Shown: positions 1 to 64,000, counted from the stretch's first letter. The stretch: DNA of 64,000 nucleotides from Octopus sinensis (GCF_006345805.1 NC_042997.1:146816001-146880000), one strand, 5' to 3'. Notes: a model not told the origin generated them from the letters alone. A program made the numbers and translations.

Positions 1-333
1 CAAGCATGTATATATGTTTGTATGTATGTATGTATGTGTATGTATGTATATATATTTATACAAAATTTAGAGGACTGACCACTAAAATAAATGGACAGCC
101 TATATGCTAGATATAGACGTCAAAAATATGCTAGGCCACTGGTTTTAATTGATTAATATCGATTTCTACCCTTATTTAATTTTACATATATATTCCAAAA
201 TAGAGAGAAAGAAAAATGCATGCTTTTTCGTTCACTATTCAACATGCTTATAACTTGTCGGACAAACGAAAAAAGAGGACTCAACACATTTGTAACTCGC
301 AATATGTGTGCGTGCATGTGTGTGTGTGTGTGT

Positions 334-399
<66 letters not shown>

Positions 400-448
400 G
401 AGATGTTTCAAAGATTTAACAAAAGCACAGCAAATATATATATATATT

Positions 449-888
449 GCTTGGGTTCTGAGTTTATTCCCACTGTGTGGCACCTTAGGCAGGTGTCTTC
501 TACTATAGCCTCGGGGTGATCAAAGCCTTTTGAGTGGATTTGGTAGACGGAAGCGGAAAGAAGCCATCGTATATGTATATATATAATATATATATATATT
601 ATATCTATATATATATATATATATACGATGGCTTTTTTTTTGTGTGTGTTGTGTGCGCGCGCGTGTTTGTGTATGTTTGTGTGTCTGGTGTTGTCCCCAC
701 CAGCATCGCTTGACAACCGATGTTGGTATGGTTATACGTCCCCGTAACTTAGCGGTTCGGCAAAAGAGACCGATAGAATAAGTACTAGGCTTACAACGAA
801 TGTGTCCTGGGGTCGATTTGTTCGATTAAATGCGGTGTTCCATCATGGCCGCAGTCAAATGACTGAAAACACAAAAAGAATAAAAGAA
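449..888 (+). mobile_element. SINE-A (tRNA-derived, internal TA/TG microsatellite)
   Basis: gggttc..cccactg..caccttaggcaggtgtcttctactatagcc body; cagtcaaatgactgaa tail; many copies in the window. Confidence 0.85.
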
Positions 889-1105
889 TATATATATGTA
901 TATGATATATATGTATGTATATATATGTATATATATATATATATATATATCTATATATATTATACTATATATAAATATACAACAATATTATATATATATA
1001 TCATGTTATATATATACAATATATATATACACATATATACATATATATATATACATATATATATATACATATATATATAACGTATTTATACATATATATA
1101 TATAC

Positions 1106-1136
<31 letters not shown>

Positions 1137-1214
1137 CATATATACATTATATAACATACATATATATACATACATACATATATACATATATATACATACA
1201 TTATATATACATAC

Positions 1215-1246
<32 letters not shown>

Positions 1247-1284
1247 TAATACATCATACTACATATATATATTATATATATATA

Positions 1285-1329
<45 letters not shown>

Positions 1330-1339
1330 ATACATCTCT

Positions 1340-1940
1340 ACACACAACCCACTCAACAATGAGGCCTTCAACACCATACTACAAAGCACAGCCCTACTAA
1401 AGGGAGACCCAAAGATGAACCGGATCCTCGAACACACACCATCATTAAAATTTAAACGGCAACCAAAATCCTTGAAAAGGATTTTAACCCAAGCTACACT
1501 GCACTCAACTCAACCACAAAACCAGCAGTTAGAAAATGTGGAAGGCCCAACTGCGGAATCTGTGTCATCTTGAAAGAAGGATCAGAATTTATACTGGAAC
1601 AAGGCCACCAGTTCACCATTAGAACAAACTTCACCTGCGCATCAGAAAACTTAATTTACGTCATAACATGCGCAGGCTGCAATAGGCAGTATATAGGCCA
1701 TACAAAATAGCTTACGTAACAGGATGGCGGTGCATAAATCACAAATTAGAAACCCTGATTACCGCAAAATACCGGTCAGCGGACACATAGATAGATGTGC
1801 TGGAAATGTAAATCCGAAATTTACAACTAACCCGCTCTATAAATTCATGACAACGCAACCTTTACACAACGCCAAAATAAAGAACTATATTCATAAAAAA
1901 ATTTAGACCAAGTTTAACACCCTGGGCCAGGAATACTAAA
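1340..1940 (+). pseudogene. Penelope-like element C-terminus with GIY-YIG endonuclease (frameshifted)
   Basis: From 1531: RKCGRPNCGIC...TCASENLIYVITCAGCNRQYIGHTK, then a frameshift into SLRNRMAVHKSQIRNPDYRKIPVSGHIDRC; LIY...YIG plus the Cys/His motifs typical of PLE GIY-YIG. Confidence 0.85.
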
Positions 1941-2099
1941 ACAAAAGATAAGTCCTCCGAAAGGGAGAAGCGGGTTCCACCACGGCCGCGCTTCAAACAG
2001 ACACTCACTCTGACGGAAATATGCCTTAGTAAAAAAGGAAAAAATTCTTTCGTGCAAATCTGACCCTGATACATACGATGCAGCTACGGGTCAGACCCG

Positions 2100-2640
2100 A
2101 TTCTGATTGGTCAACAAGTGATGACGTCTAGCTCTGCTAGAATGGACAGGATACACAGGGGACAGTCATTAGTCAGAATATTGATGACGTCCTTTTCTGC
2201 TTGAATAGTCACCTAACAAGTACAGGACAGGGGGCAGATCTAATGTAGCTATAAGTCGTGATTGGGCATAATCTGGATGACGTCCGCTCTGCTTGACTAA
2301 CGAAGCGACTGTCAAACAGGAAACAAACAAGAGGCAGATATAATGCAGCGATTGGTCAAAATAATGATGACGTCCCGTTCTACTTGACTAACGAAGCGAC
2401 TGTCAAAACAGGAAACAAACAAGAGGGAGTTATAATGCAGCGATTGGTCAAAATAATGATGACGTCCCGTTCTACTTGATTAAGCAACCTAACGAAACGA
2501 TGGTCAAAACATTGATGACGTCACGCTACCTAGATTGACCACCTAACAGGCATTATAAAACGAGCATTTCACAAAAACTCACTAGAAACCACCCAGCGAA
2601 CTTCCACCATGGGTCATCACAATTGCTTAAGGTAAAAATG
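2100..2640 (+). promoter_or_regulatory. Putative PLE pseudo-LTR promoter: six ATTGG-N11-12-TGACGTC modules, TATA, ATG, splice donor
   Basis: TGACGTC at 2122, 2185, 2278, 2368, 2460 and 2516 (last is a perfect TGACGTCA), each preceded by ATTGG or a variant; TATAAAA 2554; ccaccATGg 2609; AG/GTAAAA donor 2632. Confidence 0.55.
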
Positions 2641-2894
2641 AATTCCTCGCTCTTTCGGAAACATCAATCTTCTGTATTGACCGCTTTCCACCACTTTGAT
2701 CTGTTTTTGTATTGAATACGTATCGCCACCGTGGGCCACTGCATCGAACACTTTGAACATATACTTCAAACTATATATCAACTATCATGACTATATATCA
2801 ACTATACATGAACTCTAGATGTCTGACTCCGTTGTGTATTATAAATGAATTTTCTTGTGTTTGACGGCATGAGCTGTCTTTTTTTATATATAAC

Positions 2895-2937
2895 TTTTTT
2901 GATAAGGTTCATTTCAGGAACTGAAACATGTTATAAT
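2895..2937 (+). ncRNA. Degenerate hammerhead-like motif in the PLE tail
   Basis: TTGATAA-ggttc..gaac-t-GAAAC-ATGT-T; palindromic ACATGT stem III, but two core substitutions and a poor stem I. Confidence 0.3.
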
Positions 2938-3578
2938 GTATATATAAAAATTAAAAATTGTATAATACAGCAGCATTTTCGAACTTCATTTTTACAAATA
3001 TATATATATATATATAATATATATTATATATATTAATATATATATATATTATATATAATTTCAATGGAGGCAATACCAGCAGAAAACTATGAGCTATTAT
3101 CCAATAGAATATTCAATATATATGTGTACTTTCTTTGGACATTAATCAATCAATATAAAGTTCCAGATAATACAGTTTTAAAACATACAAATATATAAAC
3201 ATATATATATTTAATTTTTAATAATACGCAAATATTTAAAAATATTTAAAAATACGTTGGCATTATAAATATATGAATACATACATAGATATACAAATAG
3301 ATATAAAAATAGATATAAAACGTCGATATATAATATAGTATAAAAACTCGTAGGTATTTAAAAATATTCAACAATGCTCATATATATAAGTACACAGGCA
3401 AAATATAAAATATCAACATAATATAAGACTTATTGAATTAATAATTCACACGATAATAATTAATTCACACGACAAGATACAAGGTAATAAAGATTCACAA
3501 GTAACAACATGGAGCCCAGTGGAAAATTTGAGATTATACAACATTAACAGGACATACTAATACACGAAGATAATATTC

Positions 3579-3664
3579 CATCGACGGGCCGTTTCGGAGA
3601 CGTGTCCGATAATATGATATAAATTTCATATTTTAAGGAAATAGACATTACCCTCATCAGGATG
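3579..3664 (-). ncRNA. Type-I hammerhead ribozyme
   Basis: catc-CTGATGA-ggg..tgtc(long loop)gaca..tcc-GAAAC-GGCCC-GTC-gatg; 4-bp stem I, GUC triplet. Confidence 0.6.
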
Positions 3665-4049
3665 CTCCACAACAAGACACAATGATAGCAACATATAAAA
3701 GGATAACTTACTTTGTTACATTCTAGCCAATTTCAAAAGGTCTTATTGATAATTCCCTAATCAATAAAAAAAATAACCATTTTCCTGGAAGTTATGAGGA
3801 AACAAAGTCAGGGAGGAACACTTATATAGGTATGCTCAAACAACAATAACAATCACACACACTCACACAGTCACACACACGCACACACACATACACAAAC
3901 ATTCACAATGACACTCAAACGCATTAACTCACGCATGCATACGTACACCTTACGGAAACATACACCCGTGCACACATAGAAATGACAAGTCTACGCATTG
4001 ACTTGTACATTTTACTCGTGCTACCTCCAGCTTTGAATTTTAAATATGA

Positions 4050-4357
4050 ACAATGAGTTCTATATTTAAGAGATGAGGAATCATGTGCATTATTTACATT
4101 ATTTACATTTGACAGATATTTGTCCTCATCTTGTTTCTTGTTAACACAACGTTTCAGCTGATATACCTTCCAGCCTTCATCAGGTGTCTTGTGGAAATTT
4201 TGAACCTGGGTTCTCATTCCTAAGGTATTTTTCGATGGTGTTGCTGTTGTTGTTGTTATTATTATTATTATTCAGATCAATGCCTGGAATCGAACTTGGA
4301 ATTTTGGGGTTAGTAACCTACTAACCCCAAGATTCCGAGTTCGATTCCAGGCAGTGA

Positions 4358-4362
<5 letters not shown>
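4050..4362 (-). mobile_element. SINE-C (tRNA head, (AAT)n, hammerhead module), 5' end folded back
   Basis: Homologous to 17946-18326 and 49320-49592; hammerhead gacac-CTGATGA-aggctg..cagct-GAAACGTT-gtgtt at 4143-4188; head inverted at 4271-4315 / 4319-4363. Confidence 0.8.
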
Positions 4363-4434
<72 letters not shown>

Positions 4435-4464
4435 TAATAATGATGATAATAATGATAATAATAG

Positions 4465-5121
4465 CAAAGTGACTGGCAAGTTTATACCTATATAGGTAAA
4501 ATATACAAGCAAAATTTAGTAGCGTATTAGAATACCACTTGCTATAACAGAGCTATCGCTCTAAAATCACAAATTTCGCCCTATTAAAATACACACAGCA
4601 AATGCAACGAATATAACAGAAATAGGCTTACCTTCTATGAACTACAGAAGTAAGGAATACAGACAGTCCGGGATCAATTGATTTCACTTTTCGTATGAAT
4701 ATATACTTAAAGCTCTCTCAGCCAGATTTACTGTAAATCATCTATTTTTGAAATATTCATCCCATTACACTGTGTGCGTTTTTACATTTGAATGCCCCCC
4801 GCCACATTCAAAAACCAATATACCGTGACGAATATTTCAAAAATAGATGATTTAAACTAAGCCTGGCTGAAGAGCTTTAAGTATATTCATGCAAAAAGCG
4901 AAATCAATTGATCCCGGACTGTCTGTATTCCTTACTTCTGTAGTTCATAGAAGGTAAGCCTATTTCTGTTATACTCGTTGCATTCGGCGTGTGTATATTA
5001 ATAGTGAGAAATTTATGGTTTTAGAGCGATAACTCTGTTTAAAGCAAGTGGTATTCTAATACTCTACTGAATTTTGTTTGTATATTTTACCTATATAGGT
5101 ATAAACTTGCTAGCCACTTTA
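4465..5121. repeat. ~300-bp-arm inverted repeat with a hammerhead in each arm
   Basis: 4465-4765 is the diverged reverse complement of 4828-5121; both outer ends abut (TAA)/(ATC) tracts. Confidence 0.85.
4863..4917 (+). ncRNA. Type-I hammerhead ribozyme, canonical core
   Basis: ctgg-CTGAAGA-gctt..aagc-GAAA-TCAATTG-ATC-ccgg; palindromic ATCAATTGAT stem III; predicted cut after C4913. The partner at 4668-4725 (-) has a 1-nt core insertion (CTGAGAGA). Confidence 0.8.
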
Positions 5122-5209
5122 TAATTATCATAATTATTATCATCATCATTATTATTATCATTATTATTATCATCATCATTATTATTATCATTATTATTAT
5201 TGTATGAGA

Positions 5210-5760
5210 GAGAGGCATTCATGCCATCAAAGTGACACTGGGGTAAATATACGAAGCCCAATATACCCATCATGACTACCCCCGTCTGATAAGGGTACAC
5301 CAGGACATGCATCACACATATGTGCGCGACATGGTGATCTCATATCAAGATAAACAGCACATGACCTTGCAGGTGGGGCCCGTTAGAATTTTCTTCTTCA
5401 GGTTGAGTAGACCATCCTGCTCAAAGGTTCCTGAATAAGGGTTGTTTAAGGTTGTTGAAAGAACTACCCATGTTTCCAGAGGTGAATTATTCAAACCCCA
5501 AGATCCCTCTCAACACATGGCTATGATGCTCCCCCACCCTACTTCTGCTCGTGATCAGAGATGCACATATCGTCAGCCACTAAGGACATGCTCAACTGGT
5601 TAAGGTCAAACAACTGACAAGCAAATCTGTGGTATTGAGCAGATATTTGCTGTAGCCCATCTTTATACCAAGACAAAACAAAGTACATGATAACACTTCC
5701 AATCAGTTAAGATCAGAAGTAGCCAATGAGAGCCACTGCCTGGTACTGCATCAGGCATCT
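5210..5760 (-). mobile_element. ~550-bp non-coding element embedded in a (TAA)n tract (possible Dong/R4-type 3' UTR)
   Basis: Higher-complexity, higher-GC block bounded on both sides by (ATT/ATC)n; the minus strand ends ...ctcatacaataataat. Confidence 0.45.
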
Positions 5761-5889
5761 TACTGCATCAAGGCTTTATTATATTATTATTATTATTATT
5801 ATTATTATATTATATTATCATTATCATCATCCATCATCATCAGCATCATCATCATCATCCATCATCTTATTATTATTATATTATTATTA

Positions 5890-5931
<42 letters not shown>

Positions 5932-6241
5932 GTTGTTATCATCATCATCATTATTAATGGTTATTTAATTTTATATTGCACTGGTGGCTCACGTTATGCA
6001 AATCTAACGGAGACCTCAAAGAACATTTTAAGATCCATAATGATCAGAACTTAACTGCAGCTCTTGCTGGTCCAAAGCAGATATGCAATTTATGTGGATG
6101 TCTTTACAAAACATTGTCTGGTTCAAAATTCACATCAGATGCCATGGTAAATCTAAGGTGTAAATACAAGAGGTATCTGACTCTACATATGGAGTACGCA
6201 ATCACCACACACACACAAACACACACCACACACACAACACA

Positions 6242-6304
<63 letters not shown>

Positions 6305-6569
6305 TAATATAAAATAAATACACACACATAAATCATATAGAGAATATTGTATATATAAATATGTACATAAATCTCTCTCTTTCTGTGTGTATATATAATA
6401 CAATATATAATATATATATATATACATATATATATATACTATATATTATATATATATATATACATATATATATATCATATATATATAATACATAATATAT
6501 ATTATATATATATAATATACATATTATATATACACATATATATATATATATATATACATATATATATAC

Positions 6570-6644
<75 letters not shown>

Positions 6645-6679
6645 TATATAATAACATATATATATATATATATATATAT

Positions 6680-6715
<36 letters not shown>

Positions 6716-6739
6716 ATATATATATATATTATATATATA

Positions 6740-6790
<51 letters not shown>

Positions 6791-6794
<4 letters not shown>

Positions 6795-6960
6795 GAAATT
6801 TACAGAAAAACAAAAGACGAAGACAGGTGTATAAACAACAAACAGGTGTATTAGTTTGATGCTCGGGAAGGTGAGAAAATCTTTTACGTTTCGAGCCTAC
6901 GCACTTCAACAGAAGGGAACACGAGGAAATATGCAGAGAGAATTAAAAAACTTTTGGAGT
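6791..6960 (-). mobile_element. Short repeat with a hammerhead-like fold (core variant CTGTTGA), ending in (TA)n
   Basis: cctt-CTGTTGA-agtgcgtaggctc-GAAAC-GTA-aaag at 6881-6916; A6 is substituted. Confidence 0.45.
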
Positions 6961-7426
6961 TAGCGGTCAATCATGGTGACTGGCTGGTAGTAAAGGTAGA
7001 GGAGGAAAGATTTGTAATCGGGCATGTTTAAAAAAGGAGAGAAAAAGGGGAGAGAGAAAAGCAAAGTAATGACGTACGGAGTATAAAAGCTCAAAAAATT
7101 CAAAAGGCGTGAGGACTAAAAAATTCAAAAGGCAGGAGGAAAAGAAAAATATAAAAAAGAAGAGAAGGAAGAAAAAAAAGAAGAAACGGAGAATAAGAGA
7201 GAAGAAAAGAGGAAGAGAAGACGAAAAGGAAAAGAAGGTGAGAGAGAGAGAGGCAAAGTAACAACGTACAGATTAAGAGAAAACAGAGTAAGAAGAAACA
7301 GAATAGGAAAAAAACAACACACATACAGAAAGAGAGAGAAATTTATATACATATTTATATATTTACATATGTATTTAATATGATTATATGTATCTGTGTA
7401 TGTATGTATTTATATATATCTATCTA

Positions 7427-7483
<57 letters not shown>

Positions 7484-7639
7484 ATATATATTCATATATA
7501 CATGTATGTATATATATATATTTATTACACTTTTTATAAAATATATGTATATACATACAAACACATATATATGCATATATATATATATATATATTATATT
7601 ATATATTATATATATTTATAGATATAGATACATACTACA

Positions 7640-7644
7640 TACAT

Positions 7645-7677
<33 letters not shown>

Positions 7678-7699
7678 GATAGATAGATAGGTAGGTAGG

Positions 7700-7778
<79 letters not shown>
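7640..7778. repeat. (GACA)n/(GATA)n microsatellite
   Basis: Direct reading. Confidence 0.95.
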
Positions 7779-8654
7779 CTCATAATCCACAATGAAATGT
7801 CTTAAAAGGAAAACAAGAATGGACTACAATTATTTGTGTATTTGCACGCATGCGTGTGTACGTATATGTATGTATGAATGCATGTTTACGTGAATAATGA
7901 TTGCTGCTTCTTTTCAGACTGTTACCATCTCTTCAAAAGTCATCAATAATTTGCCGGGCTTGACATGTAAATGGTTCTTAAGCCCGACTCCAGAGCGGCA
8001 TGTTTCTTTTTGTTTTGTTTTTTAGTTTTTTATTTTTGTTGGTTTTTTTTTTTTTACAAATATGACACTAGAAACGAATATTGTATCCCTGATTATGTCG
8101 AGGATAAGAACAACAGAGTCTAGTCAGATCACCTTGAGATCGATAAATTTTCCCATAGATATGGTATAGTTATCTGGCCTCAGATACATACATACATACA
8201 TATATGTATATGTATATAGTTGACAGTCAACCTATTACGAAATAAATGCTTTACTCTATTTCATGAGTTGAGTGTTTTGTTTTGCTAATTTTTTCTTTAG
8301 TTGAGCACTCATAAGATAGATACATGCATACATACAGTGTGGGGGGGGTGCCTACAAAAGCAGTACCGCTGTTCAATACAAAGCCGGTGTTGTATGACAC
8401 AATCCATAAATTATATATCGATAAAGTACGATAAGAACAGATCGATGAATTAGGTACAGTAATATATATATCGATAAATTATGTACGATAAAATTTAAAT
8501 TGATAATTTAAATAAGAGATTGATATAAGCAGTGGGTTCTCTAAGATCGACTAAAATTTCCTTGAAGGCATATTTATATTCATTATACAATTAAATAGCT
8601 ATTTTAAATTTTGGCACAAGGTTACAGTTTTAGTGGGTGTGTATAGGTCGATCA

Positions 8655-9605
8655 TATCGACCCCAGTGCTCAATTAGTACTTAGTGCATCGCTCCCGGAT
8701 GGATGAAAGGCAAAGTCGATCTCAACAAAATTTGAACTCAGAACGTAAAGAGCGGGAAGAAATGCTGCTAAGCATTTTTTTTTACACTCTAAGAATTCTC
8801 CCTGTTCGCCACCTTTAAATAATCCTTTTTACTATAGGCACAAGACCTGGAATTTGTGGGGAAGAGGCGAGTCAGTTACAGTATTCAAGTGGTACTTATT
8901 AAAATAAGTGACCCCAAAGAGGGATGAAAGACAAGTTTGACCTCAGCGGGATTTGAACTCAGAACGTAAAGACGGACGAAGAGCCACTATGCATTTTACC
9001 CGGCATGCTAACGATTCTGCCAGCTTATGCCTATTTTATAGAATTAAATAGTAATATAATATAGATTATTTACTATAAAACAAATTAAATTAAAAATATT
9101 AAATAAACTTGGAATTTTATTCATTCATTTTTGGTGAAATTTTGAAGTTTTTTGTTAAGGGAAATATAAAATAACCTTTATTTACTGTTGCTAAAATATA
9201 TAATTTATTTATTTATTACCCACAAGGGGAGAAATAAGGACAGACAAAGGGATTAGGTCGATTACATCGACCTCAGTGCATAAATGATACTTATTTAATC
9301 GACCCCGAAAGGATGAAAGGCAAAGTCGACCTCAGCGGAATTTGAACTCAGAACGTAGCGGCAGACGAAATACCTATTTCTTTACTACCCAAAAGGGGCT
9401 AAACACAGAGAGGACAAACAAGGACAGACAAACGGATTAAGATGATAATATCGACGCCAGTGCGTAACTGGTACTTATTTAATCGACCCCGAAAGGATGA
9501 AAGGCAAAGTCGACCTCGGCGCAATTTGAACTCAGAACATAGCGGCAGGTGAAATACCGCTAAGCATTTCGCCCAGCATGCTAACGATTCTGCCAGCTCG
9601 CCGCT
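8655..9605 (-). mobile_element. Cluster of four SINE-B copies
   Basis: Repeated gaccccgaaaggatgaaaggcaaagtcgacctc..tttgaactcagaacgta..gctaacgattctgccagc at ~8655, 8870, 9232 and 9405. Confidence 0.85.
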
Positions 9606-10753
9606 TTTGTATAGAGTTAAATAGTAATATGAAATAAATTATTTACTATAACAAAAATTAAATTTAAGATATCAAATAAACTTGGAGTTCTATTCATTCA
9701 CTTTTGATTAAATTTTGAAGTTTTTGTTAAGGGAAATATGAAATAACCGTTACTTACTGTTGCTAAAAAATATAATATATTATCGGTTTAGTCCTCACAA
9801 AATTTCCTTCCTGGCTCTTCTGTTCTTAGATAAAGAAGAATTTTTTTCTTTTTTTATTTTTGCTTTTGTGGTTTGGGCTTTTTTTTTAACGTTTTTCCAA
9901 TTTTTGAAGCAAAGACATCTCAACACAAAAACAGCTGGGTACATTCTTGATATGTGTTGCTTTTTGTTGTTGTTATTGTTGCTGTTGCTATTGCTGTTGT
10001 TGTTATTGTTGCTGTTGCTATTGCTGTTGTTGTTGTTGTTGTTTAACTCCAATCAGCCCTGACCGAATAGCCCCGCCATTGGAGATGTGTTCGTGTTCAT
10101 CTTTTCCTCTCAGACTATTGCATTTAGGATAGACTTATCCAAAACGACTTTTATCTCCCTTCTTAAACTGTTGGGCGTGATTTGAGATAAATTGGTTTAC
10201 TACTTTTAGCAGGTCTAACAACCACATAAACCCTCCTTCTCACTCTCTTTTTCTCTCTCTCTCTCTCTTTCTTGTAGTAGCCTCCTTCGCCACATTCTAG
10301 TTAACTAGGTTTTTACTTCATAAATACAATCTCAGATTTAGCTTAGAGTCAGCTAAAGTAAAATCAACAAACCCATTCAGCTTAACTGAAAATAGAACTG
10401 CCTTAAGTGTTTCAGATCTTAAAAATAAAAGATAAAAAAAAGCAACGAGGTAAATCCGTGAGGTGAAAAATGTGCCTAGTTAGAGGTGAGAAACGCCTTC
10501 AGATTTCTATGTGTGAGTGTATGTGTGTGTATACATACATACATACATATATACATACATACATACATAACTATATATATATATATTACATACAATATAA
10601 CATATATATATCTATTATATATATTATATATATATATATATATATACATACATATATATGTGTGTGTATGTGTATATATATATATTATATATATATACAC
10701 TATATCATATAATATATAATATTTTATATACATATATATATATATTATTATTT

Positions 10754-10797
<44 letters not shown>

Positions 10798-10965
10798 TTT
10801 ATATACATATATATTTATATACATATATATTTATATACATATATATATATATAATTATATCATATTTTATATACATAGATATCTATATATATATATATAC
10901 ATATTTATATAATTAATACATATATTTATATACATATATAGATATATATATATAATATATATATA

Positions 10966-11006
<41 letters not shown>

Positions 11007-11284
11007 TTTATATACCTATATATATATATATATTATATTATATATATATCGATATATTATATCTATATATATATATATATATATATACATACATACAGAT
11101 ATACATATATACATAAATACTCTCCGACTGGGGTTGTACCTTCATGCCCAGTCAGATTCAGTGCCATGATGATTATCCAATATAGGAGATTGACACAATG
11201 CACACGTTTGTACTTTTCTTTTGGATTTTCAGAAAAGCTGTGTAATGCAACATTTGCTTCTATTATTATCCTAATGCGCCGGAC

Positions 11285-11945
11285 AAACTGCTGAGCGGCA
11301 TTTTGTCCGTCTTTACGTTCTGAGTTCAAATTCCGCCGAAGCCGACTTTGCCTTTCATACTTTCGGGGTCGATAAATTAAATACCAGTGAAGCACTGGGG
11401 TTGATGTAATCGACTAGTTTCCTCCCCAAAATTTCAGGCCTTGAGCCTATAATAGATAGGATTATTATTATTATTATCGTTTTATGTATTATTTTATTAC
11501 ATGACGAAGTTAAACTTAAGTCGTGCGGCTGATTAAAGGAATATAGACATGTCGACATAAAACAAACAAATGGGATATTTTGTTGAGAATACGGCTTTGG
11601 TCACGATCCTGAGAAGGAAGGTTTTTTAGCGAAAAGAACCCATATATTATAAAAACCAAGTCCATGAATATTTTAATACGTTTTTTCCTTAATGACATTT
11701 AGATTCCACGGGGTATTCATTGAGTCCCAGTATGAATAAACGTGTAGGGCAGCGCGTTGGCAGAATCGTTAGCACGCCGGGCGAAATGCTTGGCGGTATT
11801 TCGTCCGCCGTTGCCTTTTATCCTTTCTGGGTCAATAAATTAAGTACCAGTTACGTACTGGCGTTGATGTAATCGACTTAATCCCTTTGTCTACCCTTAT
11901 TTGTCCCCCTCAGTGTTTAGCCCCCTGTGAGCAATAAAGAAATAA
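11285..11945 (+). mobile_element. Two SINE-B copies (11285-11460, 11745-11945)
   Basis: ggcagaatcgttagcacgccgggcgaaatgct head; gagttcaaattccgccg B-box-like motif in the first copy. Confidence 0.85.
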
Positions 11946-11952
11946 ATATGAA

Positions 11953-11991
<39 letters not shown>

Positions 11992-11994
<3 letters not shown>

Positions 11995-12358
11995 TGGCTC
12001 TGTGGTAAGAAACCAGCCTCCCCAACCACATAGTGGCATCTTGGGTAACTGTCTTCTATTATAGCCTTGTGAGTGGACTTGGTAGACGGAAACTGAAAGA
12101 AGACTGTCGTGTATATATGTATATATATGTATGTGTCTGTGCTTTTCTGTCTGTGTTTGTCCCCACCCCCACGACCGCTTGACAACTGATGATGGTGTGT
12201 TTATGTCCCCGAAACTTAGAAGTTCGGTAAATAGAGACCGATAGAACAAGTACTAGGCTTCCAAAGAATAAGTCATGTGATCGATTTGTTTGACTAAAGG
12301 CGGTGCTCCAGCATGGCCGCATTCAAATGACAGAAACGTGTAAAAGAGTAAAATAGAA
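11992..12358 (+). mobile_element. SINE-A
   Basis: Same family consensus, with head gcgtggctctgtggtaag. Confidence 0.85.
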
Positions 12359-12364
12359 TATATA

Positions 12365-12597
12365 TACAGTAATCCCTCGACTATCGCGGGTGTTACGTTC
12401 CAAAATCTCCGCGATAGGTGAAAATCCGCGAAGTAGAAACAGTACTGTACTGTACATTTTTAAAATTATTTTTATGATTTGTATATATTTATTTTATTAT
12501 AAATACAAAACAACACCATGGAGGAATCGACATAAGCTTAAATAATAAACCGCGATAGGTGAACTGCGATAGGTGAACCGCAATAAGGCGAGGGATA

Positions 12598-12602
<5 letters not shown>
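12365..12602. mobile_element. Tigger/pogo-type MITE
   Basis: TA-cagtaatccctcgactatcgcgg ... ccgcaataaggcgagggatactg-TA terminal inverted repeats. Confidence 0.8.
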
Positions 12603-12640
<38 letters not shown>

Positions 12641-12643
<3 letters not shown>

Positions 12644-12830
12644 GAAGGGGTGTTGAAAAGTTCTTCGCCTTTGGGTAAAAGAAAGCAGCGGATGATTTAT
12701 TCAATGTATTCCCCTCTCAGATTCACAATTTATTGCTGCGGTCCTTTAGTTTTTCTAAGACCTGTAAAAGAACTCGTAAGGTAAGCCTTACAGCTAGGCC
12801 TTAAAGCCATGAATTTTCCAGCACACCCTC

Positions 12831-12834
<4 letters not shown>
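12641..12834. mobile_element. Mariner-type MITE
   Basis: cacgaaggggtgttgaaaagttc ... gaattttccagcacaccctcgta imperfect TIRs of mariner type. Confidence 0.75.
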
Positions 12835-12871
<37 letters not shown>

Positions 12872-13026
12872 TGTGTGTATATATATATAAATATATACAC
12901 ACACACACACGAACACACACACGCTTTTATCCTCTTCTTGTATTCTTTTGCTATTTTCATCTCTCGAGCTGAGGCCATGCTGGGGCTCCACTGTTAGTTT
13001 TGCTACACATTTTTTAAAACCTCCTC

Positions 13027-13290
13027 TCATATTTGGTGAATGAAACAGTTGGATGGTGCCACCTTCATTTGCGTTTCCTGCTGCGAGGTAGGCTCATCCG
13101 AAACCCTTGACAAAAGGAGATCCATTTTTGTGTTGAAGACACTTACATCCACCACATGTAGGTCTCTTAGGTTTTTAGGAAGGATATTCAAAAGCTGTGA
13201 GCCCTTGAAATGCAAGCTGTTGCAGTATCTGGTCCTGTATCGTGATTGAAGAGGTAGAAAATTGAAGTATTTCTCATATAACACTCAGTC
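13027..13290 (-). mobile_element. CR1-type LINE C-terminal fragment
   Basis: RTRYCNSLHFKGSQLLNILPKNLR..VFNTKMDLLLSRVSDEP resembles the C-terminus of the 28-29 kb LINE. Confidence 0.65.
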
Positions 13291-13378
13291 CATGATCAAG
13301 GTTATATACAGTCTTAAATTGATGTTTTAAGGAAGACCGACATTATGCTAATGTAGAAAACCTAGACAATCAGAAAAG

Positions 13379-14673
13379 TATAGTCTCGAAATAATTGTAA
13401 ATGGATACACACATACACACATGCAGGAAGTAAATAGACACCTTTAATTTTCAAAATTTCTGATCTAATCGTTTTGCGTCTTAATATGTTTTCAGCGGTG
13501 TAGAATTTACACTGTAATTATTCTTTTTCATTCCAGGTGCCATTATATTAAACATTTGCAAAGAGTAACTATGCCACGCGCAAAAAATTCAGCAGAACTG
13601 TCAGATTTTCAAAGAGGTCATATTGTTGGGCAATCTGAGGCTGGTCTTAGCCAGCGAAAAATTCCCGAAAATCTTCAAATTCCTCTTGCTACTGTTAACA
13701 GAAATGTTGTGTAATTCAAAAACCAAGGAAAAGAATCAACAGATTCTCGTCCCGGCCGACCTGAGCCCTCGGAAAGGAAACTTCTCTGTTTGAGGAGAAG
13801 TATGGGAAACGAACCCCGTTCGAAGGCTTCTGACATGGCAAAACAGCTAGAAGTTAGTCCAAGAACGTGTGTTACATATCTGCATACGCTTGGGTATTAT
13901 GGTCGAGCAGCAAAGAAGAATACCTCTCCTTCAACCAATTAATATGAAAAGAAAGAAATGGGCTGAGATGTCAGAAAAATCCATTTCATTTTGGGATAGA
14001 ATGATTTTCTCAGATGAATCCAGATTTGCTTTATTTTCAGACAGTGGACGTGTTTGGGTTTGGAGGCTTCCCAATCAAAAATTTGGTTTGAAACGACTCC
14101 AACCAACTGTGAAAATGGCGGTATCTCTGTAATGGTATGGGGAGCTGTCACCAGCAATGGTCGTTCTGAGCTGATAGAATGTGTTGGAACCATAAACTCT
14201 AAAAAATACATCGAAATACTTCAACAAGGATTACTTCCAATGTATTCACACAATAACATAACGAAAATGAATTTTTATTCATGGGAGATGGGGCTCCATA
14301 CCACACAGCGAAAAGGAATCAACAATCACTGGCAAATTATATGAAATAAAGGTTGACTGAAAATGGGATCAAAAGGCTTCCTTAACCGAGCCAATCTCCT
14401 GACATTAACCCAATTGAAAATCTTTGGAGCATACTAGATAGACGTATACGAAAAACTCGACAGAAACCTAAATAAATTGTTTCGATTGTTGCGTGAAAAT
14501 GGGAAGAAATTCCACAAGGTGGCAATCACAAAGCTCATCAGTTCAATGCCAAAAAGACTTTCTGAATTAAAAACTGCAATGGGAATGTCAACTAAATACT
14601 AAAGTATGTAGTCCTACCAATCGATTACATTGCAATCGTTCGCTAAATAGGTTTGAATCATTTGAGCACTATA
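13379..14673 (+). mobile_element. Tc1-family transposon with decayed DD34E transposase
   Basis: ATG 13571 [20 protein letters not shown] (HTH), [29 protein letters not shown], with stops and frameshifts; weak TIRs TA-tagtctcgaaataatt / aatcatttgagcacta-TA. Confidence 0.85.
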
Positions 14674-14852
14674 ATCTTCTATACTGAGAATGTATGCATG
14701 TATGTATGCATGTATGTATGTATGTATGTATGTATGTATGTATGTATGTATGTATGTAGGTATATATGCATGTATGCATGCATATATGTATGTATGAATG
14801 TATGCATGCATGAATGTATGTATGTATGTATGTATGTATGTATGTATGTATG

Positions 14853-14883
<31 letters not shown>

Positions 14884-15041
14884 GAAAAGGCATAAATAAT
14901 GGGGTTGACATATTTCTTTATTTCTTCAGTGCGCAGACACCGACAATGATAGCTTTTAAGGTCGTTCAACTTTTTTCAATAGATCAAGATACCGATTGAG
15001 TAAATGGGACCATGAACCCACTTGTAATATATATATATATA

Positions 15042-15346
15042 TCACCGTGATCACCATGACCGACCAGGCTATCAGATGTTGCTACACATCGCTGGTCACA
15101 ATGCGCTTCGCATTGTTTTAGTTTTCAAATGACGCCACCCCGCTGGCTAAGCGAGCAGGCCAACAGAAGAAAGAGAGAGAGAGGAAGTTGTGGCGGAAGA
15201 GTACAGCAGGGATCGCCACCACCCCCTGCCGAGCATCGTGGAGCTTTAGGTGTTTTCGCTCAATAAACACTCACAACGCCCGGTCTGGGAATCGAAACCG
15301 CGATCCTACAACCGCGCGTCCGCTGCCCTAACCATTGCGCCTCCAC
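15042..15346 (-). mobile_element. SINE-E (tRNA head)
   Basis: Minus strand gtggaggcgcaatggttagggcag..ggtttcgattccc (A/B-box-like); 3' part repeated at 21981-22101. Confidence 0.75.
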
Positions 15347-15359
15347 ATATATATATAGT

Positions 15360-16360
15360 AAATATAAGAAAAAAACGAAGAACAAACACAAAAAATAACG
15401 CGAGGAGATGGTACGTGTAAAGTATTAGCAGGCGCTGAGGGAAGGAAAGGAGGGTGGTTTTACGTTTCGAGCAAAGCTCTTCTTCAAAAACAGGAGACAG
15501 AGGAAAGTTCAAAAGAAAAGGAAGACGGAGGGAAAAAGTCGCCAACGATTCACATGACCGGGAGGGAATGGGTGAAGAAAATGTTCTTTTTAAGATAGGA
15601 AAGTGTAAGAGAAGGTATTTGTGTATATGTACGTGCGCGCAAATCTGTGTGTGTGTATATTTGTATGTACGTGTGTGTGTGAACATGTGTGTATGTATGA
15701 GTGCGTGGGATTGTGTGGGGTTTGTGTGTATGGAGTTATATGTGCGTTCCTCTGTGTGTGTGTATGTGCGTATGCGTGTATGTGCGTGTGTGTATGCCCA
15801 TGTATGTGTAATTGTGTGCCTATATGTATGAGTGTGTGTTGTGTGGGGGAGATGTATATGTGCGCTCAGGTGCGTGTGTGTGCATGTGCGTGCGTGTGTG
15901 TGTATGTGCGTGTGTATAAGTGTGCGCTCTTGTGCGTGTATGCGCGTGCATGTGTGTGTGCATGTGTGTATGTGCCTGTGTTTGTGTTACGTGTGTGCGT
16001 GCGTGTGTGCGTGTGAATGCGCGTGTATGTATGTGTGTGCGCGCGCATCAATGTGTGTGTATGTGTGTGCACGTGTATGCGTGTGTGTGTTGCATGTGTG
16101 TGGTGTGAGTAGGAGGTATATGTGAGTTATATGTGCGTTCATGTGTGTGCGTATATACTGCGTGTGTACCGTTGGCGATTTTTTTCCTCTGTCTTCCCTT
16201 CTCTGGATCTTTCCTTCTCCTATGTTTCCGACGAAGAGCTCCGCTCGAAACGTTAAACCCTCCTTCTTTCCTTCTTTCCTGAGCGTCCAATAATACTATA
16301 TTTGTTCCACGTCCTCGCGTTGTTGTGTTTTTTGTGCTTTCTTGTTTGGATTAACTATAT
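15360..16360. repeat. Outward-facing pair of ~180-bp hammerhead repeats around a (GT)-rich spacer
   Basis: 15360-15548 (-) is homologous to 16170-16360 (+); motifs gttt-TTGAAGA-agagctttgctc-GAAACGTA-aaac (15457-15491) and gttt-CCGACGA-agagctccgctc-GAAACGTT-aaac (16224-16258); each has one core substitution. Confidence 0.7.
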
Positions 16361-16384
16361 ATATACTCTTTTTTTTCTTTTTTT

Positions 16385-16776
16385 TTTTTTACTTGTTTCA
16401 GTCATTTGACTGCGGCCATGCTGAAGCACCGCCTTTAGTCGAGCAACTCGATCCCGGGACTTATTCTTTGTAAGCCCAGTACTTATTCTATCGGTCTCTT
16501 TTGCCGAACCGCTAAGTGACGGGGACGTAAACACACCAGCATCGGTTGTCAGGCAATGCTAGGGGGACAAACACAGACACACAAACACACACACATATAT
16601 ATATATACATATATACGACAGGCTTCTTTCAGTTTCCGTCTACCAAATCCACTCACAAGGCATTGGTCGGCCCGGGGCTATAGCAGAAGACACTTGCCCA
16701 AGATGCCGCGCAGTGGGACTGAACCCGGAACCATGTGGCTGGTTAGCAAGCTGCTTACCACACAGCCACTCCTGTG
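16385..16776 (-). mobile_element. SINE-A, full length, CpG-rich
   Basis: Family consensus. Confidence 0.9.
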
Positions 16777-16788
16777 CATATATATACG

Positions 16789-16833
<45 letters not shown>

Positions 16834-16864
16834 TAATATATATATATATATACTTATGTGTGTG

Positions 16865-16904
<40 letters not shown>

Positions 16905-17033
16905 TATGTGTATATATATATATAATCAAATGAATAATAACAGACGATGGCTAATTGCCAGCTCATTACAGCTGACAATTATCCATCATCTGTTATTATT
17001 CATTCGATTATAATACACCATGGTGATTTACGA

Positions 17034-17650
17034 TACGTCGGGTACTCAAACCGTTCCCGGACTAGTACTGCATCGCCAACAGATGGCAGCACACAGTTGT
17101 ATGCGCAGTGAGAGTTAGCAATGGCCTTCATGAGGCAGGCTGCCGAGTGTCATCGCTGTTTACTTCGCAAATTATGAAAGTTGTGCTTTTATTATTACGT
17201 GTATGTTGCACTCTACGATTTTGTCATGGACAGGAATAAAAAGTCAACGTGAAATTTTACGTTATACTTAGAAAGTCTGCTAGAGAGTCATTGAGCATGC
17301 TTCGGCAGGCTTATGGCGGCGAGGTAATGGGTCGTATGCAATGTGTCGAGTGGCACAGGCATTTCAAAAGCAAAAGAACGTCTCCTGATGACGATGAGCG
17401 ATCTGGAAAACCTGCCACGAATGTGACCCCTGGAAATGTTGTATTGTGTATCGAGGATTTGTCCCCCAGGGCCAAACAGTCAATCGAGAGTTCTACTGCG
17501 ACGTTTTGAAGCGTTTGACGAAAGACATTCGGCGAAAGCGACCGGTTCTGTGGAGCACGAAGAATTTGATTTTTCAAGACAATACACCCAGTCACGGAGC
17601 TCTCCACACTCGTGAGTTTCTCGCCAAAAACAACATAGTATCGCTATTAT
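17034..17650 (+). mobile_element. Internally deleted mariner transposon
   Basis: TA-cgtcgggtactcaaaccgttcccggact TIR; KSARESLSMLRQAYG..EWHRHFKS..DDERSGKP joined to FVPQGQTVNREFYCDVLKRL..IRRKRP..QDNTPSH. Confidence 0.85.
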
Positions 17651-17849
17651 AATGGTAATACTACATGTACTTTTTATATTTTTTATATTGTCATGTAATC
17701 TTTGAACTAACAATGTTTACGGCTGAAGAGAGCTTTAAACCATCTTTTATATCAATAATACATTGATGTAATAACGGGTTGTTTATAAAGCTGGAAATTC
17801 TTTAATCTTTTTCAGCTTTACAGCTGCGGTCATGCTGGGGTACCGCCGT

Positions 17850-18096
17850 CCGCCTCCTCTGATATGTAGCATTTGGTGAATCAGGGAGTTTGATGCTGCT
17901 GCCGTGAGGTAGGCTCATCTGGAACTCCTGACAAGAGGAGATCCACATTATTTACATTCGACGGATATTTGTCCTCATCTTGTATATCAGCCGAAACGTT
18001 GTTTCGGCTGATATGCGCTCCAGCCTTCTTCGGGTGTCTTGGGGAAATTTCGAACCTGGGTTCTCATTCCTATGGTATTTTTCGATGTTGTTGTTG

Positions 18097-18154
<58 letters not shown>

Positions 18155-18380
18155 CATTGTTGGTGTTATCGTTGTTATTGTTGTTATTGTTCAGGTCACT
18201 GCTTGGAATCGAACTCGGAATCTTGGGGTTAGTAGCCCGCGCTCTTAACCACTACGCCATATGCCGGTGGGCATATGTAAATAATGTAAATAATGTAAAT
18301 TCCTCATCTCTTAAATGTAGAACTGTAAGAGGAGATCCAGTTTTGCTTTGATGAAACCTACATCCATATCATGCAGGACT
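17850..18380 (-). mobile_element. CR1-type 3' fragment interrupted by SINE-C
   Basis: 17850-17945 plus 18340-18380 match 13030-13150 (gaggtaggctcatc..ggagatcca..ctacatcca). Confidence 0.6.
17946..18326 (-). mobile_element. SINE-C insertion with inverted 3' tail and 13-bp TSD
   Basis: aagaggagatcca at 17933-17945 and 18327-18339; head tggcgtagtgg (A box) and gagttcgattcc (B box); hammerhead core CCGAAGA with a local inversion. Confidence 0.85.
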
Positions 18381-20559
18381 ATCAGGCATTTTGGAATACA
18401 TACATAAATACATACATACGCCTGACACGAACCTGCTCGAGGAAGTGGTCATGGAGATTTTGATATGAATTTGTCAGGGTCTGTTGAGGCACGGCTGCAG
18501 TTTGGTATGTGGCGAGTAAGAGCATGTCTGTCTGGGTGGAGCCGCCTTGGGGTTCGATGGGAGGCTGTTTACTTTGCATTCAGATGGCACACTCAAACAT
18601 AATATAACAGTTCACCAAAACAATATTATAACACCTATTGCAAGAGGTGCCCATCATTGCTACATCTGTACAAAGGAGTAAAAGTTTCTAGCAACGCTGT
18701 GCTTCTCGCGTTTAAGAGAACAATCAAGCGATTGCATTATTCGAAATTGGGTTGCAGCCATCACATCTATATAAAGGTGAGTGTATACAGTTATACCTGA
18801 TACGTTCGTGCACACATAAACGTGGAAAGCCCTTCGCTGCATATTGTGTCGCGGGAGAAAAGATTCTCCTTACATATTATGCACGATAAATCACACCACT
18901 GGGTTATGAATTGAATCACCGAACCGTTAACTCTGCATCAACTACGGACACCATTGTTAACATGCATTATCTATACTGAAAAATTCACTCCCGAAACAGT
19001 TTCCACAGCAAACATCTTTGAACATCTGTATGTTCACAAACGTGTTAAATATAACTAGACACCAATATCTCAATAATCGCAATTGCGCATGCTTCTAATC
19101 AATTAAGTCCAGCTGGTCAAGGCTTTGCATACATCAGAAAATTTATCAATAGCTGTTTAAATATAAGAAAGGTACACACCTGTATTTTAATCATCGCTAA
19201 TTTGTTTCCTTCTAATTTATATGAATAACTAGCATTATGACCCGTCGTTGCCGGGTCATAGTGCTAGTGCATGTATATATGTGTATATATATATGTGTAC
19301 ATATTACATGTACATCTATATATATACATCTACACTTAAAATACAAAATACAAAGTTATATCTTGATATCGCTAGTGATAACAATACTCAAAATATATAA
19401 CAGACTGGAATTGTAGGCCCGTCTCTTGCAATTTCGATCAATTGTATCTTGTCCTCCCTCTTGTATAGAAGTGTGGCTACAATCCAGCCTACCTCTACTT
19501 CTTGGGGGACATTTTTAATTTTAAAGGTAAAAATAAAATATTTCCACTTTGCAAGGTTCGAGTCGAGTACTCCCTTGCACGCTCCGTTGACTCGAACCTT
19601 GCTTCTATTGTGGCGAATTTACCGCCTCTAGTTAGATATCTTTCATAGTCGCACCAAGACACTTTTCGATGGTGCTTTCCTCCAGGTGTTCAAATCTTTT
19701 TTTTTTCTCTACATTGTATACTTTATAGACAATAGTCTTTTCTTTAATTTAATTTTTTATTTTGTTTGGTGGTGTTATCCTAGATTCACCGTCTTTGTCG
19801 GTGATCAATCCGTATTTCTTCCATTTTAATTTCAATGAGTTCGCGCCCACCGACGGCTGCAGCGAAATTCATTTTTGGACTTTCTTCTATCAAAGGTATT
19901 CTAACAAAAATGCTTCCGGGTAAACGGTGAAATATTGTTAATTTCCCCAAACAGGGACACAATTCAATTTTTTAAAAAATAACCAAAGCTCCTTCTCCCA
20001 AAGGGGGAGGGTTACAGTTTACAATTATTTAACAAATGCAACACAACAATGTTTCTTTTACGAGAAACCAACAAACGTGATAACAATAGTTAAACAGTAA
20101 TAATAATTACTTACGACAAACCTTACGATGAGTCAGAAATCAGTAAGCAGTTGAAGCTTTAGTCCTTTATGTATAAGAAATAAACCAACAGGAGCGGCTG
20201 TTCGAGAAAACATATATTACATACAGCCAAACTTCATATAGATACTTAATGCTAGCTAATTAGCAGATAATCTAATGTAAAAGTCGTGGTAAAGGGTATT
20301 GCACACCTCCATCTGGACTATTCCATTTCTGCACGCTAATTTTATTTCTAACTTATTCCCATTCATGTGAAACCACTTATTCAAGTTCAAGTCATTGATG
20401 CAATTTTATACAAATTGCTATTTTTACTTTTTTTATGTTACGATTATATTATACTTTAGTTTGATTTTAATTATTACTTACTACATATAATTCAATTGTT
20501 ATTATTATTTTTATTGTTAAAGTGAAAGCATCTAACATAAAATAGAGAAATGTTTTTGT

Positions 20560-20776
20560 TTCACTTTTAACACGTAATACTGAAATAGTGGAGAAGATAT
20601 GATATTGCTATGGGCTCGCTCTAGGCAAGAAGTTGAACATTTTTTGCCCATGAAACTACATGGACCCTAAGTAAGGCATGTGTAAAATTTGAATGAAATT
20701 GGTTGTGTAGTTCTCAAGTTTTAGGGAAACACACAGACAGACAGACACACATTCTCAGTTTTATATATAGAGAGAT
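20560..20776 (+). mobile_element. Helentron/HINE-like 3' end
   Basis: aaatttgaatgaaattgg..gtagtt..acagacagacagac..ttttatatatagagagat; the ACTAG hairpin at 19208-19248 may be the 5' end. Confidence 0.45.
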
Positions 20777-20904
20777 GTATGCGCGTGTGTGTGTATGTGT
20801 GCGTGTATGTATATATGTAGGTATATATGTATGTATTTTTATTCTAGTCGAGTCAATCTTTCCTTATTCTGAGTATCACCTTCATACATATTTAAAATTT
20901 TATA

Positions 20905-21535
20905 TATAACATATACTTTGATAGGGGCTGCAATTGCCCCGAACACCGAACCGAGAATTCGTTAGAATGACTGGCCAGTTTCAGCTCTTTCCGTAACCAC
21001 CTTCAGTAAGGCCAGCTTCTTCGGTTGATTCCGGACGAGCTCGCCTATCAGAGTATATGTATTCACCATAAAGATCTATGGATGATTTAGCAGATCACTA
21101 ATGTGTGTACAAAACAATTAATAAAAAACGCTATTGCAACGTTATACCGTAAAGGAAAATTATAGTCGTCAACTAAACCTGAGTAAGGGTGTGAATAACA
21201 CATACATTGCTAGAAATAAGAGCTAAAATGCTTCAATGCACATAACATATACAAAGCATTCGGCGTTCTAGCCCAGAATCAACCGAACTAGTTAGCCTTG
21301 CTGAAGATGGCTACGGAAAGAGACGAAACAGGCTGGTCAATCTAAGGAATTCTCAGTTCAGTGTTCAGGGGTTTGCAGCCCCTATCAAAGTATATGTTAT
21401 GTGCTTTGTAACAGCATTGGCGTATTTAGCTCCTATTTCTAGCAATGTAGGTGCTATTCACATCCTAAGTCAAGTTTAGTTGACGACTATAATTTTGCTT
21501 TACGGTATAACATTGCAAACAGCTGTTTTTATTAA
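20905..21535. repeat. Nested inverted/tandem repeat with two hammerhead-like motifs
   Basis: 20905-21040 vs 21258-21400 and 21118-21240 vs 21410-21535 are reverse complements; motifs at 20961-21011 (-; GAAACTGGCCAGTC, core CTGAAGG) and 21296-21347 (+; CTGAAGA..GAAAC..GTC); stem I is non-canonical. Confidence 0.65.
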
Positions 21536-21593
21536 GTGAAGCACGCACGCACACACGCACACACACACACACATACATACATACATACATACA

Positions 21594-21625
<32 letters not shown>

Positions 21626-21719
21626 CATCATACATACATATATACATACATACATATACATATATATATATATATATATATGCATATATATAATATATAT
21701 ATACGTTTAAATATACAAT

Positions 21720-21750
<31 letters not shown>

Positions 21751-21787
21751 GTGTGTGTGTATATATGTATATATATATGTATATATA

Positions 21788-21842
<55 letters not shown>

Positions 21843-21889
21843 ATATATTGTGTGTGTGTGTATATGTATATATTATGTATATATATATA

Positions 21890-21922
<33 letters not shown>

Positions 21923-22098
21923 TATAATCTATCTATATATATATATATCTATTATATAATATATATATATACATATATATATCACCGTAATCACCGTGAC
22001 CGACCAGCTATCAGATGTTGCCTACACATCGTTAGTCACAATGCGCTTCGCATTATTTTAGCCTTCAAATGACGCCACCCCGCTGGCTAAGCGAGCAG

Positions 22099-22137
<39 letters not shown>

Positions 22138-22431
22138 CCACACCACATGAAAAATGCATTAATTGCTAAAAAAAAACGTACACATAGAACAGACACAGAG
22201 GGACCCAAATTGTCCTACAGTTATTGGTACTTTTTGGTTATCTCACCCCATTAAAAAACCATTAAAAATTGGGTTACCTCTCCTCTAAAAAAATTGAGTT
22301 TGTGACGACAAGAGATTGGATTAAAAGTGTTAAATCCTTTTGATTCAGTACTTCAAGACACTGTTGACGTTTGGTCTCTTCAATGGTATGATTTGTTATA
22401 AAAAATGTTATTAGATTCAATAACTCTCTTT

Positions 22432-22779
22432 TACTCTTTTACTCTCTTTTACTTGTTTCAGTCATTTGACTGCGGCCATGCTGGAGCACCGCCTTTAATC
22501 GAGCAACTCGACCCCGGGACTTATTCTTTTGTAAGCCCAGTATTTATTCTATCGGTCTCTTTTGCCGAACCGCTAAGTAACGGGGACGTAAACACACCAG
22601 CATCGGTTGTCAAGCAATGCTAGGGGACAAACACAGACACAAACACGCATATATATATATATATACATATATACGACGGGCTTCTTTCAGTTTCCGGCTT
22701 TGGTCGGCCCGAGGCTATAGTAGAAGACACTTGCCCAAGGTGCCACGCAGTGGGACTGAACCCGGAACCATGTGGTTGG
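22432..22779 (-). mobile_element. SINE-A, 5' end truncated or interrupted
   Basis: Family consensus breaks at ccatgtggttgg. Confidence 0.85.
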
Positions 22780-23150
22780 ATGATTAACTTTTTTAATTTT
22801 CCTGTTTATTAATTTTTTCAGTTTTCATGTTTATTTGATTTTTTTTCAATTTTTTTCTGTTTTTGTTTTATTGAGGGTTAAAATGAGAATATCTGAAATA
22901 AACTCGACTGCTCTCACAAAGGAGAATACTAAAAATGAACCCGACCGCTCTCTAAAATTAAGTAAAAGGAAAAATAATCCAGAATCCTTGTTCGGTACCG
23001 GATCGATTCCAAAATCTAATCAGTTCGTGCCAGTCACGACGCCAAACATCCCTGAAAGTTTCATCCGAATCCAACAAGCGGTTTGAGATATCTTGTCCAA
23101 GACACACAAACACCACTGAAAACACTACCTCCCCCTTCGCTAAGGTGGAA

Positions 23151-23153
<3 letters not shown>
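22780..23153 (+). mobile_element. Helentron/HINE-like element ending in a GC hairpin plus (TAA)n
   Basis: ccaaaatctaatca..aaagtttcatccgaatcc..aaaacactacctcccccttcgctaaggtggaagta-ataat; architecture recalled from DINE/HINE-like repeats. Confidence 0.5.
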
Positions 23154-23217
<64 letters not shown>

Positions 23218-23252
23218 TGATGATGATTATAATAATAATAATAATAATAAAT

Positions 23253-23334
<82 letters not shown>

Positions 23335-23335
<1 letters not shown>

Positions 23336-24389
23336 GCAGCAAAAGATCGCATTCTATTGTCAACGAAGGTTGCAAATTCGCAACGGAACTTGGTATTAAT
23401 CCTGAAATGCATGAAGAACCAGAAACCACTGCCACAAAACAAGCAAAACGGCTCAAGCAGACTGCAAAAAGAAACGGACAAAAACAAATTGAGGAGCGGT
23501 GGATCCAGAAGCCTGTGCGTGGACAGTATATACTTTGAGGTCGAAATGCTGATGTAGACCAAGCAACAACTCATCAGTTGAAAGCAGAGACTGAAGGTTT
23601 CATATTGGCGGCACGAGATCAAAGCTTGCTTACAAAAATCTACCAGGATAACGTTCTTCAAAACGTGACTGACCCTAAATGCGAATTCTGTGACACATTT
23701 GACAAACAATAGACCATCTCGTCTTGGGATGTCCTGTGCTGACACCAAACGAATACAAAAATCGTCACGATCGAGTAGGTCAGTATTTAGATTGGAAAAT
23801 ATGTAAACACTACAAAATCAGCACTCGTGCTTACTGGTATGAACATCATCATGAGTCAGTCGTTGAAGGTAAAAATGCCACTATCCTCTGGGATTTTCCA
23901 GTCAACATTGACAGTACAATCCAGGCTAATCGAACAGACATAATTATTAAAGAAATGGAAGAAAATACTTGTAGACTATTGGATGTGAGTATGCCCACTG
24001 ATAAAAATATATCTGTAAAGAAATTTGACAAATTAAATTAATATAATGACCTGGTAACTGAAATACAAAAGAGTGGCCCCTCAAAGCGAGAACTCTTCCT
24101 GTTATTGTAGGTACCCTAGGTATGTCAGAAACATCTAGATAAGATCCCAGGAGAACCATGTCTCAGAGAAATCCAAAAGATTGTGCTGAACAGTGCTGCC
24201 CACATCCTAAGAAAAGCCCTATACATTTAAATGTCTGTGGTGTATTACATAAAGATATTTCGCTACTGCCCCTGCCACTTCCCCTCCCTAAGCTTTCAGT
24301 CATACTATAACATCTCTTATCCTTCACTCGCCCCTGGACGCTATGTGTGTCTCGGTAAGTAACTGTAACAAACATGCAGATTAAAAGTA

Positions 24390-24390
<1 letters not shown>
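23335..24390 (+). mobile_element. 5'-truncated Dong/R4-clade non-LTR retrotransposon (RLE type) in (TAA)n
   Basis: LKAETEGFILAARDQSL, CEFC..IDHLVLGC zinc knuckle, RHDRVGQYLDW, ILWDFPV..IQANRTDII..LLDVSMP..K; both flanks are (TAA)n, the established Dong target. Confidence 0.85.
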
Positions 24391-24435
<45 letters not shown>

Positions 24436-24511
24436 TAATAATAATAACAATAATAATAACAATAATAATAATAATAATGATAATGATAATAATAATAATA
24501 ATACAATAATA

Positions 24512-24557
<46 letters not shown>

Positions 24558-26704
24558 TGAGGTGCTAAGGAAAAACCAAGTGATCATTTCAGCAATACTT
24601 CTTGCAGGAACTGGCTAGCAAAGTGTTCGAATGTTAGGTGTCTTTACCATATCTTTTGATCGATGCGTACCTTGTATGTGAAACTGAGTTTACGGAAACT
24701 GCGTGGAAGACTGTCGGATAGATTGGATTATTGTAATTCATTGAACAGAACTTGTCTCGCTGATTCTGTCTGAGATTTATGCTAAGGATACATGAGTCTG
24801 TTAAATACTGTGCTTCTTACATTCGAATTCAATAAGGCCAATAGTTTAGTTGATCGAATAACTTAAGACTCATGGTCGTAAATTCGGACCGAAGTCCATT
24901 TAAATAGAATATCTGTAGTGGGAATATATATTCAGTACCAGATGTTGATGTGGCTGCGAGTATATCATTACAAGAATTCATATAGAGATGAAGAATAAAT
25001 TCAAGAACTATATATTTACTACATAAAAATATATTTTATTTACTGGTCGATGATGATACATAATCAAGTGTAGAATCTAGTTGAATGAAGTAACCTATGC
25101 AAAAATGTTCAGAGATAGGAAATATGGAAATAACAGCTAAGTGGTGGCTTTCAGTCAGATGGACATAACAATGACGCGAATGGCTCTAAGTCTAAAGTCT
25201 AATCGACTAAGAAGCGAAGAGCAGAGTTAGCAAGCTGTTTTTATTAATGGAACGCTAGACATTCTAGAAACTTCCAAGAGAAACTCTAAGCTTTTTGAAT
25301 GATTACGAGTCATGTCTCATGACACAGATGCTTCGAGAAACTTAGTAAAGGGAGGTTACTCTATAATCTTTCTTACAGGGAAGACCATTTAACTATCTAG
25401 CTACCGCTACATATCTAATAAAAAAAATCTCCCGTCAGTAAATGCAATGTTTCAGTTTCACAGCTCATTGTGGGAAAATATTTTAAGCGTACTAACGCTA
25501 TATATAACAATCGGAAAAAGACAAAACACTTGGGGCAAGGTGAAACGAAGTCTTTTTGTCCTAAACCGAATGCAAGAAAAATGTATATATAGTGACAATG
25601 AAGAATGAATTAAACCACCAAGGACACGTTGTGTCGTCTCTTTGTGTCGCTTCTACTGGTACTATAAAATCATTTACTTCTCTGAACTGTTTGCATATAA
25701 CCTTGCATGCCGCCTCCAGCCGATCCTTGCGGACGTAACACACGCGTCACCTCCACTGCGTCGCATCTCCCCGGTTTCATACTAACAGTCTTTTCAATCC
25801 TTGCTGCCCAGACCATCAAAATACTGGAATTCCATTTGCGTCCATGCTTTCCCCTCTCAGACGCTGAATTACAGATATTGAAGTGAAACATTAATCCTAT
25901 CACAACATTTTAAAAACAAACTTTGGAGCGTCGAATGTATCTGACATTTTACAGACAAAGAAGTAAATTTCGAGCACAGTATAGCTGTGAAAACTTCAGA
26001 AAGATTGGGTATTTACCCTTATAAGACGTTTAGTTTTATGATAACGGGCCGTTTTGCTTAATGGTAGAGAACTAAGCTGGTATCTGAGCGGCACAGGTTC
26101 GACTCTCGTAGCCACTTGCTGGCAACTTTTTCCATCTTATAATCTTTCTGTTGTTTTCACAGCTATTCTACGCTCAAAATTTACCTTCTTGTCCGTAAAA
26201 TTTATCATATCAATTTCACCAGTCCCAAAAATATCTACCAAGAACATAGACACTGCCCACTTCTCTAAATAAAGCTATAAAGATTGTATGAATGTGAATC
26301 GTATGTGAATCCAAGGATTGTACGCATGTGAATCCAAAGAGAAAGTTTCAACGTGGTGAAGTCTTACTCCTAGTAAAAGACACCCAACCATCTTTAACAA
26401 AAACACATTGAGGTATTCTGGAGAAATCAGGCTAATCATGGCTGGAACTCCTGATCACATTCACATCTGGGCCAAGTGACAACCATAATATATTGTATTT
26501 TTACTTCAATCATAAACCGATCCTTAAATGTCAATCTCAATCTAATTTAATTGCTGAAGCTAAAAATCAAAAGAAGAGTTAAGCAAGTCTCATTCATTAG
26601 CTTAAGAAAAGTGAAAGAAATTAACCCCTCTTAGAGGGTGCCAGTGTATAAAGAAGCAGTATGAAACGATCGATCGAAAGTGCACGCAATTTAGATATTG
26701 ATCC

Positions 26705-26900
26705 AGTATTAACTGGACCAATATTAATTGGTTTCAAATTTTGGCACAAAGCCAGGAGTTCCAGGGAGAGTTTTAGTTGACCTCGTAATGGTGAAAGGCA
26801 AAGTCCACCTCGGCGCATTTGAACTCAGAACATAAAGACGGACGAAATGCCGCTAGGCATTTTTTCCGGCGTGTTAATGGTTCTGCAAGCACGCCGCCTT
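26705..26900 (-). mobile_element. SINE-B
   Basis: Family consensus. Confidence 0.75.
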
Positions 26901-27068
26901 CTGCCCAGTTCATATTGAAGCAATTTGGAATTCATAAAGATAAGGCTAAACATTCGAAATGTTATAATTGTACAATACTGCTATTATAAGCAGTAACTGG
27001 AAACGTAAAATGGGACTCATTTTCAACTATCACAAGTGAAGGTAATACATAAACACATACACACTCAA

Positions 27069-27176
<108 letters not shown>

Positions 27177-27185
27177 GTAAATATA

Positions 27186-27387
27186 GCGGCAGGCGCAGGC
27201 GTGGCTAATAGGCACAGGGCGTGGATATGGGGTAAGAAGTTTTCTTCCCAACCGCATAGTCCTGGGTTCAGTCCCACTGGTGGCATCATGATCAGGTGCC
27301 TTCTACTATAGCTTCAGGCCGTCCACAGCTTTGTAAGTGGATTTGGTAGATGGAAACTGGAAGAAGCCCGTCGTATAAATATATATA

Positions 27388-27420
<33 letters not shown>
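27186..27420 (+). mobile_element. SINE-A 5' half
   Basis: ggcgcaggcgtggct..gggttcagtcccactg. Confidence 0.8.
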
Positions 27421-28087
27421 GAAAAAGAAGAAAAAAATGCTACTTTCTTAAAATTGGGTTCAATTTAATTTCCCTTTATATAAACACGTTAAAAGAAGAA
27501 TGTTTTGGTTTTGCTTTCCTTGTTTCGATTTTTGAAAAACCTTATCAAAAATATGTACTAAATGGAATATGTAGATAGAAAAGAGCTTTTAATAAAATTA
27601 AATTAAAATTAACATTCATAGTTTACTTTGGTTTTTTTTTTTCTGCATGAGCACGTGGTAATTTCCGTTAATGTTCGTGGCATGACAATTTGAACTGTCT
27701 GTAACGGCAAATTGCTACTATCTGTTTTGGCAAATTAAATAGTGTGATCAAGACTTGTTTTCTATAGGAGTGGCTGTAGTAGTCGCATAACTAGCAACAG
27801 TAATAATAATAGTCGTCGTGGAGATGTTGTTCCCCCTGGGGTTTTAATAGAAATCGGGTTCTTCGACCCGTTGTCTTTGTTTCTTATGAATAACTTGCAC
27901 ATCCATATACACACATATACACATATACACATATACACACATATACACTCACCCATACACACATGTACACATATACACACAAACAGACACACACACACTC
28001 ATACATATACATACTCATACATATACACATACATGTACACAATAAGCACACGCATATATATACATACATGCATGCATATATATATAT

Positions 28088-29421
28088 GGGTTCCGTAATG
28101 GAAGGGACTACCTAACACAGCTCCTGCATCACTTTGATGACATTTTGAGAGCTTTGGGAGAGGGCTCCAACACCGATGTCATCTACCTTGATTTCAGTAA
28201 GGCCTTCGACAGGGTCGATCACAAGATCCTATTGAAAAAACTATCCAACATTGGTGTCTCTGGAAAGTTACTGAAATGGATCAAGTGTTTCCTGACAGAC
28301 AGATCTCAACATGTTGTAGTTGAAGGGGTAAAATCAAGCCCAGCCAAAGTCAGTAGTGGCGTTCCGCAAGGCACTGTGCTGGGCCCACTTCTTTTCATCA
28401 TCTACATTAATGACATCAATGACATCATCAAGCACAGCAACATAAAAATCTTTGCAGATGATTCCAAGCTACAGAAGGTCATAAATGAGGCGAGTGACCG
28501 GACATGCCTTCAGTCAGATCTACTGGCTGTTATCCAATGGGGAGAAAAAAACAATATGCTGCTGAACGAGGATAAATTTGAGTTAATCCACTTTGGCAAA
28601 GAGGATGCCCTGAAACTCCCATACTCCCTTCCTTCAGGTGAAACTCTCGCGGCGTCCAACAACATCAGAGACTTGGGAGTAATTGTGGACAACAACATAA
28701 GCTGGGCCACTCATATAAACACCAAAGTTGACATGGCCCGCAGAATGTGTTCCTGGATTCTCAGAACTTTCCAGTCGAGAGATATCCACACCATTATCCT
28801 TCTCTTCTCCACTTTTGCCCGACCCCACCTTGAATACTGTTGTCCACTGTGGTCTCCCCACACAATACAAAGTATCATAAAAGTTGAAGCACCTCGAAGG
28901 GCAATCACAAGAAAGATAGATGGCATGACAGGCCTCGACTATACTAGAAAAGCTAAAACTTTATTCTCTCCAACGTCGTCGTGAGCGCTACATCATCTGC
29001 ATGATGTGGAAAATATTCCATCAGCATTGCCCAAATGATGTTGGCATCACCTTTAAGGTACATCCAAGGCTTGGGCCCCGTGCCATCCGCCCAAAACAAA
29101 AATCGCACTCTCATCTCATAACAACAATACGGCACAATTATTTCACCTCTATTGGCCCCGCTCTCTTTAACATTACACCAAAACACATTAAAACAGAAAC
29201 TGACCCTATAGGGTTCAAGAAGTCTTTGGACAGATTCCTTCAAGAAATCCCGGATAAACCCCCTACACCCGGATATGTCTCTGTAAACAATAACTCTCTA
29301 CTTGAGTGGGCCATAGTGCCCAAATTCTGACTTGAAAGACTTCACCAGGTGGTGCTATTAAGTTAGACATGGCCTGGGCCAATAATGGCCGAAACCTATC
29401 AAAGTATCAAAGTATCAAAGT
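28088..29421 (+). mobile_element. 5'-truncated CR1/L2-type LINE with reverse transcriptase
   Basis: GFRNGR..LTQLL, VIYLDFSKAFDRVDH, GVPQGTVLGPLLFIIYIND, FADD; one frameshift near 28940; stop at 29330; (ATCAAAGT)3 tail; inserted in (TA)n. Confidence 0.92.
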
Positions 29422-29451
29422 ATATATATATATATATATACATACACACAC

Positions 29452-29491
<40 letters not shown>

Positions 29492-29577
29492 GATCCGAAA
29501 ATGGAGGAATAAATAAGGATGAGAAGTGGATCTTTGGTGCTAAAAAGGCCATCATTTAATTACTTAAAGATGAGAGT

Positions 29578-29656
29578 GAGTTTATAGCTGTTTCCGTGTA
29601 CTATTCTGAGGTAAATATGTATTTACCTCGTTGCAAATAGTAGACCTCATCAGAAC
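29578..29656 (-). ncRNA. Degenerate hammerhead
   Basis: gtt-CTGATGA-ggtc-tactatt..aatagta-cacg-GAAAC-AGCT-ATA-aac; mismatches at the base of stem II and in stem III. Confidence 0.4.
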
Positions 29657-30714
29657 GAAAAAGGCAAAAATAGACAAGTATAAGGAATTCAACAATAACG
29701 CATAAAATCACCAGACAGCAAGCTGTGACTCAACCTATGGTGTCAGTGTTTCATTTTAGATCGTCGAGACTCTTGGTTCCAAGTCTGTGAGGCATTGCGC
29801 ATTCATTCCATACTATCAGCTCAGAAACCTTACACTGAACTGTCAGTGTGTAAGGCTGAGTGGTAGCTTAAAAGCAATGATCGATCCTGTCACTTATGGG
29901 CAAAGTTACAGAAATTCCAGAAGAAGCCATTGCAATGGTAATTTGCCTGTGATGACGAATCTTTACCAAAATTAGGTTAATCAAGACTTTACGTGTACTA
30001 GCGGAAGCATCAAAGAAAGCAATTTCTCCATAGCCAGATGTCACCAATTGTTCGATCCTTCTTTAAAAGCTTCATTTTTTAATCTGTAATCAAGAGTGAA
30101 CGCACAGACGGACGAACGGCCGAATGGATGGATGGATGGGTGGATGGATGGATGGATGGATGGATGGATGGATGGATGGATGGATGGATAATGTCAAGTA
30201 GATCGAAGATAATTTAACATAATCACACATCTGCTACAGTTCTCCTTACTGTTGAATATATTTCGCAGATCTTGTGAATGCTCTGAAGACACATACTTTC
30301 TGACTACATATTTACCCCCGTGTTAATATGGAACACAATATGTTGAATCACGGTCGACAGCTAGTTTCCTGTGAATTGGATTAATATTGATGAAATTTAG
30401 AGACATACATGAATCTTCAAGATAATGTAAGAAGTTACTAGGAGAGCAAGAGAATTAAGACGTGTCAATCATGAATCGAGCATGAATCACAGACTCAGAT
30501 CGTACACACGGACACACTTGCGCACAAACATGCGCATATACATACATTTATGAGTGTAGACACATACAAAACATACACAAGCTATGTAAAGAAGCATATC
30601 CAAGATATGCATAGCAGGATCGAAATCGAGACCTCATGGTTGCACAACCAACACACACTCTTCCAATTCTCTCACTCTTTCTGTCTCAGATATATTACAA
30701 AACAATATATATTG

Positions 30715-30985
30715 GAGGCACAGTACGCTGGGCGAAATGCTTAGCGGTATTTCGTCCGCCGCTGCGTTTTGAGTTCAAATTCCGCCGAGGTCGACAAACA
30801 AGGACAGACAAAGGCATTAAGTCGATTACATCGACCACAGTGCGTAACTGGTACTTAATTTATCGACCCCGAAAGAATGAAAGACAAAGTCAACCTCGGC
30901 GGAATTTGAACTCAGAACGTAACGGCAGACGAAATACCGCTAAGCATTTAGCCCGGTGTGCTAACGTTTCTGCCAGCTCGCCATC
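30715..30985. mobile_element. Head-out chimera of two SINE-B copies
   Basis: Plus copy to ggtcgac (~30795), then a minus copy. Confidence 0.75.
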
Positions 30986-31263
30986 CTAACAACATATATT
31001 AATGTATATGTGTGTGGGCACATATGTATATATATGTATTGTGTGGATATACATATATACACACAGGTTTAAATGTATTCTCTTATTCTTTTACTTGTTT
31101 CAGTCATTTGACTGCGGCCATGCTGGAGCAGCACCTTGAAGGGATTTAGTCGAAAAAGTCAACTCCAAGACTTATTTGTTAAGCCTAGTACTTATTTAGG
31201 GATGTAAACACATCAACACCGGTTGTCAAGCGGTGATGAGGTGACAAACACAGACACACATGT

Positions 31264-31300
<37 letters not shown>

Positions 31301-31309
<9 letters not shown>

Positions 31310-32458
31310 GGGTAGAAATTGATATTAGTCAATTAAAACCAGTGGTCTAGCACATTAAAAAGAATCCGAAGATTAAAATATTTATATATACCAATTAAGG
31401 ACTGAGCACGAAAAGGTGGACAGTCAACATGCTAGATATAGACGTCAAATCGCCATTCTCCACAAGGATTATGTTCTCAAATAAAAATAAAATTCAGCAC
31501 GACCTAAAGCAATGGATGAGACAAAAGAAAAATACTAAGTGGAATAATTACCTACGTACTGCAGTTTCAGCTATTAATATCACAAGGATATCTGTAGCTT
31601 CATCAGCGTAGTCTGTTATGAGCATAATATGCTGTACTAGATGAAAAACGGTACCGAAGTCCCGCATGCAAAAAGTACAACCTATTACGTTCGGATGTAT
31701 CCTTCGAATGCCTCTACTTTTGGCGCGCTGATAATCGAAAAACTAGCCTGCAGCCAATAATTAGCAGCAGTCAATTTATCGGTTTGAGAACATATATTTC
31801 ATATTTAAAAATTAAGGGTAGAAATTGATATAGTCAATTAAAACCAGTGGTCTAGCACATAAAAAGAATCCGAAGATTAAAATATTTTATATACCAATTA
31901 AGGACTGAGCACGAAAAGGTGGACAGTCAACATGCTAGATATAGACGTCAAATCGCCATTCTCCACAAGGATTATGTTCTCAAATAAAAATAAAATTCAG
32001 TACTGGTTTTAATTGACTAATATCAATTTCTACCCTTAATTTTTAAATATGAAATATATGTTCTCAAACCGATAAATTGACTGCTGCTAATTATTGGCTG
32101 CAGGCTAGTTTTTCGATTATCAGCGCGCCAAAAGTAGAGGCATTCGAAGGATACATCCGAACGTAATAGGTTGTACTTTTTGCATGCGGGACTTCGGTAC
32201 CGTTTTTCATCTAGTACAGCATATTATGCTCATAACAGACTACGTTGATGAAGCTACAGATATCCTTGTGATATTAATAGCTGAAACTGCAGTACGTAGG
32301 TAATTATTCCACTTAGTATTTTTCTTTTGTCTCATCCATTGCTTTAGGTCGTGCTGAATTTTATTTTTATTTGAGAACATAATCCTTGCGGAGAATGGCG
32401 ATTTGACGTCTATATCTAGCATGTTGACTGTCCACCTTTTCGTGCTCAGTCCTTAATT

Positions 32459-32464
<6 letters not shown>
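31301..32464. mobile_element. Retrozyme-like element 1: ~503-bp unit, 1.4 tandem copies (-) plus an inverted ~0.9 copy (+)
   Basis: actgagcacg at 31401 and 31904; orientation switch at ~32000; (TA)n on both flanks; near-identical arms; related fragment at 60-185. Confidence 0.85.
31552..31611 (-). ncRNA. Type-I hammerhead ribozyme, canonical
   Basis: ctacg-CTGATGA-agct..agct-GAAAC-TGCA-GTA-cgtag; all three stems pair; the inverted partner 32240-32299 has C3U. Confidence 0.85.
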
Positions 32465-32522
<58 letters not shown>

Positions 32523-32896
32523 AAATCCACTCACAAGACTTTGGCTGGCGCGAGGCTTTAATATAAGACTCTTTCCCAAGGTGCCACGTAGTTGGACTGG
32601 ACCTGGAACCAAGTAGTTGGGAAGCAAGCTTCTTACCACACAGTCACGTCTGTGCCTACACCTCCCCTACACTCCACACACAGACACACACACACACACA
32701 CACACATACACAAATATATATATTGATACTGATATTAAGCAGAAACAAAAGCGTGACTCAAGGTCTGAGAGTTTCATGCGTTGGCATGGATCTTAAGTTC
32801 CTCTGTTGCTTCAGTTAAATAATAATAATGATACATATATACTCATATTTTGAGTTCTCATTTTCCTGTTTGCATCAACATGCCTATATATATATA

Positions 32897-33299
32897 TAGG
32901 CGTAGGAGTAGCTGTGCCGTAATTAGCTTGCTTACCAACCGCATGGTTCTGCATTCAGTCCCACTGCGTGGCACCTTGGGCAAGTTTCTTCTACTATAAC
33001 CTCGGGCCGACCAAAGCCTTGTGAGTGAATTTGGTAGACGGAAACTGAAAGAAGCCCGTCGTATATATGTATATGTATGTATGTGTCAGTGTATATGTTT
33101 GTGTGTCTGTGTTTGTCCCTCCAACATCGCTTAACAACCGATGCTGGTGTGCTTACGTCCCCGTAAATTAGCGGTTCGGCAAAAGAAACCGATAAAATAA
33201 GTACTAGGCTTTCAAAGAATAAGTCCTGGGGTCGATTTGCTCGACTAAAGTCGGTGCTCCAGCATGGCCACAGTCAAATGACTGAAACAAGTAAAAGAT
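32897..33299 (+). mobile_element. SINE-A, full length
   Basis: Family consensus. Other partial copies at 31083-31262 (-), 32521-32660 (-), 40777-41130 (+), 50285-50637 (-), 52120-52450 (-), 55719-55878 (-) and 60680-60830 (-). Confidence 0.9.
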
Positions 33300-33483
33300 A
33301 TCTATATATACACATATATATATGTCTATGTATATATATATGTATATATATTTATATATGTGTGTGTGTGTATATATATGTACATATATATATATGTACA
33401 TATATATATATGTATGCATGTATATACAAAATACACATATATATACATAAATATATAATTATATTTAACTATATGGGTGTATG

Positions 33484-33515
<32 letters not shown>

Positions 33516-34097
33516 CTATATATATATTATATATATATATACATATAAAAAAAAATTTTAATCTACACTATGGATTAATTCATCTTCTCTTCGAAACTAA
33601 TAAGTTTTTAAAAATCTGTGATAAGACTGTGCATCATCATTAAGGAACTTTGGAAAACTGTTTACAACCTATATCTGCCTCTAATGGAATTATCTCCAAT
33701 ATTTCATGAGTATAACCTCACCCACTAAGATGTCTAGAGAACTCATATGTATTTTAGCTGATGAGTACGGGACACTTTTATCTGCTGCAATTTTTGAAAC
33801 TTGTAATAAAACCTGTCTTTGTATGAAACAATTGTACTAAAAACTAATCCATTCTTGTTGCTTCTTTCTCGTATATATACATATATGTATGCTTTTGTAT
33901 ATATGTATGTAGATACACGCACACACACACATACATACACACACACATACATACACACACACACGCATATATATATATAGGTATATAGAGATGTAGATAT
34001 GTATGCATATATATATTTGCTCATGTGTACGATATACATGTATATTATATAAATATAAATATAAATATAGATACGTGTGTGTATGTATGTATGCATT

Positions 34098-34143
<46 letters not shown>

Positions 34144-34155
34144 ATAATCGATATA

Positions 34156-34198
<43 letters not shown>

Positions 34199-34251
34199 TG
34201 TATAATCGATATATATATATATATATATATAATATATATATATGATGTATA

Positions 34252-34283
<32 letters not shown>

Positions 34284-34445
34284 GGGCCGATGCATGCATC
34301 CTTATATACATACATACATACATACATACATACATACATACATACAACATACATACATACATACATACACACGCACACACACACATACATACATACATAC
34401 ATACATACATACATACATACATACATACATACATACATACATACA

Positions 34446-34476
<31 letters not shown>

Positions 34477-34622
34477 GGAAATGAGACAGTGTAGGTCTGT
34501 TTCCAAATTATGAATTTTGGAACTTTATTGTTCCAAACCTGCTGGAAAAATAAAAATAACAAGTACGAGAAAATCTACAATAAGATAAAATTTGAACACA
34601 GTTGTATATTTTATGAAGCACA

Positions 34623-34722
<100 letters not shown>

Positions 34723-37700
34723 CATACAAATACGTATATATGTGCGTGTATTTGTGTGTGTATGTATGTGTTAAATTAGGATTATTGTCTTAAAGTATGT
34801 TTAAGAACAACGGAACATTTATCCATGAAGTGACCCATTGCTGAAAGGAGAGTCAAATTTAATATAAGATATGTTGTGGCTAGGAAATTTAATTCTTCAT
34901 ATGAAAGTACTCTATTTGATATATGTATATATATTATATCGTATTCTATTATATTTTATATTTTATCTTATATTACATTATACTATATAACGTCTATTTT
35001 TCCTGAAATATTCCAATTGGTAAATATTTCTGCATCATGTTGTTATGTCCCGTGTAAACCCTGAATTGAACACAAATATTATCAGCCATGATCACCCTGT
35101 AGATGTTAATGTTTAAATTGAGGGCGAATATGGCTGCCATTTCGGTCAGGTCTAACTACAGCAGGGAGCTGTAGTGTCTATTGCATTCTAACCTTTGAAT
35201 CAAGTATGCAATCTGCACAGAGGTTTCCATGTTGTGTTGTTTTGTTGCATAGCTGTCTTTGAATCAGAACAGAGACTACAATAAACACACAAACGAAAAG
35301 AATTGAGATACAGGATGTATTCTGAAGATGAAACTAAAGACTACAGTAGTTCATATACAAATATATTATGAATATTTTTGTCTCTTAGATTAACTATAAA
35401 TCTTAGAACATTCTCATCAGATGTGTCTTTCTCATCAAATCGCTAAATTGGGAGATGGTTGTGCCTTACATTGCAGTTTCTTGGTTATCTTTACTAACTG
35501 TTCGTTTTTCTTTTATCTCATTATTTGATTTTTCAATAACATTAGAAACTACTGATTTGTTATTGATTTCTAACATAGGTACAAGGCCACAAATCCGTGA
35601 CACAATCGATTAAATCGTCCTCATTATATGACTGATAATTCATTTTATCGAAAATTTGAAAAGGGAAATCATTATTGCTGATTCCTTAGGTGAGACCACA
35701 AGACTCAAAGACCAAAATGTAAGTTTCTGCAAGTTTCAATAAGATTTTTTCATTTTCTTTTTTTTTTTTTTTTTTTTATTTTATTTTGTATAAATGACAT
35801 GGTCAAGGGAAGAAGGGCAATAGCCATGACATTTTCACAAGACCTCTGAAACTGTTGGGATGAAGATACTGATTTCTCAAGCCACTCAGTTTGGTCCTAA
35901 AGCTTGCAAGAGAATTGACTCTATTAAAGTTATTCGAGAGCCGTGCGACTGTGTTAAACCGGATGATGAATAACGATTACAACCAAACAGGATTTCACAA
36001 AGTTTTCGTCAACCAAATTTCATGTTTTAGGGGCTGGGGCAAATTGGGATGAAATTCTAGCTCACTTGATTTCAAAGCAAACCTCTTAACCACACGACTG
36101 ATGAAGACATTTTATCAAGGCTCTGCAATGTTTAACATTCACATAGAGTGATGCTGTGTTGATTGTTGTTGAGCAGTTACATGTCAGCCTTAATTGAGTA
36201 GACTTATGATCAAAGGCATTCCAGCCTTTGCTATCCTCTTTTCTTCTGGCATAGTGTATCCCGGGTCATATTATCCAATGTGTATCTTCTTTTTTAAGAC
36301 AATAGTGTGTGATTTAATAAGGATTTTAGTTCTATTTACAACATCAAGATTCTTGAAATATTGGTTCTAAGATATATACCACCTATATATAAGATTACAG
36401 ATTTTAGGAGGAAGGCCATAGTCATATCATCCCTCTGACTATTTGATTGGTCCTTATTTTATCGGACCCAGAAGGGTGAAATGCTCTATCATCTTTAGTG
36501 GTGTCAAAATATCGTTCTAATGATTTTGCCCTCTCCAATTCTCTCTACCATCCACCATCCCTACGTTTCTAAAAGAATATAAATATTTAACAGTTGGCAT
36601 ATGGTCACAATTTGTTTGAGATTGAGAATATAGTTGATTGTATTGACCCAAGTACTTCGCTACAACTTATTTTATCAACTCCGAAAGGATAAAGAGCCAA
36701 GTCGATCCCAAAGTCGATGCCAAGTCGATGGTATTTGAATTCAGAACATAGAGATGTAACTAAATCCCTCAAGACATTATACATGACACTCATACAATTC
36801 TGCCAATTCAATTAGATATTGGAAGCAGATTTCAAGAAATCGTATGACGTCATTAAGACTTTAAACGTTAGCGATTAAAATGAGAAAAGAGCTCTAAAAT
36901 TATTCAAAGAATAAAGAGACAAATTATCAAAAATACTTTTTTTTCTTTTGTCATCCCGAAGAATATCAATTTTTTGATTCGGTAAAACATTTGTTAGTTA
37001 CGTTAATTTGAAATTTACTTACAGCTTATGTGATTCGTTACCCAGAATTGGTAGACACTCCTTAGACAATAGGATTTCACAACAGTTTACTTCTTGATTA
37101 AAACAATACTTGGGTTTTCATCTTTTACAACTGAGAACAACTCGAGAAACTGTATTTTATAAAGAACTTCTACGCCTTTCACAATTTACCACTTGGCTTA
37201 AGGATGTTACCACGGCTATTTTCAAAGTGTATTCATTCATCCATTATCTTTTATTTTCATTTTACTTTATTTTGTTTTTCGCAAGTTCATTATATTTTAT
37301 CTACTGTTCAACTGACATTCTGCTATAAATACGTGAAGTGCTCCTTAGAATGCTTCTAGAAGAGACTTCTAACGAAATACATGCACACATACAAAAGCAT
37401 TGTTCAAGGAGGAAATTTTTTTTACTTTCTATCTCTTACTTTCTTCCTTGAAAAAAAAAAGAAATTTCTCTCCCGGTCGTCAAATAGCTATACTCTTGTG
37501 CGATGGAGGCGTGAAGCAAACATAAATCTAAAATAATGCGTTAACCTTGTCGAATGAACCACGTTTACTTTTATTTATCTTATGTATTTTCTATTCTATA
37601 TATATGTACGTGTGTGTGCGTGTGTATAAGTGAGTGTATGTATGTTTGTGTCTATGTTTTTAGGAGGTTTTTTTATGGTGTTAGGAACGGACCGGAAATC

Positions 37701-38765
37701 TGTCTCTTAAAAAGAAAAGAAGAGTCGCTGTTTTAGAACTGAAGTATACCGCGTAGACAGGCGTTAAAAAGACATTAGAGACATTAGGAATATGATAAAA
37801 ACGGTGACTAGGTGACCGTTGGTGTTAGCTTTTCTTCGTGATGAGTTAGAACACCACCGAAGTCTTCGTATTCATGCAAGTTAGTCTGGCAGAGTTATAT
37901 CCACGGGGTAGATTGATCTCAACATAAAAATTTTACAGCGTTAATTCTACAGTGCGTACTTACTACAAAGGAGCTGCTATGCGATCGCCGGACCTGCTAG
38001 AAATAACGACTAAACATCGCCTCAAACCACACTCCACCGTTTTAAAAAAAATGATGATATATTTAAGACATTTGGTGATGTAATATTTATTTTTTTAAAT
38101 TTTTAGCTTAAGACCAATAATTTTGAGGAGAGAAGTAAGTCGATTACATCGACCCTGGTAATTATTCCGTCGACCACGAATGGATGAAAAATAAGGATGA
38201 CCACGGCGATATTTGAACTTAGAATCTAAAGCCGGAAGAAATTTTCACTAAGCATTTTGCCCCGCACAGCAATAAATGATGCATTATTAGATAGAAGATG
38301 TCTGAGAAGAGAAAATGACTTGATGATCATGGATGGAACCATGATCAACGGTCAGCTCGATCAAGACTGACGTGGCTCTAAACAACAAGAAACATATGTA
38401 CCATCATCATGATACACTTGCTAACTGTTTTGGTCAATTCATTTTCAGAAAGCTATGTTTGCGACATGGCACGAACCACCAAGCAAGCAACACATAAACG
38501 GGCATTAAATCTCCTCTTGAGCAAGTGAAACTCACATTTTACGTTATCTCTTTATCCCTCAACCCCTTCCTGCCTTTTATAAAGACGTTTTTGGTTAATC
38601 AGTTGACGTGAAGAAATTCACAAGCTTATAGTACTTATATTTGAAACAAAATATGAATTAGGGTTACTATTTACAATAAACACAAACTCCCTTGATTTAT
38701 TTAAAAGAACCTCCGTTGAATGAACAAAAACTTACACACTCGTTACAACTCATTATCTCTTGTGT

Positions 38766-38804
<39 letters not shown>

Positions 38805-39997
38805 CGCGCACGTGTGTGTGTGGATGTGTATGCGTATATAAACATATACGTATACGTAACCACAGAGAGAGAGAGAGAGAGAGAGAGAAATAAAAGGCAG
38901 TGAATTGGCCGTGTCATCTGAGCATTAGATAGAATGCTTTGCGACACCTGTTTCTTTATGTTTTGAGTTCAAATCTTGTGGTCAACTTTGTCTTTCATCT
39001 CTTCTAATTGATAAAGAAAGTACCAATCTAGTACTTCTCTCTCCCTCTCTCTTTTCTCTCTCTCGCTCTCTCTCTCTCTAATCTGTTGTGTTCTCACCTG
39101 AAGAGAGATGAACTCTACTGGATTTTCAAAAAGAATTCTCAAAGCACGTTCTGTGTTACAACAGTGCTTCTGAAACTCCGACAGGAGTTGAAGACTGAAG
39201 GTATTCTATATTCCACAATAGCCTATTAGTGCTGTTTAAAGTAACTAGAAGCACACTATCTCCAGCTAATTTGTGTGTGTCGAACACTGCAGGCTCTGTA
39301 CTAGACAATATGTTCCGTTTTTACCTCCCAACTTTCTGATATTCAAGCTGGACATTAAATGTATTGACGTACTCAATCTCAGAACGCCAGTCACGGTCAT
39401 TGACATTGACTTTTCTCCCCGATTCTCTCCCTTTCTCCCCCCCCCCCCACACACACTCTCTCTCTCTCTCTCTCATTCATTCACTCACTCACTCACTTTA
39501 TATACCTTGCCAACAGGCGGCGGTAATCATGGGTCTCTATATCATCCTGTCCCGCACACAACTTATCAAGTTAACATAATTAACATGCTAATTAAAAGAA
39601 CTAACATTTAAAAAACAATAAATCGTATAAGTTTAGTGTTATTCGTCAAAGACAGGGCCAGATGTCTTACTGCAAGTAATAAACTCAATCCTGGCCTGTA
39701 AATGACATCATTCCAAAATGAAGATCTGAAATTCAAATAAAAAAGATAGGTATGTCAATCCATCAACAGACATACAAACAAAACCATGCATTCACACAGA
39801 CAAAGTATTGCTATGCATACGCTATGTGCATGGTTGATCAGACATACCTAAGAATGCATGTACACGTATACGTCGAGATGTATACAAATACACACATACC
39901 TGTGTACAACAGGGTAGCACCCATACATGAACCTATAGAACTGAGTAACGACACTTACTATTATATATGTGTATGTATATATATATTATATATATAC

Positions 39998-40811
<814 letters not shown>

Positions 40812-42746
40812 CTTGTTTCCCAACCACATGGTTCCGGGTTCAGTCCCACTGCATGACACCTTGGGTAAGTGTCTTCTACTATAACCTCGGGTCGACCAAA
40901 GACTTGCGAGTGGATATGGTAGACGGAAACTGAAAGAAGCTTGTATATATTTGTATGTCTGAGTTTGTCCCCACCTCCCACCATCGCTTGACAACCGATG
41001 TTGGTGTGTTTACATCGCTGTAACCTAGCGGTTCGGCAAAATATACCTATAGAATAATTACTAGGCTTACAAAGAATAAGTCCTGAGGTCAGTCAGATGA
41101 CTGAGACAAATAAAACAATAAAAAAGAATAAATAGAAAAACTGCAAAAAGCGTGTGAATCTGCGAGGGGAATATGTTGAATAAAATCACAATTAACTGGT
41201 CCTCCTGTATTTTCTTTTACCTAAATCACCCAGTCGTATAACATGCATAAAGCCTGGGGATATTCGGAGGAAAATACACAATAGAAGTGTGTAGCTGTAA
41301 GTAGAGGTAATACAGCTAAATAAACTGACGGACGTGAAGCTTGGAAACGCATCACGTAAATATATATTATGTATATTAAAGAAAAAAAGGAATATGTCAG
41401 TCTAAATAAAAGGTCATATATTGTAAAAGGTCATCTGCGGGAAGTGTACTGCAATGTTAGCCCATAGTAAATGTGGACATATGAATATTGTGGAGTAAGT
41501 CTAGGAATATAAGAGAGTGACGTATATGTGGGTTAATAATGAAAATCAAACATTAATGAGTTATTTATGACTAAGAATAGTATATGAGTAATTACATAGT
41601 AAAATCTTTGAAAAGTTATTAAAATAAAACAAAAGTTATTCGTAAGCTCTACAATAAATGGTGTATAGAAGCATGATACAAGTGAGAGGTGCTTGTGAGA
41701 GGTACGCATGCAGTAGCGAGAAGGCGACAGAACGAAGAAGCAGTGGTTTGGAAGACAGAAAGGAGTAATTGCAAAAACAAAACAGGTAAAAGTGCAAGAA
41801 AAGTGACGTTAGTGTGTGAAACCTAATAGGTATGGACATACCTGTCACAAGCTCCAAAGTTCCTACAAGCATTAATAAGCGCCCAGAATTTCCTTTGCTA
41901 ATAGCTTGAAGAAAACAATTCCAAGTTCAAATATTTAAGATGTAGTGGTTGTGTCTGAACGTTATATTTCTGTGATAAGCTTGGAGGTCATTTTAAGCTA
42001 AAGATGTAAGCAGACGCAGTTTTAAATAGCAACTAATTAATATTATGATTAACAGTACCTTCATCCTTCAAATTCCAGATGTAATTAGAGAGTATTGTTG
42101 TACTTCTTTCTTCTTGTCGAAAACAATATGTATGTTGGTTGTGTCTGAATATAAAAATCACTCACTGTCTGAGGCCTTCATAACATATTGTATATAGTTC
42201 TTTCAGGTGGTGACTTTAATGTAGTATATCATACATTTCTTAAGGCAATTACCGTTTATGGAACAAGTGTTATAGTAAAACAATTTCATAGTGATAACGA
42301 GTCGTATATGCCTGATGGGCGCTAATTTCCTCCAATTAATCTAGTTTGGGAAAAGAAGAAATAGCTGCATGATTGTATCTTACCCTAAAGTAATTCCCAA
42401 TGAAAACCTTAGGAAACTTACGGCTAGTAAGAATATAGTTAATGTATATATGCATGTAAATTTAGAAAAGAAGTAATGTTAGGACTAACGGTTTAACAGA
42501 AAGGTGGATTAAACCATAAACATAACTTCACTTGGCATTGTATGAATAAGAAGTATTTTTTTCTGAATATGTATTGAATTTTATCAGTGAAGCTATTAAA
42601 TACGATCAAACGTCCTTTCGGAAGATACTCAGCAAATTCTCTTACTGATATTCCTTTAATAATTCTTAATAACTGCAAAAGTGAGCTTTTCAGAATAAGT
42701 ACATGGGCAAGAACGAGTGGGTTTGTACATATAAATAGATTTGTGT

Positions 42747-42780
<34 letters not shown>

Positions 42781-42807
42781 GTGTGTGCGTATGTGTGTCT
42801 GTATGTA

Positions 42808-43465
42808 TATAAATTAGAGAAGAACCACCTTTTATCAATTCAACAATAAAATAACAATGATATAATTAAATTATACCATATAGAAAGAAATTAAATATAC
42901 GATAAAACATATACCAATAATTAAGTAAAGTACAAAATAAATAAAAAGTATATAATTGGTAAAAAGACTACGTGTTTCGTGACTATATTTTCAAACTGTT
43001 AACAGTAAAATCAATTCAATTTAGATATAGTCACTCTTCAGGTCAAAGATAAAAACAATTAAATAATTAAATAAATTAATATACGTATATAATATTATAA
43101 GAAAATATAAATATATATAAAATACGGAATTTTACAATAAAAATCGAACAAAATATAATAATATATCATAAAATACAAACACGAAATATCTTAACAAATA
43201 TATTCTGTTAACTAAATCTTTAAACTTAATACATAGGACTTATTATTTATAACATTTATCCCGTTAAAAATGTGGTATAAATAAATATAGCCACGAAACA
43301 CGTGTAGTCTTTTTACCAATTATATACTTTTTATTTATCATTTTGTACTTTACCAAATTATTGGTATATGTTTTATCGTATATTTAATTTTTTCTATATG
43401 GTTTAATTTAATTATATCATTGTTGAATTGATAAAAGGTGATTCTTCTCTAATTTATATACATAT
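42808..43465. repeat. Outward-facing ~185-bp inverted pair with hammerhead
   Basis: 42808-42990 is the reverse complement of 43281-43465; the right arm starts inside the ribozyme (atatagccacGAAACACGTGTAgtc). Confidence 0.85.
42966..43044 (-). ncRNA. Type-I hammerhead ribozyme
   Basis: gac-CTGAAGA-gtgactatat..atatagtcac-GAAAC-AC-GTA-gtc; perfect 10-bp stem II, 3-bp stem I. Confidence 0.75.
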
Positions 43466-43541
43466 ATTATATATTGTGAAATTTGATTTAGTCATACTAA
43501 ATTGAATCTTTCCCTGTAAGTTTGAAATAATATTCCCTAAT

Positions 43542-43574
<33 letters not shown>

Positions 43575-43580
<6 letters not shown>

Positions 43581-44410
43581 CAGTGTACAAACAATTTACG
43601 TATATATACACAAAAGAGGTGGCCGTTAACAGGACACCTTACATGCTAGAAAGGGCAGTTAAAGTCCAAACCACTGAATAAGAGCAATTTCAAAGGAAAT
43701 GAAAATAAAAATAAAGAATATTTTTGTAGTTACCCTCAGACTCGAGTTTCTGTATCAATGTGCAAGATAAATTAATTTGCCATCCGTACTTCTTCAGTGA
43801 CGGCACTAAAATTAATGCATATTTTTTTTATTTTCATTCCCTTTGAAATTGCTATCATTCGTGGTTTGGGCTGTAATTGACCTTTCTAGCATGTAAGATG
43901 TCCTGTTAAAGGTCACCTCTTTCGTGTATATGTAAATTGTTTGTACACTATTATATATGAAAATATGTTGTATATTGATTTTCTGAAAATTTTTCTAAAT
44001 TTTCTACCCTTGTTATTTTCACAGTAAGATTTTCATAGCTTCGAAGCCTTTCTGGTACGCAGTTCTAATTTTTCATTATTATTTGCTGCCGAATGTAACT
44101 CCGCTTGCGCGGTGGATTTGAAAATTATAATGTATAAGTATGTAACACGTGTATTTTCGGTGCTATTTGCTGTATAAATATGCATTAATTTTAGCGCCCT
44201 CACTGAAGAAGTACGGATGGCAAATTAATTTATTTTGCACTTTGATACAGAAACTCAAATATGAGGGTAGCTACCAGTTTTTTTTCATTCCCATTGAAAT
44301 TGCTCTTATTTGTGGTTTGGGCTGTAACTGCGCTTCCTAGCATGTAAGGTGTCCTATTAAATGTCACCTCTTTCGTGTATAAACACTATTATATATGAAA
44401 ATATGTTGCC
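43575..44410. repeat. Inverted/tandem hammerhead repeat family
   Basis: Minus copy 43575-43825 (CTGAAGA..GAAACTCGAGTC-tgaggg, 43733-43803); plus partial copy 43830-43975; plus copy 44178-44410 (ccctca-CTGAAGA, 44197-44267, stem III decayed). Confidence 0.8.
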
Positions 44411-44603
44411 TGTTGACATTATTACACATGGTACCCACCGTAATGAAAATTTTTCTAAATTTTTTACCAGTATTATTTTTCACACTATATATGTATGTGT
44501 GTGTGTGCGTGTGTGTGTGCGCGCGCGCGCGTGTGTGCGTGTGTGTGCGTGTGTGTGTGCGTGTGTGTGTGCGTGTGTGTGTGTTTGTATGTATGTATAT
44601 ATG

Positions 44604-44635
<32 letters not shown>

Positions 44636-44919
44636 CTATATATATATATATATATATATATAAGAATATTTAAATGGGTAAATGAATTATCCTTTGTTTA
44701 CCGTTAACATGGAAAATTCAATAACAGTTACCAGGGTAGCAAAATATACGCAAGTAACATGGATGAAGCGACCTATTCAAAGAAAAAAAACTCCGGGATA
44801 ACGTGCAGTAATTTGTGTATTATAAATAAATAAAAGGAGTTGAACGAAGACGTTATTAAAATTCTTTTACTTTCGACATCTTCGTTCAACTCCTTATATA
44901 ATATATATATATATATATA

Positions 44920-44975
<56 letters not shown>

Positions 44976-45196
44976 ATAATGATGATGAAAGGAAGAAAAT
45001 GGAGAATTTTCAAATGTATGAATAATTTATTTGTATGATATAGTGAGGTTGAAAGATTTTTTGTGAAACAATACAAGTAAACTATAAATTATAAAGCTCT
45101 AACAGAAATGACATGCCAAAAACCTACATATATTTGTGTGAATATACGCCCATGTATGTATATCTATAAATACGTAGGCATATATCGTGAAGTATT

Positions 45197-45262
<66 letters not shown>

Positions 45263-45270
45263 ATATATAT

Positions 45271-45638
45271 AAAATAAGCAACAGGATATCAAGAGGTGAT
45301 GCAGTACGACCGTTTCAAGCGGCTCCCTTTTGTTGAACAATGCAATAATTACGTCAATTTTAATGCATGGCAATCCTCAGCTACATAAATAAATAAGTAG
45401 GATTTTTAATATTCTTAGCTACATTAGTGGCACCATGGATTCTTTCCATCTTCTTGCTCTATTAGAGTATTTGAGTAAAATTATATTAATGTGTCCGACT
45501 GATTAAAAATTCTATTTATTTATTTATGCAGCTGAGGATAGACCTGCATTTAAATTGATGTAATGATTGCATTGTTCAATTAAATGGAGCTGAAACGGTC
45601 GTACTGCATCACTTCTTGATATCCTGTTGCTTATTTTG
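45271..45638. repeat. Outward-facing inverted pair with two hammerheads
   Basis: atgcag-CTGAGGA..GAAAC-GGTC-GTA-ctgcat at 45526-45609 (+) and its homologue at 45299-45386 (-); 6-bp stem I, weak stem II. Confidence 0.75.
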
Positions 45639-45651
45639 ATTTTATTCACCT

Positions 45652-45985
45652 ATATTATAGATATAGGGTAAAAAATTATTAATTTATAATTAATAAATTT
45701 CACCAAGTAGTTACGGTATGGAAAGGAACCATATTCGGTAAAAACTTATACAACAAATTTTATATATTTTGTAGCGAAAAGAAATAGCGGTCTTTTGGCT
45801 GCTGTTTCTAAATTGTTCGGTATGTGGTTAAGCAACTCGTTGTTAAACCCTTAATTATTGTTATAATTATATATAAAACTTGTTGTATAAGTTTTTACCG
45901 AATATGGTTCTTTTCCATACCGAAGCTACTTGGTGAAATTTATTAATTATAAATTAATAATTTTTTACCCTATATCTATAATAAT
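45652..45985. repeat. ~120-bp-arm inverted repeat
   Basis: 45652-45770 is the reverse complement of 45868-45985; the spacer recurs directly at 46325-46420. Confidence 0.8.
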
Positions 45986-46186
45986 TATTTTACTCCCTGA
46001 TGCAGATCTATTTTCTGCAGTACTGTCTCGTGACGTACATGGTGTAGAAATTGGTGGCAAATATGAATTTCACTCGTCTATATAAATTCGGATATGCTAA
46101 CTACCTTGTGTGATGTTCTGATGTCGCTTGGTCAGAAATGCAAAGGGTAAGTTTTCTAGCATTTTTTAATTTATAACTCTTGGAAT

Positions 46187-46242
46187 ATTATGTTGATAAG
46201 GAAATGAGTTTTATAACTCTAATCCAGAAACGCGTCCATAAT
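46187..46242 (+). ncRNA. Degenerate hammerhead downstream of TATA and a splice donor
   Basis: attatg-TTGATAA-gga..tcc-a-GAAAC-GC-GTC-cataat; GG/GTAAGT at ~46147; TATATAAA at ~46080. Confidence 0.5.
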
Positions 46243-46460
46243 TAACTGAAGATTGTTTGATTTCATTATTTTCCTTCTTTTTTTGCCTGTGCGAGTTACA
46301 GAGAGGGTTGTCTGTGGAGTCATATTTTGTAACGAAAAAAAATAGCGGTCTTTTGGCTGTTGTTTCTAAATTTTTCGGTATGTGGTTAAGCAACTCGTTG
46401 CTAAACCCTTAATTATTGTTTTATATATATATATATATATATAATATATATATATATATA

Positions 46461-46529
<69 letters not shown>

Positions 46530-46644
46530 CTTTATTTAAAAGCAGCAGAAAATCAACAAAACCTGTTACTCTGAATTTCCCGTTCCCGTTCGTGAAACTC
46601 AGAGTAACAGGTTTTATTGAATTTTCTGCTGCTTTTAAATAAAG
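46530..46644. repeat. Near-perfect fold-back centred on a hammerhead 3' half
   Basis: ~44-bp arms; the loop and right arm read gtGAAACTCAGAGTA-acagg. Confidence 0.75.
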
Positions 46645-46728
46645 CATATTACTCTACCACTGATACTTGAGTACTCTTTTTCCACCCTGTTTCACATTTA
46701 TGTGTTTACTCCGGTGTAATATATATAA

Positions 46729-46810
<82 letters not shown>

Positions 46811-46816
<6 letters not shown>

Positions 46817-47846
46817 TATATTGAGGGTACTACTATTCGTAGATACCAACACGCTAAGAGGGACCAATGCGGTCAAAACTACTAAAAATAAACAAAATTT
46901 TACCGAATGCAAAACTTCAAAACACATCGTTTTAAAAAAGAATTCAGTTACATATCACATGTGATTTCGCATTTAATGCAGAATATGCATTTCATGTTCG
47001 TCAGTGCAACAAACTCAAGAAATATAAGAAAAAACATAACATTACAAACTCGATAGCCAACCGTAGAATTCGTCGTAGCTTGTACGAATGTTTATCCTTA
47101 CATATCTATGAAAATGGCGGGCTTTTTCGCAATGCATTTCGGTAACAAATTGCCTAGTCGGAATAAAAATTCAGTATTGAACTATTCCGGTGAAAAATAT
47201 AAATTAACAATTGAGGATAAAATCTTTAAAAGAAATTATCAGTAGTCAGCGTGAAAACCCTCGTAAGAGAAAAAATCCGTAAATTCTTCCTCTTTGAAAA
47301 TATTCATTTATATTATATTGAGGGTACTACTATTCGTAGATACCAACACGCTAAGAGGGACCAATGCGGTCAAAACTACTAAAAATAAACAAAATTTTAC
47401 CGAATGCAAAACTTCAAAACACATCATTTTAAAAAAGAATTCAGTTACATATCACATGTGATTTCGCATTTAATGCAGAATATGCATTTCATGTTCGTCA
47501 GTGCAACAAACTCAAGAAATATAAGAAAAAACATAACATTACAAACTCGATAGCCAACCGTAGAATTCGTCGTAGAATTCGTGCGAAATCACATGTGATA
47601 TGTAACTGAATTCTTTTTTAAAATGATGTGTTTTGAAGTTTTGCATTCGGTAAAATTTTGTTTATTTTTAGTAGTTTTGACCGCATTGGTCCCTCTTAGC
47701 GTGTTGGTATCTACGAATAGTAGTACCCTCAATATAATATAAATGAATATTTTCAAAGAGGAAGAATTTACGGATTTTTTCTCTTACGAGGTTTTTCACG
47801 CTGACTACTGATAATTTCTTTTAAAGATTTTATCCTCAATTGTTAA
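46811..47846. mobile_element. Retrozyme-like element 2: 497-bp unit, two tandem hammerheads (-) plus an inverted partial copy (+)
   Basis: gttgca-CTGACGA-acat..atgc-GAAAT-CACATGTG-ATA-tgtaac at 46947-47010 and 47444-47507; the inverted copy starts at ~47581 (gcGAAATCACATGTGATA); (TA)n flanks. Confidence 0.85.
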
Positions 47847-47856
47847 GTTAAAATAT

Positions 47857-47910
<54 letters not shown>

Positions 47911-48144
47911 ATATATATGCCTACGTATCCAAAATTTAATTTTAGAATTTATGAGAGCAACTGTCTTCGAAGACTCATATTGCCGTTCAATGCTCGAAAT
48001 GAGGAGTAGATAGACACCCGACAACTGAAGGGTCATTATTTGTGTTATTTGTCCTGTTTTCTGCTTGTTTCTCTCCTTGTTTGTGTATGGAACTCATTCC
48101 TTTTCGTATTTCATGTTGTTTACTGTTGGCGACGTTCTGCACCC

Positions 48145-48183
<39 letters not shown>

Positions 48184-48593
48184 ATATATACGCATAATAT
48201 ATATGATGTAACTTCTAAAATTATTAGTAATTCGTTTGTATTCTTTCAAGAAATATGTTAACCCCTGTAGTATAAGTTCATAAAACCGTGATGAGATTCT
48301 ACCCCATACAGTTGAACATGACGATCAATTCTTAGCATATGACCCTACCCAAATGCTTAGAATTACTAATCAACTAGGGGCATGGATCGAAACATATATG
48401 GAGGTTTGGGGCATTAGCCATTTCTTTTAGTACTTTATGATTTATAATTTATTTGTATTGTTTCAACCTCATATCATACAAATAGATTATTTATACAACT
48501 TAATGCCGAGACTTTCTCCTTATATAGTAGAGATTAACCAGTGAAATTTTGGGATTATTTAATCCCCGAGGACATGGCATCCTTGAATTGACA

Positions 48594-48634
<41 letters not shown>

Positions 48635-48834
48635 GTGTGTGTGTACACGCTTGTGTGTGTGTGCACACGCTTGTGTGTATGTACATATGCTTTATACACA
48701 TACATGTATGCATAGGTACGTGCACTCGTATACATGTGTATGCGTGTGTGTGTATAGATAAAACGTGCGTACATATAAATATATACGTGTGTATGTGCAC
48801 ATATGCTTTATAGACATACATGTATGCATAAGTA

Positions 48835-48865
<31 letters not shown>

Positions 48866-49319
48866 GCATATATATACGTATATGTACATACATCTATACG
48901 CATATATATATGCATATGTGGGCACAGGACGTCACGAAACGTGTACAGCAAAAATTACGAAGTACGAACGCAAGGAAATATGAACTATTTTTCGAACAAC
49001 GGAAGACACAAATGGAAACTAAAACAAGCAACACAAAGAACGATCCTTCATCAGCTGTTGGCTGCTTTTCTGATCTCGTATTTCGAGCATTTAACAACAA
49101 GATACGCTTTCGATAAAACAGTTGGTCCCTCAAAGCAAATTAAATAAAATTTGAGATTTTGCTGAGGGTCAACATTGGTACACAAACTGTCCTGTTTGTG
49201 TTACCAATTTTGACGTATAGATGTAAGTAAGTACATATACGTATGTATATATGCACATATATATATTATCTATATGATTATATGATTGAACGCTACGCAT
49301 CCTCTACCAAGTAAGTTTT

Positions 49320-49592
49320 ATCATAATTCTTATTTACGTTATTTACATTTGACGGATATTTGTCATCTTGTTTCTTGTTAACACAACGTTTCGACTTATA
49401 TGCTCTCCAGCCTTCATCAGTTGTCTTGGGGAAATATCGAACCTGGGTTCTCATTCCCAAGGTACTTTTCGATGTTGTTGTTATAATTATCATTATTATT
49501 ATTATTATTATTATTCAGGTCACTGCCTGGGATCGAACTTGGAATCTTTGGGTTAGTAGCCCGTGCTCTTAATCATTACGCCATATACCCGT
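49320..49592 (-). mobile_element. SINE-C, full length
   Basis: tRNA-like head, (AAT)n, CTGATGA-aggc..gtc-GAAACGTT-gtgtt at 49380-49425, aaatgtaaataa tail. Confidence 0.85.
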
Positions 49593-51291
49593 GAGCATTA
49601 ATAATTCTGATGCGTACTCTACCATCTTTTTACTCTTTCTCTTATTCTTTTACCTCCTCTTCTCCCATTATGCTATCCTATTACTCTTTTGTTTTTTCTC
49701 TTATTCTTCTACCTCCCCTTCTCCCCCTCCTGTTTTTCTCACTAAAACTATCACCAATTTTTTCCTCTCCTTCACAGTTCTGTCTGTCACACTCTCTCCC
49801 TCACTCTTCCTCCCTTGCTCACGTGGCTCCCACGTGACCATCGGCCATCGTTCTTCTCCTAACTTGTGTTTCTTTCTCCCCGTTGTAGCTGGATCAAGTA
49901 AGACGTGTTCTTGTCTGTCTCCTGTCCAAGCTTGATTTATACGTTCGCCACTACAACCTTGTTTGGGCTTAGCAGCCCTTCCTGCTTGTTTTCACTGTCC
50001 CGTTTGTGTTACCAATTTTCACGCTCCGCAGAATCCCAAATTTTATTTAATTTGCTTTGCAGGAGCAACTGCTTTATCAAGAGCGTATTTTGTTGCTAAA
50101 TGCTCGAAATACGAGAGTAGAAAAACAGCCAACAACTTCATTGCTCTACTGTATGTAATGATATCAATATAATACACACCAGGCTTTAAAAATAAGTACC
50201 AGGGTCAATATGTTTGATTAAAATCCTTAAAAGCAGTGCTCCATCCTGACTTCAGTCTAATGACTGAAACAAGATGTGTGTGTATTCTTTTGTTTGTCAT
50301 TTGACTGCGTCCATGCTGGAGCACTGGCTTTAGTCAAACAAATCAACCCCAGGACTTATTCTTTGTAACCCTAGTACTTCTATCAGTCTCTTGCCAAACC
50401 GCTAAGTTACAGGGATGTAAACACACCAACATCACTTGTCAAGCGATGGTGGGGGACAAACACAAACACACATATAACAGGCTTCTTCCAGTTTCCATCT
50501 ACCAAATCCACTCACAAGGCTTTGGTCAGCCCGAGGCTATAGTAGAAGACACTTGCCTAAGGTGCCAGGCAGTGGGACTGAACCTGGAACCATGTGGTTG
50601 GTAAGCAAGCTACTTACCACACAGCCACTCCTGTGCCTATATATATATTACTACGTACAGCTTTCACTCAGAGTAGAGGATGATTTGGCTGCATGCACCA
50701 TTCTTTTACTTATTATTTTGGGTGCCCATGTAGTTTTTGTTCCAACAGAACAGCTAGGATGTGCAACCTGGATTGGATAAGAGAGATGGGGACAAAGAGA
50801 GATGAGCCAAGCATTCAGCTAGTACTTTGGTTAACAAGACCAAAAACCTGAAAATTGAAGTTGACCTCAGCAAGATCTGAACTCAGACTTTAGAAAGCCA
50901 AAGCAAATATTAGCACACTAAATTTATCCAATGCTCCAGCAACTCTGCCAACCAGCCATGCCTGTATGTATATGTAAATGTTATATTATAGGTGCACATC
51001 ATAAAGATGCTGAGAATAAAAAAAAACAAAATAAAAATTTGGAAAAAATATTTAATTTCATAGAAGTTATTTAAAGGTGTGTTTTGAGTGAACAAATAGA
51101 AATTTTAAAGGTTTTACAGAAAAAAAAATTTTTCAAAAAAAAAAAATTCATAAAGGAAAAAAAAACCTGATTTGCCCTTCTGTACTTTTTTTTTTAAATA
51201 TATATTTTCATTTTTCCAAAATGACAAATAGTATTCTAAAGAAAATCTGCAGGTTATTGTATAAAGCCAACTTAAGATAAATGTATAGAGA

Positions 51292-51729
51292 TTAACCCAT
51301 AAGCATTTAAACCAACTATATCTGGCCCTAATATTTTACCTGTTTTACAATCAAACTGGCCAGATCCAGCCTCTCATACCTACCCAACAATGTCATTCTA
51401 AAAATAAACAATCACATCATTGAAATCCCAAAGCTACAAGATAATAAATGATTTAATTCAAAATAATGTGAAGAAATTTTACATTTGACAGAGTAATCTC
51501 AATGCCTAGGCTTTAAACCAGCCATATCCTGCTCAGATAATCTACCTGTTTTATGTTTTGAAAATTGGTCATATCCAGTCTCTCTCTCACCTACTCTCCT
51601 ACAATGTCAATCTAAAGATATACAGTCACGTCACTGAAATCTCAAAGCTACCAGATCATGCATGATTAATTCAAAATAATTTGAACAAATATTACATTTG
51701 ACAGAGTAATCTGAATGCTAAAGGGTTAC
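51292..51729. mobile_element. piggyBac-type MITE with internal tandem duplication
   Basis: TTAA-cccataagcatt ... aatgctaaaggg-TTAC; ~210-bp internal repeat. Confidence 0.6.
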
Positions 51730-52237
51730 AGCAAAGGAATTACAATTGCAGAAGCAGAAAATTAGAAAAAAAAAAGATTTAAAAAATATAAACTCATCAA
51801 AATCAATAAGAAATACTTAATTACAACTTTGCTAAAAAGAAGTGGAGATTTTTCAGATTTTTATTTTTAATGAAATTTTGCATTTATAGAACAGATTCTT
51901 CTCTTTTTCCATAAACTAGAATCAAAAATAGATTTAGACATAGAATCGCAATACAGAGAATCAAAATTTATAATTGGAATAATTTGGGTTTTAATTAGTT
52001 CCCAATTTCTCAAATATTTATCAATGTTATACTGGAGACATTTCTTTTTTTTTTTTTGAGTTTGTATTTCTCTTCATTCAGCCCCAATCCTTTTATCTCT
52101 TAGAGATTACAGTCAGTGGATTGCAGCCATGCTGGAGCACTGTCTTAAAGATTTCTAGCTAATGGTAATTATTTTATCTCTTTAACCAAGCCATTAAGTT
52201 ATGAGAACATGAACCAACACCAGTTGTCAAGTGGTGG

Positions 52238-52291
<54 letters not shown>

Positions 52292-52991
52292 ACAGGCTTC
52301 CATACACCTTCCCTCTACCAAATTCACTCACAACGTTTTGGTCAGACCAAGACAATAGTAAAAGATACTTGCTCAACGTGCTACACAATAGGACTGAACC
52401 CAGAACTATGTGGCTGAGAGATAAACTTCTTAACACACTGCCATGCCTGCACTTCAATAAGAGGATATGGTGTTATTTGAGGAAGATTTGACTGCTATTT
52501 CTAACAGGTCAACAACTTCTTAGAAGCTCTTTCATTCTTAGTTTCTATAAATATATATAGATGAGTACATAAGTTCTAAATGGTATCTTATCCTTCTATA
52601 TATCTTAACATTCTATAGTTTGTTTTGTTTTTTTGTTTTTTGTTCTTTTCATAAATGAATTCTAGTATTTCATTAAACCAGCGTTGCAGTGAAACAAATG
52701 GTCAAAGTTCGACAACTCCGTTAGATTTATTCTCTGTCGGCGTCTGTAATCAATAAAAGAAATGTAAATTTTCTTATTTTTAATTATTCTATTTCGCTAT
52801 TTTAATCCCGTTTTCATAATTAACATGGGTGGCGTGATTATTTGACGTTTTCCCCTAGTTAATTTTACAACTAATGACACTAAAGCATGAATAATTGAAT
52901 GTGACAGATAACCAGAGTAGTCAAGAGTTATATACCTTACAACAAACAGTTCGTCTTCATTAACGTAACATAGATGGCTCTAGCAGATAAG

Positions 52992-53211
52992 TTAAACCTT
53001 TCATTACCATATTTATTTTGAGATGCTCTATGTTTCTTTCAGTTATTTTAAATATAACAAAGAATTTAGTAAAAATAACTTAGTTATCATTAAGCTAGTG
53101 TTAGGAACATAAATTTTGACTAAGGTTTGGTGGGAAATTTTAATTCAAAACTTATAAAAACAAAACATTTGTACTACAGAGCCAGAGCTGGGTTGGTAAC
53201 GAAAGGGTTAA
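52992..53211. mobile_element. piggyBac-type MITE
   Basis: TTAA-acctttcattacc ... ggtaacgaaaggg-TTAA. Confidence 0.65.
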
Positions 53212-53634
53212 ATCTGTTAAGCTAAAAAAGAGGTGCAAAATAATAATTATTGATTCATGATTTAACTGAGAACTGATCAAGCAAGCTAAGATTTCTCTAA
53301 TTAGAAAAAAAAAACAAATATGGAACTTTTCACATTCGTCATCTTGTAGTTGTTTTGTTTATTCTGTAAAAGTTAGTGAAAGTATTGTGTTACAGGAAGC
53401 TTTAAAAACATACGAAATAGGTACAATCTTTTTTTATCCCTAATAAGTTTTCTCTAGATAAGTTCTTTATTCAAAAGATTCATAAGCTTGAGCCAATAAT
53501 ACATAATTTTTGCTAGTATCCTTGTTCTCAATTGAATTTTCAGATTTTAGTCAAGATTTTAATATGATGATGATGATCTTAAATTACTTTGGGGGAACCT
53601 TAATAGTTCGTAAATAATTGGGGGAGGTGGGGAT

Positions 53635-53782
53635 AAGTCAATTACATTAACCCCACTGTTCGACTAGTGATTATTTTATCGACCCCAAAAGGATGAAAGG
53701 CAAAGTCGACCTCGGCAATATTTGAACTCCAAATGTAGCGATGGGCGAAATACCACAAAGCATTTCGTCCAGCGTGCTAACG
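53635..53782 (-). mobile_element. SINE-B
   Basis: Family consensus; further copies at 36640-36812 and 38138-38270. Confidence 0.8.
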
Positions 53783-54801
53783 ATTCTGCCAGCTCACTGC
53801 CTTGTGCCAATAATACATAATAAAAAGGAAAATATGCCCTAGATTAGAAAAATAAATTACAGCTTTATCAAAAAGCAAAAGAAATAGTATTTCAGAATTA
53901 AGCCAGAAATATTTTGTGTATAAAACAAACAAAAAAACCTGTTTAAGATCACTCCTTTTTAACTGTATTTTTCAAAAATTAAAATAAGAAGATTACTAAT
54001 GACAAATACAAAGTTTTATAAATGTATATTATATGTATATAATCCAAGCAAAATAGTTTCTCTTTTTTGTACAAGATGCTTTTGTTTACTAAAATGTCAA
54101 ATTAACAAGTGAAAAAACTTATCCAGTAGGTGAGAAAAAAAAACAAAAAAAAACTTCATTTTAACAAGCATATTTAACTGATAAATAATAGTGAAGAGGA
54201 ATAAGACAGATTCAACATCCCTTACATCACCCAATTGCAGAAAACTTCCAAAAATAGTGATAATGATTCCTTTAAAGTAGTCAGTCAAAAAGTGAGAATA
54301 GCAAATGCAAAGGAGAAAGAAAAAAAGAAAAGTAAAAAAGAAAAAAAAAATAGATATAAGATAAATGTGTATTCATTCGTGCGTATCTGTTTTGTGTTTA
54401 AGAGATCATATATGCTTGTATAAGCGCCAAAACAATGAAAACAGATCACCCTATCATAAGCAAACGATTTCAAGTTAATTCACCATAAGAGGTCTAAGGC
54501 TTTTTAATCATTCCCTGTATTAGCCTAAGATCTTTTGGTCATCTTATGAATAGCCACTCAATTTTGCATAGTTTAACATGGCAATATTCGCACACATGTA
54601 TGCGAAAGTTCAAACTTATAATCAACAAATCCGCTGATGTATTCATTACATGTGGAACTTTCAGCAAACTGGTTAATACTTAAAGAACAATTGGCTTTTT
54701 TTTCTTTTTTCATCATTCTGTTTGCAGGACCTAATTTGATGGATAAATTTATATTTTTTTCTTAATAAGAAAGAATAAAATTTCTTTATGTAAATTAGTC
54801 A

Positions 54802-55057
54802 TTAGGATTGCTTTGTATGTTTTTGTGCCGTAATCCAGATTTCATCATCTGGTTTAGTAACCAGTCCGTAAACAGGAGTGACAACCTGACCTTTAACAAG
54901 ACCCAAGCGGAACATTCTCAAAATCTTTGTGATACAAATGCTGGCACATACATAATTTAGTGCACGCTTTGGATCTCCGTTTTTGCCATAAATATCAAAA
55001 GGTTGGAAAACTAAACCAGATTTGGCCTTATCCTCAGCAAATCTTTCTGGATCAAAC
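54802..55057 (-). CDS. CYP20A1: CYP20A1-like last coding exon (PERF motif, heme loop, stop)
   Basis: tttcag acceptor, phase 2; FDPERFAEDKAKSGLVFQPFDIYGKNGDPKRALNYVCASICITKILRMFRLGLVKGQVVTPVYGLVTKPDDEIWITAQKHTKQS*; the GQV..Y.LVT...E.WIT C-terminus is CYP20-like; TAA at 54804-54802. Confidence 0.9.
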
Positions 55058-55626
55058 CTGAAACAAAAATAAAAATTATAAAATCAGAATCCTTATATAC
55101 TGTATATGTCCACCATTCAAACATCATAACAATGTCAATGAAGAGAATATCGTTTGCCATCATTGTTTTAATCTCCACTTTTCTATGCAACCATAGGTGA
55201 GATGGAATTTATTGGGGCAGATTTTTCTACAGCTGGATGCCCTTGTTGCCAAATCTCACCTGCTTCCAAGCAAGGTGATATTTCCCAATAGCTAAACATG
55301 TTTTTTCACAGAAGACAGGAAACAAACAACATTGCTTGTATGACAATGATGTTCATTTCAACCATCGTATGATATCTAGACAAGGGTACACACAAACACA
55401 CACATATATATATACATACACACATATACATACATACACACATATACATACATACACATACATATATACATACACATCATCATCATCATCATCATCGTCG
55501 TTTAACGTCCGTTCTCCATGCTAGCATGGGTTGGACATGTATACATATATATATATACATACACATATATACATATACATATATATATAAACATACACAT
55601 ACATATACATACATACATACACAAAC

Positions 55627-55717
<91 letters not shown>

Positions 55718-56712
55718 GATGAGCTTCTTTCAGTTTCCATCTACCAAATCCACTCATAAGGTTTTGGTCTGTCTACGTTTATAATAGAAGACACTGACCC
55801 AAAGAACCATGCAGTGGGACTGAACCCAAATTTCCAAGATTAGGAAGCAGGCCTCTTAACCACACAGCCAATGCCAGCACCATCATACATAAATAAAAAC
55901 TATCATGATGAGATCTATCACAAAGCTCATCAGTTCAGTGACCATCCAGTCCTGCAGCTTTCCAACCTGAGATCTACAATACTTGTACCGGGGTCTGTGA
56001 ACCATGTTCAAAACTTTAAATGGCTGCAGTGTAAAATGCGTGATTATTCATTTATATATTTTATTATTACTGAATCACACATCATTACCACTCAGTTGCA
56101 CATTATTATTCTCTACATCATTTAATGTCTGTTTTTCCATGCTGGCATGGTTTTACAAGAGCTGGCAAGGCCAGAGTCTGCACCAGGTTTTGGCTCTGTT
56201 TCTACAGGTGAATGCCCTAATGCCAACCACTCTACAGAGTGTACTGGGTACTTTTTATGTCACACCATCATACAGCGCTTTTTACATGGCATCAGCGCCC
56301 ACACCAATACTTTATTTTTACGTGGCACCTTGGTTTCAGGATATCAATTCTGTTGTGATGGATATGCGTTGAGTACAGCAATATGCCAATTATCTTTTTA
56401 CACACTTATTTTCTTACACAATCAGTTACAGATTACTATTATTCAATTACATATATTTTTTTTTAGCCAGGATGAAACGGGTGGCAAACTTCTTAACCAT
56501 ATATCCATGATAGTAACCTTGTACTATAAGAATTTAACCTCAAGACTTCTATAATACAATGGTTTAACCAAGCCTTGTCACACATTTGTATGTTTCTATG
56601 CTAGTATGGTTTTTTTATTCTATGAACTTGGACACCATCATTACAATATGTTACAGCAATTGACTTATTAGATACTAATAATGCTAACTAAAAATAGAAA
56701 ATTTAAACATAC

Positions 56713-56777
56713 TGAGTAGGAAGAGGCCAATATTGTTCTTCTTGCATTAGGACACCAATAGCATGAAGGATAGGAGT
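56713..56777 (-). CDS. CYP20A1: CYP20A1-like short exon
   Basis: cttcag acceptor, gtatgt donor; 65 nt, phase 0-2; TPILHAIGVLMQEEQYWPLPT(Q), resembling vertebrate CYP20A1 TLVLYALGVVLQDPNTWP (recalled). Confidence 0.9.
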
Positions 56778-58895
56778 CTGAAGAAAGAAAATAAATAAAT
56801 AAATAAAGATTAAGCTATCTGTATTAAAACATTTAATGAAAGCAAAAGAACAATTTAAGTGATATTCTTGTGTGTACTTTAAAAGACAAAACATGGAGCT
56901 ATGAAAAGATAACAGTTTATGAAATAGTTACACATTTATTTCAACAAGGTAAAAAAATTTTCCAGAAATAAATATTCATCATAATCATCATCATTTAACA
57001 TCTATTTTCCATACTGTTGTAGGTTGGCTGGTTTGCAGTCAAAAGACTGCCCCAAGCTCTGTTTTGGGCTTCGGTATGGGTTCTACAGCTGGATGCTCTT
57101 CCTAAAGCCAACCACTTTACAAAATGTACTGGATGATTTTTACATGGCACCAGCATCAGTGAGATCACCAATTAACTTGCAGGACAAGACCCCTCAACTA
57201 AAGTAGGAGTAGTATTGAGGGGCAGAAAAAGTTGTCTAGAAGTAGAGGAGAAACACGGCTATCTCAGGTGGAGAAAAAGTGGACAGAGAGAGAGAGAGAT
57301 GGTAAGGAAGTGATGAGATAGGGGTGCATACACCCAAGTTACAGGGAAGTGTATCATGTTAAGTGGACAGGGGATAGAAAAGTAGGTGGCTAAGTTCACG
57401 AGATTGCAAAAAAAGAGTGAGAGATGGAAGGAGGAAGGAATGTAGTGAATGGGCATCCCTCACCAAAAAAACAACCATGAGCAGCACTCAACTAAACCCT
57501 TATAGTTGCTCCAAATGTTAGGCCTTACTATCAATGAGGATCTCTCCCAGAGAAGTATATCTTAAGCCAAGATAACATCCCAAAGACTGGCTCTTTTCTT
57601 TGCCATCAACCCCTATACATTACTGCCTTGAGCCAAAGGACTTGTAGGGTTGGTTACAAGGCTTCCATGGTGTGTAAATGACTGGGATTACAACCTTTCC
57701 TTTCAACAGGACACCAGTTTGTCACAAGATGACTCATTTACAGTGGAGCAGACTGGAGCAACATGAAATGAAGTGTTTTGCATAAGAACGCCAACACACG
57801 ACCCAGCCTGAGAAAAGAAACCACAAGCTTGCAATCAGGAATGCAACACCCTAACCACTAGGCAAGAAAATGTTTCAGCCCAAATCAGTTGCTAACACTT
57901 TATAAGGCTCGAGTGAAGCCCATAATAGAGTGTTATGCCCACATTTGCTGTTATGGACTGCCTCTAGAAAGCCCACTCAACTGATTGGCATTAAATCACT
58001 AAGAAACACACTCCAGCCTCTGGCCAACAGGCATGCTGTTTCTTCTTTCTGTCTTTTCTATTGTTACTATAATAGATACTAGCTAGCTCCATGCCATCCA
58101 AAATTATGGCTAATTGTAATATTTTATATATAAGGTACATAATAACACATACAAACATTCACATATTTTCTTAGTACACACACACATACATAGAGTTGAA
58201 ATGTTGTTTGATATTTTTTCACCACTTCCTTCCTTATTCATCTATCACCCCTTCCTTTGTCATTTGTATGTTGTGACAGAGAAAGACAAGAATATTATTA
58301 TAGTAGATTGTTCCTTAGAACTGACTGGTCTTATTCCTTCTCCAGGGGAGCACCACCAATCCTCTTGGCTCTCCACAACTCATTATCCCATCCCCAAACT
58401 TAAATAACCATATGCCCAGTCCTCTCTCCCTAGAATACCAGCTCCCTCTGGAATCTACTTGCTTATATCATTCCTGTTGGTTGATGACCTGAAGCAATTT
58501 TTTAAAAATATTAATGGCATCAAGATCACCAGTCTCAGGACCTACAAAGGCCCTTTCCTTTATATTCAACCAGTAAAATAAAAAAAGTCACATTACTCCT
58601 AAAACCCTGCAAAAATAAACAACCCCTTCCCCTAGGTATTTATCAGTGCATTTGTAAATGAGCCGATCAATGCAATTGCAGCTATTTTTTTAATATATAG
58701 ATGTTCATACAGATCCATTGAAAGAGATAAGAACACAGACCTTCAGTTACAAATATCTATTATCCTCATCAAAGCCTGAGAACAGGATTTTAAAATTCTA
58801 ACTTAAAAATTGAATGTTAGTTGAAATAAATAATAAAATTTTATGAAGTAAAAAAAAATTAAATTAAAGATAAATTTGTAATATAAATATATTAC

Positions 58896-59007
58896 ATTTT
58901 TGGGAATTTTATGTCCTTCAAGTTCTCCATCAAAACTCTGGGTGTAGGCAGACCATTGAATTAACACAGCACATCGATGAGTTTCATCCAACACTTGCTT
59001 CAGATAT
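58896..59007 (-). CDS. CYP20A1: CYP20A1-like exon (K helix, ExxR)
   Basis: acttag acceptor, gtaata donor; 112 nt, phase 2-0; YLKQVLDETHRCAVLIQWSAYTQSFDGELEGHKIPKN containing ExxR (ETHR). Confidence 0.9.
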
Positions 59008-59659
59008 CTAAGTAAAGAAGAAACAGGTGAAAACAGAGAATTTATTCCATTCTTTTGCAGACATATTTCTAACAAGAATATAATATAACAGCCTTTGTGT
59101 TTTAATTTACAAAATGGATAGGATGGGTCATCACAATCTGTATCATCTTGCACACACAACAACACAGAAGGCCATCTGATTTGGGTGAAGTGTAACATGT
59201 AGGTGCAAGCAATAGGTACACGGTAACTTTTAGGTACATGGTCTAGTGGTTGCACTTATGATTGCAAGATTGCAGTTTCAATTCTTAGGCCAGGTGATAT
59301 ATTGTACTTTTGAGCAAAACACTTCATCCAACATTGCTCCAATCTACTCAAGCTGTAAATGAGTAACTTTGTAACAAACTGGCATCCTGTTCAAGTAGAT
59401 TGTTGTGATATCAGTCATTTGTATGCCATAGAAACTGTGTGACCAGCCTTATGAGTCCTAGAACTCGAGACACTAATGTCCAAGGGTTGATGTTGACAAA
59501 GAAACTTCTTAATCAAACTGCCATACCTGTGCTACAAATTTAATGGATCCCGTTATCAATTAGAATAACTTTTCTGACACTGCCAATCAACAATCTACTG
59601 CCTTCTTTTCAAAATTCTCAATGAAGAATCTCTATGCAGCATAAAGTACAGAACTAGAA

Positions 59660-60050
59660 CATCCTCATCAGCATTTTAATGTTCACTTTTCCATGTTTGC
59701 ATGAGTCAGATGGTATTTGTTGAGGCAGATTTTCTACAGCTGGACACACTTCCTTTCATTAGCCTGCATCTGTTTCCATGCAAAGTCAATATTTCCCCAT
59801 GACAGACATGTCTCAATACATCATCATCATCATTTAACGTTCGCTTTCCATGATGGCATGGGTTGGATGTTTTGAGGACTGGCAAGCCAGAAGGTTGCAC
59901 CAGGCTCCAACCTAATCTAGCAAAGTTTCTACAGCTGGATGTCCTTCCTAATTCCAACCACTTTGAGAGTGTAGTGGGTGTTTTTTTACAAGCCACTGAC
60001 ACAGGAGCCAGTCAGGTGGCACTGGCAACAACCACATTCATATGACGCAA
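59660..60050 (-). mobile_element. RTE-type LINE 3' UTR copies with (GAT)n tail
   Basis: catcatcat-ttaacgt..ccatg..ctacagctggatg; same orientation at 55140-55380, 55475-55537, 56105-56385, 56985-57200 and 60972-61195. Confidence 0.7.
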
Positions 60051-60309
60051 AACCAAAGCTATGTAGGGCTATAGGCTGACTTATGACCAAATCGACTTAC
60101 AACCAGTCAGTCAGAACCAACAGTGGTCGTAAGTCAACAACGACCTGTATATATATAATGGGTTTCTTTCAGTTCCTCTACCAAATCAACATACAAGGTT
60201 TTAATCAATTTGGCATTATAGAAGACACTTGCCCAAGATGCCAAGCAAGTGGAATCAGATATATAAAGTTTGAGAGGGAATATAGATTAAAAAAAAAAGC
60301 ATTCCTTAC

Positions 60310-60427
60310 TTCAATTTTTTAAGATTCTCTGGAGTAATTTCATCATCTGTCAGAGTTTGTACTTCTTTTGTAAGTTTGGTTTGTACATCACTATGAGTAG
60401 CAAGGAAATATAACAACCAAGTCAACA
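60310..60427 (-). CDS. CYP20A1: CYP20A1-like exon (end of I helix, J helix)
   Basis: tttcag acceptor, gtaagg donor; 118 nt, phase 1-2; LTWLLYFLATHSDVQTKLTKEVQTLTDDEITPENLKKL(K), a typical P450 I/J segment. Confidence 0.9.
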
Positions 60428-62059
60428 CTGAAACAAAAGTTTGAGAAGCATTAGAGAAAAAGAAAATGTTTAGAGACAAAGAAGCTAAGTTAAAGGGTGA
60501 CGAAACTGGGGTTTAAGAATAAGCTTGTTTGAACCAGACTGCTCTCAAATGATGAGTAAAAAGAAGATGGGGGAAGACACACTGAATAATGTAGTCCTAG
60601 ACATACAATGTCTAAAGAAAAAAAACCCAAGATGTCATGGTTGGAACACGCTAAACTGCAGCCCTGCAGAGTTTTAGTAGAACAGATCAACCCCAGTACT
60701 TATTTTTAAACCTGGTACTTATTCTATCAATGCCTTTAGCCAAAATGCTAAGTTACAGGGATGTAAACAAACCAACCAGTTAACCAGCAGTGGGGTGGGA
60801 CAAACACAGACACAAAGACACACACACACACACACACACACACATGATAGACTAACCATACAGCCATGCCTCTGATAACATTACTTTGCTTTTATTCTTT
60901 GGTTAGTTTAGTCAAAGAAGGAGCGCACATTGGTTAAGAAAACAAAAACAATAATGGAACCAGTTTGAACATCATCATCATCATCGTGTAACGTCTGTTT
61001 TCTATGCTGGCATTGGATGATTTCACTGAGGTCTGGAAAGTCAGTGGCTGCACCAGGCTCCAATATGATCTGGCAATGTTTCTACAACTGGATGCCCTTC
61101 CTAATGCCAACCACTCTGAGAGTGTGGTGGATGTTTTTTAAGTGCCACCAGCACAGGAGCCAGTCAGGCAGGCCTGGCATAGATCACATTCAAATAGTGC
61201 TTTTACGTGCCACTGACATGGACAGGGCCATCACTAAGCCCCTGCAACCCCTGCGGTCATAGGGCCCCATGTTGAGATCAAAGTATGTAGATGAGTTATC
61301 TATTTACTTTGGTTAAGATGTTGGACAAGAATTAAATTATCTATGTTAACTGAAAATTTCAAGAAATAAAATGGTAATACATTGTACCTGCAAAAGTTCT
61401 TGTAAAAATATTACATTGTACCACGAACGTGTACCAGACTTTGTGGATTGTCTATGATATCTATTGAACATGAACTTAGCTCTCAGCTTGATTATTCTGA
61501 ACTGATCGATGATTTCGCGAAGCCAGAAGTGTGCCGTGTTTGTCTTTGAAAGTTGCTTGGATTATAAAAGCGCTCTTTTATTCATATCTGGAAGTTTTAC
61601 TTACTGAAATTTGTAATAGACCTAAATAAATTTAACTTGTACTTTTAAAGATGTTCTTTAGGATAACGTGAAATATTGAACTTCAGATAGAATAAAGTAA
61701 AATATAGCTATGAATAAAAGATGTGTAGATTATGAATTTTGATTTAAGGGATGTTAATAAATGTTACCTTTACTGATAGTACTAATTGACAGGAAACTTG
61801 TTATAAGTTATTTGCAGAGCTATACTTAAGTTAGAGTAATCAGGTAATTCATGAGAAAAAATATGTCCATATAGAAGAGATCACAATGGAACAAGTTGTA
61901 GAGGATATTGCAGTTTAATCAAGCCCCAGGCAAGATATTGCACTAAAAGCCCAAAAAGAAACCATGATGTTGCACTGAAAGCTTACCAAACCTACAGAGA
62001 GAGGCTGCACCACAAATTCGTGGAGGACTGCTACAATACAAAGCCATGCAGAACGGCTA

Positions 62060-62765
62060 CAAATACAGATCCATGGAGAGATGCTACCACTACAGACCCA
62101 TGGAGAGCTGCTGCCACTACAGATCCATGGAGAGCTGCCACCACTACAGATTCATGGAGAGATGCTACCATTACAGATGCATGGAGAGCTGCCACCACTA
62201 CAAATTCATGGAGAGATGCTACAACTACAGATCCATGGAGAGCTGCTACCACTACAGATCCATGGAGAGCTGCTACCACTACAGATCCATGGAGAGATGC
62301 TACAACTACAGATCCGTAGAGAGCTGTTACCACAATAGATCCATGGAGAGCTGCTACACTACAGATCCATGGAGAGCTGCTACCACTACAGATCCACGGA
62401 GAGATGCTACCACTACAGATCCATGGAGAGATGCTACAGCTACAGATCCACGGAGGGATGCTACCACTACAGATCCATGGAGAGATGCTACCACAACAGA
62501 TCCATAGAGAGCTGTTACCACAATAGATCCATGGAGAGCTGCTACACTACAGATCCATGGAGAGCTGCTACCACTACAGATCCATGGAGAGCTGCTATCA
62601 CTACAGATCCATGGAGAGCTGCTATCACTACAGATCCATGGAGAGCTGCTATCACTACAGATCCATGGAGAGATGCTACCACTACAGATCCATGGAGAGA
62701 TGCTACCACTACAGATTCATGGAGAACTGCTATCACTGCAGATCCATGGAGAGATGCTACTGATA
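62060..62765. repeat. 27-bp minisatellite (agatccatggagagctgctaccactac), ~26 units, intronic
   Basis: Direct reading; two 26-bp units shift the frame; lies between the CYP exons at 62947 and 60427. Confidence 0.95.
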
Positions 62766-62946
62766 GAAATCTATGGTCGGATGCTATATAGAGACTAAAG
62801 CAGATCTCTCAACCCCATTGTAAGAGTACACTACAAATCACAACAAGCAATGCCAGTATTAATATAGTGGTAGGGTGTAGCACAAGGAGAGCAATAAAAT
62901 TTTGAGAACAGAAATAAAAACAGCGAATTGTTAAATGAGACATTAC

Positions 62947-63126
62947 AGCAGCCAAGAGTATGAAAATCAAACATCATTGTCATGAAGAGGTCCATAACTA
63001 TTTCACTATCAGCTGCATCAGTCTTCAACAAGAAATCAATTAGCAAGGAATTCTCTGGAGAAACGGTTGGCTGGTCACGGCGCTTTGTAACAGCATCTTG
63101 CAGATATTTCTCAAGAAAATTCTGAG
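62947..63126 (-). CDS. CYP20A1: CYP20A1-like P450, internal exon (G/H/I-helix region)
   Basis: tttgcag acceptor, gtaatg donor; 180 nt, phase 1-1; (A)QNFLEKYLQDAVTKRRDQPTVSPENSLLIDFLLKTDAADSEIVMDLFMTMMFDFHTLGC(L); joins in frame to the next exon. Upstream exons are outside the window. Confidence 0.85.
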
Positions 63127-63250
63127 CTGCAAACAAAAGGAAAAGTAAAAAATATATAAGTAAATAAATATATAAAACTGGTTAAAATGAAAAATCAGAT
63201 TTTAAACAAAATCTTTCTCGTGATAAGCTTTTTCTTAGAAAGAAGACAAA

Positions 63251-63755
63251 ATGTTCAGAGGCAAAGTGGCTGAGTTCCTTTTGAGTGGGCCTCACAGAGG
63301 TGAGGTGGTTGAGATCCTTTTGAGTGTTGGGCCTCACAGAGGTGAGGTAGCTGAGATTCTTTTGAGTAGGCCTCACAGAGGTGAGGTGGCTGAGTTCCTT
63401 TTGAGTGTTGGGCCTCATGGAGGAAAAGTGGCTGAGCTCCTTTCGAGTGTTGGGCCTCACAGAAGCAATGACCAAGACCTTTGGCATTATGTCGTGCTTG
63501 CAAAGAAGACTGATCAAGCCGTGCAAAGTCGCAGTTGTGGCAGATACTAATGTTGAGCAAATGGCACCCAATCTGGTGGCACACAAAAGCACCCATGACA
63601 CTCAGAGTGGTTGGCATTAGGAAAGGCATCCAGTTGTAGAAAGCCATGCCAAATCAGACTGGAGCCTGGCACAGCCTTCCCGTGTGCCAGCCCAGTCAAA
63701 CCGTCCAACCCATGCCAGCATGGACAACAGATGTTAAATGATGAGGATGATCATG
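63251..63755 (+). mobile_element. RTE-type LINE 3' end with tandem amplification of the last coding segment
   Basis: ~39-bp gaggtg..gagtgttgggcctcaca units x5, then LGLTEAMT-/DLWHYVVL-like end, UTR and gatgaggatgat tail. Confidence 0.7.
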
Positions 63756-64000
63756 ATCAACATCCCTAAATATAACAATAACAGAATAAAATGGATATTA
63801 TCTATTAACATTCACAATTCAGGGGGAAAAGGCAGACAGCCAGCCCATTACACTAAAAGTACTAAAGAAAAGGAAAGCAGCCATGACTAATGGGTCACTG
63901 CAAGCAGAGGCGTATTTATCATAGCCAGATGTGTTTTTCACAGGTGTCTGTAAAAAAACAGCATCACTTGTATGATGGTGATGCTCATTTGCAACCGTTA

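Follow-up and report, generated by a model that had tools for sequence, protein, structure and literature searches.

Coleoid CYP20A1: a conserved P450-fold protein that lacks the axial heme cysteine and has probably lost heme-thiolate chemistry

In Octopus sinensis the CYP20A1 orthologue, probably the genome's only copy, is, like its counterparts in other coleoid cephalopods, likely a P450-fold protein no longer able to perform heme-thiolate chemistry, and judging from its sequence its job is very probably independent of P450 chemistry. Every working P450 needs the axial Cys of the FxxGxRxCxG motif to hold the heme iron. In the coleoid protein this residue is replaced by Asp, Arg or His, further heme contacts are lost with it, and the gene nonetheless remains under purifying selection no weaker than that on its Cys-bearing relatives. 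CYP20A1 occurs in animals ranging from sponges to humans, in most cases as one copy, and is expressed in brain; among human P450s it is the last orphan, having no known substrate, and its deletion in zebrafish causes behavioural phenotypes (PMC8669017).

Results

Gene structure, family and fold

The window, that is, the whole 64,000-nucleotide stretch of O. sinensis DNA analysed, contains on its minus strand five exons encoding 242 amino acids, the C-terminal part of a P450, with no in-frame stop (Table 1). Over 10,199 bp the window matches assembly GCA_006345805.1 at 100% identity. An AG acceptor precedes each exon, a GT donor follows each internal exon, and the phases agree. These are the 3' five of about 11 coding exons, the remainder lying beyond position 64000, and their product is identical to residues 227-468 of XP_029643419.1, the RefSeq "cytochrome P450 20A1" of O. 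sinensis. An initial sequence-only reading had described five cleanly spliced exons without stops, intact ExxR and PERF motifs, the heme loop PFDIYGKNGDP and the I-helix sequence FDFHT, and each of these could be located. Its assignment to a CYP20-like P450 was right as to family and can be narrowed to the gene annotated as the CYP20A1 orthologue. Argonauta shares the exon lengths and phases, and so does the locus L002, which, like L005/L006, is called decapodiform-like by similarity only. The intron between the window's first and second exons also carries a minisatellite, a feature separate from the coding finding.

Table 1. Features of the CYP20A1 locus in the window, in order of transcription
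Feature	Position	Strand	Remarks
Exon, residues ~226-286 of CYP20A1, first in window, 180 nt	62947..63126	-	AG/GT, phase consistent; 180 nt also in Argonauta; phases equal in L002
I-helix FDFHTL	62971-62954	-	inside exon 62947..63126
Intronic minisatellite, 27-bp unit, 27.5 copies	62021..62760	.	between the window's first and second exons
Exon, 118 nt, remaining I helix and J helix (LLTWLLYFLATHSDVQTKL...)	60310..60427	-	length kept in Argonauta and L002
Exon, 112 nt, K-helix ExxR and Tyr346	58896..59007	-	HMMER register to CYP3A7/3A4
ExxR = ETHR (K helix)	58985-58974	-	
Tyr346 (TAC), heme-propionate Arg position of other CYP20s, = CYP3A4 R375	58946-58944	-	
Exon, 65 nt, encodes TPILHAIGVLMQEEQYWPLPTQ	56713..56777	-	splice borders
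Last coding exon: PERF, heme loop, L helix, C-terminal sheet, stop	54802..55057	-	
PERF	55050-55039	-	
Degenerate heme loop PFDIYGKNGDP	55002-54970	-	
Asn410 (heme-loop Arg position)	54981-54979	-	
Asp412 (GAT), axial-Cys position	54975-54973	-	alignment to 62 Cys-bearing CYP20s
YVCASIC	54954-54934	-	
TAA stop	54804-54802	-	

The octopus protein matches CYP20A1 best, with 44-46% identity over 98-99% of its length to CYP20A1-like proteins of Tubulanus, Crassostrea and Mytilus and full-length identity in the same range to bivalve, gastropod and nemertean members, compared with at most 26% to non-CYP20 P450s; the usual threshold for a P450 family is at least 40%. In a neighbour-joining tree of 67 sequences, a distance tree without support values, it falls inside the CYP20 clade, in which the coleoids are monophyletic. 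The motifs specific to CYP20 (GNLxDI..GSLHEFL, GHKIPKNTP and GQVVTPVYGLVTxP..EIW) and the N-terminal membrane helix are retained in coleoids, and the ExxR and PERF elements of the E-R-R triad are invariant in all aligned CYP20 sequences. Two proteins considered as nautiloid candidates, P0202 and P0211, adjoin the coleoids in the tree but are closer by BLAST to bivalve or nemertean sequences, and they have the Cys; we rejected them, and our searches found no Nautilus CYP20 sequence.

Membership in the P450 superfamily is evident from domain sequence and fold alike. Pfam PF00067 matches with E=1.6e-27 (model positions 214-440), and an AlphaFold2 model (pLDDT 87, pTM 0.87) keeps the P450 fold, with Foldseek TM scores of 0.75-0.81 to CYP3A4, BM3 and CYP51. 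Its weakest block is the heme loop, at pLDDT 54 compared with 92 in an oyster control run on the same alignment, a dip partly expected from an input composed mostly of Cys-bearing sequences.

Replacement of the axial cysteine

Cys-Pro occupies the axial column in all 62 non-cephalopod CYP20s aligned, from sponges to vertebrates. The six coleoid proteins in the same alignment show Asp-Pro or Arg-Leu there, and a seventh coleoid locus, L002, shows His-Leu. By lineage, the axial residue is Asp in three Octopus species and Argonauta, Arg both in Sepia esculenta and in another decapodiform-like lineage, and His in a third (L002); the codons are GAT, CGT and CAT. The family heme loop FGFAGKRxCPG is absent from coleoids, replaced by FDIYGKNGDPK, FAFADKRTRLA or FAHADKRTRLA. 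The sequence-only reading had worked from a CYP20 consensus of PFGFAGKRxCP and (A/G)GFHT, which agrees with the actual sequences and with the published cnidarian CYP20A1 loop, FGFAGKRKCPG (PMC8110760). Its placement of Asp (GAT) at the Cys position is borne out by the alignment, where the residue is Asp412 of the O. sinensis protein, and the Cys-less state that it proposed to look for in other coleoids is common to octopods and decapodiforms.

No Cys in register turned up, and neither tblastn with Cys-bearing CYP20s nor a six-frame motif scan uncovered an alternative last exon or a second copy in the window beyond the five exons. Four octopod assemblies share this state, as do several independent transcriptomes, which rules out an assembly error.

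Other changes at the heme site

The Arg that contacts the heme propionate from beta1-4, part of the AAR conserved after the K helix, is Tyr or Thr in all coleoids; the HMMER alignment places this residue, 346, at CYP3A4 R375. The heme-loop Arg has become Asn in octopods, while decapodiforms keep the loop KR. On the distal heme face, the I-helix Gly-Gly of other molluscs is Phe-Asp in coleoids: FDFHTL aligns with CYP3A4 A305-G306-Y307-E308-T309-T310, so that Phe-Asp lies opposite A305-G306. The oxygen-activation motif (A/G)Gx(D/E)T(T/S) is thus broken at its A/G-G pair with its Thr kept, and a Leu at the catalytic Thr position, considered at one point, was rejected on a column-by-column HMMER check. 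Replacement of the I-helix acid by His is a trait of the whole CYP20 family, both in the literature (PMC8110760) and in our alignment. Among 62 columns whose conservation across other CYP20s reaches 85% or more, seven of the eight designated a priori as heme-site columns are changed in coleoids, compared with 12 of the 54 others (Fisher p=0.0007).

Some heme contacts are retained, namely the C-helix Arg123 (R130 of CYP3A4), the I-helix Thr and the decapodiform loop KR, and they leave room for weak or differently ligated heme binding. Coleoid CYP20A1 could on these grounds still be a heme protein in which Asp412, the His of some squids or cuttlefish, the conserved I-helix His or water holds the iron for use in, for example, peroxidase-like activity, sensing or heme carriage. 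Consistent with this are the preserved fold, Arg123 and the I-helix His-Thr, the axial His of L002, and the conservation of the loop within each coleoid clade (dN/dS about 0.10-0.12). We consider such non-thiolate ligation unlikely, however, because the axial residue differs between clades and Arg is unable to ligate iron, the propionate Arg is gone from all coleoids and the loop Arg from octopods, and a bulky Phe-Asp replaces the Gly-Gly pair that packs on the distal face. The cysteines of the downstream YVCASIC segment are missing in decapodiforms, which have QLYASIH at the same place, and the altered-ligation option of the sequence-only reading is disfavoured on this account as well.

Copy number

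A sequence profile was run against 5.8 billion proteins, among them the annotated proteomes of O. sinensis, O. bimaculoides, O. vulgaris and Argonauta; every cephalopod CYP20 cluster that it recovered was Cys-less, and an exhaustive search of protein representatives likewise returned no Cys-bearing cephalopod CYP20. The exhaustive search recovered the window's own Octopus cluster (P0013), which a word-indexed search had missed. These results bear on the idea that the coleoid gene is a neofunctionalised duplicate, with a separate Cys-bearing CYP20A1 elsewhere in cephalopod genomes keeping the ancestral enzymatic role. Several CYP20 copies do occur in other lophotrochozoans (four listed for Tubulanus, two for Babylonia), and the cephalopod searches covered annotated proteins, so that an unannotated Cys-bearing paralogue could exist; but with only Cys-less clusters in both searches, neither a second copy nor an alternative exon inside the window, and CYP20A1 being single-copy in vertebrates (PMC8669017), a duplicate of this kind is quite unlikely.

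Selection and expression

Purifying selection on the coleoid gene is as strong as in Cys-bearing relatives. The dN/dS ratio is 0.11-0.12 between O. sinensis and Argonauta, measured on the five C-terminal exons, 0.07 between Sepia and L005 over the full length, and 0.13 between L002 and Sepia, with 97.5% bootstrap limits not exceeding 0.23; the baseline from a Cys-bearing oyster-like pair is 0.085-0.12. Spliced, intron-free, full-length contigs are present in RNA-seq runs, one of which (SRR20545806) is from Sepia esculenta; this evidence of expression comes from transcripts of relatives, the Octopus gene itself being represented by its RefSeq model only.

The loss of a catalytic Cys is what one expects of a dead P450, and in one transcript contig, L001, the frame shifts within an A10 run. 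This frameshift was rejected as a sign of decay: P0180, a protein of Sepia esculenta that represents 10 member sequences and shares 99% identity with L001's P0001 in the C-terminal half, is in frame across the A10 stretch, as is L002, and the shift in L001 is thus attributed to a homopolymer variant or error. Neither stops nor frameshifts occur in the window, L002, L004, L005 or L007, and open reading frames, splice sites and phases are intact at every genomic locus examined. The dN/dS near 1 that would mark an ordinary pseudogene was found in neither clade, and the equal heme loop in three Octopus species, Argonauta and the independent transcriptomes speaks against an assembly or annotation artefact, so that a pseudogene in slow decay or an artefact is a very improbable explanation. 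Coleoids are known to recode many of their transcripts, but A-to-I editing that restores the Cys codon in the mRNA has a practically negligible chance of being the answer, since it would convert GAT to GGT (Gly) and CAT to CGT (Arg), finds no A in CGT, and cannot reach TGT or TGC, and the Sepia RNA-seq contigs read CGT at the axial codon.

Discussion

The collective evidence favours the view, already put forward in the sequence-only reading, of a conserved pseudo-enzyme: the loss of the Cys is shared, the frames are intact, dN/dS is low in both clades and the transcripts are spliced, and from these we infer the loss of enzyme function. Loss of the Cys and of heme contacts under undiminished constraint points to a heme-independent role. 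The protein would be free of heme, or at any rate of heme with a thiolate ligand, and would act non-catalytically as a binding or scaffolding protein anchored in the ER membrane. As to its origin, the I-helix FDFHTL shared by coleoids, together with the substitution P342Q/E, suggests that the change happened once, in the coleoid ancestor, and the codon series TGT>CGT>CAT>GAT is compatible with one loss followed by drift; the axial position may simply have ceased to matter.

The closest functional analogies known to us are bacterial. EryCII (PMC3391682) and AknT (PMC10054333) have a P450 fold without heme and, like DesVIII, serve as non-catalytic partners that activate macrolide or anthracycline glycosyltransferases (PMC3391682, PMC10054333). 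The octopus protein is, as they are, a P450 homologue without the heme-ligating Cys; the heme-free state is known for them and predicted for it. In them the region that used to house the heme has greater mobility (PMC3391682; PMC10054333), with which the low AlphaFold2 confidence of the octopus heme loop may be compared. These activators are, however, bacterial, soluble and of independent origin, and EryCII has in addition shed the C/C' helices, whereas in the model of the octopus protein the P450 architecture is complete and a membrane anchor is present. Since the coleoid protein derives from animal CYP20A1, any resemblance would be one of functional analogy, not of membership. A eukaryotic case is CYP5619D of oomycete P450-peroxidase fusions, in which the Cys of the CxG is missing from an otherwise recognisable P450 domain (PMC5919972). 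It shares with coleoid CYP20A1 the status of a P450-family member without heme-motif Cys, but it is part of a fusion family specific to its lineage, in which the heme motif is degenerate in general, unlike the deeply conserved animal orthologue described here.

Compared with CYP20A1 from sponges to vertebrates, the coleoid protein is an orthologue with the same motifs and N-terminal anchor and with the I-helix acid likewise exchanged for His; it differs in having Asp-Pro (octopods) or Arg/His-Leu (decapodiforms) for Cys-Pro, Tyr/Thr for the Arg of AAR, and Phe-Asp for Gly-Gly. Human CYP20A1 has weak P450-type activity, as far as the account in PMC8669017 goes, whereas the coleoid protein is predicted to have none. 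It probably continues a part of CYP20A1 function that is independent of heme, which would resemble how EryCII, DesVIII and AknT activate their partners. It is conceivable, and offered here tentatively, that the conserved function of CYP20A1 in general is non-catalytic; the protein might sense or sequester a ligand or serve as a scaffold at the ER membrane.

We found no published report of a Cys-less coleoid CYP20A1, and likewise no literature on CYP20 in cephalopods or octopus. Within the literature searched, this would be the first conserved P450-fold protein without the Cys to be described in an animal. What had been seen in bacterial activators of glycosyltransferases and in some oomycete fusions would then extend to a whole animal clade, whose orthologue is devoid of the indispensable P450 residue and of several heme contacts and evolves as slowly as its Cys-bearing relatives. 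Automated annotation labels the protein "cytochrome P450 20A1" and does not flag the enzyme capacity that it is predicted to lack. The coleoid gene gives a handle on a heme-independent role, in that partners, ligands and localisation can be compared between the octopus or cuttlefish protein and that of oyster or vertebrate. If the non-catalytic reading is true, coleoids would constitute a natural separation-of-function experiment, with heme-thiolate chemistry abolished roughly at the base of Coleoidea and the protein still under undiminished constraint, and this would account for the near-empty yield that substrate screens on vertebrate CYP20A1 have had over decades.

Gene organization and identity

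The region at 54802-63126 of the window carries five minus-strand exons of a CYP20A1 gene, and the sequence-only reading of them (clean splice sites, no stops, intact ExxR and PERF motifs, an aberrant heme loop) is correct in all particulars, as exon borders, phases, open frame, Pfam match and motif positions demonstrate (Table). The exon phases are compatible (split codons T/TG, AA/A, CA/G) with zero in-frame stops, and the 242-residue product matches PF00067 (p450; model positions 214-440, E=1.6e-27). The gene has ~11 coding exons, of which these are the last five, and its 5' half lies past position 64000; the five exon lengths (180, 118, 112, 65 and 256 nt) are the same in Octopus and Argonauta. 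A comparison of 10,199 bases of the window with chromosome CM016859.1 of GCA_006345805.1 gave 100% identity.

Exhaustive profile search recovered a 468-aa protein cluster (P0013) with an identical C-terminal half, whose members include 'cytochrome P450 20A1-like' of Octopus vulgaris and 'cytochrome P450 20A1' of O. sinensis (XP_029643419.1) and O. bimaculoides (XP_014772315.1). Residues 227-468 of XP_029643419.1 match the window product exactly, so the octopus gene is already annotated as cytochrome P450 20A1; the annotation is silent on the missing P450 cysteine. Identity to named CYP20A1-like proteins (44-46%), family-specific motifs and tree position all place the octopus protein in the CYP20 family, as judged from sequence; it is without the thiolate ligand that defines a P450. 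An annotated O. vulgaris isoform (P0158, CAI9716097.1, 426 aa) departs from the last exon after ...KRALNY, ends in HLYDVHL and is without L helix, C-terminal sheet or Cys.

Features of the window (positions in nucleotides)
Feature	Position	Strand	Remarks
CYP20A1 exon 1 of five in window	63126-62947	minus	AG acceptor, GT donor
CYP20A1 exon 2	60427-60310	minus	AG acceptor, GT donor
CYP20A1 exon 3	59007-58896	minus	AG acceptor, GT donor
CYP20A1 exon 4	56777-56713	minus	AG acceptor, GT donor
CYP20A1 last exon	55057-54802	minus	AG acceptor; TAA stop 54804-54802
I-helix FDFHTL	62971-62954	minus	
ExxR as ETHR	58985-58974	minus	
PERF	55050-55039	minus	
Heme loop PFDIYGKNGDP	55002-54970	minus	
27-bp minisatellite TGGAGAGCTGCTACCACTACAGATCCA	62021-62760		27.5 copies, 87% matches; intron between first two in-window exons; yields long spurious plus-strand ORFs
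Tandem repeat, 42-bp (or 81-bp)	63266-63463		~5 copies; intron upstream of first in-window exon
Interspersed repeat core TCCATGCTGGCATGGGTTGGA	55513-55536, 59845-59868, 63703-63726	both	often after CAT/CATCGT run
Reverse transcriptase RVT_1, 279-aa ORF	28145-28984	plus	E=1.5e-20; LINE-like retroelement fragment downstream of CYP20A1
AT/TA and ATAC/ATGT microsatellites (examples)	888-1332, 6242-6791, 10530-11119, 40032-40776		

The three interspersed repeat copies, within 3 mismatches (0 expected by chance), all lie in CYP20A1 introns, and further, more diverged copies are seen by eye. The microsatellites, very long (up to ~375 units) and present at many sites, are the source of most window 'ORFs' >110 aa.

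The axial cysteine position

For the alignment we took 62 CYP20 sequences from outside the cephalopods: sponges, cnidarians, echinoderms, hemichordates, amphioxus, vertebrates, arthropods, annelids, nemerteans, bivalves, gastropods and a chiton. Directly after FGFAGKRx, 62/62 have Cys, with Pro next in 98%, which upholds the earlier placement of Asp (GAT) at the Cys position in Octopus; the loop PFGFAGKRxCP, given there for invertebrate CYP20, is matched by this alignment and by the published cnidarian motif FGFAGKRKCPG (PMC8110760). Asp occupies the position in three Octopus species (PFDIYGKNGDP) and in Argonauta hians (PFDVYTKNGDP), and Cys is likewise missing from the other coleoid sequences: Arg is found in an intact 470-aa protein (P0180; PFAFADKRTRLA) from RNA-seq run SRR20545806, which is Sepia esculenta (cuttlefish) per a paper's data statement, and in a 472-aa protein from two other runs (P0184; PFAHADKRTRLA), and His in a genomic locus (L002; PFAFADKRTHLA) whose five exons are all intact, with phases equal to those of Octopus. 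The label decapodiform-like for P0184 and L002 is based solely on their 86-88% identity with the Sepia protein. With Asp in Octopus and Argonauta and Arg or His in the decapodiform sequences, the loss covers both coleoid superorders.

An in-register Cys from an alternative last exon or tandem copy was looked for and is ruled out for the window, none being present there. A Cys-bearing paralogue may exist at another genome site, and this is the rival least open to test here; against it, the cephalopod matches were all Cys-less clusters in database searches covering the annotated proteomes of four octopods. Absence from the word-indexed protein search with the 242-aa product is weak evidence, because that search omitted the identical Octopus cluster, which profile searches listed.

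A full-length CYP20-like transcript (P0088/L010, Logan SRR8490977; closest named protein cnidarian CYP20A1-like, 37%) has the heme loop FGFSGK---PAVKY without the RxC segment, Gln at the beta1-4 Arg position and a normal I helix (GAFHTTG); heme binding may have been lost independently here, or this single contig may be an artefact of assembly or splicing.

Other changes at the heme site

Comparison of coleoids at 62 columns conserved in at least 85% of non-cephalopod CYP20s revealed P97S, P342Q/E, R346Y/T, V365I, L369I/V, G405D/A, C412D/R and R464H/L as altered in 6/6 coleoid sequences, with the remaining heme-loop positions altered in one of the two clades (F406, G408, P413; R410N in octopods). 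Pre-defined heme-site columns were altered in 7/8 cases compared to 12/54 other conserved columns (Fisher p=0.0007); under the stricter criterion of alteration in all coleoids (3/8 vs 5/54, p=0.06), the apparent enrichment is only suggestive. In the register set by HMMER alignments to solved CYP3A structures, residues 346, 410 and 123 correspond to CYP3A4 R375, R440 and R130, which are heme propionate binders in CYP3A4 structures, and FDFHTL aligns with A305-G306-Y307-E308-T309-T310, of which A305-G306 sits on the distal heme face. The coleoid I helix has Phe-Asp in place of other molluscs' Gly-Gly; its Thr is retained, as are the ExxR/PERF triad and the C-helix Arg (residue 123). The changed columns and this register show that both coleoid clades have lost their axial ligand together with one propionate clamp, and octopods a second clamp as well.

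The sequence-only reading had offered a pseudo-enzyme or altered ligation. The former is supported. The latter may apply to coleoid CYP20A1, but it is opposed by an axial residue that varies among coleoids and includes Arg, by which iron is not ligatable, by the lost propionate contacts, and by the absence from decapodiforms of the downstream cysteines of YVCASIC.

Selection, expression and fold

The dN/dS was 0.11-0.12 for O. sinensis vs Argonauta (242 codons; dS 0.7-0.8; bootstrap 95% 0.07-0.17), 0.07 for Sepia vs the transcript contig L005 at full length (470 codons; dS about 0.9-1.0; 0.05-0.10) and 0.13 for L002 vs Sepia (243 codons; dS 0.5; 0.08-0.23); in octopod vs decapodiform comparisons synonymous sites are saturated. 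Given a baseline of 0.085-0.12 in Cys-bearing oyster-like transcripts (468 codons; dS 0.5-0.7), overall constraint on coleoid CYP20A1 is unrelaxed. Sliding windows (Sepia-L005) place dN near the former heme loop at ~3x the gene average, with omega there of 0.10-0.12. The Sepia and L005/L006 RNA-seq contigs are full length and without introns, thus spliced mRNA exists. A decaying pseudogene (for which a ratio near 1 had been anticipated) or an assembly artefact is contradicted by these transcripts together with dN/dS of 0.07-0.13. A frameshift in an A10 run (884-893) splits L001, a Logan SRR8281668 transcript contig, into two overlapping ORFs; it was set aside as a homopolymer variant or error rather than decay, because the stretch is in frame in L002 and in P0180 (ten member sequences), the latter 99% identical in the C-terminal half to L001's protein P0001. 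A-to-I editing cannot restore the residue, no Cys codon being obtainable from the coleoid codons GAT, CGT or CAT.

AlphaFold2, supplied with the O. vulgaris protein and a 48-sequence CYP20 alignment, predicts a preserved P450 fold (mean pLDDT 87.1, pTM 0.87), with an N-terminal helix (residues 2-22), the complete set of P450 helices, and Foldseek matches to CYP3A4, P450 BM3 and CYP51 (TM 0.75-0.81). Confidence is lowest at the heme loop and B-C region (pLDDT 54 at 401-410, 69 at 391-400, 66-73 at 91-120), blocks that reach 92-94 and 91-95 in the Cys-bearing Crassostrea virginica orthologue modeled with the same sequences. The dip agrees with a loosened heme site, for which it is weak evidence alone because the alignment consists mostly of Cys-bearing sequences.

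Discussion

Most likely, the CYP20A1 orthologue was converted once, around the base of Coleoidea, to a protein that keeps the P450 fold but has no heme-thiolate chemistry, and selection has preserved it for a function independent of P450 catalysis. One event is supported by the shared FDFHTL and P342Q/E, and drift at a site that has ceased to matter would fit the codon series TGT>CGT>CAT>GAT, in which each change is a single step; the non-catalytic function itself we infer.

P450 folds without Cys are already known as a kind, of which coleoid CYP20A1 is a new variant. The actinomycete proteins EryCII, DesVIII and AknT are non-catalytic activators of glycosyltransferases (PMC3391682; PMC10054333), EryCII being without heme and mobile at the former heme site (PMC3391682), and some oomycete CYP5619D proteins are without Cys (PMC5919972). 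The coleoid case is alike in principle and of independent origin; it retains the whole P450 architecture, membrane anchor included, and no partner is known for it. The literature collection searched returned no match on CYP20 or CYP20A1 in cephalopods or octopus, which does not prove novelty. CYP20A1 shows only weak activity with artificial substrates, strong brain expression and, in zebrafish mutants, behavioural phenotypes (PMC8669017). The finding is of value chiefly because it offers a way to approach the unsolved function of CYP20A1.
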